DNA from: Octopus vulgaris
Lineage: Eukaryota
NCBI GenBank assembly: GCA_951406725.2
Contig: OX597836.1
Coordinates: 5,952,001 to 6,016,000 of the forward strand
Length of the DNA: 64,000 nucleotides
Reading direction: 5' to 3'
Of this stretch, positions 1-64,000 are shown piece after piece. The stretch's first letter is position 1. The number at the start of each line of letters is the position of its first letter. The position numbers were made by a program, and so were the translations under genes. The notes below the pieces were generated by a model. That model made no database searches. It was given only the letters and a program-made list of their open reading frames with translations, and was not told the DNA's origin.

Positions 1-734
1 TGTGTGTGTGTGTATATATGAATGTATGTATGTATATCTATCTCTCTCTCTCTCTCTTTCTCTCTTTCTCTCTCTCTCTCTCTATATATATATATACAAA
101 CATACATGAATGAAATGAATAAAATAGTCAATAATTTAAAATACAATACAGGAAGCGCACGGACGAATAGGGTGTTATTTTAACACTTGAATTAATGTCA
201 GCGTGTAAGCTCGCTCGAACCTGTGTACGTGGTATGTGCGTTCGTATATGCGTACATAGAGACAGGCAGACGTATAAAAGTACACGCGAGTGATTAATAA
301 TAGAAAGGCAGTTCTAACAACACAAATACGAACTTCTATCATGCATTCCGCTCGCACGTACGGCATTGCAAAAATACACACACATATACAAACTCAGACA
401 CACAAATACAGAGATACATAGAGCCAGTATACATATAAAGACACACGCACAAACATCACCAGAAACATTTCTGCCTAGAGGCAATTCATCAACATTTATA
501 TCGTAACTAATGGCGGCAGTGTTAAGTCGAAAAAAAGCAGCCATTTTGCGAAGGCAATGCGTGGCATACATACGTAAAGGCACTCATTCACACCCATACG
601 CATACATGCATATACACTGAATGACATGCTAACACACAAACACACACACACACACACAATAACACACACACATATATACATATATGTATGTATATATGGG
701 CATATATATATACACACACATATATATATATACG

Positions 735-812
<78 letters not shown>

Positions 813-835
813 CATATATATAAATATGTAGATAT

Positions 836-886
<51 letters not shown>

Positions 887-937
887 GCATACATGCATAA
901 ATAAACCTATATATGTACATATATACATACACACAAG

Positions 938-968
<31 letters not shown>

Positions 969-970
969 TA

Positions 971-1104
<134 letters not shown>

Positions 1105-1738
1105 GGCACACTCTTCTCTAATCAGAACCGAGCAGCTATCTGTAACACCTCTTTCTGCGGTGTCTGTTGCACACGTTTCCACTTCTGTTGCCATTACTTT
1201 CCGCACAAGTTTTGCTTCTAATGATAATTATGTTGTTTACCCACACGGCGTGTTTTAGTGACGTCATCAATACGTCTTGCATTGCGTGTACAATTTCGTC
1301 TTGCGTGAACTCGCAATGTGCTGATTGCGTTGCGTGGGTGTTTATACCTGCATATATTTAGAAGCTGAAATGGAAAGCTATTAGTGATCATCTATCTATA
1401 CACACGAACGCAAGACACTCACACGCAAACAGGCACAGACACACAGACACACAGACACACACACAATCACACACATAAATACACTCACGAATATATGTTG
1501 GGCAATTTAGAATTTAAATTGCGCCAGTGATAGCCGATGTTTAGAAATCCGTTTGATTTGACGTTCGCTTTATTGTATGTTTATCATTTGTTGTGAATCT
1601 GGGGTATGGTTGTTTCACAGACTTCATGTGGGAAATCAAACAAAATATGAGAGACAGTTTAGAATATACTTTGTTACAACGTGCGTTACATTAAAACCTC
1701 GATTTAATGAAACATGTGTAAGATGCTGTGACTTGGTA

Positions 1739-1807
<69 letters not shown>

Positions 1808-1846
1808 TAGATAGATAGGGAGAAATAAAGAGAGGTAGACATACAT

Positions 1847-1903
<57 letters not shown>

Positions 1904-1920
1904 AATACACACACACACCA

Positions 1921-2104
1921 TGATATATCGCTAACCACAACACACATTCTTTTCTCTTCCTGTTTCTTTCTGTGTTCCTTTCTGTGGTAGAGCGTAGGCT
2001 CGAAACGTTAAAGACTTTTTCAACTCCCGAGAGTTATACTAATATATCTGTTTGTTTTCTACACCACCTGTTTTCGCCTTTTGTTGTTCTTTTTTGTGAG
2101 TTCT

Positions 2105-2107
<3 letters not shown>
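1921..2107 (+). mobile_element. Short non-autonomous HHR-bearing element (family D, Penelope-like terminus), in (TA)n
   Basis: Homologous to 30020-30330(-) and 48959-49085(-), sharing ctgtNga-agagcgtaggctcgaaacgtNaaagac...tactaata...acaccacctg...; flanked by TA/CA microsatellite. Confidence 0.7.
1978..2013 (+). ncRNA. Minimal type-I hammerhead-like motif (degenerate core)
   Basis: cttt-CTGTGGT-A-GAGC-gtag-GCTC-GAAA-C-GTT-aaag: stem I cttt/aaag, stem II GAGC/GCTC; core A6 and A9 positions altered. Confidence 0.5.
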
Positions 2108-2156
<49 letters not shown>

Positions 2157-2190
2157 TAAGGGTGGAAAGGAACACACGAGTTGATATATA

Positions 2191-2291
2191 TGAAAAAACA
2201 AGTCAAAAATAGAAAATGCTAAGATGATTTTATAGTGAATCTTTCACTATAAAATCATCTTAGCATTTTCTATTTTTGACTTGTTTTTTCA
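2191..2291. repeat. Perfect 49-bp inverted repeat with 3-nt loop, embedded in (TA)n
   Basis: 2191-2239 is the exact reverse complement of 2243-2291; loop tct. Confidence 0.95.
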
Positions 2292-2971
2292 TATATATAT
2301 ATATATATTGGATATATGAGAAATTTTACATTATGCAAAAAACTGATTTCCTAAGGTGAGAACTTCTCAAAGAAAAGGATGCGTTGCCGGTTGGCTCGAC
2401 CGCCCAAAATGTGTTTCAATCTGTTGACTCGAAAATCTCTGTCCCTCACATGATTCCGTTGAACAGCAGTCAGAGCTTCAAATTATAAGCAGGAGAAACC
2501 AATTTTTAGATCCCCTTGCTTGTCTATAATATTTGAGCTTATGCTGAATGAACTAATACCAAAGATTCAAGCCAGGGAGCTTTGGAGAGATCTGAGAGCA
2601 GCGGAGAGAATGCGTAAACAGCACGATGGGCACGACGTCAATAAACAAATGTAGGGGAATGATTGGAGCATCATGCAATCTCACAGCTTTAGATTATCGA
2701 GGTGACCTGTGATAGAATTTTAAGGCAATTTTCATAAATGCTTGGCATGGTTTTTTGTCTGCTCGTGTCATAAGCATATTCCTCTGCATTGGAATAATAT
2801 CGTTAAACCATAATATGGCAACCAAACCTCACTCAATTCCCTCGTTGCCTTCTTTGATAAACACATTTCTTCAATAATCTACAGCAACAGACGGAACACG
2901 ATGGTCATTTAGAGTTTAAAGAACTTCTAGTTATGACCAAGTCTCACACATCAACGTTGTTTTAATCGTCG

Positions 2972-3255
<284 letters not shown>

Positions 3256-3499
3256 TTTTCCTAAATATTCCCCTTCGATTACTTCTAATACGTTTATTTT
3301 TCTTCTCTCCTTCTCTTCCGTTTATTCAACTTCTTCATTTCTCCTTCTTCTTATAGCTCTTCTTTCTTCCTTCCTTTCTTTCTTTCTTTCTTGCTTTCTT
3401 TGTTTTTATTTCTTTCAACTTTCCTCCTTCAACTTCCGTCATATTGACATCATTCATATTCTCAGACCGGCAGCGAAACGATAACTACACGCCATCGCC

Positions 3500-3598
3500 A
3501 TTATCAACATCAACACCACCACCACCACCACCAACACCCCCACCACCACCCCCACCACCACCACCACCACAACCATCAACACCACCACCACCACCACC

Positions 3599-3630
<32 letters not shown>

Positions 3631-3643
3631 CAACAACAACAAC
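3500..3643. repeat. (CCA)n/(CAA)n microsatellite
   Basis: Direct inspection. Confidence 0.95.
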
Positions 3644-4096
3644 CCCCATCCAGAGCGATACATATAAATAACCAATGCATTTTGCCCCGTTTTTATATTT
3701 CCACACTTCCGCTGCTTCGCCGCATCTCTCTGCATCGGTTTTCATCATCGTCTTTCCGCCAACCACCTCGCTTCTCGTTCCCTCAACGCATTGCCATACA
3801 CCAGCTTACCATACAAAACTGCCCGCCTAATCTGGTCGTTTTCGGCTTCCTTCTCTGCATCGCTGTCGGCCTCTCTCATTCGTTCTCTCGCTTTGTCTCT
3901 ATCGTCTGTTTTCTTGTTCACAACGCGTGACGAACTTGCACTGCTCGTCCTGCTCATGTTTTTGACGTCATCACTTCGACATGACGTCATATGTGTTGTT
4001 CCATTTTACGCTGACCTGTTTATGAATGCATCCATAAATGTGTGCGTAAGCGTAGAAACACTCACACCCACACACACTCATACACACAGAGGGATC

Positions 4097-4110
4097 GACA
4101 GACAGACACT

Positions 4111-4180
<70 letters not shown>

Positions 4181-4197
4181 CAGAAGGACAGATAGAC

Positions 4198-4232
<35 letters not shown>

Positions 4233-4298
4233 CAGAAGGACACATAGACAGATAGATAGATAGATAGATAGAGAGATAGATAGATAGACAGAGAGGCC

Positions 4299-4342
<44 letters not shown>

Positions 4343-4353
4343 TGGGATGACCC

Positions 4354-4430
<77 letters not shown>
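4097..4430. repeat. (GATA)n followed by (TA)n
   Basis: Direct inspection. Confidence 0.95.
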
Positions 4431-4435
<5 letters not shown>

Positions 4436-4454
4436 TGGACATTATTGATATGTA

Positions 4455-4706
4455 TTGAGATGGTGCATATTTATTGCGGATATGTTTCAACAAATTTTAT
4501 TCAACAAAAACAATAACAATACGTAACAAAATCATCTTTAAATGATTATTCCGGCGCATATTCACCGTCTACTTCAATTACTATTTTCCATTTGCTTGGC
4601 AGACGGTCAGACCGTCTTTTAAAGGTGTTTTCTTTAATAATTGTTATTGTTTTTGCTGAATAAACTTTGGTGAAAAAATGCCGCAACAATTATGCACCAA
4701 CCCTAT
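4455..4706. mobile_element. Mariner-type MITE with long imperfect TIRs
   Basis: Left end gatggtgcatatttattgcgg...ttattcaacaaaaacaataacaat mirrors right end attgttattgtttttgctgaataa...ccgcaacaattatgcaccaaccc; terminus resembles mariner TIRs (ggttggtgcataa), TA flank. Confidence 0.6.
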
Positions 4707-5585
4707 ATGTATGAGTGCAAATATTTATGAAATTAGCTCTCTTTGGATCGATCCCCTCACCACTCGTGAGAGGCAGGCTGTATATTATTGGAACCAGTTT
4801 GGTAGCTTATATTAAACACTTAATATACATCCTCATTAACATTTGCTATTAGTTTTACAGAAAGAGATTTCAAGAACTATTTTATTTTCCACGTCTTCTA
4901 ATTTGCATCTTCCGAATAAATCGATGGTTACCTTACTTTGTTATTTTTATAATTTCATCACCATCATTGTTCGACTGTGGTCGAGACAATGGAATTTACC
5001 ATGCTACGCCAGACTTCACGGTCCATCATGGTATTACGGAGGTCCTGTTGCTGGATGAGCATCGCAAATCACGGGAACTATAATATCCGTGATGAATTCA
5101 CATTCGCATGATCATAATTTTTATTTTACCATAACTCAACGTTACTTTGAGCTGCTCGTATCAATTGTTACGAAAGAGCTGTGTCTGTTTTCCTTCTGTA
5201 AGGGTTTGCTTTGTATTATTGCGATATTTCCGGTGCTAAATCTACACAATTTCGGAATTTTAGATAGCATTCTTTCCTTATCAGTCAACCTATTTCATTA
5301 TCGAATTGTTCTAGTTTTTTCGTATTGCTGTGTACTCTAAATGCTCTAAGCACTATTGTGTACAAGCAACCGGTCAGGAAACATCATACTGATGCGCCAA
5401 TTAATAAAAAGAAAACACGATGCGGCAGTGGGTGTGGTGAGAAGCTTGCTTCCCAACCACATGAGTCTGGTTTCAATCGCACTGTGACACACTTAGGGCA
5501 AAAGCCAGCACTAGAGCCACGGTTCGACCAAAGCCTTATGAGTGGATTTGGTCAACGGAAACTGAAACAAGCCCGTCATATATGC

Positions 5586-5640
<55 letters not shown>

Positions 5641-5641
<1 letters not shown>

Positions 5642-5867
5642 GGCGGCGAGCTGGCAGAACCGTTAGCACGCCGGGCGAAATTTGTAGCCGTATTTCGTCT
5701 GCCGTTACGTTCCGAGTTCAAATTCCGCCGAGGTCGATTTTGCCTTTCATCCTTTCGGGGTCGATAAATTAAGTACCAGTTACGCACTGGGGTCGATGTA
5801 ATTGACTTCATCCCTTTGTCTGTCCTTGTTTGTCCCCTCTGTGTTTAGCCCCTTGTGGGTAGTAAAG

Positions 5868-5872
<5 letters not shown>
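5641..5872 (+). mobile_element. tRNA-derived SINE family A, full length
   Basis: ggcggcgagctggcagaa (A-box-like)...gagttcaaattcc (B box), central gcctttcatcctttcggggtcgataaattaagtacc (resembles the Meta-SINE domain, from recall), tail ...gtgggtagtaaagaaata; many copies in window. Confidence 0.9.
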
Positions 5873-5915
<43 letters not shown>

Positions 5916-5921
<6 letters not shown>

Positions 5922-5973
5922 TATATAGAAGGAGCTTCTACAGTCCTGTAGAAGCTCCTTCTATATAATAAAT
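5916..5973. repeat. Perfect 28-bp inverted repeat with 2-nt loop in (TA)n
   Basis: atttattatatagaaggagcttctacag-tc-ctgtagaagctccttctatataataaat. Confidence 0.9.
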
Positions 5974-6038
5974 TAATTTACTCTGCTATGTATTGAGTAC
6001 CTTATTTACTGTGGTTAACCCCGACTCAACCCGGGACC

Positions 6039-6107
<69 letters not shown>

Positions 6108-6477
6108 AGGTCTGTGTGTTTCTGTCTCTTTGTCCCCCGCCACCGTTTAGTGTGCTTACGTCCTCGCAACCTAGCGGTTCGGCCAAAGAGACCGATAGCA
6201 TAAGTACCAAGCATAAAAAAATACCTTTTAAGGTAGTGGGGTCGATTCGTTCTAATGACTGAAACAAGTAAATGAATAAAAGAATAAAAGTATAAAAGAA
6301 TATAAAACTGAACGCTTACAGGTTTCCACCGAACCACAAACTACCAATATATCGACTTTGCAAAAACACTATTTACCAAAACAAAGCACCGAAAAAATTC
6401 TTCAACTCGAATCTTCGAAACCTAAAATCAAATAAATGTATTTCAGATAACCAAAATATCATTTACATTCATATAGA

Positions 6478-6790
6478 TTAATCACTCGCCATATCGCCGT
6501 ATACCTATCGCGTCCTCAGTATATCGCGGTTTTTTCTAGCTAATATACGAAAATTAATATCGCGGAGTCTTCAGTATATCGCGGGTTTCTACGGCCGATA
6601 AGTATTTATATTTTTTCAGATTTTAATTATTTCCGTGGTAAAATAATCATTACTGCGCTGTATAACACATTAATTAAAATATTTTAAAAGGAAATATGTA
6701 GTGTACCGTAGAGGAATACACAAAGAATAGCACTTACTGTATAGAAAATGAAACTCGGGAGGCGAATGTGGGGGGGTTTGCATTGCATTT
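6478..6790. mobile_element. Decayed pogo/Tigger-like MITE
   Basis: Repeated subterminal tatcgcgg motifs (ctcgccatatcgccg, tatcgcgtc, tatatcgcggtt, tatcgcggag); termini degraded. Confidence 0.35.
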
Positions 6791-6814
6791 GTGTGTAAAA
6801 CCTAAAACTCATAC

Positions 6815-6869
<55 letters not shown>

Positions 6870-6878
6870 TATATATAT

Positions 6879-7311
<433 letters not shown>

Positions 7312-8050
7312 ATCTGTCTGTCTGTGTGCGTGTGAGAATGTTCTTGTACTTTATAGTGAGACATTGCGGAATGTTATAATATTGGAATAGGCATGTAATA
7401 CAAAGAGTAAGCTCTCTCTGTGTACCACGTTGTTTCTGCCTGCAGAATACGCAAATGATGTTTGTGTTGGTCTCATTTGCTGACACGAACAAGACTAAGA
7501 CACTTCGTTTAATTAAATCAGTGCACCGTTCTTCGTCGAAACTGACGGAGATCCTCGCAGTCACAGCTGGATGCCTGTTAGCAGGATATATCAGATAGGT
7601 ATGTGTCGTCAACTAGAATATATATATATCGATTAACTGTCAACAAAACGGAAGCATTCAAGCCACAGTAACTAAAGTCAATGGAGGACGATATTTGACA
7701 GTTGTTGATCATGTGAATGTCACGTGGACGTCATGTGACAGATGCTAGTCCGTAGCCTCGATATTCGTTGACCTTTGTTTTTTTTTTATTTCATTTTTTA
7801 TATATTTCCTTTTTATATATTTATATATATATATGTATACATCTTTTGGCATTTGTGTTCTATATAAAGGTTTGATATATTTGTAACGGTTTCTACTCGG
7901 GCTTTCACTTTTCTTTTGCTTTTTTTGTCTTTACTACATTTTGTGCCGTTTCTGTACTTTTATCTTTGATAACATCTATACTTAACATGTCATCACACTG
8001 CATTTGTGGCATCTTCGTGATGACCTCACTCTCCCTCTCAAAACGCCATT

Positions 8051-8700
<650 letters not shown>

Positions 8701-9365
8701 TTTGTCTATACTCTTATTTATCTACCTCTCAACATATCTATCTATAAATCTATCTATCTGCCTGTCTGTCTTTCTACCTATTTATCTGTCAATCAGTTTG
8801 TTTGCTCGTTTGTCTATATATATATACGTCTATCTATGTACCATTGATATTTACCAAGCTATCTCTCTATCTCTCTATCTATATAATATCTTTAAAAGTA
8901 AAATAACTTCACTTAGATTGCCATTGTGATGCGGACACTATAAATATTTCTGACAATATCCTACTTCATTTAAGAGAAATGTTAGGTGCATTATTTCTAT
9001 TATTTACAATGCACGTGCCTAAATTTTATTTTCCGAAGAAAGACTTTCTCCCAAACGTCAGGACGCTTTCTCATAATGTCGCACCGACGGAAGCGATTTT
9101 ACCTTTAATATCAATAAATACAATTTTTATTCGAGGCACACATCTACCCGTTTCATTAGATTCTGTTTACTTAAAGCTATATATGTATATGTTTCTCAAT
9201 CGGTTTATGTCTCTCCGCTTCTCACTAACTCTCTCTCGCTCCTTTCCCACTCTCTCTCCTTCCCCTCTCTCCCTCCCTCATTCTTTCTATCTCCCCTCTC
9301 CCCCTTTCTCTCATTCTAAACATATATTCATGTCTATCACTATATCTGTGTATGTATGTGTGTGA

Positions 9366-9417
<52 letters not shown>

Positions 9418-10586
9418 ATATATATATATATATATATATACCCTCTTATATTTGTATGTGTGCATATATATGCACCTATCCATCCATAGTATCTACAAAC
9501 ATGCATACGTTTATTTTTATATATATATATATATATACACACACATTCTATATATATATGTGTGTGTGTGCGTGTGTATATGTGTGTGCGTGTGTTGATG
9601 CATATATATGTGTGTGTGTATATATATATATGCTTGCACGCGTGTAGCATGTATGCATATCTATGTACGCTTCTAACTATCTGTCTGACTGTCAGTCGGA
9701 TCGTCTGCATGTCCGTCGGACTGTCCGTCTGTCTGTCTGTCTGTCTGTCTGTATGTATGTATGTATGTATGTATGTATGTATATTTATAGTAAACGTGCC
9801 ACATAGCGGCAATGCCGAAGTTTTGCGATGCCGGTTTTATGAGATTTTTTTTCTTGTGTAGTAAAGAATTTTTTTTTCATTCCTAAATACATTTATTACA
9901 CAAATCAACACGGTGTACAATAAACAAACAAAAAAAAAGCATCCAGACGAACTGACTATAATGAACACCACTTTATTTGCTGCTAAATGCACAGTTATCA
10001 ATTTTAGTCAATAAAAATAAAAGAAATTAACAAAAAAATTAAGAAACTAACAAAAAAAAAACAACATTTTCAAGATGGCGGAAGCGAACGTAAACAAAAT
10101 ACGTGCTGCCAGCAGTTTTCTTTCCTGTTCGCCAATTTTTAAAAGTGTCGTTATATTTGGTTTTCCGTTTTCCTAGATTCCGTTATTTCGGATGTTTCCT
10201 CTATCTTTCTATCTGTCTATCGATCTATCGATCTCTAAATACGACATATAAGTGCTCCGAATCTCGTAGGCGTTTCTGCAACGGGTCTTTTTTTTTTTTT
10301 TTCGCTGTTTCCCCCCCTCTCTCTCCTTCTCTCTTTTCCTTTTCTTTCTTTCTCTCTTTCTTTCTCTCTTTCTCTTTCTCTCTCTTGTGTCATATTTGTA
10401 AAATGTATGATTTAATTTAAACTTTTGTCATAAGGTCTTTATCGTTTCTATGATTTGATACGCACACACACAAAAACACACACACACACTCATACACACA
10501 TATATATACACATGAATACATACATGTATACGAATATATATGTGTGTATATTTATATACATATGGGTGTATACACAATATATATCC

Positions 10587-10665
<79 letters not shown>

Positions 10666-10696
10666 TCTCTCTCTCTCTGTATATATATATATCAAT

Positions 10697-10740
<44 letters not shown>

Positions 10741-10745
<5 letters not shown>

Positions 10746-11003
10746 TGTGATAACCGTGACCGACCAGGCTATCAGATGTTGCTACACATCGCTGGTCACA
10801 ATGCGTTTCGCATTGTTTTAGGCTTCAAATGACACCCCTCACCATTGGCTAAGCGAACAGGCCAACAGAAGAAAGAGTGAGAAAACGTGGCGAAAAAGTA
10901 CAGCAGGGATCGCCACCTCCTTGATGGACCCTCGTGGAGCTTTAGATGTTTTCGCTCAATAAACATACAGAACGCCCGGTCTGGAAATCGAAACCGTGAT
11001 CCT
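10741..11003 (-). mobile_element. SINE family C2 (possibly octopus OR2), 5'-clipped
   Basis: Reverse complement shares B-box region and body (gtttattgagcgaaaaca..taaagctccacgagg...gatccctgctgtact) with 23421-23800, then a distinct tail ending ggtcggtcacggt.atcac.gtgat. Confidence 0.8.
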
Positions 11004-11852
11004 ACATATATATGAATATATATATTGTCAAGCTATAAACCATTCTCCTGTAGGAACAAAGCGTGGAATATTGAGAAGTGGTAGGAGGTTTCATCGACAC
11101 CAGTGCTTATCTTGTACTCGTTCTACCGACCCCAAAACGATGAAAGAGAAGGTCGGCCTCGCCGAAATTTGTACTCGGAACTTAAAGCAAGAAAAAAAAA
11201 AAGCATCGAGTTATAAAAAAAAAAACAACAGAAAAGTAGTTAATATTCAAGAGAGGAACTAATTTCGTTTAAATTTACAAGAAACAGGGTGAACGTTACT
11301 TCAAAGGTTCGGTTTGATAGCCTTCCTACAACGATGCTCCTATTTGACCTGATATATACATAACAGTGAAATTTCTTTCAAATAACGACATACTATAATT
11401 CTAAAAAAGAAAAAAAAAAGACCAAAAAAAAAACAACCAAGTAAGTAAGAAACATGAGGCATCTATCAAAGATCAGTTTGAAAGCTTTCACATCTGACAC
11501 AGAAGTGCTGGAAAGGTCGAAGCGCGCCTTATCAATTGTCAGCTTAGCAAAGCAATTACTTTCTGGTGAATTAGTTCTCGGTATGCGTCTCCAACACCAA
11601 CGAAAACAATAGATTCCATCATGTGATAAAAGATGGCTTTAAGTCTTTGAACGTTAGTACAGTTAATTGGGGGATATTTCGCACTGAACATAAGCGAATG
11701 GCGGTTTGTAACCGATTTTTGATATGTGTTTTTATGTATAACATTCTGTTGTTTAAAATTACCTTATTTCGGGTGTAAAGCTCAATTCTCTCTCTCTCTC
11801 TATCTATCTATCTACTTGTCTGTCTGCCTGTCCGTCTGTCCGTCTATATATC

Positions 11853-12085
11853 TATTTTCTTTACTACCCACGAGGGGCTACACACAAAGGGGACAAACAA
11901 GGACAGACAAACGGATTAAGTCGATTATATCGACCCCAGTGCGTAACTGGTACTTATTTAATCGACCCCGAAAGGATGAAAGGCAAAGTCGACCTCGGCG
12001 GAATTTGAACTCAGAACGTAGCGGCAGACGAAATACCGCTAAGCATTTCGCCCGGCGTGCTAACGTTTCTGCCAGCTCGCCGCCT
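11853..12085 (-). mobile_element. SINE family A, full length
   Basis: Near-identical reverse complement of 5641-5872. Confidence 0.9.
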
Positions 12086-12394
12086 ATATATCTGCCTGTT
12101 TGTGTATCTCTTCTTCATCTGTCTTTTTATATGCCTGTCTGTCTGTTTGCCTGTCTAGCTAGCTAGCTATTTATCTGTCTTTCTGCTTGTCTGTCTATCC
12201 GTCTATCTACTTATCTATCTATCTACCTACCTACCTACCTACGTATTTATCTATACACGTACTTATCAATATATGTAGATACTTATCCGCTTACCTACTT
12301 TTTTGAACTCCTCGTGTATCTGTCTAACCATTGCTCTATCATCTATCTACCTATCTATCTATCCATCTATCTATCTATCTATTTATCTGTCAAA

Positions 12395-12441
<47 letters not shown>

Positions 12442-12453
12442 CCTATCTATCTC

Positions 12454-12513
<60 letters not shown>

Positions 12514-12518
12514 GTCTG

Positions 12519-12579
<61 letters not shown>

Positions 12580-13107
12580 ATTTATATGTATCTAAATAGC
12601 CCTATCTCTCAATCTCTGAACTCTGTCTTATCATTGTCCCTACCTACCTAAATACCTATCTATGGTTATACGGTCCCTAAGAGCGATGACACTTGAAGTT
12701 ATTTCTATGAATCTTTTCAGTTACGTCGTATTCCTTAACATATAGTCTCATTTAAAGCGTTGGTATAAATTCTTACCCGCATTGTAGAGAGATATTTTGA
12801 CGAAGCGCTAAGTCACGAAGACAAACTCACCAACACCGGTATGTAATTTTTCAAACAACAGTTATTTTAGTGCTGTTGAGACCGCCGGTTTGAATGGTAC
12901 TGCGCAGGTGTCGAAACTATAATGATATCCGTTGGGCAGCTGATGATGGAGGTATGTTGGATTGTTGGTATGGCTGTTATGCTCTGTACGGAATAGTTTC
13001 ACAAAACATTCATTCGGTATATATATGTGTGTGTGTGCGTGTGTGTGTGTATGTGTGTGTGTGTCTGTCTCTGTATATGTGTATGTGTATTTGTGTGTAT
13101 TATGAAA

Positions 13108-13357
13108 TTCTTTCAGTTCCGCCAACCAAATCCACTCACACGGCTTTGTGTCTGTGTTTGTCCCCCACCACCGCCCGACAACCGGTGTTGGTATGTTCAC
13201 GTCCCTGTAACCTAGCAGTTCAGCAAAATAAGACAATAGAAAAAGTAGCAGGCTTTAATAATAAGTCCTGGTGTCGTTTCGGCCAACTAAAACACTTCAA
13301 GGCGGTGCCCCAGCATGACCGCAATCAAAAGTGAGTGGGACAGGTAAAAGATAAAAG
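13108..13357 (+). mobile_element. SINE family B 3' half with an inverted 5' fragment
   Basis: 13108-13148 is antisense body (ttctttcagttcc..ccaaatccactcac.cggctttg), joined to the sense 3' half. Confidence 0.8.
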
Positions 13358-13359
13358 TG

Positions 13360-13827
<468 letters not shown>

Positions 13828-14401
13828 ATGGAGGGAGAGGTAGACAAACAGATAGAGAGATATATAGTTGATAGATAGATGTATTTATGTATGTATGTAT
13901 ATGTTGTGTTTGTGTATATGCAAATGTGTATGGTCATATGTAAATATATATGTACGTGTGTGTATGCGCTCGTATATATACCTATACACACACACAGACA
14001 CACTGACACACAGATACACACTCACTCATTCACCACACACGTTTTATTCTATTACATTTCTTTCAAGTTCGTTTCATTTTACTGAAAAATCTATTTTATT
14101 TTTCACTATTTCGTAAAATATTTTTCTGGTTGCAACAATGTCTATGCATGCGTTCAACATTGGTCTTTAATTACAAGCAACATTTACAGCGCCAACTTTT
14201 CCGCCATTTTGGTTTTTCGGTTTATGTACTTATGTCACAATATTATGTTATATATTTACTGTTTGTGGTACTCTACTGTACTTCCGACTTCACACCCTTT
14301 CCACCTCTACTGCTTTACATTCCTTCCTTTTCCCCCGTCTTCTTCCCCTTCTATTCATTGTTATTATTATTATTTTATTTTTATTATTATCATTATCATT
14401 A

Positions 14402-14460
<59 letters not shown>

Positions 14461-14489
14461 GTTATTATTATTATTATTATTATTGTCAT

Positions 14490-14852
14490 TATTTCGCCCG
14501 TCTTTATGTTCTCAGTTCAAATTCTGCCGAGGTCGACATTGCGCTTCACCCTTTTATGGTCAATAAATTAAGAACCGGTAAAACCTGGGGTCGAAATAAT
14601 CGACTCATCCCCTCGCCCAAAGGACTTCCCTTGCAGCAAATTTGAAACCATCATAATTATTGGTGGTGGTGGTGATTGTGTTGTTGTTGTTGTAGTTAGA
14701 GCTGGGGGAATATTTAGCACGCCGGGCAAAATGCTTAACAGCATTTCGTCCGCTTGTACGTTCTGAGTTCAAAATGCCTCCGAATTCGTCTTTGCTTTTC
14801 ATCCACTGGGGTCGATGTCATCCACTAGGCCTTGTGCATTTAGCAGAAAGGA
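14490..14852 (+). mobile_element. Two diverged SINE family A copies (about 14490-14650 and 14699-14852) with alternative tails
   Basis: B box gttcaaat, ctggggtcga module; tails aaatttgaaacc and ggccttgtgcatttagcagaaagg. Confidence 0.7.
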
Positions 14853-14857
14853 TACAC

Positions 14858-14911
<54 letters not shown>

Positions 14912-14927
14912 CATCATCATCATCACC

Positions 14928-14959
<32 letters not shown>

Positions 14960-14966
14960 CATCACT

Positions 14967-15006
<40 letters not shown>

Positions 15007-15029
15007 CTATCATCATCATCATCATCACT

Positions 15030-15060
<31 letters not shown>

Positions 15061-15286
15061 CCATCATCATCATCACCATCATCATCATCACCATCATCAC
15101 CATCATCATTATCATTATCATCATCATCATCATCACGATTATTATTATTATTATCATTACTTATTATAATTATTATTATCATCATCATCACGATTATTAT
15201 TATTATTATTATTATCATTACTTATTATTATTTGTATTATTATTATTGTTATTGTTATTATTATCATTAATATTATTATTATTATT

Positions 15287-15363
<77 letters not shown>

Positions 15364-15366
15364 TAC

Positions 15367-15410
<44 letters not shown>
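14858..15410. repeat. (CAT)n/(TAT)n microsatellite block
   Basis: Direct inspection. Confidence 0.95.
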
Positions 15411-15412
<2 letters not shown>

Positions 15413-15862
15413 CCTAATACCTTGCCTTCGTTTTCTGTTTCTCTTCGTTCATTGTCCTCGTCGTTAACAAACAAATGCGAAGAGATTTGACAAAACGAAA
15501 CAAAGACAAAAACAACAACAAAAAAACAAGAAAGAAAGAAGGAAAAGAAAGCAGGGAAAGACGCCTATTATTTTAAGACGTTCACAGATTAAACAAATAA
15601 TCAGACATGTTTAGAACACCGCTGACACGCCTCGCGGAGCTTCCTTCTTAATTACATAAGCCGACAAAGAGGTGAAGATTCCGAGAAGCCGGAGCAATTG
15701 GAATCGTACCACCTTCGCTAGGAAACCTTTTGAAGACATATAAATACATAATCGTATTCGTATCCATTCTGCTGTTAGTGTTTCGTTTTGGTTTTATATT
15801 TTTGGATGATTTTGGTTTTTGTTTTTTGTGGGTTTTTTTTGCTTTTTGTTTTCGCATAGTTT

Positions 15863-16362
15863 GGCATCGGTGTAGTTTTTTTGGTAAGAAACTTGCTTCC
15901 TAACCAGATGGATCTGGGTTCAGTCCCATTGCGTGGCAGCTTGGTCAAGTGTCTTCTACTATAATAGCCTCGGGCCGACAAAAGCCTTGTGAATGGATGT
16001 TATAAACGGAAACTGAAAGAAGCCTGTCGTATCTGTATATGTGTGTGTGTGTGTGTGTGTCTTTGTGTCTCTGTTAGTTCTTAACTCACCCGCTTGACAA
16101 CGAGTGTTGGTGTGTTTACGTCCCCGTAACATAGCCTATGTGTTTGTGTCTCTGTTTCGTCACTCACCCGCTTGACAGCCGGTGTTGTTATATTTACCTT
16201 CCCGTAACTTAGCGGTTCGGAAAAAGAGTCCGTTGCAATAAATACCAGGCTTTATAACAATTAAGTACAGCGGTCGATTTATTCGACTAAAAATTCTTCA
16301 AGGCGGTGCCCCAGCATGGCCTCAATGTAACGACTGCAACAACTAAACGACAATAAAGTATA
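15863..16362 (+). mobile_element. SINE family B with internal duplication of about 80 bp
   Basis: Family B head and body; ctcacccgcttgaca...cccgtaac.tagc occurs twice (about 16064-16135 and 16146-16214). Confidence 0.85.
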
Positions 16363-16534
16363 AATATAACTTATATATATGTTTGTATGGTGATTTGTAC
16401 CATCTCACTACTACTTGTGGAATTCGATCTCTAGCTCTTTGAATTTAATAGTGGGACCTCCTCCAAATATTCTTTTCAACTCTACGCACAAGGCCTGGGA
16501 TTTTGGGGGAGGTAGCTGTCGATTTCATCCGTTT

Positions 16535-16905
16535 TTACTTTCTGAGTCCAAATTCGTCCAAGGTCGGCATTGCCTTCCATCCTTTTTGGGATCAATAAAA
16601 TTAATATCAGTTGCACCCTGAGGTCGATATAATTGACTCAGCCCGTCCCTAAAACTGCTGGCCTTGTGCCAAAATTTGAAACCAAATTGTAAACATGTCT
16701 TAAAGACATTTGTTGTTAGGTTGTTTGTAAACATTAATCGACATTGCCTTCCATCTTTTTAGGGATCGATAAAATAAATAGTTGAACTCTAGGGTCGATG
16801 TAATCGTCTTAGCCCGTCCCTAAAACTGCTGGCCTTGTGCCAAAATTTGAAACCAAATTCTAAACATGACTTAAAGACATTTGTTGTTAGGTTGTTTGTA
16901 AACAT
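16535..16905 (+). mobile_element. SINE family A 3' part plus flank, tandemly duplicated (period about 171-174 bp)
   Basis: 16568-16734 repeats at 16742-16905. Confidence 0.85.
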
Positions 16906-17424
16906 CAACCGCCAACAACCGGTTACTGTCATCGAACACACATTATGAAACATAAGCTTCCACAATCAATTTCTTTTTAGCAAATCAATAGTTAATTTTA
17001 TGCTAGAGTGCGTTAATTTTTTACTCAAACTCAGAGAAAAAAAAATATTATGTAAAGTGTGCAATTAACCGATCAATTTTACATATAATTGATGTTAAAG
17101 GAAATGGTCTTTTTTGTGTAATTAAACGAATTATGCAATTATCCGGTATAAAAATAATCGTCATCGGCTTTATATAAAAAAAATATATAGAAACCTCTCA
17201 GTTCTTCTAGTCCCTTCTTCTACTCAGCCAATCAAAGGATTAAGTTTTTCCTTGTCTCACGCAAGCTCTGTTTTCCTTTTCATGTATGGCCATAGTTAAA
17301 ATTTTAGTGTTTATTGTTGTAGTATATTTTCTCTATTTTCTGAATTTCTATACAAGCTATCATATAACGAAAGATACACGAAATCGATCGCCGAACGCCA
17401 CAGAATATATTTTGTCGGACTAAC

Positions 17425-17710
17425 GATTATGTAAATCGTTTACAATGGGCGGATAAGTGCCTGCAACTTGTTTGTTATTATCACAACGTTTCCGCTGATG
17501 TACTCTCCAGCCTTCATCAGGTGTTCTGGTGGAGGTTTGAACCCAACCCTTTATTTGACTAATGGGGACACACTGTTCTCATTCCTAAGCTATGTTGCTT
17601 ATGTTATTTTACTGTTGATATTATTTTTTCAAGTCTCTGCCTGGGATTGAACTCAGACTCTGAGGGTTAGTAGCCCGCAATCTTATCCACTACGCTATAT
17701 GCCCGTGGGC
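17425..17710 (-). mobile_element. tRNA-headed element carrying a hammerhead ribozyme motif (SINE/retrozyme-like)
   Basis: Minus strand: A box TAGCGTAGTGG, anticodon-like arm gggctactaaccc, B box GAGTTCAATCCC (17631-17710), A-rich linker with no T4 run, then HHR motif at 17482-17523. Confidence 0.75.
17482..17523 (-). ncRNA. Minimal type-I hammerhead ribozyme motif
   Basis: cac-CTGATGA-A-GGCTG-gagagtacat-CAGCG-GAAA-C-GTT-gtg; canonical core, palindromic AACGTT helix III, one mismatch at the base of stem II. Confidence 0.7.
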
Positions 17711-17753
17711 TCCATTAGTGAAATAAAAGTTTGGGTTCGAAATTACACTAGAA

Positions 17754-17795
17754 CACCTGATGAAGGCTGGAGTGTACGCCAGCCGAAATGTTGTG
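17754..17795 (+). ncRNA. Minimal type-I hammerhead ribozyme motif
   Basis: cac-CTGATGA-A-GGCTGG-agtgtacg-CCAGCC-GAAA-T-GTT-gtg; perfect 6-bp stem II. Confidence 0.72.
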
Positions 17796-17834
17796 ATAAC
17801 AAACAAACGAGATGAGGACAAATATCCGTCCATT

Positions 17835-18267
17835 CTTTTACTCTTTTATTTGTTCCAGTCATGTGACTGTAGCCATGCCGGAGCACCGCCTTTAGTCGAG
17901 CAAATCGACGCTGGACCTTATTCTTTGTAAGCTTAGTACTTATTCTATCAGTGTCTCTTGCCGAACCGATAGGTTACGGGGACGTAAACGCACCAGCATC
18001 GGTTGTCAAGTGATGTTGGGGGCACAAACACAGACACACAAACACACACACACACACACACACACATACACACATACACACACATACATATATATATATA
18101 TATACAACGGGCCTCTTTCAGTCTCCGTCCAACAAATCCACTCACAAGGCTTTGGTCGGCCCGAGCTTATAGTAGAAGACACTTGCCCAAGGTGCCACGC
18201 AGTGGGACTGAACCTGGAAACATGTAGTTGGTAAGCAAGCTACTTACCACACAACCACTCTTACGCT
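17835..18267 (-). mobile_element. SINE family B, full length
   Basis: Reverse complement of the family B consensus from head (gcgtaagagtggttgtgtggtaagtagc) to tail (taaaagagtaaaag). Confidence 0.9.
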
Positions 18268-19608
18268 ATTGTAAATAATTTACATAATTCTTCATCTCAA
18301 AAATATAGAACAGTATTAACGATTATGGTGAACATAATTTGTCCACTCGTAGACTTATCACCGTTTTTTTTTTATTGCAAGTGGCTGGACATCTCATTTT
18401 AGAATCGTGTCAGACTCTGAGTAACAATATGCGAAGTGCTTTTTTCTTTTCGGTTTTAATAAAATCGCATTTTACTCTACCTTTGGTATTCGAGTACTAT
18501 TTTACCCACTGTTTCTCACCATCGTCTGTGAACAAATATGCTTTGGCAACGCACGATACTTTCGCTAAATATTTCAGGTGCTTATGTAATCGTGAACAAA
18601 TATAGACATCCTCTGTATTTATCTAATCTGTGGCACAGCGCCACCTGTCGGAGTCAACGTGAAATGAACTGTTTGATCAACATCATCACCATCGTCGTCA
18701 TCATTATCATTATTATCATCATCATCGGCATCATCATCAACATCATCTTCATAATCACCACCATCACTACATCATCATCATCATCATAATAATAATAATA
18801 ATCACCATCATCGTCGTTGTCATCATCATATTTTTTTCTTTTTCATTTCTCCTTCTCTTCCCCCTCCTTCCTTTATTATCTTCTTTCTTTTTCTTTCTCT
18901 TCTTTTTCTTCCTGCTTATACAGGTCTCCATTGCCACCTTCAGTGTCCAAACCCACGGCAACCTCATTTCCGCTGAATCCCCTTCATCGCCACCTCCCAC
19001 CACTTCTCTTTCTCTTTTGCATTCCACTTTCAACCAACCTTCACTACAACTCTCCCTCCCTCATTCCCTCTCTCCCTGACTTCCTCTTCCAAAGACTTTT
19101 TAATCTCTCCCTCACTTTCTCAAACTTTCTCCCCCCCTTCTCTCTCTCTCTCCCTTTCTCTCTCTCTTCCTCTCACCAAGACTGATCTACCACCACAATC
19201 ATCCCGTTCATAAGACGATTTTTAAACTATTTAAGTATTTCCTTTCAGATCAAATAGAGTTATAGAATTTCGTTACCCCAGCCCACCGCCCGCAAATTTT
19301 GATGTTATTTCTGGGAGATTTTGTGGAGTTTTTTTTTTCGAAATAAATTTACAAAACTTTCACCATCGTGTGGAGAAAAAATATGTTTAAATATATCAAT
19401 AAAGATCAAATGTAAATAATACAAATTACGATATATTAAATTTTACTTCCCTGTAATATATTGTAAATATAAATATAACTATATACTAGACGAGACACAC
19501 AGAGGGTACGATACCGCAGAATAAAAACTGAGTATATGTAACTAAATGTACTTTTTTGTGTGTATGCCATATATATATATATATACAGACACACAAGCAT
19601 ACATACAT

Positions 19609-19670
<62 letters not shown>

Positions 19671-20281
19671 TACAAAAGTGAGAGAGAGTCCGTGTGAGTT
19701 GTGTGTCTGCGTGTGTGTGTATGTGGTTGAAAAAGAGAAGTAGTAAAAAATATTAGATGAAAATCGACAAAAATTTACTAACTGTCAAAATAATATCATA
19801 AGTTTAAGTGCAAACTTAAACACACGTACACACACATAAACACACACATTCACACACACACACACACACAATGTTATGTTTTTGTTTGTTTTTTGTTGTA
19901 GATTTTTCTTTTTGTTGTTCTTGTTGCTGCGATGACACTATGTTCTTCATTCCATTTCCTATTATATTCCAAATCTTCCATATTATCGTTTTCTTCTTAT
20001 ATCGTGTTGTTTATCAATTTTCCAGTATTTCTTTGAAATACCTAACACTTACACAAACACTTCACATCTTTACACACGCACACACATTTACATATATACA
20101 TACACGTCTCCGCACGCATACACGAGCTCTTTCGCAGACATGCGCATGGGAAAATGATAGCTGACCTCATAAATTCTGATATGGCGTACGTTAAAGGAAG
20201 GAAAACTGTTGGAATTAAATCTAAGTTACGGTTTCTATTCTGAAGGTAGGCAGCGAAAGAACGAAAACACACGCACGCACG

Positions 20282-20326
<45 letters not shown>

Positions 20327-20352
20327 GCACACATACATACATATATATATAG

Positions 20353-20562
20353 ATGTGACCTCGTCTGTATCACTAGCGATTTTTTCCCCTGTCTTTCCTT
20401 CTCGGGATCTTTCCTTCTCCTATGTTTCCGACGAAGAGCTCCGCTCGAAACGTCAAACCCTCCTTCTTCCCTTCTTTCCTGAGCGTCCAATAATACTTTA
20501 TTTGTTCCACGTCCTTGCGTTGTTGTTTTTTTATTTTTGTTTTCTTGTTTGGATTAACTTTA
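20353..20562 (+). mobile_element. HHR-bearing short element, diverged relative of family D
   Basis: Shares agagc..gctcgaaacgt and downstream ttcctgagcgt..taatac with family D; lies between (TA)n and (TAGA)n. Confidence 0.65.
20424..20458 (+). ncRNA. Minimal type-I hammerhead motif with GUC site
   Basis: gttt-CCGACGA-A-GAGC-tcc-GCTC-GAAA-C-GTC-aaac; stem I gttt/aaac; U4C core variant. Confidence 0.65.
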
Positions 20563-20565
20563 TAT

Positions 20566-20656
<91 letters not shown>

Positions 20657-20963
20657 TACACTATCATACAGACAATTGATAAAAACTTGCTATGTTCAGT
20701 ATAAAAATGGGCGTTGTGGTCCTGAGATGTCTTCGAACTTTAACTCCGAATTCTTCGTCTAGGTCTACGCCTACGGTGTCAAAAGTGGAAATTCGAAGCA
20801 AGCAGATATGGAAGTAGTGATGCAGATAAACACAATTTGGCCTGACATCTATATAGACACACATAGAGACCTATACAAATATATATATACACAAAACTAA
20901 AACGTATAAAACTAATTTATACGTATACATATATACAAATATATTTGCATCGAGCTTAAAAAC

Positions 20964-22190
20964 TGTTGGGTTGGCAAGAAAGTAGTTTCGTCTTTCGCAA
21001 ATCGACAGAGTTACGATTTTTTTGAATGACTTTTGTCAATGTTATAATTTTTTTTTTTCCTTTTGACATTTGATAGCCGTTATTTTTAGCTTACTTTAGA
21101 AGCAAATTGCGCGTAAATAATTGGAGTCCAAAAACGAACATTTTCGCCATATTTTAATTTTTTTTATTTCGGTAAAAAGGAAGAAAGCTGCTGAGGCTCA
21201 CAAAGAGATATATGAAGTGGATGGTGATGATTGCTTAACAGAATGCACACGTCAGAAATAACTTTAAAAATTCCATTCTGGACATTTTTCACTCAAAGAT
21301 GATCAATGTTCAGGTCGACCTATTGAGGTTGATGAGGACCGAATCAAAGCCATAATTGAATCTGATTTTCATATAACCGTGCGAGAGAATGCAGAGAGGT
21401 TAAACGTATCACACACAACAATTGAAAATCACTCGAAAATCACTCGAAATGTCTTGGACTTGTTAAGAAGATCGATATTCGGGATCTACCTAAAAAGAGG
21501 TTCACTTAAAACAACGAATCGATATTTGCGATAGGCATCTCAACGCAATGAAATCGACCTTTTTTTTAAACAAATCATTATTGATGATGGAAAATGAATT
21601 TTCTACAATAACATCAATCGAAAACGATCATGGTCCCAAGCGTAATGAACCAACACAAACCACATTGAAAGCTGGTTTGCATCGAAACAGGTCATGTTGT
21701 CAATTTGATGGAATTACAAAGGTTTTGTGTATTCTGAGCTGCTTCCAAGGAACGAAACGGTGAATTCAGAAGTTTGCTGTCAACAACTAATGAAACTGGA
21801 GGAAGCAATCAAACAAAATGAGCCAGAATTGGCAAATCGTAAAGGAATAGTGTTCCACAATGACAACGCTAGAGCACACAGGTTTTTGCTAACAGGTGAA
21901 AAATTATTGGAGATTGGTTCGGAAGTGATGTCAGATCTACCATATAGTATGACCTTACGCCATCATATCAGATTACCATTTATTTCAAAGTTTGCAAAAT
22001 TCTTTGAATGGTAAAACTTTCAACCAGAAATCACACATGCTCCAGTTTTGGGCTGATAAGAACCAGAGGTTCTCTGAGCGCAGAATCATGAAGTTGTCAG
22101 AAAGATGGCAAAAGGTCATCGGACAATATGGAAAATAAATAATTGATTAAAGCTCATTCATTATATGAAAAATAACACTTTTATTTCACC
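20964..22190 (+). mobile_element. Mariner DNA transposon, decayed; right TIR lost
   Basis: Left TIR-like ttgggttggcaagaaagtagtttcg followed by transposase remnants; 3' end runs into a SINE C2 fragment. Confidence 0.9.
21121..22150 (+). pseudogene. Mariner transposase pseudogene (frameshifts and stops)
   Basis: Translates in pieces to EHFRHIL..KAAEAHKEIYEV.G..LKDDQCSGRPIEVDEDRIKAII (HTH region), RKRSWS, ELLPRNETVNSE..CQQL, RKGIVFHNDNARAH (HDNARPH motif), LPYS..PSDYHLF (YSPDLAPSDY motif). Confidence 0.92.
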
Positions 22191-22191
22191 C

Positions 22192-22358
22192 AGCTGTACT
22201 CTTTCGCCACAACTCTCTCTCACTCTTTCTTCTGTTGGCCTCCTCGCTTAGCCAGCCGGGTGGCGTCATTTGAAAGTTAAAACAATGCGAAACGCATTGT
22301 GACCAGCGATGTGTAGCAACATCTGATAGCCTGGTCGGTCACGATGATCACGGTGATA
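22192..22358 (+). mobile_element. SINE family C2 3' fragment
   Basis: gctgtactctttcgccac...gtgaccagcgatgtgtagcaacatctgatagcctggtcggtcacg, matching 10741-11003(-). Confidence 0.85.
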
Positions 22359-22380
22359 TACGCATAGACATGCGAGCATA

Positions 22381-22587
22381 AGCTGAAAAGTCCCTAGCTT
22401 TGGGTAAAAGGAAATACAGGAGGATCAGTTAATTATGATTTTATTGGACATATTACCCTCTCGCATTCACACACTTATTGCAACGGCCATCCAGCTTTTT
22501 CTAAGCGCTGGTAAAGAACTCTGCAGGTTGGGCCTCCAGCCAGGCCTTTCGCGGTACTCTTAAAACTAGGAACTTTTCACTGTCCCA
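22381..22587 (-). mobile_element. Mariner-derived MITE
   Basis: TIR pair tgaaaagtccctagcttt / aaaactaggaacttttca; homologous to 30805-31005. Confidence 0.75.
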
Positions 22588-22685
22588 TCTTATGTTTATG
22601 GGCGGTTGTAGGTTTGTACATATGTTTGAATTCATGCATAACTAAATATCTATCTATATTACTCTGGTGGTTTAAATATATATGC

Positions 22686-22734
<49 letters not shown>

Positions 22735-22810
22735 CATGTTTATGTGTGTGCTTAAAGCTGCACATACACAGATGTCTATATTTACCTTATGTGCACGTAT
22801 GCGCTCATTT

Positions 22811-22855
<45 letters not shown>

Positions 22856-22928
22856 CATGTTTGTGCGTGTGCATAGAGGTGCACGTACAGAGTGGTCTGT
22901 ATTTACCTTAAGTGCTTGTATGCGCTCG

Positions 22929-22974
<46 letters not shown>

Positions 22975-23096
22975 ATTTTCAAGTGTTGCGATGTTGCCCC
23001 CTAACTTTATGATGGTTTCGTAAGAAAATCTACGGTACGCTTTACCGTACGTACATATCGCGCATTTTCAACGCATCGGATTCCAAACACGCTTGT

Positions 23097-23163
23097 ACAT
23101 ACATACATACATACATACATACATACATACATACATACATACATACGCACATACATACATACA

Positions 23164-23197
<34 letters not shown>

Positions 23198-23287
23198 CAT
23201 ACACACATACACACATACATACATACACACATATATACATACATACATACATACATACATACATACATACACACATACATACATACA

Positions 23288-23316
<29 letters not shown>
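23097..23316. repeat. (TACA)n microsatellite
   Basis: Direct inspection. Confidence 0.95.
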
Positions 23317-23320
<4 letters not shown>

Positions 23321-23420
23321 GTGTGTGTATTTGAGTGTGTACATGTGTTATTTTATCTATGTGTTTATATGTATGAACGTATATGAACATTTATGTGTAT
23401 GACTATATGTGTATATATGT

Positions 23421-23800
23421 GGAGGCGCAATGGCCCAGTGGTTAGGGCAGCGGGCTCGCGGTCATAGGATCGCAGTTTCGATTCCCAGACTGGGCGTTGT
23501 GAGTGTTTATTGAACGAAAACACCTAAAAGCTCCACGAGGCTCTGGCAGGGGATGGTGGTGATCCCTGCTGTACTCTTTCACCACAACTTTCTCTCACTC
23601 TTACTTCCTGTTTCTGTTGTACCTGTATTTCAAAGGACCGGCCTTGTCACTCTCTGTGTCACGCTGAATATCCCCGAGAACTACGTTAAGGGTTACACGT
23701 GTCTGTGGGGTGCTCAGCCACTTACACGTTAATTTCACGAGCAGGCTGTTCCGTTGATTCGGATCAACCGGAACCCTCGTCGTCGTAACCGACGGAGTGC
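23421..23800 (+). mobile_element. SINE family C1, full length (about 380 bp, possibly octopus OR1)
   Basis: tRNA-like head with A box TGGCCCAGTGG and B box GTTTCGATTCC; 5' about 180 nt shared with C2, unique tail ending gtaaccgacggagtgc. Confidence 0.85.
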
Positions 23801-23869
23801 TTCCTTCCATGTGTATATATGCACACGTGTGCGTGAGCCGATGAATTCTTGTGTGCGTTTGTGCATATA

Positions 23870-24560
23870 TCTGTACATATGTAGAATTATGTGTGTGTAT
23901 GCATATGTAGACTTATGTGTGTATGTGTATATATGCATATTTGGACTTGTGTGTATGTGTGTGTATGCGTCTGTAGACTTGTGTGTGTGTATATGCCTCT
24001 ATGGATATGTAGACGTGTATGTGTGTACGTATGCGTATGTATGCACATGAAGAGTTGTGTGTGTGCATCTGCATACATATAAAGACTAGTGTGTGTATGC
24101 GTATGTAAACTTGTGTGTGTATGCCTATGTATGCATATGTAGACTTCTTTGTGCGTGTATGCATATGTATGCATATGTACACTTATGTGTGTGTGTATGC
24201 GCATGTCTGCATATGTAGGCTTGTGTGTGTGTATGTGTATGTATGCATATGTAGACTTGTGTATGTATGCCTATGTATGCCTATGTAGACCTGCGTGTGT
24301 GTGTGTATGCGTATGTAGATTTGTGTGTATGCGTATGTATGCTTATGTAGACTTGTGTGTGTATATGTGCATGTATGCATATGTAGACATATGTGTATGC
24401 GTATGTAGACTTCCGTGTGTGTGTATGCATATGTAGGCTTGTGTGTGTGTATGTGTATGTATGCATATGTAGACTTGTGTATGTATGCCTATGTATGCAT
24501 ATGTAGACTTCTGTGTGCGTGCATGCGTCTGTATGCATATGTAGACGTGTGTGTGTGTGT
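23870..24560. repeat. Degenerate minisatellite, core ATGCATATGTAGACTT(GT)n
   Basis: Core recurs roughly 20 times with variable spacers. Confidence 0.85.
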
Positions 24561-25207
24561 GTGTATGCGTATATACGTATATGTTTGCGTGTGTATGTGT
24601 AAATCTGTATATGTGTATACACGTGTGTGAGCTAATGAACTCACGTATCTGCGTACGTGTATTTTTCTTTCCCGCCTCTATATGCGTATGTATATCACTG
24701 TATATCCGCATATATGCACGTATATATCTGCCTACGTGTGTGTGTGTGTGTCTGCGTATCTGCGCATGTATGAGATTAATGCGACTATGAGCCAGTGAAT
24801 GTGTGCCATGGAATGTGTGCGGGCGTGAAATCTGTGCAGTGTTATGAAGAATATCTGCTCAGAAGATTGACATTAAATAGTGTTAGAAACCAGCCTGGCG
24901 CCAAACAATACTTGTTATGAATCTTTGGTGATTCCATTGGCGTTCACCACAGTCTTACACGCTCTTCTTATGTTTGTTTTTTCATTGCGTTTATGCTGTG
25001 TTTTTCACTGAATTTCCATTGCTGTATTTTTTCGTTCTTTTTCTCTTTCGTTTTTTTTTTTTTTTGTTTTCGTTTCTTTCTTTGTTTTGTACGTTGGAAT
25101 TGTTTTGTTAAATGTATTGCTTGTAATTATTACAAATTTCAAAAAACAATTATCCATTCTAGTTATTAATGGTTTTTTCCTGTTTTTTTTTTCACCATTT
25201 CGATATA

Positions 25208-25262
<55 letters not shown>

Positions 25263-28200
25263 TTTAATTTATTTTTATTTTTAATGCTTTTGTTTAGATT
25301 TTGAGGGTCGAGAGAGGAGCTTTTATGCACACTCGCGTACATTTGTATACACGCATGTTTATTTAAGCATACAGACGTATATATGTATAAGTATATCTAT
25401 ATCTATACAAATACATATATATATGTATATATTTATATATAAATAGATAGAGAGAGAAAGAGAAAGCGAGATATACTTCTATATAAGCATACATACATAT
25501 ATGTACATATATATATACATATATGTACATATATATATATATATATATATATACATACATACAAATATATAGATATATACATACTTACAAAAAAATATAT
25601 GCATATATTTACAAGTATATGTATTTACATGTATATATATATGTACATATATGAACACATATTTGTATGTACATATATACGTATGTGTGCAAGTGGATGT
25701 ACGTATATATGTAAGTACTTATGTATCAGTTTGTATATGTCTGTATAACCTGAGTGTATATATGTATATATATACTTTTATGTAAATGTTGTATTTATCT
25801 ATATCCTGATCTGACACTCACTTGCTTTCCCTATCAACCTTACACGCTTTCTCTTTATATACACACATATATACATTCAGTCTCTGATACATGCCTATAT
25901 ACCTACATAGTCAAATATAGATATAAGTAGATGCATATACATAGAATTAGTAGTTTTATCGTTTTCATATATTTACTTTCAGATTCCCATAAATATATAT
26001 TAATATCTATTTTTTGCACAATTATTGATTGTGTTTATGTATTTTTTTAAATATATGTACGTGTGTGCGTGTATGTGCCTCTGTGTATACATGTATGCAT
26101 ATATGAATGTATTTACGTATGTATATATGTGCGTATGTATGTATATATGTATGTATGTATGTATAGATAGATAGATGTGTGTAAGCCTTTACAATCTTGC
26201 ATTTGTGCTTTCCGTCTCTTTGTTTGCGTGTGTGTGTGTGTGTGTGTATATGTATGCACACACACACACACTCACAGAAAGACACACACACATGCACAAA
26301 ACATACACTAAAATGTGGGTAGGTATGTATGTATATATATATGTGTACTTATATATGTGCATGTATATATTATGTATTTGATATATATGTGTGTGTGTAT
26401 GTGTATGTATATATATATATATATATGCATCAAGGAAGGCCTATTGTCGATAGGGACCTTCCCAGTCTTGCAGAAGCTAGAGAGTACGTCATCTCACAGA
26501 ACCAGGTACTTTGATTCCGCTACTAAAGATGTAACACCTGTCCTTGCATCAACAACGTTACGACTCTGACCCGGCCTACGTAACTCTACCACATATCACA
26601 AACTTATCCAAAACTTTTGTGGAACATTCCTAGTAATCTTTGAAATAAACAAGGCCATTCCGACCCTCCTCACTTCATCACACTGGTCCAGTCCATTCGC
26701 AGTTTATCTATTTATGTCATCTGTACACCACAGGAGGCTTCTCATTCAAAGAACTGGCGGGGACAACGATCCTATTCTAACTTGGAGTCATTGCACTGAC
26801 ATAATAGTTTCTATTTCTTCACTTTCTCTTAATAAAATAATCCCGACTTTATCATTAGGTCATTTCAGCTTTTCTTCTACCCCTTATCCACGCTGGCCTC
26901 TATCCGTCGTTTTTTTTTTCCTATTTCACTTTCCTACTTCATTCTGTCACGCAGGTTCTGTCTGCTACGCATTCCCGTCTACGAATACATTCTCACGTGG
27001 TTTTGCGTTCCCTATCAGTTGCAGCCAGTCGCTGAGACACAAACGCTATAAAACTGTTTTATCGCTCCCCTCCACATGCGTATGTATGCATGCATGTATG
27101 TTTGTATGCATGTATGTATGTATGTATGCATGTATGTATGTATGTATGTATGTATGTATGTATGTATGTATGTACGTATGTATGTATGTATGTATGTATG
27201 TATGTATGTACGCACGTACGTATGTATGTATGTATGTATGTATGTATGTATGTATGTATGTATGTATACATGTACGTATGTATGTCGTTGTTCAGTTTTA
27301 TTTCATGATTCTTGCCAATTGAGGAAGAGTCGGTTTCTTAACCTAGATCTCAAACTGATTCATTGGGATTTCAACATCAACAACAGGGTATTTTTGTATG
27401 TATGTATGTATGTATGTATGTATGTATGTATGTATGTATGTATTCTCATAATTATTATTACATGGTGCTTCTAAACTAGCAATTGTATGAGATCCATCAT
27501 GAAAATTGCTAAAAACAAAAGAAAACAAACAACCAAATTTAAGACAACTTCCATATCCAATATGGATTTACGCAAATCACTAATAATACCAATTGTTGTG
27601 AAGTAAGGTACTGAATCTTTAATATCCTACAAATTGTATAGATTGCATAATGAGAAATGAAGCTGATATTAAGCATAAATTCAAAATAAAATCACCGCAA
27701 ATTATTTTAGTTAATTCGTTTGTACGTTTGTTCTGTTGTTTTCTGAGAATTAAATTGTTGTATGATGTATTTGATACAATGAAACTCGTCGCTTCAATTG
27801 CATCAGCGGACATTTTGTTTTTGATTATTTTTTCTGCACAGGAAGTTAAATAAGTTCGCTTAGTGTTTCTTCGCTTTGTAATCCATTGAATCGAATGCTT
27901 CTATCGTTTCACGGAGGAAATTTACGTTTTATTGAAGCAGTGTTGTTAAGTGTGGTTAGTATTTCTACATCCAAACCTCACCTGAGTAGAGTTTTCTTTT
28001 CTACCGACATCACGATCATTTCGTGGAATATGGGTGTGCATGTGTGTGTGTGTGCGTGGGAAGGTGCGTTTATGTGTGTGTGTGTGTGAATTAGTGTTTC
28101 CGTTTGTTCCTCTCAACTGTTCAAGAAGCAAACGTTGATTTGTTGACGTCTCCGTTAAGAAATGGTTTTAAGAGGATCATGAAATAAATACGGAGATCAT

Positions 28201-28349
28201 TTTCCCTTTGAGGTGTCTTGTTTTTCATCTCGCAGGGTGTCCAAAATTCCCCCTCCTCACCAAGCAGGCTTGTTGCTGTTGACGGTTTGGCCTCCGACAA
28301 CCCGAGATCACGAGACGCGTTATACTGGGCCACATGCTAACAGTTGCGC

Positions 28350-28399
<50 letters not shown>

Positions 28400-28405
<6 letters not shown>

Positions 28406-28530
28406 AAAAGAAAACAGGACGCAAACGATTCTGCGGTACATATGTTTCGGGCTTTATTGAACAAGCAGAATCCTTTGCGCCCAAAAGATATGTACCGCAG
28501 AACCCTTTGCGTCCTGTTTTTTTTTATACA
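28400..28530. repeat. Imperfect fold-back insert (arms about 52 bp) in TA-rich microsatellite
   Basis: aaaacaggacgcaaacgattctgcggtacatatgtttcgggc versus gcccaaaagatatgtaccgcagaaccctttgcgtcctgtttt. Confidence 0.85.
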
Positions 28531-28609
28531 TATATCCTATCACCGATACCACTAGCTGGCATATACAGGTGCTTACAGTTATCAAGTATTCACCCTGAAA
28601 TTTTTGTAC

Positions 28610-28641
<32 letters not shown>

Positions 28642-28954
28642 GGAGACGCAATGTGTAATGGAGGAATGCTTCTGAAATTAATTTTTTTTTAATTTTCTGC
28701 TTCTGTCACTGTCGCTTGCTTTCTGCATCTCTCCAATACAATATGATAAAGAGAGATATAGTGCGTGCCTGGCTATCTCAGAATAACTGTCATAACAGAG
28801 AATGAACAACAAAGAAAAACAAAAACCGAATTTCCTGTCATTTGTTGTTAAGCGAGCGGATCATGTGGGAAGACTTTACCGTTCTTTGGTGGGTGTTCGG
28901 CAATTCTCACACACCAACCGACAGATTAGCGCTCCCGACAAAAACACACACACA

Positions 28955-28993
<39 letters not shown>

Positions 28994-29002
28994 ACACACA
29001 CG

Positions 29003-29036
<34 letters not shown>

Positions 29037-29566
29037 CATATATATATGAGTGTGGGTGTCTCCGTGCGCCTGCATATTTAATGTTCGCTCGAAGGATCGG
29101 CAAATACAGAAAATAGTTATCCAGAAATGTTAAATCTACAAATAAAGTTTATATATACATACATGCGTATGGATATGTCTGTTCGTGGGAGTGCGTGAGT
29201 GAGTGACTGTGAGATATGTGTCTATGTGCGCATGCGTGTATTGGGGACCACTTAATAAAATAAGATTTGCGTGAGTTGTTCGTCGTGGTAGTCGTGTAAT
29301 ATTATAATACCTTTATCGATTATGTATCATTATCTGATGTGTTATGTTATTGGATTACCAGTTTTTTGGGGTTTTTTTTTCTTATTCATTATGTTTTGTA
29401 TTGGGTTCATTGATGGTAACTATGTTCTATGTAAAGTTTGCAAACGATTTAGGATGGGTTATACGTTAATGCGATACTGAAATGTAAAGAGATCTTCGGA
29501 AAGATACGGGACATCCCTAGCATGATTTTCATTAGAACTGTGCCGGGTGTTTTATATATATATATA

Positions 29567-29737
29567 GGCTGTGTGGTAAGTAGCTTCCTTACCAACCACA
29601 TGGTTCCGGGTTCAGTCCCACTGCGTGACATTTTGGGCAAGTGTCTTCTAGTATAGCCTGGGGTTGACCAAAGCCTTGTGAGTGGATTTGATAGACGGAA
29701 ACTGAAAGAAGTCCATCTCATATAGGTATATATATAT

Positions 29738-29782
<45 letters not shown>

Positions 29783-29975
29783 CGTTTGTGTAGTTGCGTT
29801 TGTCCCCGCAACATCACTTGACAACCGATGCTGGTGTGTTACGTCCCTGTAACTTAGCAGTTCGGCAAAAGAATAAGTACTGGGCTTACGAAGAATAATT
29901 CCTGGGGTCGATTTGCTCGACTAAAGGCGGTGCTCCAGCATGGCCACAGTCAAATGACTGAAACAAGTAATTGAG
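29567..29975 (+). mobile_element. SINE family B, near full length
   Basis: ggctgtgtggtaagtagc...gggttcagtccc...atgactgaaacaagtaa. Confidence 0.9.
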
Positions 29976-30019
<44 letters not shown>

Positions 30020-30022
<3 letters not shown>

Positions 30023-30330
30023 GAAATTTATAGAAAAACAAAAGACGAAGACAAGTGTATGAACAGCAACAGGTGTATTAGTTTGACGCTCGAGAAAACG
30101 AAAAAGTCTTTTACGTTTCGAGCCTACACTCTTCAACAGAAAGGAATAAGAGAAAATAAACAGAGAGAGAATGAAAAACAAAAACTTGTGGATTTAGCGA
30201 TCAAGCATGGCGACTGGTTGGGAAGAAAAAGTTTTGACAGGAGAGGTAGGACGAAGGGGAGGTAAATGTTTTTCCTTATGTGATGGTGAATGTGGAGGAG
30301 GAAGAATTTGTAATCGGGCATGATGGAAAA
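30020..30330 (-). mobile_element. HHR-bearing family D element
   Basis: Homologous to 1921-2107; 3' end abuts (TA)n; 5' limit uncertain. Confidence 0.7.
30108..30143 (-). ncRNA. Minimal type-I hammerhead-like motif (A6U core)
   Basis: cttt-CTGTTGA-A-GAGT-gtag-GCTC-GAAA-C-GTA-aaag. Confidence 0.6.
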
Positions 30331-30532
30331 GGGAGAAAAAAGATAAAAGGAGAAAGAAACGCAGAGGGACATAATATCCAGATATATACCTAATTTCTCT
30401 AAGTAAAATGTCATGGTTGGTTCCTTCTGATTGTGCATATTTTGGTCATCTTTTAGCTTCCATCCGATGTTCCAGTTACACACACACAAACACAAACACA
30501 CACTCTCCATATATATATATATATATATATAT

Positions 30533-30636
<104 letters not shown>

Positions 30637-30804
30637 AGGTACTTGTGAAAGTTACTTAATACAGTTTTTCAGTATGAAAGGTATTTAAAAGAAATTTTTT
30701 TTTTAACGTTATAAAAATCCTTTATTAGGATGTTACTAAGTCTTTTGGAAGAAGTGTTTTTCCTAGTGTGTGTGAGCGCTTCCGATTAACCTTTATATAT
30801 GTAC

Positions 30805-31005
30805 GAAGTTCCTGGGATTTCATGGCATTGCGAAAGGCCCGGTTGGAGGATCAAAGTTCCGTGCTCTATTACATGGCTCAGAAAAACTGAAGAACCACTG
30901 CAATAAGTGTGTGAATCTGAGAGGGGAATATGTTGAATAAAATCATAATTAACTGATTCTCCTGTATTTTATTTTCTCCTACACAAAACCAAGAACTTTT
31001 CAGAA
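30805..31005 (+). mobile_element. Mariner-derived MITE
   Basis: Retains transposase C-terminus LEKLKNHCNKCVNLRGEYVE*-like sequence (KCV...G.YVE) and TIR aaaaccaagaacttttcag. Confidence 0.75.
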
Positions 31006-31636
31006 CATTTGCTTAAAGTCACCTTTCTCACATGCCTTCCATAAACCTCTCTGCGAACCAATATTGTTTCTCTTCATCACTTATCTTTCTCTAGAACAGG
31101 AGCTTCTTTGTGCAAACATATACAAAAACAAAACATAAAAGAGAACTACATTAAGAACAGTAACATATCGAATATCATTTCAATTCAAGAAGCGTTATTA
31201 CAATAATGCTAATGTAAGTAAATCTATATATGTAACCGAAACACGATTAATCGTTACTTTCAAGGACTAGATTACACATACATTGCTCCACCGCTCATTC
31301 TAACCACATCTCTGACAATGAAAGAGAAAGTGTTATAAACGGAGAGAAATGCATCCTACTGTGTGAATAGCTAACAAGATGACGCCAGTGGATATGAAAA
31401 CTGTGCTGAAGCCCTCCCAATAGAATATAACTGTTGTTGAAAAATCTAACCGTGTCACAAATTGGGTTAGGAATTAAATTTAGGTTACACGTGAGTCCGT
31501 TCAGCGAAATTTAATGACTCGGGCTTTCAGTTGGTCGAAATATTGAATATTCATCGTGGAGAAACGACGGAGACTCTGATCAATGCAAATTGGAGCAATA
31601 ATGACAATGATAATGACAATAGTACTAGCAATAATG

Positions 31637-31686
<50 letters not shown>

Positions 31687-32012
31687 GACAACAACAATTA
31701 CAACAGCACTCGGAAAAATATTAATAAATAAACAAGAAATAAAATAAAAATAATTATTTTTTCAAAAACTACGAACGAAAAGAGAAAAAAAAAATCGAAG
31801 CATGTCAGGAAATGCATAAAAGGCACTTTTTTTTTATTTGTTTTCTTCTTTAATTCCTGATTTTGAGTTTTAGTGTTTTTTAGGAGGGATGGCTGGATGG
31901 GTTGGCGTTGGAGGGGGAGGAGGGGGGCCTGATGGTTCTGTTTCTTTTCTTTTTTTTTTTACCTCGTTACGTTTTTAATTGTTGTAATTCCTTCTTCTTC
32001 ATCATCATCCGA

Positions 32013-32040
32013 TTATTATTATCATCATCATTATTATTAC

Positions 32041-32079
<39 letters not shown>

Positions 32080-32192
32080 CATTATGATTATTATTATTAT
32101 TATCATTATTATTATTATTATTATCATTATTATTATTATTATTATCATTATTATTATTATCATTATTATTATTATTATTATTATTATTGTTA

Positions 32193-32227
<35 letters not shown>

Positions 32228-32250
32228 GCTGTTGTTGTTATTATTATTGG
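32013..32250. repeat. (TTA)n/(TCA) microsatellite
   Basis: Direct inspection. Confidence 0.95.
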
Positions 32251-32758
32251 TATTTTCCATATTTTTTTCCTTCCTTCCTTCCTTCCTTCTTTTTCTTCTA
32301 ACCAATTTAGATTAATTGGTTCACAACTCTTGTCAAATTCAGCAGAGGCAGAAAAATAGAATTAAAAAAACTACCAATATAATAAACAACAAATAAAAAT
32401 TAATAACAACAAAATAACACCACCCCCCAACACCCACATACCCCCCCACACACACACACGCATATATATACATATATAAATCTGGTTTTTCTAACTCGCT
32501 TTATGCTCTATAACGCTTATTATGGTCCTTCTGTGTTATTTCATTCACATCATTTCGTATTAATCCAAATCCAAGCTTGTTTTCTTTCCTTAGAATTACA
32601 CGTTTGGTTTTTCTCATACACACACACAAAGACACACACACACACATACATACATACATACTTACATACATATATACATACGTACGTATGAACGTACGTA
32701 AGTACAGAAACGAACGAACACGTATGCTCATACATACGTTCATATAAGCTCGCACACA

Positions 32759-32825
<67 letters not shown>

Positions 32826-32992
32826 CCTCGTCTTTTTCGAATGTGCTGCTGACTTTAATTTCCAATATTTGCTTCCATAGTTATTGTTTTTGTTCCTGTT
32901 GTTGTTGTCTTTCTTACAACTGTTAGTTTTGCTTGTTTTTATTGTGTTTATATTTTTCATTATCCTGTATGCATACCTGTATTCTTATATAC

Positions 32993-33031
<39 letters not shown>

Positions 33032-33363
33032 GAAAGACAGAAGGGGATGGGAGAAAGAGAGAGAGAAAAGAGAGGAAGAGAGATAGATAAATATATAAAT
33101 ATAGATAAATTAATGTAAGCCGAAACTTATAATTTCTCGAATGAGTTTCACGCATCCGATTCTCAAACAAAATCTAACGCATAAATATATGTATATACAT
33201 ACATAGATGCAAAGATACATAAATACACACACACACACACAGACATACACACACACACGCACAGACATACACACACACGCGCACACATATGCTAATGAAG
33301 TTCATAAGATAATTAGTTATTACTTTGTCGTCTCATTCTCATATACGTACATATAGATATATA

Positions 33364-33489
33364 GTTCCGGGTTCAGTCCCACTGGGTGGCACCTTGGGTA
33401 AGTATCTTCTACTATAACCTCAAGCCAACCAAAACCTTGTGAGTGGATTTGGTAGGCGGAAACTGAAAGAAGCCCGTCGTATATATGTG

Positions 33490-33520
<31 letters not shown>

Positions 33521-33970
33521 ATGTGCATGAGTGTGTGTGTGTATGTGTGTCTGTGTTTGTCCACTCAACATCGCTTGACAACCGATGCTGGTGTGTTTAC
33601 ACCCCCCCCCCCGTAAATTCCGCCGAGGTCGACTTTGCCTTTCAACCTTTCGGGGGTCGATAAATTAAGTACCAGTTTCGCACTGGGGTCGATGTAATCG
33701 ACTTAATCCCTTTGTCTGTCCTTGTTTGTCCCGTCTATGTTTAGCTCCTTGAAATAAGAAGTTTGAATCCCAACCAAAGGATTCCCGGTTCGGTCCCATT
33801 GGAAGTGTTTACGTTACCGTAACTTAGCCCTTCAACAATAGAAAGCCGATAAGATGAGAATGAGGCTTAAAAAGCACAGGTATCGATCCACTCGACTAAA
33901 GGTTCTCCAAGGTGGTGCCCCAGCATGGCCGCAGTCAGGTGACTGAAACAAGTGAAAGATAAAAATATAA
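33364..33970 (+). mobile_element. SINE family B interrupted by a 5'-truncated family A SINE (about 33615-33760) and a head fragment
   Basis: B body up to ggtgtgtttac, then aaattccgccgaggtcgac...ctatgtttagc, then B resumes at gtgtttacgttaccgtaacttagc. Confidence 0.85.
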
Positions 33971-34063
33971 AACTACAACAGTTTCTAACAAAACTAATAG
34001 CGACAACAACAACATTAATAACAACAAGAACCATAAAAATAACAACAACAACAAATACCAGAA

Positions 34064-34705
34064 TTTTACTATAGGAGCAAGGCTGAAATTTGGCGGGAAG
34101 GGTGGAATCGATTACATCGGCCCTTATACTTGACTGCTACTTACATTATCGCACCGTGACAGGAAAATAGGCGAGGTCGACCTCGGCGGAATTTGAAATC
34201 AGAGCATAAAGATAGATTTTGTTTGGCGTGCTAACCATTCGGCCATCTCGCTTCCTAAGTAGTTCCAAAAAATGATCCTTTCTACTATTGGCACAAGGGG
34301 TCTGAAACCTTAGGGGAAGGGTCTAGCAGGTTATTTACATGGGTTCCAGAGTGCAGCTGGTATTTGTCTTCATCGTCCCCGAAATGATGAAATGCAGTGT
34401 CGATTTCGGTGGCATTTGAACTACGGAATTTCGTCCTCCTTTACGGACGAAATGATTCTAAGCATTTTGTCCGGCATAATAATGAGTCTGCCAGTGCTTT
34501 AGTAGTTCGAAAAAGATAACCCTTATAGACATAAGAAGCCTGAAACTTTAGCGGAGGGATCTTGTCGATTAAATCGGCCCCAGTGTGCAGTGCAACTCGC
34601 ACTTGTTTCGACCGAGCCCAAAATGATGAAATACAGCATCGACCTCAGCGGAATTTGAACTCCGGTATTTCGTCCGCAAAGCATTTTGTCCGACGTGTTA
34701 ATGTC
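34064..34705 (-). mobile_element. Three old, diverged family A SINEs in tandem
   Basis: Three recurrences of ctgaaa...tcgatt..atcggccc...tcgacctcggcggaatttgaac...catttt at about 230-240 bp spacing. Confidence 0.7.
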
Positions 34706-34769
34706 CTCACTATCCTTGCTACAGCCATCGCTACCTTACATACACGATTGCAAACAAGAATGGCTTGCA

Positions 34770-36090
34770 ACGCCGCCCCAACCACTACCAACAGCTCCAC
34801 CACCACCACTACCTCCACTACCAACACCACCACCTCCAACACCTCCACAACCACCACAACCTCCACCATCACCACAACATCCACCACCACCACCACCACC
34901 ACCACCAACACCACCAACAACAACACCACCATCACCACCACCACCACCACAACTACCACCACCACTAACACCACCACCAACAAGACCACCTCCACCACCA
35001 CCAACACAACCAACGCCAGCAACACCAACACCTCCACCTCCACCACCACCACCACCGCCAAAACCACCACCACCATCGCTACCATTAGCACCAATTCCAC
35101 CATAATCACCATCACCATCACCATCACTACCAACAACGCTATAAGCCTAGAACCAATAGTACCATATCGATTATTACTACTGCCATCAGCATGTCTACCA
35201 TTAACACTACAACCAATACTTCAACACCAACACTACAACCATCACCATTACAACCATCACCACTACAACCACCACCACTACTTCACTACCACTTTTCCAA
35301 CAATTATAACCGCCACCGTGAAAACCCCCACTACTGCCACTAACACCCACAACCACCACCACCGCCGCCGCCACCACCACCACCACAAGTATTACCAGCA
35401 TTAGAACTTCAATCAGTATCACTTCACCACTGCTGGCCCCCCACCCCACCCCAACCACTACAAGTGCCACCAGGGAAATCGCTGCCGACGCTTCCAATAC
35501 CAACACCAGCGTCACGAATACGACTCGAAATAACGCCACCGCCATGATCTTCAGAAACGCTACCACCAACACCGCCGCAAGTACTATCTCCCACAACACC
35601 TCTACCACCACACTACCACCCAAACCACTGCTACTAGCACCAATACCACTATTGCCCCTATGGCCACCAGTCTCATCACCTCAAGCGCTACAGCCGCAAG
35701 CATCACAGCCACAAACATTCTCAACAATGCGCCATCTAGTACAACCACCACCGCGTTTAACGCTGACACCAAGAGCACCAACATCATGAATATGACTTTG
35801 AATATCACCACCACCATCACCAATACCGCACGTTACCAACACCACAATGACAAGCACTAAACACCACCACTATCATAGTGCCTAGCACACCTACTGCAAC
35901 CACAACTGCTACTAACACCAACACCAAAACTGCCATCACCGACATGACTATAAATAACGCCACCGACAACACCATCTCCACCATTAACAAGAACGCAAGC
36001 ACTGCAAACACCTCCGCCATCTCCGCGATCATGGACTCACATAACTCCTGCTATCGCCGTCGCTGTTACCGCCGGCGTCGTCGTCGTCGT
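34770..36090. repeat. Degenerate (ACC/CAC/AAC)n low-complexity region
   Basis: Cryptic trinucleotide repeat giving Thr/His/Pro ORFs. Confidence 0.9.
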
Positions 36091-36476
36091 AATCGTCTGA
36101 GACCCAGCCGGAAAATGTTGTGTTGTAAGTGAAACACCTGCCGCTGCAGTTTTATCCAGTTTTATCCAGTTTTGCTTCATTTTCCCCCAGTCATCCATAC
36201 AACTCGGCTTCAATGAAGCTTGATGATGTTCTTCAGTCATCCTTTTCCTTCATCCTCCTTTCTTCTCGTCTCTTATCGTCTCTTCTCTTTCTCCGTGTAT
36301 TTACAGCATTTCGTTCAATTAATGACGACCGTCATTATAATGCATGCTTACACATTCACACACCATACGGAATCTACACACCGTACAGAGAACCTGCACA
36401 TCATAACACTTAAGCACACACACACAAAAACACACATACACACACACACACACATATGCATCCATCATACATTGCA

Positions 36477-36521
<45 letters not shown>

Positions 36522-36593
36522 TTAGGTATGTATGCTAGATTGTATGTATACATTTACATATATATATATATATATATATAAATACACACACAA

Positions 36594-36657
<64 letters not shown>

Positions 36658-36805
36658 ATACATATATATGTATGCATGTGCATGCATGTATGAATGATGG
36701 TCATATATGAGATATATAGATAGACAGATACAGAGAGAAATAGAGAGCGATATATCTATATATCTATCTCTTTATATATATATGCACGCACACACACACA
36801 CACAT

Positions 36806-36924
<119 letters not shown>

Positions 36925-37468
36925 TATATAAAAATAACTCACTTTTTGAGTATAAATACAAGTTTGAATAAAATATTTTTGCATAACGAACTTAGCAATG
37001 TGCGAAAATAGAGCGCCAACCAGACGTGTAAATATAAGGAAACTGAGATGCAAATAAAAGGACAAAAAAGTGAAGGTATGGGTGCTGAAATGACTGTTGC
37101 ACTACTGCTGCACTGTATGGCACTGATGCATTTCCTTGCACCTATCTAGATACATATTTTTTAGTTCACGCATGCGTGATATCTCTAATAGCAAGCTTGG
37201 TTGAATGAGCACGTGCGTTTGGGCTTATGGAATATCGGAGCTGGTTTTATAGTACGGAATAATCTACTGCTAGACTAACCGCGTAATACGCGAGGAACAG
37301 GTTCATCGATGTGTTAGAAATAGTAGTCAAACTTTCTTGAAACCACATGTTGCCGTTTTTTTTATTTATTTGTTTTCTTTTTAATGTGTTGACATGTATG
37401 CAAACAGGGCTGAGTGATGAGGAGCTTGGCATTTTGTAACAACGCGGTTCCAGGTTCAGTCTCACACC

Positions 37469-37697
37469 TATTTCTTTACTACCCACAAGGGGCTAAACAA
37501 AGAGAGTGCAAACAAGGACGGACAAACGGATTAAGTCGATCATATCGACCCCAGTGCGTAACTCGTACTTATTTAATCGACGAAAGGATGAAAGGCAAAG
37601 CCGACCTCGGCGGAATTTGAACTCAGAACGTAGCGACAGATGAAATACTGATGAGCATTTCGCCCGACGTGCTAACGATTCTGCCAGCTCGCCGCCA
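37469..37697 (-). mobile_element. SINE family A with 9-bp TSD, inserted in the head of an old family B copy
   Basis: TSD tctcacacc at 37460-37468 and 37698-37706; host ggttccaggttcagt...gccttgtaagtgaattcgctagacagaaa. Confidence 0.9.
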
Positions 37698-37982
37698 TCT
37701 CACACCGTTCCACGCCTCACCTTTGGTGTTTTCTTACCAGAGCGCCAAGCTACATAATGCCTTGTAAGTGAATTCGCTAGACAGAAATATATAATGTGTA
37801 TGTTTGTATATGTATTTGTGTGTATGTGAGTGTCAATATGTATGTATGTGTATGTGTGATAACTGTATTTTTTTAAAGTTGTCTGTTATTGTGTCACCTC
37901 ACAGCTGTCCGTCTTTGAACCATTGTGTTGTATTTGCTGGCTTCCCTCAAAACAGACAGTTGTCGATGATTGTTTTCATATT

Positions 37983-38105
37983 TACCGTATTTTAACGTGT
38001 ATAAGGGAACCCCTAATTTGAGGGGCTTAAAATTTGGAAAAAAAGGATTATAATACTATCCATGTATAAGAAACTCCCATATTTTTTTAGCCAAATTTTT
38101 GACAA
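37983..38105 (+). mobile_element. Tigger/pogo-like MITE terminal fragment
   Basis: Starts taccgtattttaacgtgtataag with repeated tgtataag subterminal motif. Confidence 0.4.
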
Positions 38106-38351
38106 GTTAAGATACAGTACTTCTTATTTGTAGTATTCTGTATTTGTGTTCAGTAATTGGTTACCAGACGATGTTGTAGTCATGCAGCGAACGACACCCA
38201 TTAAAAAGTTCCAATCACATTAGTAAGCTACCTCTCTCTCTTTGTGTTTGAGGTAAATATAATTAAGGTGGTGTATTCTGAATTCAGGAATCATTTTTAT
38301 TGCACCTCTTCTTGTTCTGCGAGATTATTTCGCCTAAAATTGAAAATATAC

Positions 38352-38767
38352 TCTTTTACTCTTACTCTTTTACTTGTTTCAGTCATTTGACTGTGGCCAT
38401 GCTGGAGCACCGCCTTTAGTCGAGCAAATCGACCCCCCAGGACTTAGTCTTTGTAAGCCTAGTACTTATTCTATCGGTCTCTTTTGCCGAACTGCTTAGT
38501 TACGGGGACGTAAACACACCAGCATCAGTTGTCAATCGATGTTGGGGGGGACAAACACAGACACACAAACATACGCGCACACACACACACATATATACAG
38601 ACATACGACGGGCTTCTTTGAGTTTCCGTTTACCAAATCCACTCACAAGGCTTTGGTCAGCCCGAGGCTATAGTAGAAGACACATGCCCAAGGTGCCACG
38701 CAGTGGGACTGAACCCAGAACCATGTGGTTGATGAGTAAGCTACGTACCACACAGCCACTCCTAGGC
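38352..38767 (-). mobile_element. SINE family B, full length
   Basis: Reverse complement of the family B consensus. Confidence 0.9.
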
Positions 38768-38774
38768 CTATGTA

Positions 38775-40600
38775 ATTTATTAGAGAACGCTAGAATATTG
38801 ATAGCTATGAACATATTCTTTACATTTCACTTTGTCCCAAGCATTTATCTAATGCGTATGCAGTATTGCTTCAGAGAATTTTCTTCTGCGTGTTTTGTAT
38901 ACTGTTTAGTTAATTGATTTCTAAGTATCTGTAAATCTGAATTCTAATTCAATTATCTCTATTTCTTTATACGGAATATTATCAGTGCCTATAATTAATT
39001 TGATTTGACACAATTTGCAATCCAAATTTCATATCAGTTCATCTATTAGCTCTGTGTACAATCTGTAGCAGTGTTTCTACTTTATCATCTGCAGTGTACT
39101 ACTTTACGACGTCTATATACACAAGATTACTCTTTGTTCCACAATAGCATTTGTATCTGATCCTAGACTGGTTTAACATGTTGGTTAAATGTTTTAGATG
39201 CAGACAGAAGTTAAACAAAGATTGCGATCACATTTGGAATATTTGTCACATGGGGTTAGTTTTATTAATCTTTCTTTTAACTCTATCAGCAAAATTCTAG
39301 GCATTTATCCATAAAGTGTTTAATACATCTATTGTCAAATAGAACGGCTTCACTTAAGGTTAAATATCTAAATTTCATTCTGTGCCATACTTAAACCTTT
39401 CCCCTTTAAAACACATCAGTTATCGCTTTTTAATCTCGATAGCTTTATTAGACTCTACAGCATCTTTTCTGCTCTTCTGAAAAATATCCTTTTTCTCCAA
39501 ATGTTTATTTTTCCATTCCGATATTATTTTTCCTCTTCGATATTATAGTCAAAACTTTGTAAATTGCAGAAAAAGAGATTATGGTTGTACAGAAATTAAA
39601 ATGGCTTCTTTTTCAGTGAGTCGCTCAAGTGTTGTCTGTAGCGCCTTTAGTATCGCATCTTCATATCATATTTCTGTTCGCACATTTCATAAGAGACTGA
39701 AGTTGTGGATATTGTAATTTCTTGATGCTTTCAACTTCGTTCCTACTAGAGTTGGGCTACTTCTGTGTTTTTCTTTCTTTTTTTTTTTTTTGCTGTGGAA
39801 ATATTTGGCCCCCATCGTGACTTCGTTGGATAAACTTCTCTGAATATTTCTTGTATATCTCTTATTCTAAATTTCAAACTGATTTCTATTATATTTCAAT
39901 CAAGGTCTTGCTAAAATCATTTTGAGATTAAATCGAACTGACTGCATTGTCTAAATACTTACGGGTAATATTTAAAACCGATGAATTTCTTTGCGATCTA
40001 TTAACATCTCATGTTTCAAGCATTCTTTGATTTTAGCTATTTCTAACACATATTTTATATTCCCGTAATACACACATTCCATATTCCTGTAACATTTGTC
40101 TCTTCTTTCGCTGTTGATTATTTTTGATGTTATTGATTCCATGAAGGATTGCAAGATTTAGCCATTTATCTTTTCGTTATATGTTTCTGTTCCATGTTCT
40201 TTGAGTTGAGTTTTGATATTCCTATATAAATAGATATGACAGAGTAACCAAATTCCATTCGTAACTTCCATATAACTGTTCAATGTTATTTCGTTTAACC
40301 AAAGTCATGTTCTTGTATGGTTTCAATCAGTCTTTGATGGCCGCCAGATTTTGCGTTCTTTGCCGTTGTTACTATTTCTCTATTGAATTTTATCCTTGGG
40401 GAGTACATTTGCTGATTCCAGGAATATTCCTACTGGTTTTAATTCTTTTATTATTTCTCTCTTGAAATTGTCATGTTCATGATTTCGACATTTAGAATTT
40501 CATAATAAATTTCATATTTTGAAACCTTTCTCTTATTCACTTTCCATTTTTTGTTCGTTTTTTTTCTTTTCTAGTTCGTTCCTTTGTTGGACAGTACGGT
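38775..40600 (-). pseudogene. Highly decayed R4/Dong-like non-LTR retrotransposon RT region
   Basis: Minus-strand remnants IFQ.D..S.LFNFCL..L.NMLNQ...SNLVYIDVVK*YTADDK..TLLQIV...DMKFGL, YLEI and NVKNMFIAINILA, matching the GIFQGDSLSPL..HLLYMDDLKLYA..MKFGL.KC..YLG..N.I.AIN pattern of R4/Dong RTs; upper boundary approximate. Confidence 0.65.
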
Positions 40601-40656
40601 TTTTTAGTTTTGCGTTGTTTTTTTCTTTAATTTCTTTACTTTACATTGTTCGTCTA

Positions 40657-40914
40657 CAGTCGTGGCCAAAAGCTTGGAACATTTTTTAAAATTTTAAATT
40701 GCTATACCCAAGTACAATTCGATTCAAATATTTACAACATAGAGATATACTTACCTAATAACCGATCCAAATGTTTAATATCTAAAAGAAAAAAAATAGG
40801 AAAAAGAAAAGATGTAGTTCTGGAACCATTTTCCCACTTTTAATACAACTTTTGGCACTTAATTTTTAAAATTCTAATTTTCATATCAATGTCCCAAAAT
40901 TTGGGCCACAACTC
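40657..40914. mobile_element. Tc1-like MITE
   Basis: TA-cagtcgtggccaaaagcttggaaca ... tgtcccaaaatttgggccacaactc-TA: imperfect TIRs and TA TSD. Confidence 0.75.
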
Positions 40915-41029
40915 TATCATCACCGTTTATGGACTTAGTGCTTACTTCTTTATTTTACTCGTTCATTTATCATTCGTAATGTCTGCTAGTGGTCTTTTTG
41001 GTGCTTTAATAACTGGTTTCTTTAGGTTA

Positions 41030-41427
41030 TGCGAGCTGGTGAGCTGGCAGAAACGTTAGCAAGCCGGGCGAAATGCTTACCGGTATTTCGTCAGCTGTTG
41101 CGTTCTGAGTTTAAATTCCGCTGAGGTCGACTTTGCCTTTCATCCTTTCGGGGTCAATAAATTAAGTACCAGTTACACACTGGGGTCGATATAATCGACT
41201 TAATCCCCTTGTCTGTCCTTATTTGTCCCATCTACGTTTTACCGGTATTTCGTCAGCTGTTGCGTTCTGAGTTTAAATTCCGCTGAGGTCGACTTTGCCT
41301 TTCATCCTTTCGGGGTCAATAAATTAAGTACCAGTTACACACTGGGGTCGATATAATCGACTTAATCCCCTTGTCTGTCCTTATTTGTCCCATCTACGTT
41401 TAGCCCCTTGTGGACAATAAAGAAATA
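41030..41427 (+). mobile_element. SINE family A with perfect internal 162-bp tandem duplication
   Basis: 41077-41238 equals 41239-41400; TSD-like tggtttcttt(a/c)ggtt on both sides. Confidence 0.9.
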
Positions 41428-42052
41428 TGGTTTCTTTCGGTTTCCATATATCTCTTCTTAGATTATCGCTATTGTTCCCTTGTTCCCCGTTTTACTCTGA
41501 CTTGGAATAGTAACGCCAGCTCAATTAGGGGTTTAATTAGCATGTCATGGAATTGTCACCGGAAGGAATCAGATTCACTAAGACCTCAGCAAGCCAAGAA
41601 CAGATGATGCCGTTCAGCTCTTTAGCTGCTCATCTGAAAGAAGGTGACTCCATACAAATCCTAGATCCTGATAACTATTGGTGTCGTGGTACTTGTTGTA
41701 CCAGACCAGCACAAATGTAGAGGACGGGAACGTGGGACCGTCTCTGTACACTGCACACACACTATAACAATATTCATGGCGCAGGTTGTTCAGCAAACCA
41801 AGCCACCAGCATCAACGCTATCACAATTTAAGAACACTGCACAGTTGAATCATCTTGAGCCTTCATCTGTCGAAACGACAAGAGAATTCATACCATCTGC
41901 TATTTGAAAATACTCTTTCGGCCTCGGTTTAGAGGTAGAATGTAGCTGTAAAATATGCATCGAGAATAGTAACATATTCTCCTTGTGTCCATTTATAATT
42001 GTTATGCTTCATAGGAATAAAGACATGTGTTGAGTCCGGCCCTTAATTAAAC

Positions 42053-43100
42053 CAGTGACTCTCAACCTCTTTTTTTTACCTATGGACTCCTCTGATTCGT
42101 ATTTTCCTGGAATGCACACTTCATAACCATTAGATTTTTTCAAAATACCTTTTATATTTTTTATAAATAAACTAGCAGTATCGCCCGGCGTTGCTCGGGT
42201 TTGTAAGGGAAATAACTATATAAGCATTTTTAGAGAGTTATAGCCCAAAAATAGCAAAAAAAATGCATTAAAAATGGAAAAAAATGATGGTAATTTTTTT
42301 TTTAATCGTTGACTCATCGTAGACACATTTAGAGAGTTACTTCCCTTATATAATATCGAAAAAATGCATTGTAATGGAAAAAAGTGATGGTAATTTTTTT
42401 TTAAATCGTAGACTCATCGTAGACGCGCACCAATACACAGAAGGGCTCGATATGAATCACGACTATAAGATACCCGGTTTTGGTTAAACTGCACCGCAAA
42501 ATGTGGGAGTAGTTAGGAATATAAATCGTAGGAGACAGACACACAACTTCACTTTTATATATAAAGACTAGCAGTATCGCCCGGCGTTGCTCGGGTTTAT
42601 AAGGGAAATAAATATATAAGCATTTTTAGAGATGTAAAGTATAATAGCCATCTCAATATGGCTAACCACAAAGGGGGGGGGGGGTTATTGTAGCTTTTTA
42701 TGTTCTGAGATTTAATAAATTTTTAGAGAGTTACTTCCCTTATATATGCCAAAAATGCATTAAAAATGGGAAAAATTGTTGGTAATTTTTTTAAAGTCGT
42801 AGACCCATCGTAGACGGGCGCTAATACCCAGAAGGGCTCGATATGAATCACGACTATAAGATACCCGCTTTTGGTTACACTGCACCGCAAAATGTGGGAG
42901 TAGTTAGGAATATAAATCGTAGGAGACAGACACACAACTTCACTTTTATATATAAATATATTAGGAATTGTATAAGACAAATTGTTAAAACGTTTTGTGT
43001 ACTGCAGAAGCATAACCAATCTTTTGTCCATATAAATTTTCACACCAAAATCTTGTATGGACTCGCAATGGGTCAGATGGACGCAGGTTGAGAAGCACTG
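42053..43100. mobile_element. hAT (Charlie-like) MITE hosting the Helitron tandem
   Basis: TIRs cagtgactctcaacc / ggttgagaagcactg; 8-bp TSD-like aattaaac / atttatac. Confidence 0.7.
42172..42958 (-). mobile_element. Two non-autonomous Helitrons, head-to-tail (42172-42567, 42568-42958)
   Basis: On minus: 5'-TC..., 3' hairpin cccgagcaacgccggg about 8 nt before terminal CTAG; junction CTAG|TC; A|T target; no TSD. Confidence 0.8.
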
Positions 43101-43669
43101 ATTTATACTGTCAGGATTTTTATTGGGTACCACTTCTACACCGAGTGCCATTTCACTGTTGCTAACGCAGTCAATTTCTCTCCTCGTTGCAAATTTGTCC
43201 ATTTTATACATTAAAATTCAAAGCACCTACTTCCCCTTTCAATCCTCATCTAAATGATAAAGTCAATATTTGTAATGTCTCTTATGTTTTATTTATTTTA
43301 TTCTATGTGTAAATAAAACTGAAACGGTTTGACACTTCTTTACTTTGTTCACATGTAAACTAAATCGGTCTGGCGCTTCCCTGGTTTGTTTACACGTGAT
43401 ATCCGAAAGCCGGTCACTACGAACATTTGTAATACATGAATTATATGAGGTAAAGATCAATAAATTTCAAAGTAAATCACTGTATTGCATACACAGTTAG
43501 CGGTCAGCCATTTCGTCTTCTTTTATTTATTTCAGCTTGATTCGTCGATATTTAATCGCCGTTTGAAGATATATTTTCTTGCAGTCGGATAGTGTTCTAA
43601 TATATTACGCAAATCCCCCGACAGAATTGTAACCGCGTCAGGGGGAAATGGCTTGCAATATTTCTTCCG

Positions 43670-44042
43670 GTTCTTCACGTCCTGAGATCGAATGCCACCG
43701 AGGTCAGCTTCGCCTTTCGTCCGTTCGGAATCGAAGAAAGAGACAAGTCAAGAACTGGTTACTATTTAATCGACTAAACTAAACCTTGTAAAATTACTGG
43801 TATGGTGTCTCAATCAGAAACAATCAAGGGTGTGGATTTGCAAAATCGTTCGAGCGACGGATCTAATAGTTTGCAGTATTAGTTCTTGTTCTTCACGTTC
43901 TGAGTTCAAATCAAGCCGGGGGTCAACTTTACCTTTTACACTTTTGGGTCCAATAAAATTAGATACTAATAATATAGTCTGGTGGATGTAATCGACAATA
44001 CCTTTCCCATTATATTGGCTGGCCTTGTGCATAAATTGGAAA
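43670..44042 (+). mobile_element. Two old family A SINE remnants
   Basis: cacgt.ctgag.tc.aat..c.g.ggtca.ctt..ccttt module twice; tail gctggccttgtgcataaattggaaa. Confidence 0.65.
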
Positions 44043-44074
44043 TATAAAATATATTTGTGTGTGTGTATGTGTGT

Positions 44075-44272
44075 GAGGCTCCGGTAGTGGGTGGTGGCGA
44101 TCCCTGCTGTACTGTTTCACCACAACTTTCTCTCCCTCTTTCTTCTGTTGGCCTGCTCGCTTAGCCAGCGGGGTGGCGTCCTTTGAAGGTTAAAACAATG
44201 CGAAGCGCATTGTGACCAGCGATGTGTAGCAACATCTGATAGCCTGGTTGGTCACGGTGATCACGGTGATAT
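44075..44272 (+). mobile_element. SINE family C2, 5'-truncated
   Basis: gatccctgctgtact...gcctggttggtcacggtgatcacggtgata. Confidence 0.85.
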
Positions 44273-44538
44273 CACGTTACATTTAATAATGAAAGAAAGG
44301 ATGTTTCAGATAATAAAGTCCTCCTTACACAACTGAACTAAATATGGCATTTTAACGAGGTGAACGTGTATGCTGGCTGACAGATCTCCTTTACCAGTGC
44401 TAAACTGAGGGCTAAGCAACAACAACGTAAGCAGCTGAATAAGCAGAAGTTTTCTGACGTCAGATTGAAAACTTAATATGCTCTGTCCTAGTTGATGTTT
44501 CTTTTAGCAATTTTACTTGGTCGGTCACGGTGATCATG

Positions 44539-44593
<55 letters not shown>

Positions 44594-44705
44594 GCATATA
44601 TATATACAGACAGAGAGACACACACACACACACATATAGATATATATTGTGTATATGTACACCCATGTATATAAATATACACACATATATATTCGTATAC
44701 ATATA

Positions 44706-44808
44706 CGAGTTCTTACGAGATATTTGTTTTTATTTTCCGTTTACGAGTTTTCGCTTTACGAGCTTTCTCCGGGAACCAATTAACTCCTAGTACCGAGGCA
44801 TTACCGTA
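44706..44808. mobile_element. Tigger-like MITE end
   Basis: Repeated ttacgag motifs ending ccgaggcattaccgta. Confidence 0.4.
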
Positions 44809-45033
44809 CATGATTCAAAAAAAGAATGTTTGGTAGACTTGTGCACTTTAAGAATGCCGATGGCAGTTTGTTTTGGGGGTGGGAATTGCTCAAAATGAAA
44901 ATCTGACGGATCGATAGATCAATAGAAAATAAAATTAGATTTGCGGATATTTGGATTATTCCGTAATTGTGGTAATTGCTTTGTTTTTGAAGATGTCCAA
45001 GTGAATCTGCATCAGATACAACTTGGTTTTCCA

Positions 45034-45240
45034 CTTTTATCTTTTATCTTTTACTTGTTTCAGTGATCAGATTGCGGCCATACGGGAGCACCGCCTTCAA
45101 GAACTGTGTTAGTCGGACGTAATCGGGCCCCGACGCTTGGTTAAATTTTAAGCGCAACTGGAAAGTTAAGTAGATGTAGAAACGCCAAAACTGACTGTCA
45201 AGGGGGGGGGGCGCACAAGAACATGCATAAAGACACACGC
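45034..45240 (-). mobile_element. SINE family B 3' remnant
   Basis: cttttatcttttacttgtttcagt...gagcaccgcctt. Confidence 0.7.
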
Positions 45241-45260
45241 AAATATAAATAAATACATAT

Positions 45261-45292
<32 letters not shown>

Positions 45293-45384
45293 CTGCATAT
45301 ACATTTATAATATATATATATATACACACACACACATATATATACATACATACATACATACATACATACATACATACATACATA

Positions 45385-45772
<388 letters not shown>

Positions 45773-47314
45773 TTGTTGACATCTTCAAACTCCGGAATAT
45801 CTCGAAGCGCACATATTATTTACGTCCCACTATTCACATGGTGCTTTTTAGACTGTTCTGTGGGTGCTTCGAGGTATTTCGAAACAGAATTGTCGTGTAC
45901 ATAATACATACATACCTACGTATATATACATGCACACACACACACATATATATATATACACACACACACACATACATATACACATACATAAATGCATGCA
46001 TGCATATATATATATATATATATACATATATATATACACTCTCACATACGTACGTACGCACATACATACATACATACATACATACATACATACATACATA
46101 CATACATACATACTACAAATGTGTGTTTCTGTTGTGTGTAAAGTTATATAAAATCATTTGAACAATAACGTGAAGGATGTCTGAGTACTCCGTAGTAGAC
46201 CGACCATCATCCTCGCTAATTTATTGATGTAGGTTGGCAGTAACTTCGAAATTCGCTAGCTAGCCATCTTCAAACAATATGATGGCTTGTAAGGCGAGAT
46301 TTTGAATATATGGTCAAACTTTTCACTATAAGGACTAGTATGTGTGTGCGTGTTAGTGTGTGTATGTGTGTATGTGTGTGTGTGTGTGTGTGTTTGTGTG
46401 TGTACTTATGTATACACAGTCAGAAACCTGGTCACGGACGTAACGCCGTCTGCCCAGCCAGTTCTTTCGTGCATCTCGTGCAGCAGAGTGTGTGAGTTCG
46501 CCTGTGGATTAAGTCGGCATTTCTAGGACCCAGCATCCAGACGGTCGGTTGAGATTTTACTGGAATGTGACGTGAGGAATTGTGGTCAGTGCCGAATGAC
46601 TTAGGGGTCACTTGCAAGGCTTACGAACCACAGACACATTATCAGCGATAGGTGGACCAAACTTGAGATGTTGAGAGTGAAATCTGCCCAGCATCTGGTC
46701 TCCCTCGGTCACAAGTACTTTCCATCATATAGCTTGTGCGTGTTTGTGCATATTTACCTTAAGAAGGGCAGTCAATCGTAGAAACCTTTCCAAAGGAAAC
46801 ATTACAGGCTGGCGCAGTCCTCTGGTTCAACAGCTATTATTGTACCGTCCGACACATGCCCGCATGGAAAGCAGACTTCAAAAGAGGAGGCGGGGGAGGA
46901 AGAGGAGGGGGAATGGATAAGTATGGGCATACGCGCTTTAGTCATATATTAACAGCAGTGGGGGATTAAACGAGGACATCAATGCAAAGCAATGACCTTG
47001 TTTGGCGAAACCTCCTACACACGGCTCCAACCCCAGCACAAACAACGCTACAACTACTACCACCATCGCCACCAATACCACGCACAACCACCACCACCCC
47101 TACCACCACCACCACCACTATCAATCCATCTAGCCATGACTCCATTCTCTCTCATCATACGCCATTACTGCGTTTTCTTGACCGCCATTTTTACAATTCA
47201 ATAGCGATATATAAATAAAGAAAACAATAACACCCCATACATATACATATATATATATATATATTAACATCTATACATATATATATATAAACATCATAAT
47301 AAATATACACAAAA

Positions 47315-47369
<55 letters not shown>

Positions 47370-47852
47370 AATGCATTAATAAATACTTAAAGAACCAGCC
47401 TACGAATTTCTTTTGATTCCACAATCAATAGATTCAATAGACTATTTATTCATATTTTTTAAGGAGTCAATCCTCCTCTTAAACTAACCCCTAAAAAAAA
47501 AAAAGAAAGAAACACACACACACACAAGCGAAATTATTTTTTCAGCTTGTGTTGCTATAATATTCAATTCGTTTCGATTTTTAACTTAACAATAATAATT
47601 CTCTTCTGAGATGTTTCGAATTTGTTTCTTTTTTTTGTTTTGTCTTTTTTGTTTGTTTTTTTATGTTTTTGGTTTTCCTTTTATTTTTTCGGGTTTTTGC
47701 TTGCGTATTTTTTGTTTCTTTTTCTGTCTATATTATGGATCTTACAATGGTTTTGTTGTTGTTGCTATTGGTAGCTTATCAGATATTTTGTTCGTAATTC
47801 TTGGGATTTTTTCGATAATTTTTTTTTTATAAATGATACAATTGTTTTTATC

Positions 47853-47888
<36 letters not shown>

Positions 47889-47983
47889 CGTATGTGTGTG
47901 TATATGTATATATGTATTGATAGCTGTATATGTTTATGTGTATATCTGTGTATATTTAATTGTACGTATAGACGATTATGTAC

Positions 47984-48017
<34 letters not shown>

Positions 48018-48156
48018 TCCTATATGTATGTGTGTATGTATCTATGTATATATGTGTCCTTACAACAGAGATATATGAATAAATATATAGAGATAGATTA
48101 TATCAATATACAAATGTACAATTACATTAATGTCTGTACATATATGCCTCTGTGTC

Positions 48157-48193
<37 letters not shown>

Positions 48194-48218
48194 GAATCAA
48201 TATATATATATACATACA

Positions 48219-48263
<45 letters not shown>

Positions 48264-48911
48264 TATATATATATATATATACACATACATACATATATAT
48301 ATACATATATATATATGCATACATGCATACATACACACATATATACATACATACATACATTAATACATACATACATACATATATGTATACATGCATACAT
48401 GCATTTATGTATATATATGCATCGATAAATGCATCCTCACGTGCATTTTGCCGGGTGTTTTTTTTTTCTCAGCTTCCAATATCTAAATTTTGGAGTTTTG
48501 GAGAAAAGAAGGTGCTTATCGGATGTTACAGACACAGCATGAAAATACACACGCGCACACAAACATACACGCACGCACAAACACACACACATATACACAG
48601 ACGCACGCATGCATGCATATAAGCACACGCATATATCTATGTATGTATAAAGTGTCTGCTTAACTCTCATACAGACGGATAGACAGATGGACAGACAGAC
48701 AGACACACACACACACACACGCAGACAGTGTGCACTGAAAGTGACTTTGGTGGAGTGATGTTCACACAAGCAGACAAGCGATGAAGAACATCTCAAAGAC
48801 AAACAAACAACAACATATATAAAGATTTCCCATGTCTACATGGAATCAAAGACACATGTTTGCTTACATGTAAAGATACCTACATGCAAACGTAGATACG
48901 TACATTCATAC

Positions 48912-49211
<300 letters not shown>

Positions 49212-49279
49212 GTGTATATATATATATACATATACATACATATATATATATATATGTGTGTATATATATATATATACAT

Positions 49280-49324
<45 letters not shown>

Positions 49325-49619
49325 CTTAGAAGCAGACGGTGTTCTGTGGTTGGAAGTTTGCTCCCCAACCAAGAACGGATGACGTGACCTCACACGGATT
49401 TGAACTCAGAGCTCTGGGCTGAATACTCGAATGCCTTCTATAAAATACTCTAACAACCCTGATACCTGTTCACTGCCCTTGCTTGAAACAAGTTCGAGGC
49501 AAGATTATACATCCATAGAAAATACTTCAGTTTTTTTTTTTTGCCGGATTTCCGTACATTTGTGGGTTCGTTTGAATACATCACATCCAACGCGTTGGCT
49601 GTATTTATGTTTAAGGTTG

Positions 49620-50330
49620 ACTCATGTTCTAATAAATCTCATTCGCGGGGGCTTTGTTCATATTTATTGCTTTTCTATACTCCATTAAACCTACCTAGAG
49701 TGGGCTCAGTCTTTATTTATGGCCCTGTTAACATCCAAAGACATCTTTCTTCGTGTGGGTTTCGTCTAATTTTATGTCTCTGTTATGTTCGAAAACATAT
49801 CCTTCATCGTGTGGGCTTTGTCTAATTTTATGGCTGTTATGTTCCAAAACATTTTTCATCGTGTGGGCTTCGTCTGCTTTTACATTACTGTTATGTTTCA
49901 TAACACATCCTTCATCGTGTGGGCTTTGTCTATTTTTATGGTTCTATTATGTTCCAATAACTCTCCTTCTTTGCGTAGACTCCACCCGCCTTTCCATCAT
50001 ATTCTCAGCGTGGGATCTTCCCATTTTATAGCTTTCTCATATATCTTACTAGCGTTGACTCTGTCCAGTTTAACAGCGTCCATTCTATGACTATGATACC
50101 TTGCATTACATTTTCCCCTCCTGTGTACTCTAGTATTTTAAATGATTGTCTATCTTACAGTACATCGTCTTTGCGTGGGCCCTACCCTATTTCCTGCTCC
50201 GGCTACGTTACAGCACAAAAACTTCCTGAAGTGGGATTTCTCTATCATTATGATTCTGATATATTACAATACATATCCTTTCTTGAGTGGGTTTTGTACA
50301 TATTTATGGTTTGATTATGTCACAACACAA
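49620..50330. repeat. Minisatellite of about 55-60 bp (catccttcatcgtgtgggctttgtct..ttttatg..tgttatgttc), 4 good copies at 49741-49960 plus eroded copies
   Basis: tcgtgtgggc/t recurs near 49751, 49807, 49859, 49915. Confidence 0.8.
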
Positions 50331-50599
50331 AAATATCAGAAATTTATTTGTTACTCTGTTATTCATTTCATTTAATCGCCGCGCTTATATTTTTATTTTT
50401 TTTTACGTACACCTACTCTAACACAAACACCACATTTTCTAGATCCGGCGGCACATGGTACATTTCTGTTAGTGTTGATCCAGTCTAATCGACTGAAAAT
50501 GAGCTTAAACTACAATTGGGACTTAGATCGACGACTGGCTGATACGTTGGATAATATTTTTAGTTGCTTATTAGCTTAGGTACCCGATATAAACTCTTG

Positions 50600-50667
<68 letters not shown>

Positions 50668-50669
<2 letters not shown>

Positions 50670-50828
50670 TGTGTGGTAAGTAGCTTGTCTACCAACCACA
50701 TGGTTCCGGGTTCAGTCCCACTGCTTGGCACCTTGGGGGCAAGTGTCTTCTACTATAGCCTCGGGCCGACCAAAGCCTTGTGAGTGGATTTGGTAGACGG
50801 AAACTGGAAGAAGCCCGTCGTATATATG

Positions 50829-50861
<33 letters not shown>

Positions 50862-51079
50862 GCGTGTGTGTGTGTTTGTGTCTGTGTTTGTCCCCTAGCA
50901 TTGCTTGACAACCGATGCTGGTGTGTTTACGTCCCCGTTACCTAGCGGTTCAGCAAAAGAGACCGATAGAATAAGTACTGGGCTTACAAAAGAATAAGTC
51001 CCGGGGTCGAGTTGCTCGATTAAAGGCGGTGCTCCAGCATGGCCTCAGTCAAATGACTGAAACAAGTAAAAGACTAAAA

Positions 51080-51080
<1 letters not shown>
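50668..51080 (+). mobile_element. SINE family B, near full length
   Basis: Close match to the family consensus. Confidence 0.9.
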
Positions 51081-51110
<30 letters not shown>

Positions 51111-51130
51111 CTTTATTTAAAAGCAGCAGA

Positions 51131-51201
51131 AATTCAACAAAACCTGTTACTCGGAGTTTCACAGTTTTGTTAAAATTCCGAGTAACAGGTTTTGTTGAAT
51201 T
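51131..51201. repeat. Fold-back insert in (TA)n with 25-bp perfect arms
   Basis: aattcaacaaaacctgttactcgga ... tccgagtaacaggttttgttgaatt. Confidence 0.9.
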
Positions 51202-51280
51202 ACTCTACCCCTGGTATTTGAGTACTCTTTTTTTCCACCTTGTTTCACATTTATGTGTTTACTCCGGTATATATATATAG

Positions 51281-51435
51281 ATGCAGGAGTGGCTGTGTCT
51301 TGCTTCTCAACCGCATGGTTCCGGGTTCAGTCCCAGTGCGTGGCATTTTTGGCAAGTGTCTTCTGTTATAGTCTCGGGCTACCAAATCCTTGTGAGTGGA
51401 TTTGACAGACGGAAAATGGAAAAAGCTCGTCGTAT
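51281..51435 (+). mobile_element. SINE family B 5' half
   Basis: gcaggagtggctgtg...ggttccgggttcagtccc...gtgagtggatttg. Confidence 0.85.
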
Positions 51436-52222
51436 GTATGTATGTATGTATGTAGGTATGCTTGTATGTGTGAGTGTGTGTATTTTTACATGCATGTGTG
51501 TGGGAATATAAACTTACAGGCATGAAGACATACACACACATACTTAGTTACACACACACACACACCAGTGTATACGTAAATGTTCTATGTACCTACACAC
51601 CAGGCTGTCGCGTGTATCCATGTGAGGGTGAATGTGTGTGTGTGTCTGTGTGTGAGTTTTTATGTTGATACATGTTGCATGTTTGTGTGTGCAAGGATGT
51701 ACGAAAAGGAATGTGTGGGTGGGGTGTATGAGCATGGTGTGGTGTGGGGGCTTCGTGTCCTACATATTTTTTCGTTCGTGGACGTGAAGTAGGCTCGAAC
51801 TCGTTTAAATGAATCGATATTTCAAATCTCAGAGCATCTACAGGGAGCGGGAGGCTGATTTTGATTATGAAACCTCTGGGCTCTCTCTAGTGCCTCGAGT
51901 GGGTATTGAAACACGAATGGCTGGTTTGAAAAGTGTAATCCTTCAGGTTCTAATTGAAGCGTTCAATGGGGCATAAAATTAAGGCAATCGCAAAAAAGAG
52001 AGAAATTAGCATGGGTTGGATGGGGGAGGGGCAGGAGGGGAGGAAAGGGTGTTTTGCTAACGGTGGTATGGGTGGTGGTGGGGGTGGGGGGGGGTGGGGG
52101 TGGAAGGATGATCTTGGGAAAAGTTAGGAAGAAAAGGAGGTAAAAGCGGACGACGGAGAGGAGGGGACGGGAGGAGGGGAAGAAGAAGAAGAAGAAGACG
52201 ACGACAACGATGATGATGAAGG

Positions 52223-52253
<31 letters not shown>

Positions 52254-52725
52254 AGAGATGATTATGGTGGTGGTGGTGATGATGATGATGATGATGACAG
52301 CGAGTATGATGACGACGATGACGACGATAAGGTTGTTGACGATGACGATGATGCGATGATGATGACGATGATGATGATGGCGATGATAATGGCGAAGAAG
52401 ATCGTAATGAGAACTTGCACAAAGTAAGAATGAGTGAGAGAAAGACAGGGAAGTGGCGGGCACAGGCTGACATGCGCAGAGAGGGACTTTCGGTAGAAGT
52501 GTTTAAGAAAGAAGAATAACATTCGAAAGACAAGAAAAAGAAAGAAAGCTCTATATAAGGTAATAATGAATGAGGGAAGGAGGTGACCAATGACAAGCTG
52601 AAGAAGTGGGAGGGAAACGAACAAGTGAGGGAGGGTGAAGGGATGTAGGAAGACTATAATCTACAGGTGAAAAAGTGGGCACCCCGTTGTCTAACCTACT
52701 CGCAATATACATACATACATATGGG

Positions 52726-52781
<56 letters not shown>

Positions 52782-53301
52782 TATATATATGTATATATAT
52801 ATATATATATATATGCATATTATATATGGACTCTCCCATCGAAGACGATGAATGAGGGTTCAGCAAATAACCTTCAACAATTCCTAAGCCTTGTGACACT
52901 CAAGAGCAAGTAAGCAATGTTTAGGTCATTTTTATAGACCCCTCCCCATGAAGAGGAAACCAGTGCCATCCTAAGAAGGGCTGCTTTGTTATGAAAGGAG
53001 GACACGAGTCACACATTTACCAGCGGATGTTGTGCAAAACGGCCATCTACCTTCCACCACTTATGTGCAATGTTCGTGTTAGGAACTACCTGTGACATCC
53101 TTCACCTGTTCCCGTCAAAATCCCATCATCGCCATAGGATTTAATAAAAAAAATGTTTTAAAAACCCACACATCGATGCGCCAAACCTCAGATGTTATTG
53201 AGAGAAAATGGTTTACTGAACAACCGGCACTTTGACTTGTTTAAATACATATATACATGTTTACATACATATATACATAAATATATATATATATATATAT
53301 A

Positions 53302-53341
<40 letters not shown>

Positions 53342-53661
53342 AGCACAAACTTCATTTATGGAATTATAAGGCTACCAGTGGTATCTTGTAGGCGGAATCT
53401 CTTGATAATTTCACCCCTTGTCGCATTCCAACCTTGGCACTCATCTGCAAATTGGAGACGAGGACCAGAGTTCTCACGTTGTAGGCTTGGCTTGATAATT
53501 GTTAAAACATCTTTCTTAGTATGAAACCATTGGTTAACCCACCAATAAGTAGTGTTTATCAACCAATGCGGTATTGAGCACTCATTCTCACCGTTCGAGA
53601 TTAGCGTACCTATATATGCGTTTTCACAAAAGATTTAACAATGATTTGGCAATGCTGTTGG

Positions 53662-53709
<48 letters not shown>

Positions 53710-53719
53710 ACATGAATGT

Positions 53720-53895
53720 ATGTATTTGCGTGTCTATTTTTGTACCCCTACGACTGCTTGACACATAGCGGTTCGGCAAATAAACACCGATAGAATAGGT
53801 ACAAAGAAAACGTCCTGGAGTTGACTTGTTCGATTAAAGGTGCTCCAGGAAAGCCGCAATGAAATATCTAAAACATGTAGAAGAATAAAAGAATA
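53720..53895 (+). mobile_element. SINE family B 3' remnant
   Basis: tagcggttcggcaaa...cgatagaata...taaaggtgctccag. Confidence 0.7.
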
Positions 53896-53955
53896 AACGA
53901 ATATATATATACACATATACAAACATATATGTATATATAATGTGTGTGTGTTTAA

Positions 53956-53986
<31 letters not shown>

Positions 53987-54140
53987 CATATATATATATA
54001 TATATACATATATATACAAATATACATATATATAAATATACATATTTATGTTGTATATATTTAATATGTATATATATATATATATATATACACATACACA
54101 TATTTATATTACATATATGAAATATGTATAGACATGTATA

Positions 54141-54198
<58 letters not shown>

Positions 54199-54222
54199 CA
54201 TGTACGTATGCATGCATGTATG

Positions 54223-54283
<61 letters not shown>

Positions 54284-54472
54284 GTATGTATGTATACCTG
54301 CATGTATGTATATCATTATATGCAGTTATATACACTCATCTTCTTGCACTCATTGTACAATTCGTATGGAAGCTGAAAGGCACACACACACACACGAGCG
54401 CACGCGCAATCTTATCCTCCCCTCCAATACACATAGACACATACACACGCGCACATATGCTCTTACATACTG

Positions 54473-54513
<41 letters not shown>

Positions 54514-55221
54514 TACATACATACATGCACACGCACGCACACGTAGAGGCATATATGCACATACACACATTTAATTTAAGGAAAGAAACACTCTTACGGC
54601 ATGACAGGAAATCAATTAAACGCTCAACAGATCTAAGACAGAAGATTTGCAAAAATTGATGGCGTGTGCCTGCGTGTATACGCGCGTGTGTGTGTGTGTG
54701 TGTTGTCTGTGTGTCTGTGCGTACGCGTGCGTTCGTCTTACTACGGTTTTACGTGCGTTTGTTCCTGCTGCGTCACTGGTGCGCGTACGTATGTGTGTGT
54801 GTGTGCGCACTGCTGTTTGTGTGTGTGTGTGCCTCTGTATGTATACGTTTAGCAGGGCTTTAGTAAAATGTGCATCTGTGGCATTAAACAGAATGTGAAG
54901 ATTATTCAGATTTTAGTATAGAAACAATCCAACGACCTTTGTCTTCAGTTTGCTCTCCTTCCTTTGACCTCTTCCTCGTCCTTGTTGTCCTCATTGAACA
55001 AAATCTGAAGGCGGGAGACCAACGAATGATCGAACTGATGGTCGTAGAATTTGCTAGAAATAGCAGCGATGTATCTCTAAAATTCACGCTTTCTACGCGT
55101 TTGATACGGTAGGCTACCTTCGATGTATGATGCATGGCCTGACCCAACATGCTCTGTACATCGCAAAAGTCAAACGAGATGGCCATGGACAGAAGAGATA
55201 CATTTTGGTTTCAAGCAACAT

Positions 55222-55620
55222 TCTTTTATCTTTGAAGTGTCATTTGTTTCAGCTGTTGAACTGTGGCCATACTGGGGCACCGCCTTCGAGGATTTATTCA
55301 AACAAATCCACCTAAGTGATTATTTTAAAAGTCTGGAACTTATTTAATCGGTTTCTTTCGCTGTGCAGCTAGATTACAAGGCCGTAATCAAACCAGCACC
55401 GGTTGTCTAGAAGACTAAGATAAACACACAAACTTACAGAGACAATATAGATATATACATACATCCAACCGGCTTCCACACAGTTTCAATCTATCAAATT
55501 TACTCAGAAATCGTTGACCAAATCGAGGTTTCACTAAAAGACGTTTACTCACGGTACCGCGCAGTTGTACTGAACTCAAAATCACGTGGTTTCAAAGTGA
55601 ACTTCTTACCCACGCAGCCA
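55222..55620 (-). mobile_element. Old SINE family B
   Basis: tgtggccatactggggcaccgcctt...acttcttacccacgcagcc. Confidence 0.75.
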
Positions 55621-55859
55621 ACACCACCAGCAGCCGTTCAAGAATTTGGACCGGGAGATCTCCATTTCCAGTGACTTCGAGGGCCACCTCCCATTAGTGT
55701 CGGGCGTCAACGAAGAGCCCTCGACTACAACAAGACGACCAAAGTTTTTTTCCAAGGTCTGGGGTCTCCCGTCCCTAAGCCCTAGACCATCACCTAATCA
55801 CCCTTACCCGCCTTGTTGCTTAACAACAACAACAACAACAACAGCAGCAAAATTAACGT

Positions 55860-56290
55860 GTACTTTTATCTTACCTGTGTTATGCAACAATACCTTAATT
55901 ACCTCTTGGAAAAAAGTGCTACAACAAAGAGGCTAATACATCGATTGGCTACGTCGCAGAGGGCTGTGGAAATGTCCATGCTAGGAATATCCTTACGGGA
56001 GCGTATTCGAAATGGGTTCATTCGATAACGGAGCCGGGTGAACGATGTAATTGCAGAATACCACAAGACGAAGTTCTGATGGACCGAACATGACGCAAGG
56101 TCTACAGACAACAGGTGGACATTGCCGAGTACTATCCAAGAGATCGGAAAATGCCACGTGAAAGGCTTGTACGACGATGACATGACGATTTCGTTAAGCC
56201 ATTTGGGTGAAGGTGGAGAAATGGCGCAATCAAGACAGAACTGGAAGTGCATTGTGAGCAGCGTTGTATGACAGCATCTGATAGTCTGGA
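55860..56290 (+). pseudogene. RTE-clade LINE 3' fragment (C-terminal RT region)
   Basis: ILPVL..TTKRLIHRLATSQRAVEMSMLGISLRERIRNGFIR*RSRVNDVI...KF*WTEHDARSTDNRWT..YPRDRKMPRER...MAQSRQNWK matches the RTE pattern QRAMER.MLG....D.IRN..IR.R..V.D....K..WAGH.AR..D.RWT. Confidence 0.85.
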
Positions 56291-56307
56291 CGACACTGCG
56301 ATACTGT

Positions 56308-56866
56308 CTGGTACTGCCCTGATGCAGTACCAGACAGTGGCTCTCATGACTTCTGATCTTAACTGATTGGAAGTGTTATCATGTACATTGTTTTGCCTTG
56401 GTATAAAAGATGGACTACAGCAAATATTCTGCTCAATACCACAGATTTGCTTGTCAGTTGTTTGACCTTAACCAGTTGAGCATGTCCCTTAGTGGCTGAC
56501 CATATGTGCATCTCTGATCACGAGTAGAAGTAGTGGGGGAGCATCATGGCCATGTTTTGAAAGGAATTCTTGGAGGTTTGGATAATTCACCTTTGGAAAT
56601 ATGGGTGTTTCGTTCAACATCCTTAAACAATCCTTATTCAGGGACCTTTTGAGTGGGATGGGCTACTCGACCAGAAGAAAATTCTAACTTGGCCCCACCG
56701 TCAAGGTCATGTGCTGTTTATCTTGATATGAGATCCCCATGTCCTGCACATTTTGTTGTGATGCATGTGCCTAGTGTACCCTTATCAGACGGGTTGTCAT
56801 GATGGGTATACTGGGCTTCGTATATTTTACCCCAGTGTCACTTTGATGGCATGCACTGCTCCCTCA
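56308..56866 (+). mobile_element. Unclassified interspersed repeat (probable LINE 3' UTR); its 3' end recurs at 59290-59360 before (AAT)n
   Basis: catgatgggtatactgggcttcgtatattttaccccagtgtcactttgatggcatgcactgctc matches catgataggtacactgggcatcgtataattgtatcccagtgttacatagatgacatgcaatgctc. Confidence 0.55.
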
Positions 56867-58754
56867 TTCTATGAATGTGCCTTTAAAAATCTTTGCGATT
56901 TCTCTTCTTCGTTAAGTAAAATGACAGAATTATTTGGGAAATTTAGAAAATTCACCATGGCCGTCAATTTAGAAAATTCCTTTATGCAGATACGTAGCTT
57001 GGAAATAGATTCTGCCTCGCTGATCCAGCTTAGTCACGTTACTTTTACTATAGGTTTGATATCATGTTAGTTTCACCGGCGGCTTGTCAATGGTATTTCG
57101 TATACAGAAACCGTACGGAAGCCGTAATATAGCTCCGGGTTTACTTAAGCCTGTAGGATACACTGAACTCTGGAAACTAAGCAATGATAAACAACACGTG
57201 ACATAAAATCTTTTGGGTCATAAATTCAATACAAGTCAAAAAATACACTTGACGATATCTGAGAGTTTATTTTTACTCAAGAAATCCGGTTTTCTCCTTC
57301 AAACCCTACATATTTTACTGTTCTTCACACATCTTCATTTACCAATAACTGCCAGTTTTCTTAAGCTCATTTTTCTGTTTTATCTTCTCTCTGTCTCCAT
57401 CTTTTCTCTCCCCAGATTTTCTTCTTTTCGTCTCCTCTTTTTTTACTCTTTTAAACCCTTCTTCTTAATATTTTTCTACTTCTTCCTTCGAGATACTGTT
57501 TCCATTTTTTTGTTTTTCTTTTAGGATTCCTCACTTTTCTTAAAACTTCATCAATCTTCTCAGGTTTTTCTCACCTCATGTTTTCTCCTTAATTTTGGTT
57601 TCTGTCATCGTTTTCTCCAGTGTAATACACGTGTACATGTGTCTGAGTGTGTATGTGTGTGTACGTGCGTATACGTAAGTGTTAGTGTGTGTGTGTACAC
57701 GCGTGTGCCTGTGTGTTGTATCTGTACTCTATCATCTGTTATCCGTTCGCTTGTATCTTTTTGTGTCATCTGTCATCTGATATCTGTTTTCTTACGTCTT
57801 TCTTTATCTGTTATCTGTTTTTCTCCATATTTTTCTATCTTCCATCTCCTGTCAGTTTTTTTCTTTTCCTTTGCATCTCTCTTTTCTCCTCCACTTCCTC
57901 CTTATCCTCTCATTGTCTGTCTCCCCTTTTTCCCCCTCTTTCGCTCTTATTTCTCCATTTTCTTCTGCATTTATCTGTCGTCTGCTTTGTCATTCTCTCC
58001 TCTCGTTTTTATTCTTTTGTCATCTGACATGTCTTCTCTTCCGTTTGCCTTTTTATTTATTATATTTTATTTCTTCATATTCCCTTCTTTTTTTTTTTTA
58101 TTCGTCTCTCTTCCTTTCCTCTTCTCTTTTCTCTCGCAATTCTTTTGCCTTCCATCTTTATATCTCAGTTTCTCATATTTTCTCCTTCAATCGTCAGTTC
58201 TCATTTATTTCTTGCCTTCTGTCATTCTCTGTCTTCTGGGTTAAATTATTTTCTCTCTTCCGTTTTCTTCTTCCTCTTTCCGACTTCAAAACGTCGACAT
58301 TCGGTAATTGGCAGCCGTCCTTTGTGCAGCTGTTTTTGGTCCCCCGTTTTCAGAGTCTGGATCGCTACAATACACAATGGCATCTTCTCGATCCAGACTA
58401 AATATCGAATTATTGATATGGCTTTGACTCTGGATAGCACTCTCAAAATAAACTGAATATATCAGAAGCTATCCAAACCGAAATGATTGATATCAAAATG
58501 AATAAATGCGAAGTGAAACTAGATGGAAACACGTATTAGCCACAATAAATCAGTGCGCTTAAGATGTCCTGTTATGATACGCGATAGAACTGAAGCAGGA
58601 GAGAATTTAGAACAAGGTTATGAGTAAAAATGGGCTAAAAAAAAGGCGTATTCCTGAAACATCAGACTGGTGTGGTAAATATATACTTCGCCTTTAATTT
58701 ACAAATTGACTGTTGCGCTCGCCTCGAGGTTTTAAACGAATAGATTAGAATACA

Positions 58755-58972
58755 TATTTCTTTACTACCCACAAGGGGCTAAACACAGAGAGGACAAACA
58801 AGGACAGGCAAAGGAATTAAGTCGATTATATCGATCCCAGTGCTTAACTGGTACTTAATTTATCGACCCCGAAAGGATGAAAGGCAAAGTCGACAACGGT
58901 GGAATTTGAACTCAGAACGTACCGGCTACGTATTTCGCCCGGCATGCTAACGTTTCTGCCAGCTCACCGCTT
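58755..58972 (-). mobile_element. SINE family A with 16-bp TSD
   Basis: TSD gaatagattagaatac at 58738-58753 and 58975-58990. Confidence 0.92.
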
Positions 58973-59400
58973 TTGAATAGATTAGAATACCTGTTCTTTC
59001 TCTCCCCCGGAGAAGGAATTCAGTCCACTTAACAAAGACTCTACCTGCACAGAGGCCACGTGGCTAATGCTAGGCACCATGTGGCGAAGCTGCAGCATCA
59101 GCAGAGATTCCATGGAGCGTAGCGAACAGTGTCGGCTCTTGCAAGACCGTCTTGTCAATGGATTGCTGCCGTGAGTCAAACGAAGACCTTAACGTCTGAA
59201 ATGTTGTGAGAAATTCAGTTCTCTACATGTCGAGCAAGGCGGCCGGTAACATGTCAACCGCTTTATTCTGTTGGAGTTCCAGGAATGACTCATGATAGGT
59301 ACACTGGGCATCGTATAATTGTATCCCAGTGTTACATAGATGACATGCAATGCTCTCTCAATAACAATAATAATAATAATAATAATAATAGTAGTAGTAT

Positions 59401-59453
<53 letters not shown>

Positions 59454-59979
59454 TCGATGCTTTACTTTTGGTGCAGAAGGGGCAGCAATTTTGAGCAGTA
59501 AAGTAATCTGCGACGGTCAACCTCGGTCACAATCTGGTTCTTTATTTTACCAACCTCGAAGGAATAAAATGCAAAGTTCACATCAACAGGATATGAATTC
59601 GTGACGTAACAAAATAGCAAAAGGCTCATTTTCTGACACTTTATCGAAGTCTGCTAACTCACTAGTCTTGATGGAACTGAACTCAAGAGGTCAGTTGTGT
59701 GTGTTTGGATGGTGGGGAGGGGGGAAAAGAGGGGAAAGAATACCACCCAAGACACTTTTTTCCCTACGTTGAAAAGGCACTTCTAGATCAGGTTGATTTA
59801 TTCAATATATTAACTTGTTACGTATTATAAAACGGGGAGGATGTCGGGGCATAACCCTATAAAATAAAGCTATGTGGAAGGGAAGGAAACGTTGTACTCT
59901 ATACATGAATAAGCATATAACATTTAATATACACACACATACAGACACACACAAACAAACACACACACAAAAGCAGCGA

Positions 59980-60410
59980 ATCTGGCACAATCGTTAGCAT
60001 GCCGCTCAAAAGGCTTGGCAGCCATTCTTTCGGCTTTACGTTCTGAATTCAATTTTCGCCGACGTCATTTTGTTTTGTATCCCTTTTGGGGTCGATATGA
60101 CAAGTGCCTGTCAAACACTGGGGTTCGTGTAATCGACCTACACCCTCCTGCCTCGAATTTCAGGCCCAAGCCCAGGTATTTTGATGGGAGAGGAGAGCAA
60201 ATTGATGGCATATACCACTGTTAGTGTCTGCTACTATCGTATTGTCCCGGCCCCAACAGGGTGAAAGTTAAATTTGACCTTGGCGAGATTTGAAATCATA
60301 TCGTAAGGTCAGTCCAAAACTATAGTAGAAGACACTTGCTCAAGGTGCCACGCAGTGGGAGTGAACTCGGAACCATGTGGTTAAGAAGTAAACTTCTTAC
60401 CACACAGCTA
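59980..60410. mobile_element. Cluster of SINE remnants (family A + at 59980-60170, family A - at about 60180-60305, family B head - at 60321-60410)
   Basis: Diagnostic motifs of each family. Confidence 0.65.
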
Positions 60411-60731
60411 CGGGCCTTGGCGGGATGAAACAAATTTGACCAGGGAAAGATTTGAAAGATGAATGGAGAAACGGTAAGCATGATTTTCCCAACGCCCAGC
60501 GCTTCTGCCAACTTAAATAATTCGTTACAGAAGTTCAAGGCTTATGAGTTTGATAGAAGACATCAGTCTGGTTATAAGAGAAACACACTACGCGAATGCT
60601 TAATGGTATAATCCTTGGAAGGATGAAATACAAAATCGACTATGGTAGGATTTGAACTCAGAACGGAAAGGGTCGTAGCTAAATATTCTTACGTTATTCA
60701 GCTAACCCAATAATGCTATTAGTATAATTCT

Positions 60732-60908
60732 TCGTCTGCCGCTACGTTCTGAGTTCTAATTCTGCCGGGGTCGACTTTGCTTTCATCCTTTCGGGGACGA
60801 TAAATTAAGTACCAGTTACGTACTGGGGTCGATTTAATCGATTTAATCCGTTTGGCTGTCCTTGTTTGTCCCCTCTATGTTTAGCCCCTTGTGGGTAGTA
60901 AAGAAATA
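60732..60908 (+). mobile_element. 5'-truncated SINE family A with 17-bp TSD
   Basis: TSD gctattagtat(a/c)attct at 60715-60731 and 60909-60925. Confidence 0.9.
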
Positions 60909-61254
60909 GCTATTAGTATCATTCTGTAAGTAATAGTAGTGATGGTCGTGGTGGTGGTGGTGGTGGTGCTGGTGCTGGTACTGGTGGTTTTGGTGCTGCT
61001 AATGGTGCTGCTGCTGCCGCTGCTACTGCTGACGATGGTAACGCTCCAGGTCTTCTCCCTGACCAAACATGGTGTTATGACCAATGTGTTCTGTCAGTCG
61101 GTCCATGACCATCACGACATTTATTCAGTCAATAAGTACAGAACTAGTCATTCTCACCTACGACAACCATCCTTTACGGTGTAGTTGTAGCGGGAACTTG
61201 GCTGCTATTTCTACTACGAAACTAGCGACCACGCAGACACTGCCTCGTATTCAT

Positions 61255-61286
<32 letters not shown>

Positions 61287-61464
61287 TGCAGAAGTGCCTG
61301 CATTCGAACTCACGCATCTCAGCACGTGCTGCAATGTACATTTATCAGACCGGTGTGTATGTAGGGGGGGGATCTGTGTGTGGGTGTCTATGTGTGTGGG
61401 TGTGAACTTTGTACTACTTTGTGGGTGTGGCTTTTGTTTTTGCTATCGTTGTCGTTGTTGTTAT

Positions 61465-62480
61465 GTAGATGTGTATGTGTGTGTGTGTGTGTGGACGTGT
61501 GTACATACGTGCGTGTGTGTGGGTACGTGCGTGTGTGTGCGTTTGTGTGCGTTTGTGTGCGTTTGTGTTTCTCTCTGTGCGTGTATATGGATGTGTGCGT
61601 ATATGTGTGCATGTATGTGTGTGTATATGTGTACGTTAACGTATGCACATACGTGTACGTTTGTGTACTTGTGTGTGCGTATGTATGCGTGTGTGTGTAT
61701 GCGTATATGAGCATATGTATATGTTTGAGAGTATGTGTGGGTGTGTATATATGCGCATGTGGTTTATATAGATGCGTTTATATATAGATATGCATATAGG
61801 AGTGTATACATGTGTATGTATGTATGTATGTATGTGTGTATGCATGTATGTATGTATGCGTATATTTGTGTATGTACATGTGTTTCTATATGCGCCTGTA
61901 TGTGTGTATGCTTCTGTATGAATGTATGTTTACATGTGTCTGTGTGTGTATGTGTGTGTTCACACATGTATGCATGTGTATGTTTCCGCGTGTGTATGTG
62001 TATATATACATGTGTATGTGTTTGTGCGTGTGTGTATGTGTGTATTATGTGTATGTGTGTGCCTGCGTTTGCATGTGCGTATATGCATGTGTGAGTGCGT
62101 GTGTAAGTGTGTACGTATGTATGCGTGTATGTATATTTATATGAGTGTATGTGTGTGTATGTATGTGTGTGTATGCATGCGTACATGTGGGTGTATGTCT
62201 GCGTGTGTAAGTATGTCTATGTGTGGGTGTATATGTGCGTGTGCGTGTGCATGTGTGCATATGCATGTGTACATGTAGGTGTGTGTCTCCGTGAGTAAAT
62301 ATGTGTGTGTGCGTGTGTGTGTGTGCATGACCATTAGTTTGCGTTCAGTATGTAGAATACGTCTGCACATGTGTGTGTATATGCTTAATGCTAATCTGTA
62401 TGTGTATGTGTGTGTATTATCATCTCTCTTTAAGTATGTACATGTGTTTCTATATGCGCCTGTATGTGTGTATGCTTCTG

Positions 62481-62556
<76 letters not shown>

Positions 62557-62722
62557 GTGCGTGTGTGTGTGTTTGCGTGCGTGTGTGTGTGTTTGCGTGT
62601 GTGTGTGTGTGTGTGTGTGTGTTTGCGTGCGTGTGTGTGTGTTTGCGTGCGAGTGTGTGTGTTTGCGTGCGTGTGTGTGTGTGTGTGTGTGTGCGTGTGC
62701 GCACACGTGTGTGAGTGCGTGC

Positions 62723-62765
<43 letters not shown>

Positions 62766-62792
62766 CGTGTGTGTTTGCGTGCGTGTGTTCGC

Positions 62793-62824
<32 letters not shown>

Positions 62825-62840
62825 CTGCGTGCGAATGCGT
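61465..62840. repeat. Degenerate (TG)n/(TGCG)n/(TATG)n region
   Basis: Direct inspection. Confidence 0.9.
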
Positions 62841-63145
62841 AAGTGCGTGGGTGTTGCTTTATAAATTTATTTGCTTATTTTATTTCGCTTTTGTTTGTTT
62901 TTGCTTTTGAAGAATCGCGATGCACGTGATTTCGTGATTTTACCATAAGCAGCTCTCTGTAGTAGTAGCGTCTCTAGCACCGTGGCCACCACCTCTAACA
63001 TCATCACCGCCGCCGTCGCCGATATGAATTGCAATGAGAAAACCGCTAACGGTTCGACTAGCCTGCAAGAAACAGCAGCCAAATTGCCTTCAAACCACAA
63101 TTTTTATACATACGCCATACACACATCCATAAATATAAGTTTCAA

Positions 63146-64000
63146 TGTACGTATGTATGTATGTATGTATGTATGTATGTATGTATGTATGTACGTATGT
63201 ATGTATGTATGTATGTATTATGTATGTATGTATGTATGTGTGTATGTATGCGTGTGTGTGTGTTATGTATGTATGTATGTATGTATGTATGTATGTATGT
63301 ATTATGTATGTATGTGTGTATGTGTGTGTGTTGTATGTATGTATGTATGTATTATGTATGTATGTGTGTATGTATGTGTGTGTGTGTGTGCGTGTATGTG
63401 TGTATGTATGTATTATGTATGTATGTATGTATGTATGTATGTATTATGTATGTATGTATGTATGTATTATGTATGTATGTATGTATGTATGTATGTATGT
63501 ATTATGTATGTATGTATGTATGTATGTATGTATGTATGTATGTATGTATGTATTATGTATGTATGTATGTATGTATGTATGTATGTATTATGTATTATGT
63601 ATGTATGTATGTATGTATGTATGTATGTATGTATTATGTATGTATGTATGTATGTACGTATGTATGTATTATGTATTATGTATGTATGTATGTATGTATG
63701 TATGTATGTATTATGTATTATGTATGTATGTATGTATGTATGTATGTATGTATGTATGTATTATGTATGTATGTATGTATGTATGTATGTATTATGTATG
63801 TATGTATGTATGTATGTATGTATGTATGTATGTATGTATGTATTGTGTATGTATGTATGTATGTATGTATTATGTATGTATGTATGTATGTATGTATGTA
63901 TGTATGTATGTATGTATTATGTATGTATGTATGTATGTATGTATGTATGTATGTATGTATGTATGTATGTATGTATGTATGTATGTATGTATGTATGTAT
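63146..64000. repeat. (TATG)n array with recurrent TAT interruptions, running off the window
   Basis: Direct inspection. Confidence 0.95.

What the first reader, a model, noticed from the sequence alone, without database searches (positions are those of the whole stretch)
20424..20458. Sister element shows a compensatory stem I change and a GUC cleavage triplet
Seen: gttt-CCGACGA-A-GAGC-tcc-GCTC-GAAA-C-GTC-aaac. Relative to family D, stem I changes from cttt/aaag to gttt/aaac (paired double change), the stem II loop changes while the stem is kept, A6 is canonical, U4 is C and H17 is C. Downstream ttcctgagcgt..taatac ties it to family D. This is the best within-window evidence that the structure rather than the primary sequence is under selection.
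Basis: partly seen in the sequence, partly recalled or inferred. Interest (0 to 1): 0.7.

Follow-up and report, generated by a model that had tools for sequence, protein, structure and literature searches.

The report
Penelope retrotransposon hammerhead with altered core

Summary
The motif is exactly as described at 20424-20458. It is a minimal type I hammerhead (min-HHR) variant (U4C) in a 211-bp 5'-truncated end of a Neptune/Nematis-type Penelope-like retroelement (PLE). Intact 6.2-kb tandem units (949-aa RT plus GIY-YIG) carry the motif at every junction; family D is a sister PLE with an A6U core (68% protein identity). The class was described in 2014, and the scan noted such variant cores before on other DNA.

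The motif is under selection (24/30 identity to D versus 41% at fourfold sites), and two other pairs covary across distant families. The highlighted pair does not covary significantly. Stems II and III are conserved in sequence. GUC-AAAC is a minority form (353 of 7,519). The youngest full-length lineage has a U·U mismatch in stem I (1,467 copies).

No long insertion starts at the predicted cut. Repeats within one insertion are much closer to each other than to other insertions, which fits a circular or re-used template. Cleavage is untested.

The parts
20353..20563 (+). 5'-truncated 3' end (pseudo-LTR tail) of a Neptune/Nematis-type Penelope-like retroelement; both ends approximate
   Evidence: Homology to longer copies begins near ATGTGACCTCG and ends about 10 nt after TTGGATTAA; longer copies lead back to a GIY-YIG/RT frame
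20424..20427 (+). Stem I, 5' strand (GTTT)
20428..20435 (+). Core C3-C4-G5-A6-C7-G8-A9 (U4C variant) plus the extra A before stem II
   Evidence: compared with the published min-HHR consensus
20436..20446 (+). Stem II GAGC/GCTC with a 3-nt TCC loop (G10.1-C11.1 pair)
20447..20454 (+). G12-A13-A14, palindromic ACGT (helix III is predicted to form only between two copies) and C17; predicted cut 3' of 20454
   Evidence: dimer model evaluated
20455..20458 (+). Stem I, 3' strand (AAAC; ATAC in the youngest lineage)
20476..20486 (+). Conserved downstream box TTCCTGAGCGT shared with family D
20267..20352 (.). Microsatellite flank ((CA)n, then (TA)n) at the 5' junction
20562..20656 (.). TA/(ATAG)n flank at the fixed 3' end
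1978..2013 (+). Family D motif copy (comparator; A6U, and A9 decayed to T)
30108..30143 (-). Family D motif copy (comparator; A6U)
49048..49083 (-). Family D motif copy (comparator; A6U)

Best explanation
The motif is a U4C variant of the minimal hammerhead carried in the terminal repeat of a young Penelope-like retrotransposon, and the window holds a truncated, likely inert end-piece; in the parent element it likely cuts slowly after position 17 when two copies pair or the element's protein assists, and the cut ends are likely rejoined (circle or template jump) so that reverse transcription would run through the site and beyond one unit. Shown: element anatomy, tandem units, a fixed 3' end 99 nt past the cut site followed by (TA)n, variable 5' ends, purifying selection on the motif, insertions continuous across the site, and repeats within an insertion closer to each other than to other insertions. 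Inferred: any cleavage, dimer or protein dependence, rejoining. Odds by step: identity about 0.95; cleaves at all about 0.6; cleavage feeds the insertion template about 0.45.
For: All six long loci examined carry the motif at each 6.2-kb junction, around an RT + C-x4-C-x2-C linker + GIY-YIG frame (949 aa where uninterrupted). The anatomy matches the published PLE min-HHR consensus except U4; the Acropora Neptune example is nearly the same shape. Motif identity to family D is 24/30 against 118/290 at fourfold sites. Variation follows hammerhead rules (rules recalled): N7 takes all four bases and H17 is U, C or A but G in 0 of 71 rows, while C3, G5, G8 and G12-A14 stay nearly fixed, partly because the search patterns fixed them. 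Pairs II.3 (28/32 vs 18.0 shuffled) and I.1 (27/32 vs 23.8, p 0.03) covary across families. U4C lowers activity in vitro but a viroid carrying it stays infectious (PMC3088659 passages). Repeats within one insertion differ by 0.67 substitutions per 465 nt against 2.96 between insertions (15 insertions); in six further arrays 0.85 vs 5.5 per 745 nt, and in four family D arrays 0.75 vs 7.3 per 1,105 nt. A cut-and-ligate circle was proposed in PMC4209133.
Against: No cleavage was observed here. Both young families have damaged-looking motifs: U4C plus a U·U mismatch in stem I, or A6U; A6 changes gave low activity. Nearest-neighbour folding disfavours the active forms: monomer hammerhead-like fold -3.8 vs alternative -8.8 kcal/mol; active dimer -5.9 (+0.7 for the ATAC form) vs best dimer -22.5 (no tertiary or protein terms). 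0 of 18 sister and 0 of 8 family D long insertions, picked only by frame length, start at +1, so linear cut RNA is rarely if ever the template. In the Anolis PLE, catalytic mutants inserted normally in vitro and no reads began or ended at the site (PMC11167929). Near-identical repeats could also come from read-through of recently duplicated or gene-converted tandem masters, or from assembly polishing.
Confidence: 0.45

Rival explanations
1. The motif still cuts slowly, but cutting is a side process (RNA turnover or damping). Insertions are copied from uncut read-through RNA of tandem master loci, and arrays are renewed at the DNA level by unequal exchange or gene conversion.
For: Uncut RNA was the dominant substrate for the Anolis PLE in vitro. 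Here 17 of 18 and 7 of 8 long insertions cross the site and none starts at it. Weak cores were tolerated in two expanding families.
Against: It needs each master array to be re-homogenised after masters diverge, since within-insertion repeats are about 4 to 10 times closer than between-insertion repeats. 5' ends scatter from -186 to beyond -1,650 and into further units, with no common start.
Confidence: 0.3
2. The motif is catalytically dead in these lineages and is kept as a sequence-specific signal (protein binding, RT recruitment near the +99 start, or a promoter element).
For: Between D and the sister family, stem II, GAAACGT and the downstream box are invariant in sequence while core positions 4 and 6 changed family-wide. 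Stem I is mismatched in the youngest lineage. C4 occurs in 11 of 32 A6-core rows.
Against: H17 changes among U, C and A without G (0 of 71) and C3-G8 is kept. Stem II changes sequence with compensation in more distant families, which a sequence-read signal would not predict.
Confidence: 0.22
3. The motif is a chance fold, or a host-domesticated ribozyme acting at this locus.
For: The fold z-score is only -1.5 and Rfam has no hit.
Against: 7,519 exact copies with control 0 and linkage to PLE frames. Genomic copies decay across the motif, mostly at CpG: 9/575 non-CpG and 11/230 CpG motif cells against 28/828 flank cells (23 of 30 copies scored).
Confidence: 0.03

Closest known systems
Minimal type I hammerheads (min-HHR) in pLTRs of metazoan PLEs (Cervera and De la Pena 2014, PMC4209133; main text parts 1-3 of 4 and supplement parts 1-2 of 3 read)
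   Same: Short helix I, extra nucleotide before helix II, G10.1-C11.1, GAAA, palindromic 15.2-16.2 with no helix III, NUH triplet, pyrimidine/U-rich flanks, position in both terminal repeats, thousands of solo truncated copies. The Acropora digitifera Neptune example has the same core apart from U4 and a 4-bp helix II ending GCUC.
   Different: All 56 listed representatives have U4 and A6 (by eye). This family has C4, family D has U6, and the youngest lineage has a U·U mismatch in helix I. No cephalopod is in that list.
Neptune/Nematis-type endonuclease-positive PLEs (Craig et al. 2021, PMC8557442; introduction and passages read)
   Same: Single ORF with RT and C-terminal GIY-YIG, two cysteines inside the GIY/YIG interval, Zn-finger-like linker C-x4-C-x2-C, DKG motif, partial-tandem pLTRs, microsatellite (TA)n targets.
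   Different: Long low-complexity 3' UTR (about 2.9 kb). Neptune versus Nematis was not resolved, as no named reference proteins were at hand.
Anolis Poseidon element PAc and its protein-assisted hammerhead (Frangieh et al. 2024, PMC11167929; parts 1-2 of 4 read)
   Same: Hammerhead upstream of a fixed internal point where genomic copies end; insertions continuous across the cut site.
   Different: Different clade. In PAc the ORF starts inside the ribozyme and C3/G8 mutants were tested; here the ORF start lies about 420 nt downstream of the cut site and the core carries U4C or A6U.
Dimer-cleaving hammerhead variants of PLEs (Lunse, Weinberg and Breaker, RNA Biol; only the reference-list entry was seen)
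   Same: By its title: small PLE-linked variants that cleave as dimers.
   Different: Text not held, so whether it already lists U4C, A6U or cephalopod examples is unknown.
Non-LTR retrozymes (PMC7229834 passages; bioRxiv 10.64898/2026.07.22.740005 part 1 of 5)
   Same: Type I hammerhead, tandem arrangement, proposed circular intermediates.
   Different: Retrozymes are short non-coding tandem repeats, mostly with canonical hammerheads; this is the truncated end of a 6.2-kb protein-coding element.

Membership tests
PLE min-HHR (Cervera 2014 consensus) | Core C3-U4-G5-A6-N7-G8-A9 | tested here: not met
   Position 4 is C in the window and in the family majority; all other core letters are met. 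Filed as a variant, not as a consensus member.
PLE min-HHR (Cervera 2014 consensus) | Extra nucleotide between 9 and 10.1; G10.1-C11.1; G12-A13-A14 | tested here: met
PLE min-HHR (Cervera 2014 consensus) | Palindromic 15.1-16.1 without helix III; NUH triplet | tested here: met
   ACGT followed by C; H17 is never G in 71 rows
PLE min-HHR (Cervera 2014 consensus) | Short helix I (2-5 bp) | tested here: met
   4 bp in the window; 3 of 4 in the youngest lineage
PLE min-HHR (Cervera 2014 consensus) | Located in both terminal repeats of a PLE | tested here: met
PLE min-HHR (Cervera 2014 consensus) | Self-cleavage as a dimer | not testable with these tools
   Folding energies do not favour the active dimer; no assay possible
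EN+ Penelope-like element | Single ORF with PLE-type RT and C-terminal GIY-YIG carrying two Cys and two His | tested here: met
   949-aa frame with DKG, LPKIHK, GVAMGT and YIDD motifs and YCIKCNLC..YVGQT..EH..HF. Pfam RVT_1 (E 5e-4) and GIY-YIG (E 7e-3) hit a 642-aa part but below the curated cut-offs.
EN+ Penelope-like element | Partial-tandem pseudo-LTRs, fixed 3' end, variable 5' truncation | tested here: met
Neptune/Nematis clades | Zn-finger-like linker between RT and EN | tested here: met
   CSRSRCNTC in the sister family, CSRPRCRTC in family D; definition
Neptune/Nematis clades | RT phylogeny placing it in Neptune rather than Nematis | not tested
   No named reference proteins fetched; the (TA)n target fits Neptune per a passage
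Non-LTR retrozyme | Short non-coding head-to-tail repeats each with a type I hammerhead | tested here: not met
   Single 211-bp copy; same-type copies share up to 700 nt upstream and the family leads to an ORF
Rfam hammerhead families | Covariance-model score | tested here: not met
   0 hits at gathering in the window; no hammerhead at E up to 10 in 20200-20700

The most novel reading that the evidence does not exclude
Two young, expanding Penelope families in this genome run on hammerheads with non-consensus cores (U4C with a mismatched stem I; A6U) that still cut, with help from dimer formation or the element's protein, to make unit-length RNA circles. Reverse transcription round the circle then regenerates the seamless tandem arrays. 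That would supply genomic evidence and natural tuning mutants for the unproven circular-template model of Penelope transposition.
Probability: 0.3. Interest if true: 0.68.

Novelty: new variant of a known kind. Interest (0 to 1): 0.36.

Why it matters
The class is known, so the motif itself is no surprise. What it adds is a clean test system for an open question, namely what PLE hammerheads do. This genome holds two intact, very young PLE families whose motifs depart from the consensus at positions 4 and 6, which strict descriptors and Rfam miss. Their insertions never start at the cut site, yet repeats inside one insertion look copied from one template. One cleavage assay and one RNase R/long-read experiment would separate circle-making ribozyme, dispensable ribozyme and dead signal.

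Tried and rejected
Rfam: no hammerhead hit.

Expression: no RNA holder listed (20 holders, none on record as RNA, contigs only). Contigs of guessed-RNA runs cover the family motif, mostly with T at position 17, and some bridge the predicted cut (e.g. X1 record 3). Contigs cannot show ends, so no conclusion is drawn. The single-copy flanks of this locus were covered only in the large run X15. One contig begins exactly at 20455 behind a TA run; single and uninformative. Contig stops near the site are not read as cuts.

Pile-up of short-copy 5' ends at the cut: the first 100 of 2,524 overlapping rows give 24 loci, one of them not truncated. 1 of 23 starts at +1 and 4-5 at +1 to +3, against about 2 expected if even; the A-run offers microhomology to the TA target; counted by eye; inconclusive.

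Downstream box as an inhibitory partner of stem II: predicted at 0.52 in the window copy but 0.08 and 0.17 in the two intact elements, and the box does not follow stem II changes in other families (by eye). Not supported.

Retrozyme or SINE reading: rejected.

Discarded outputs: minus-strand loci not re-oriented; structure string out of register; redone. Searches used rows pre-filtered for stem II pairing (L134, L165 and L179 failed that filter; L122 was left out), so (32 of 50 rows; the 18 family D-like rows set aside) is the fair count. Core letters and G10.1-C11.1 were fixed by the pattern and are not evidence there.

Literature: searches found no paper on cephalopod PLE hammerheads or on U4C/A6U in PLEs. 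The Lunse paper was not held, and supplement file 1 of PMC4209133 and all bioRxiv supplements were not seen; any of them may bear on the novelty of the variant cores.

Full report
1. Observation. The motif is present letter for letter at 20424-20458, with C17 at 20454. Three family D copies in the window show CTTT/AAAG, a 4-nt stem II loop and T at core position 6, and the box TTCCTGAGCGT follows both types. The first 30 bases occur 7,519 times in the 2.8-Gb genome, control 0; a relaxed pattern covering both families occurs 36,102 times, control 0. The host is likely an octopus; this is my inference from genome size and repeat content plus unchecked scan notes, as no call names it. Rfam gives no hammerhead.

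2. What it belongs to. Copies share about 50-100 nt upstream and end 85-100 nt past stem I at TTGGATTAA plus about 10 nt, then (TA)n. The window copy spans about 20353-20563. Copies with the window's own C-AAAC form include ones sharing up to 700 nt upstream, so this is a truncation product and not a separate short element. Walking upstream from long copies reached an RT and GIY-YIG frame at two independent loci; I followed ATAC-type copies to the ORF, not C-AAAC copies. The endonuclease domain is 100% identical at about 100 of the 150 places scored (counted by eye) and 99-100% at the rest, so the family is very young. Six long loci show head-to-tail units of about 6.2 kb: motif, tail, 5' UTR, ORF (949 aa where uninterrupted), about 2.9 kb of low-complexity 3' UTR, motif, tail, (TA)n. 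[quoted passage not shown] These are the features given for Neptune/Nematis PLEs (PMC8557442). Pfam hits on a 642-aa part are below cut-off. Family D is likewise a young PLE with 4.5-kb units, core CTGTTGA and 67-68% identity over about 725 aa.

3. Is structure rather than sequence selected? Selection on the motif is clear: 24 of 30 positions match between the two intact elements (counted from the alignment) against 118 of 290 fourfold sites in their ORFs. But stem II and GAAACGT are identical in sequence, and the differences fall at positions 4, 6, 7, 17, loop II and pair I.4. The I.4 swap holds lineage-wide: of 22,960 copies with C or G on both sides, 291 are C·C and 138 G·G. These counts are two lineages copied many times, and the C·C list includes a recurrent small lineage of its own. 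With near-saturated neutral sites, one double change has roughly a one-in-four chance of restoring a Watson-Crick pair (inference). In 32 A6-core rows fetched from a pattern that excluded the GAGC stem, not filtered for pairing and mostly old single copies of other families, pairing was: II.3 28 (shuffle 18.0, p<0.001), I.1 27 (23.8, p 0.03), I.2 20 (16.8, p 0.08), I.3 17 (17.4), I.4 14 (11.1, p 0.16). A 37-row alignment gave a covariation score of 0.396 against 0.238 shuffled and at most 0.241 slid, with stem II pre-filtered. Rows are related, so the p values are optimistic.

4. Of the 7,519 copies, 353 continue C-AAAC and 1,467 continue C-ATAC; in a 30-locus sample 22 keep four pairs and 8 have the U·U mismatch. 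Every long, young sister-family insertion examined that holds the motif has ATAC. Among the first 100 of 4,720 flank-anchored copies, position 17 is C in 6 and A in 1 (by eye). Copies decay through the core after insertion, mostly at CpG (23 of 30 scored), so selection acts on the source elements and not on copies such as this one.

5. Would it cut? For: the layout matches the min-HHR consensus except U4 (PMC4209133); N7 is free and H17 is never G in 71 rows; a viroid tolerates U4C (PMC3088659 passages). Against: published min-HHRs were inactive as monomers and weak as dimers. Here the monomer prefers GACG/CGUC pairing (-8.8 vs -3.8 kcal/mol), which C17 strengthens, and the active dimer (-5.9; +0.7 for ATAC) is far above the best dimer (-22.5). 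Family D spread with A6U. The Anolis PLE hammerhead cut only with its protein and was not needed for insertion in vitro (PMC11167929).

6. What insertion ends say. 3' ends are fixed at +99 (sister) and +110 (D) from the cut site, so the cut does not define them. Of 20 sister loci picked only for long open frames, 17 cross the upstream cut site, 1 starts at +124, 2 do not reach the stretch, and none starts at +1. Of 16 such D loci, 7 cross, 1 starts at +707 and 8 do not reach. Twelve earlier loci, partly chosen as tandems, add 10 crossing and 2 shorter. So templates are continuous through the site: uncut, or cut and rejoined. Repeats within one insertion differ by 0.67 substitutions per 465 nt against 2.96 between insertions (15 of 17 usable; the own partner is uniquely closest in 5 and tied in 7), and by 1.54 vs 5.57 per 695 nt (13 usable). 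Six arrays give 0.85 vs 5.5 and four D arrays 0.75 vs 7.3. One insertion has U4 in both of its repeats while the others have C4 (L104). Arrays are thus renewed from one unit about as often as lineages split. A circle or a template jump at precise ends explains this simply and was proposed in 2014. DNA-level duplication, gene conversion or assembly polishing could mimic it. An unchecked scan note on another genome suggested the same reading before I ran.

7. Mechanism, committed. Tandem loci are likely transcribed through several units. Two motifs likely pair through ACGU, probably with protein help, and cut slowly after position 17; the ends are likely rejoined. The protein likely nicks (TA)n and starts cDNA about 100 nt past the site. 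Synthesis usually stops early, leaving tails such as the window copy, and sometimes runs past one unit. Shown: anatomy, ends, selection, repeat identity. Inferred: transcription, cleavage, rejoining. Confidence 0.45; rivals are a dispensable slow ribozyme (0.3), a dead signal (0.22) and chance or host function (0.03).

8. Known and new. It works like the min-HHR of metazoan PLEs and fails only the U4 consensus letter, so I file it as a variant. The carrier meets the EN+ PLE features tested. Seven paper searches found no report of cephalopod PLE hammerheads or of these core changes in PLEs, but the most relevant paper (Lunse et al.) was not held. Earlier scan notes describe variant-core PLE hammerheads in this and other genomes. 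Verdict: real, a new variant of a known kind, interest 0.36; the value lies in the family as a test system and not in this copy.

Noticed in passing
window 17478-17523 (-) and 17754-17797 (+): Two back-to-back copies of another minimal hammerhead family with a consensus core, a 6-bp helix II and CAC/GTG stem I, about 230 bp apart; a relative lies in L117. Carrier element not identified.
   Followed up: partly
L031:3-1751: A second PLE family (583+ aa open frame with RT, cysteine linker and GIY-YIG above the Pfam cut-off), about 30% identical to the sister family, lies 3 kb upstream of it; an identical fragment lies in L033 in the opposite orientation to the motif copy there.
   Followed up: partly
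L036:8955 and 9698 (same place as L022): A long ATAC-type copy and a short T-AAAC-type copy sit in tandem separated by (TA)n: an insertion into another copy's tail, unlike the seamless arrays.
   Followed up: partly
L105-L134, L165-L184: C4 occurs in 11 of 32 A6-core rows (at least one is a sister-family copy) although C4-G5 is a decay-prone CpG; U4C may be old and widespread among this genome's PLE hammerheads.
   Followed up: partly
L221, L226, L228: A small lineage with loop TAT and a C·C mismatch at pair I.4, possibly an intermediate between family D and the sister family.
   Followed up: no
window 20476-20486: The conserved downstream box is complementary to the 3' strand of stem II plus GAAA; predicted pairing is 0.52 here but low in intact elements.
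   Followed up: yes
window about 20980-21500: A high-copy repeat (depth) whose sequence resembles a decayed Tc1/mariner transposase; the resemblance is recalled, not tested.
   Followed up: no
window 16564-16905 and 41077-41401: Two-copy tandems of 171 and 162 bp with related sequence, the second 100% identical between units; probably a SINE-like repeat.
   Followed up: no
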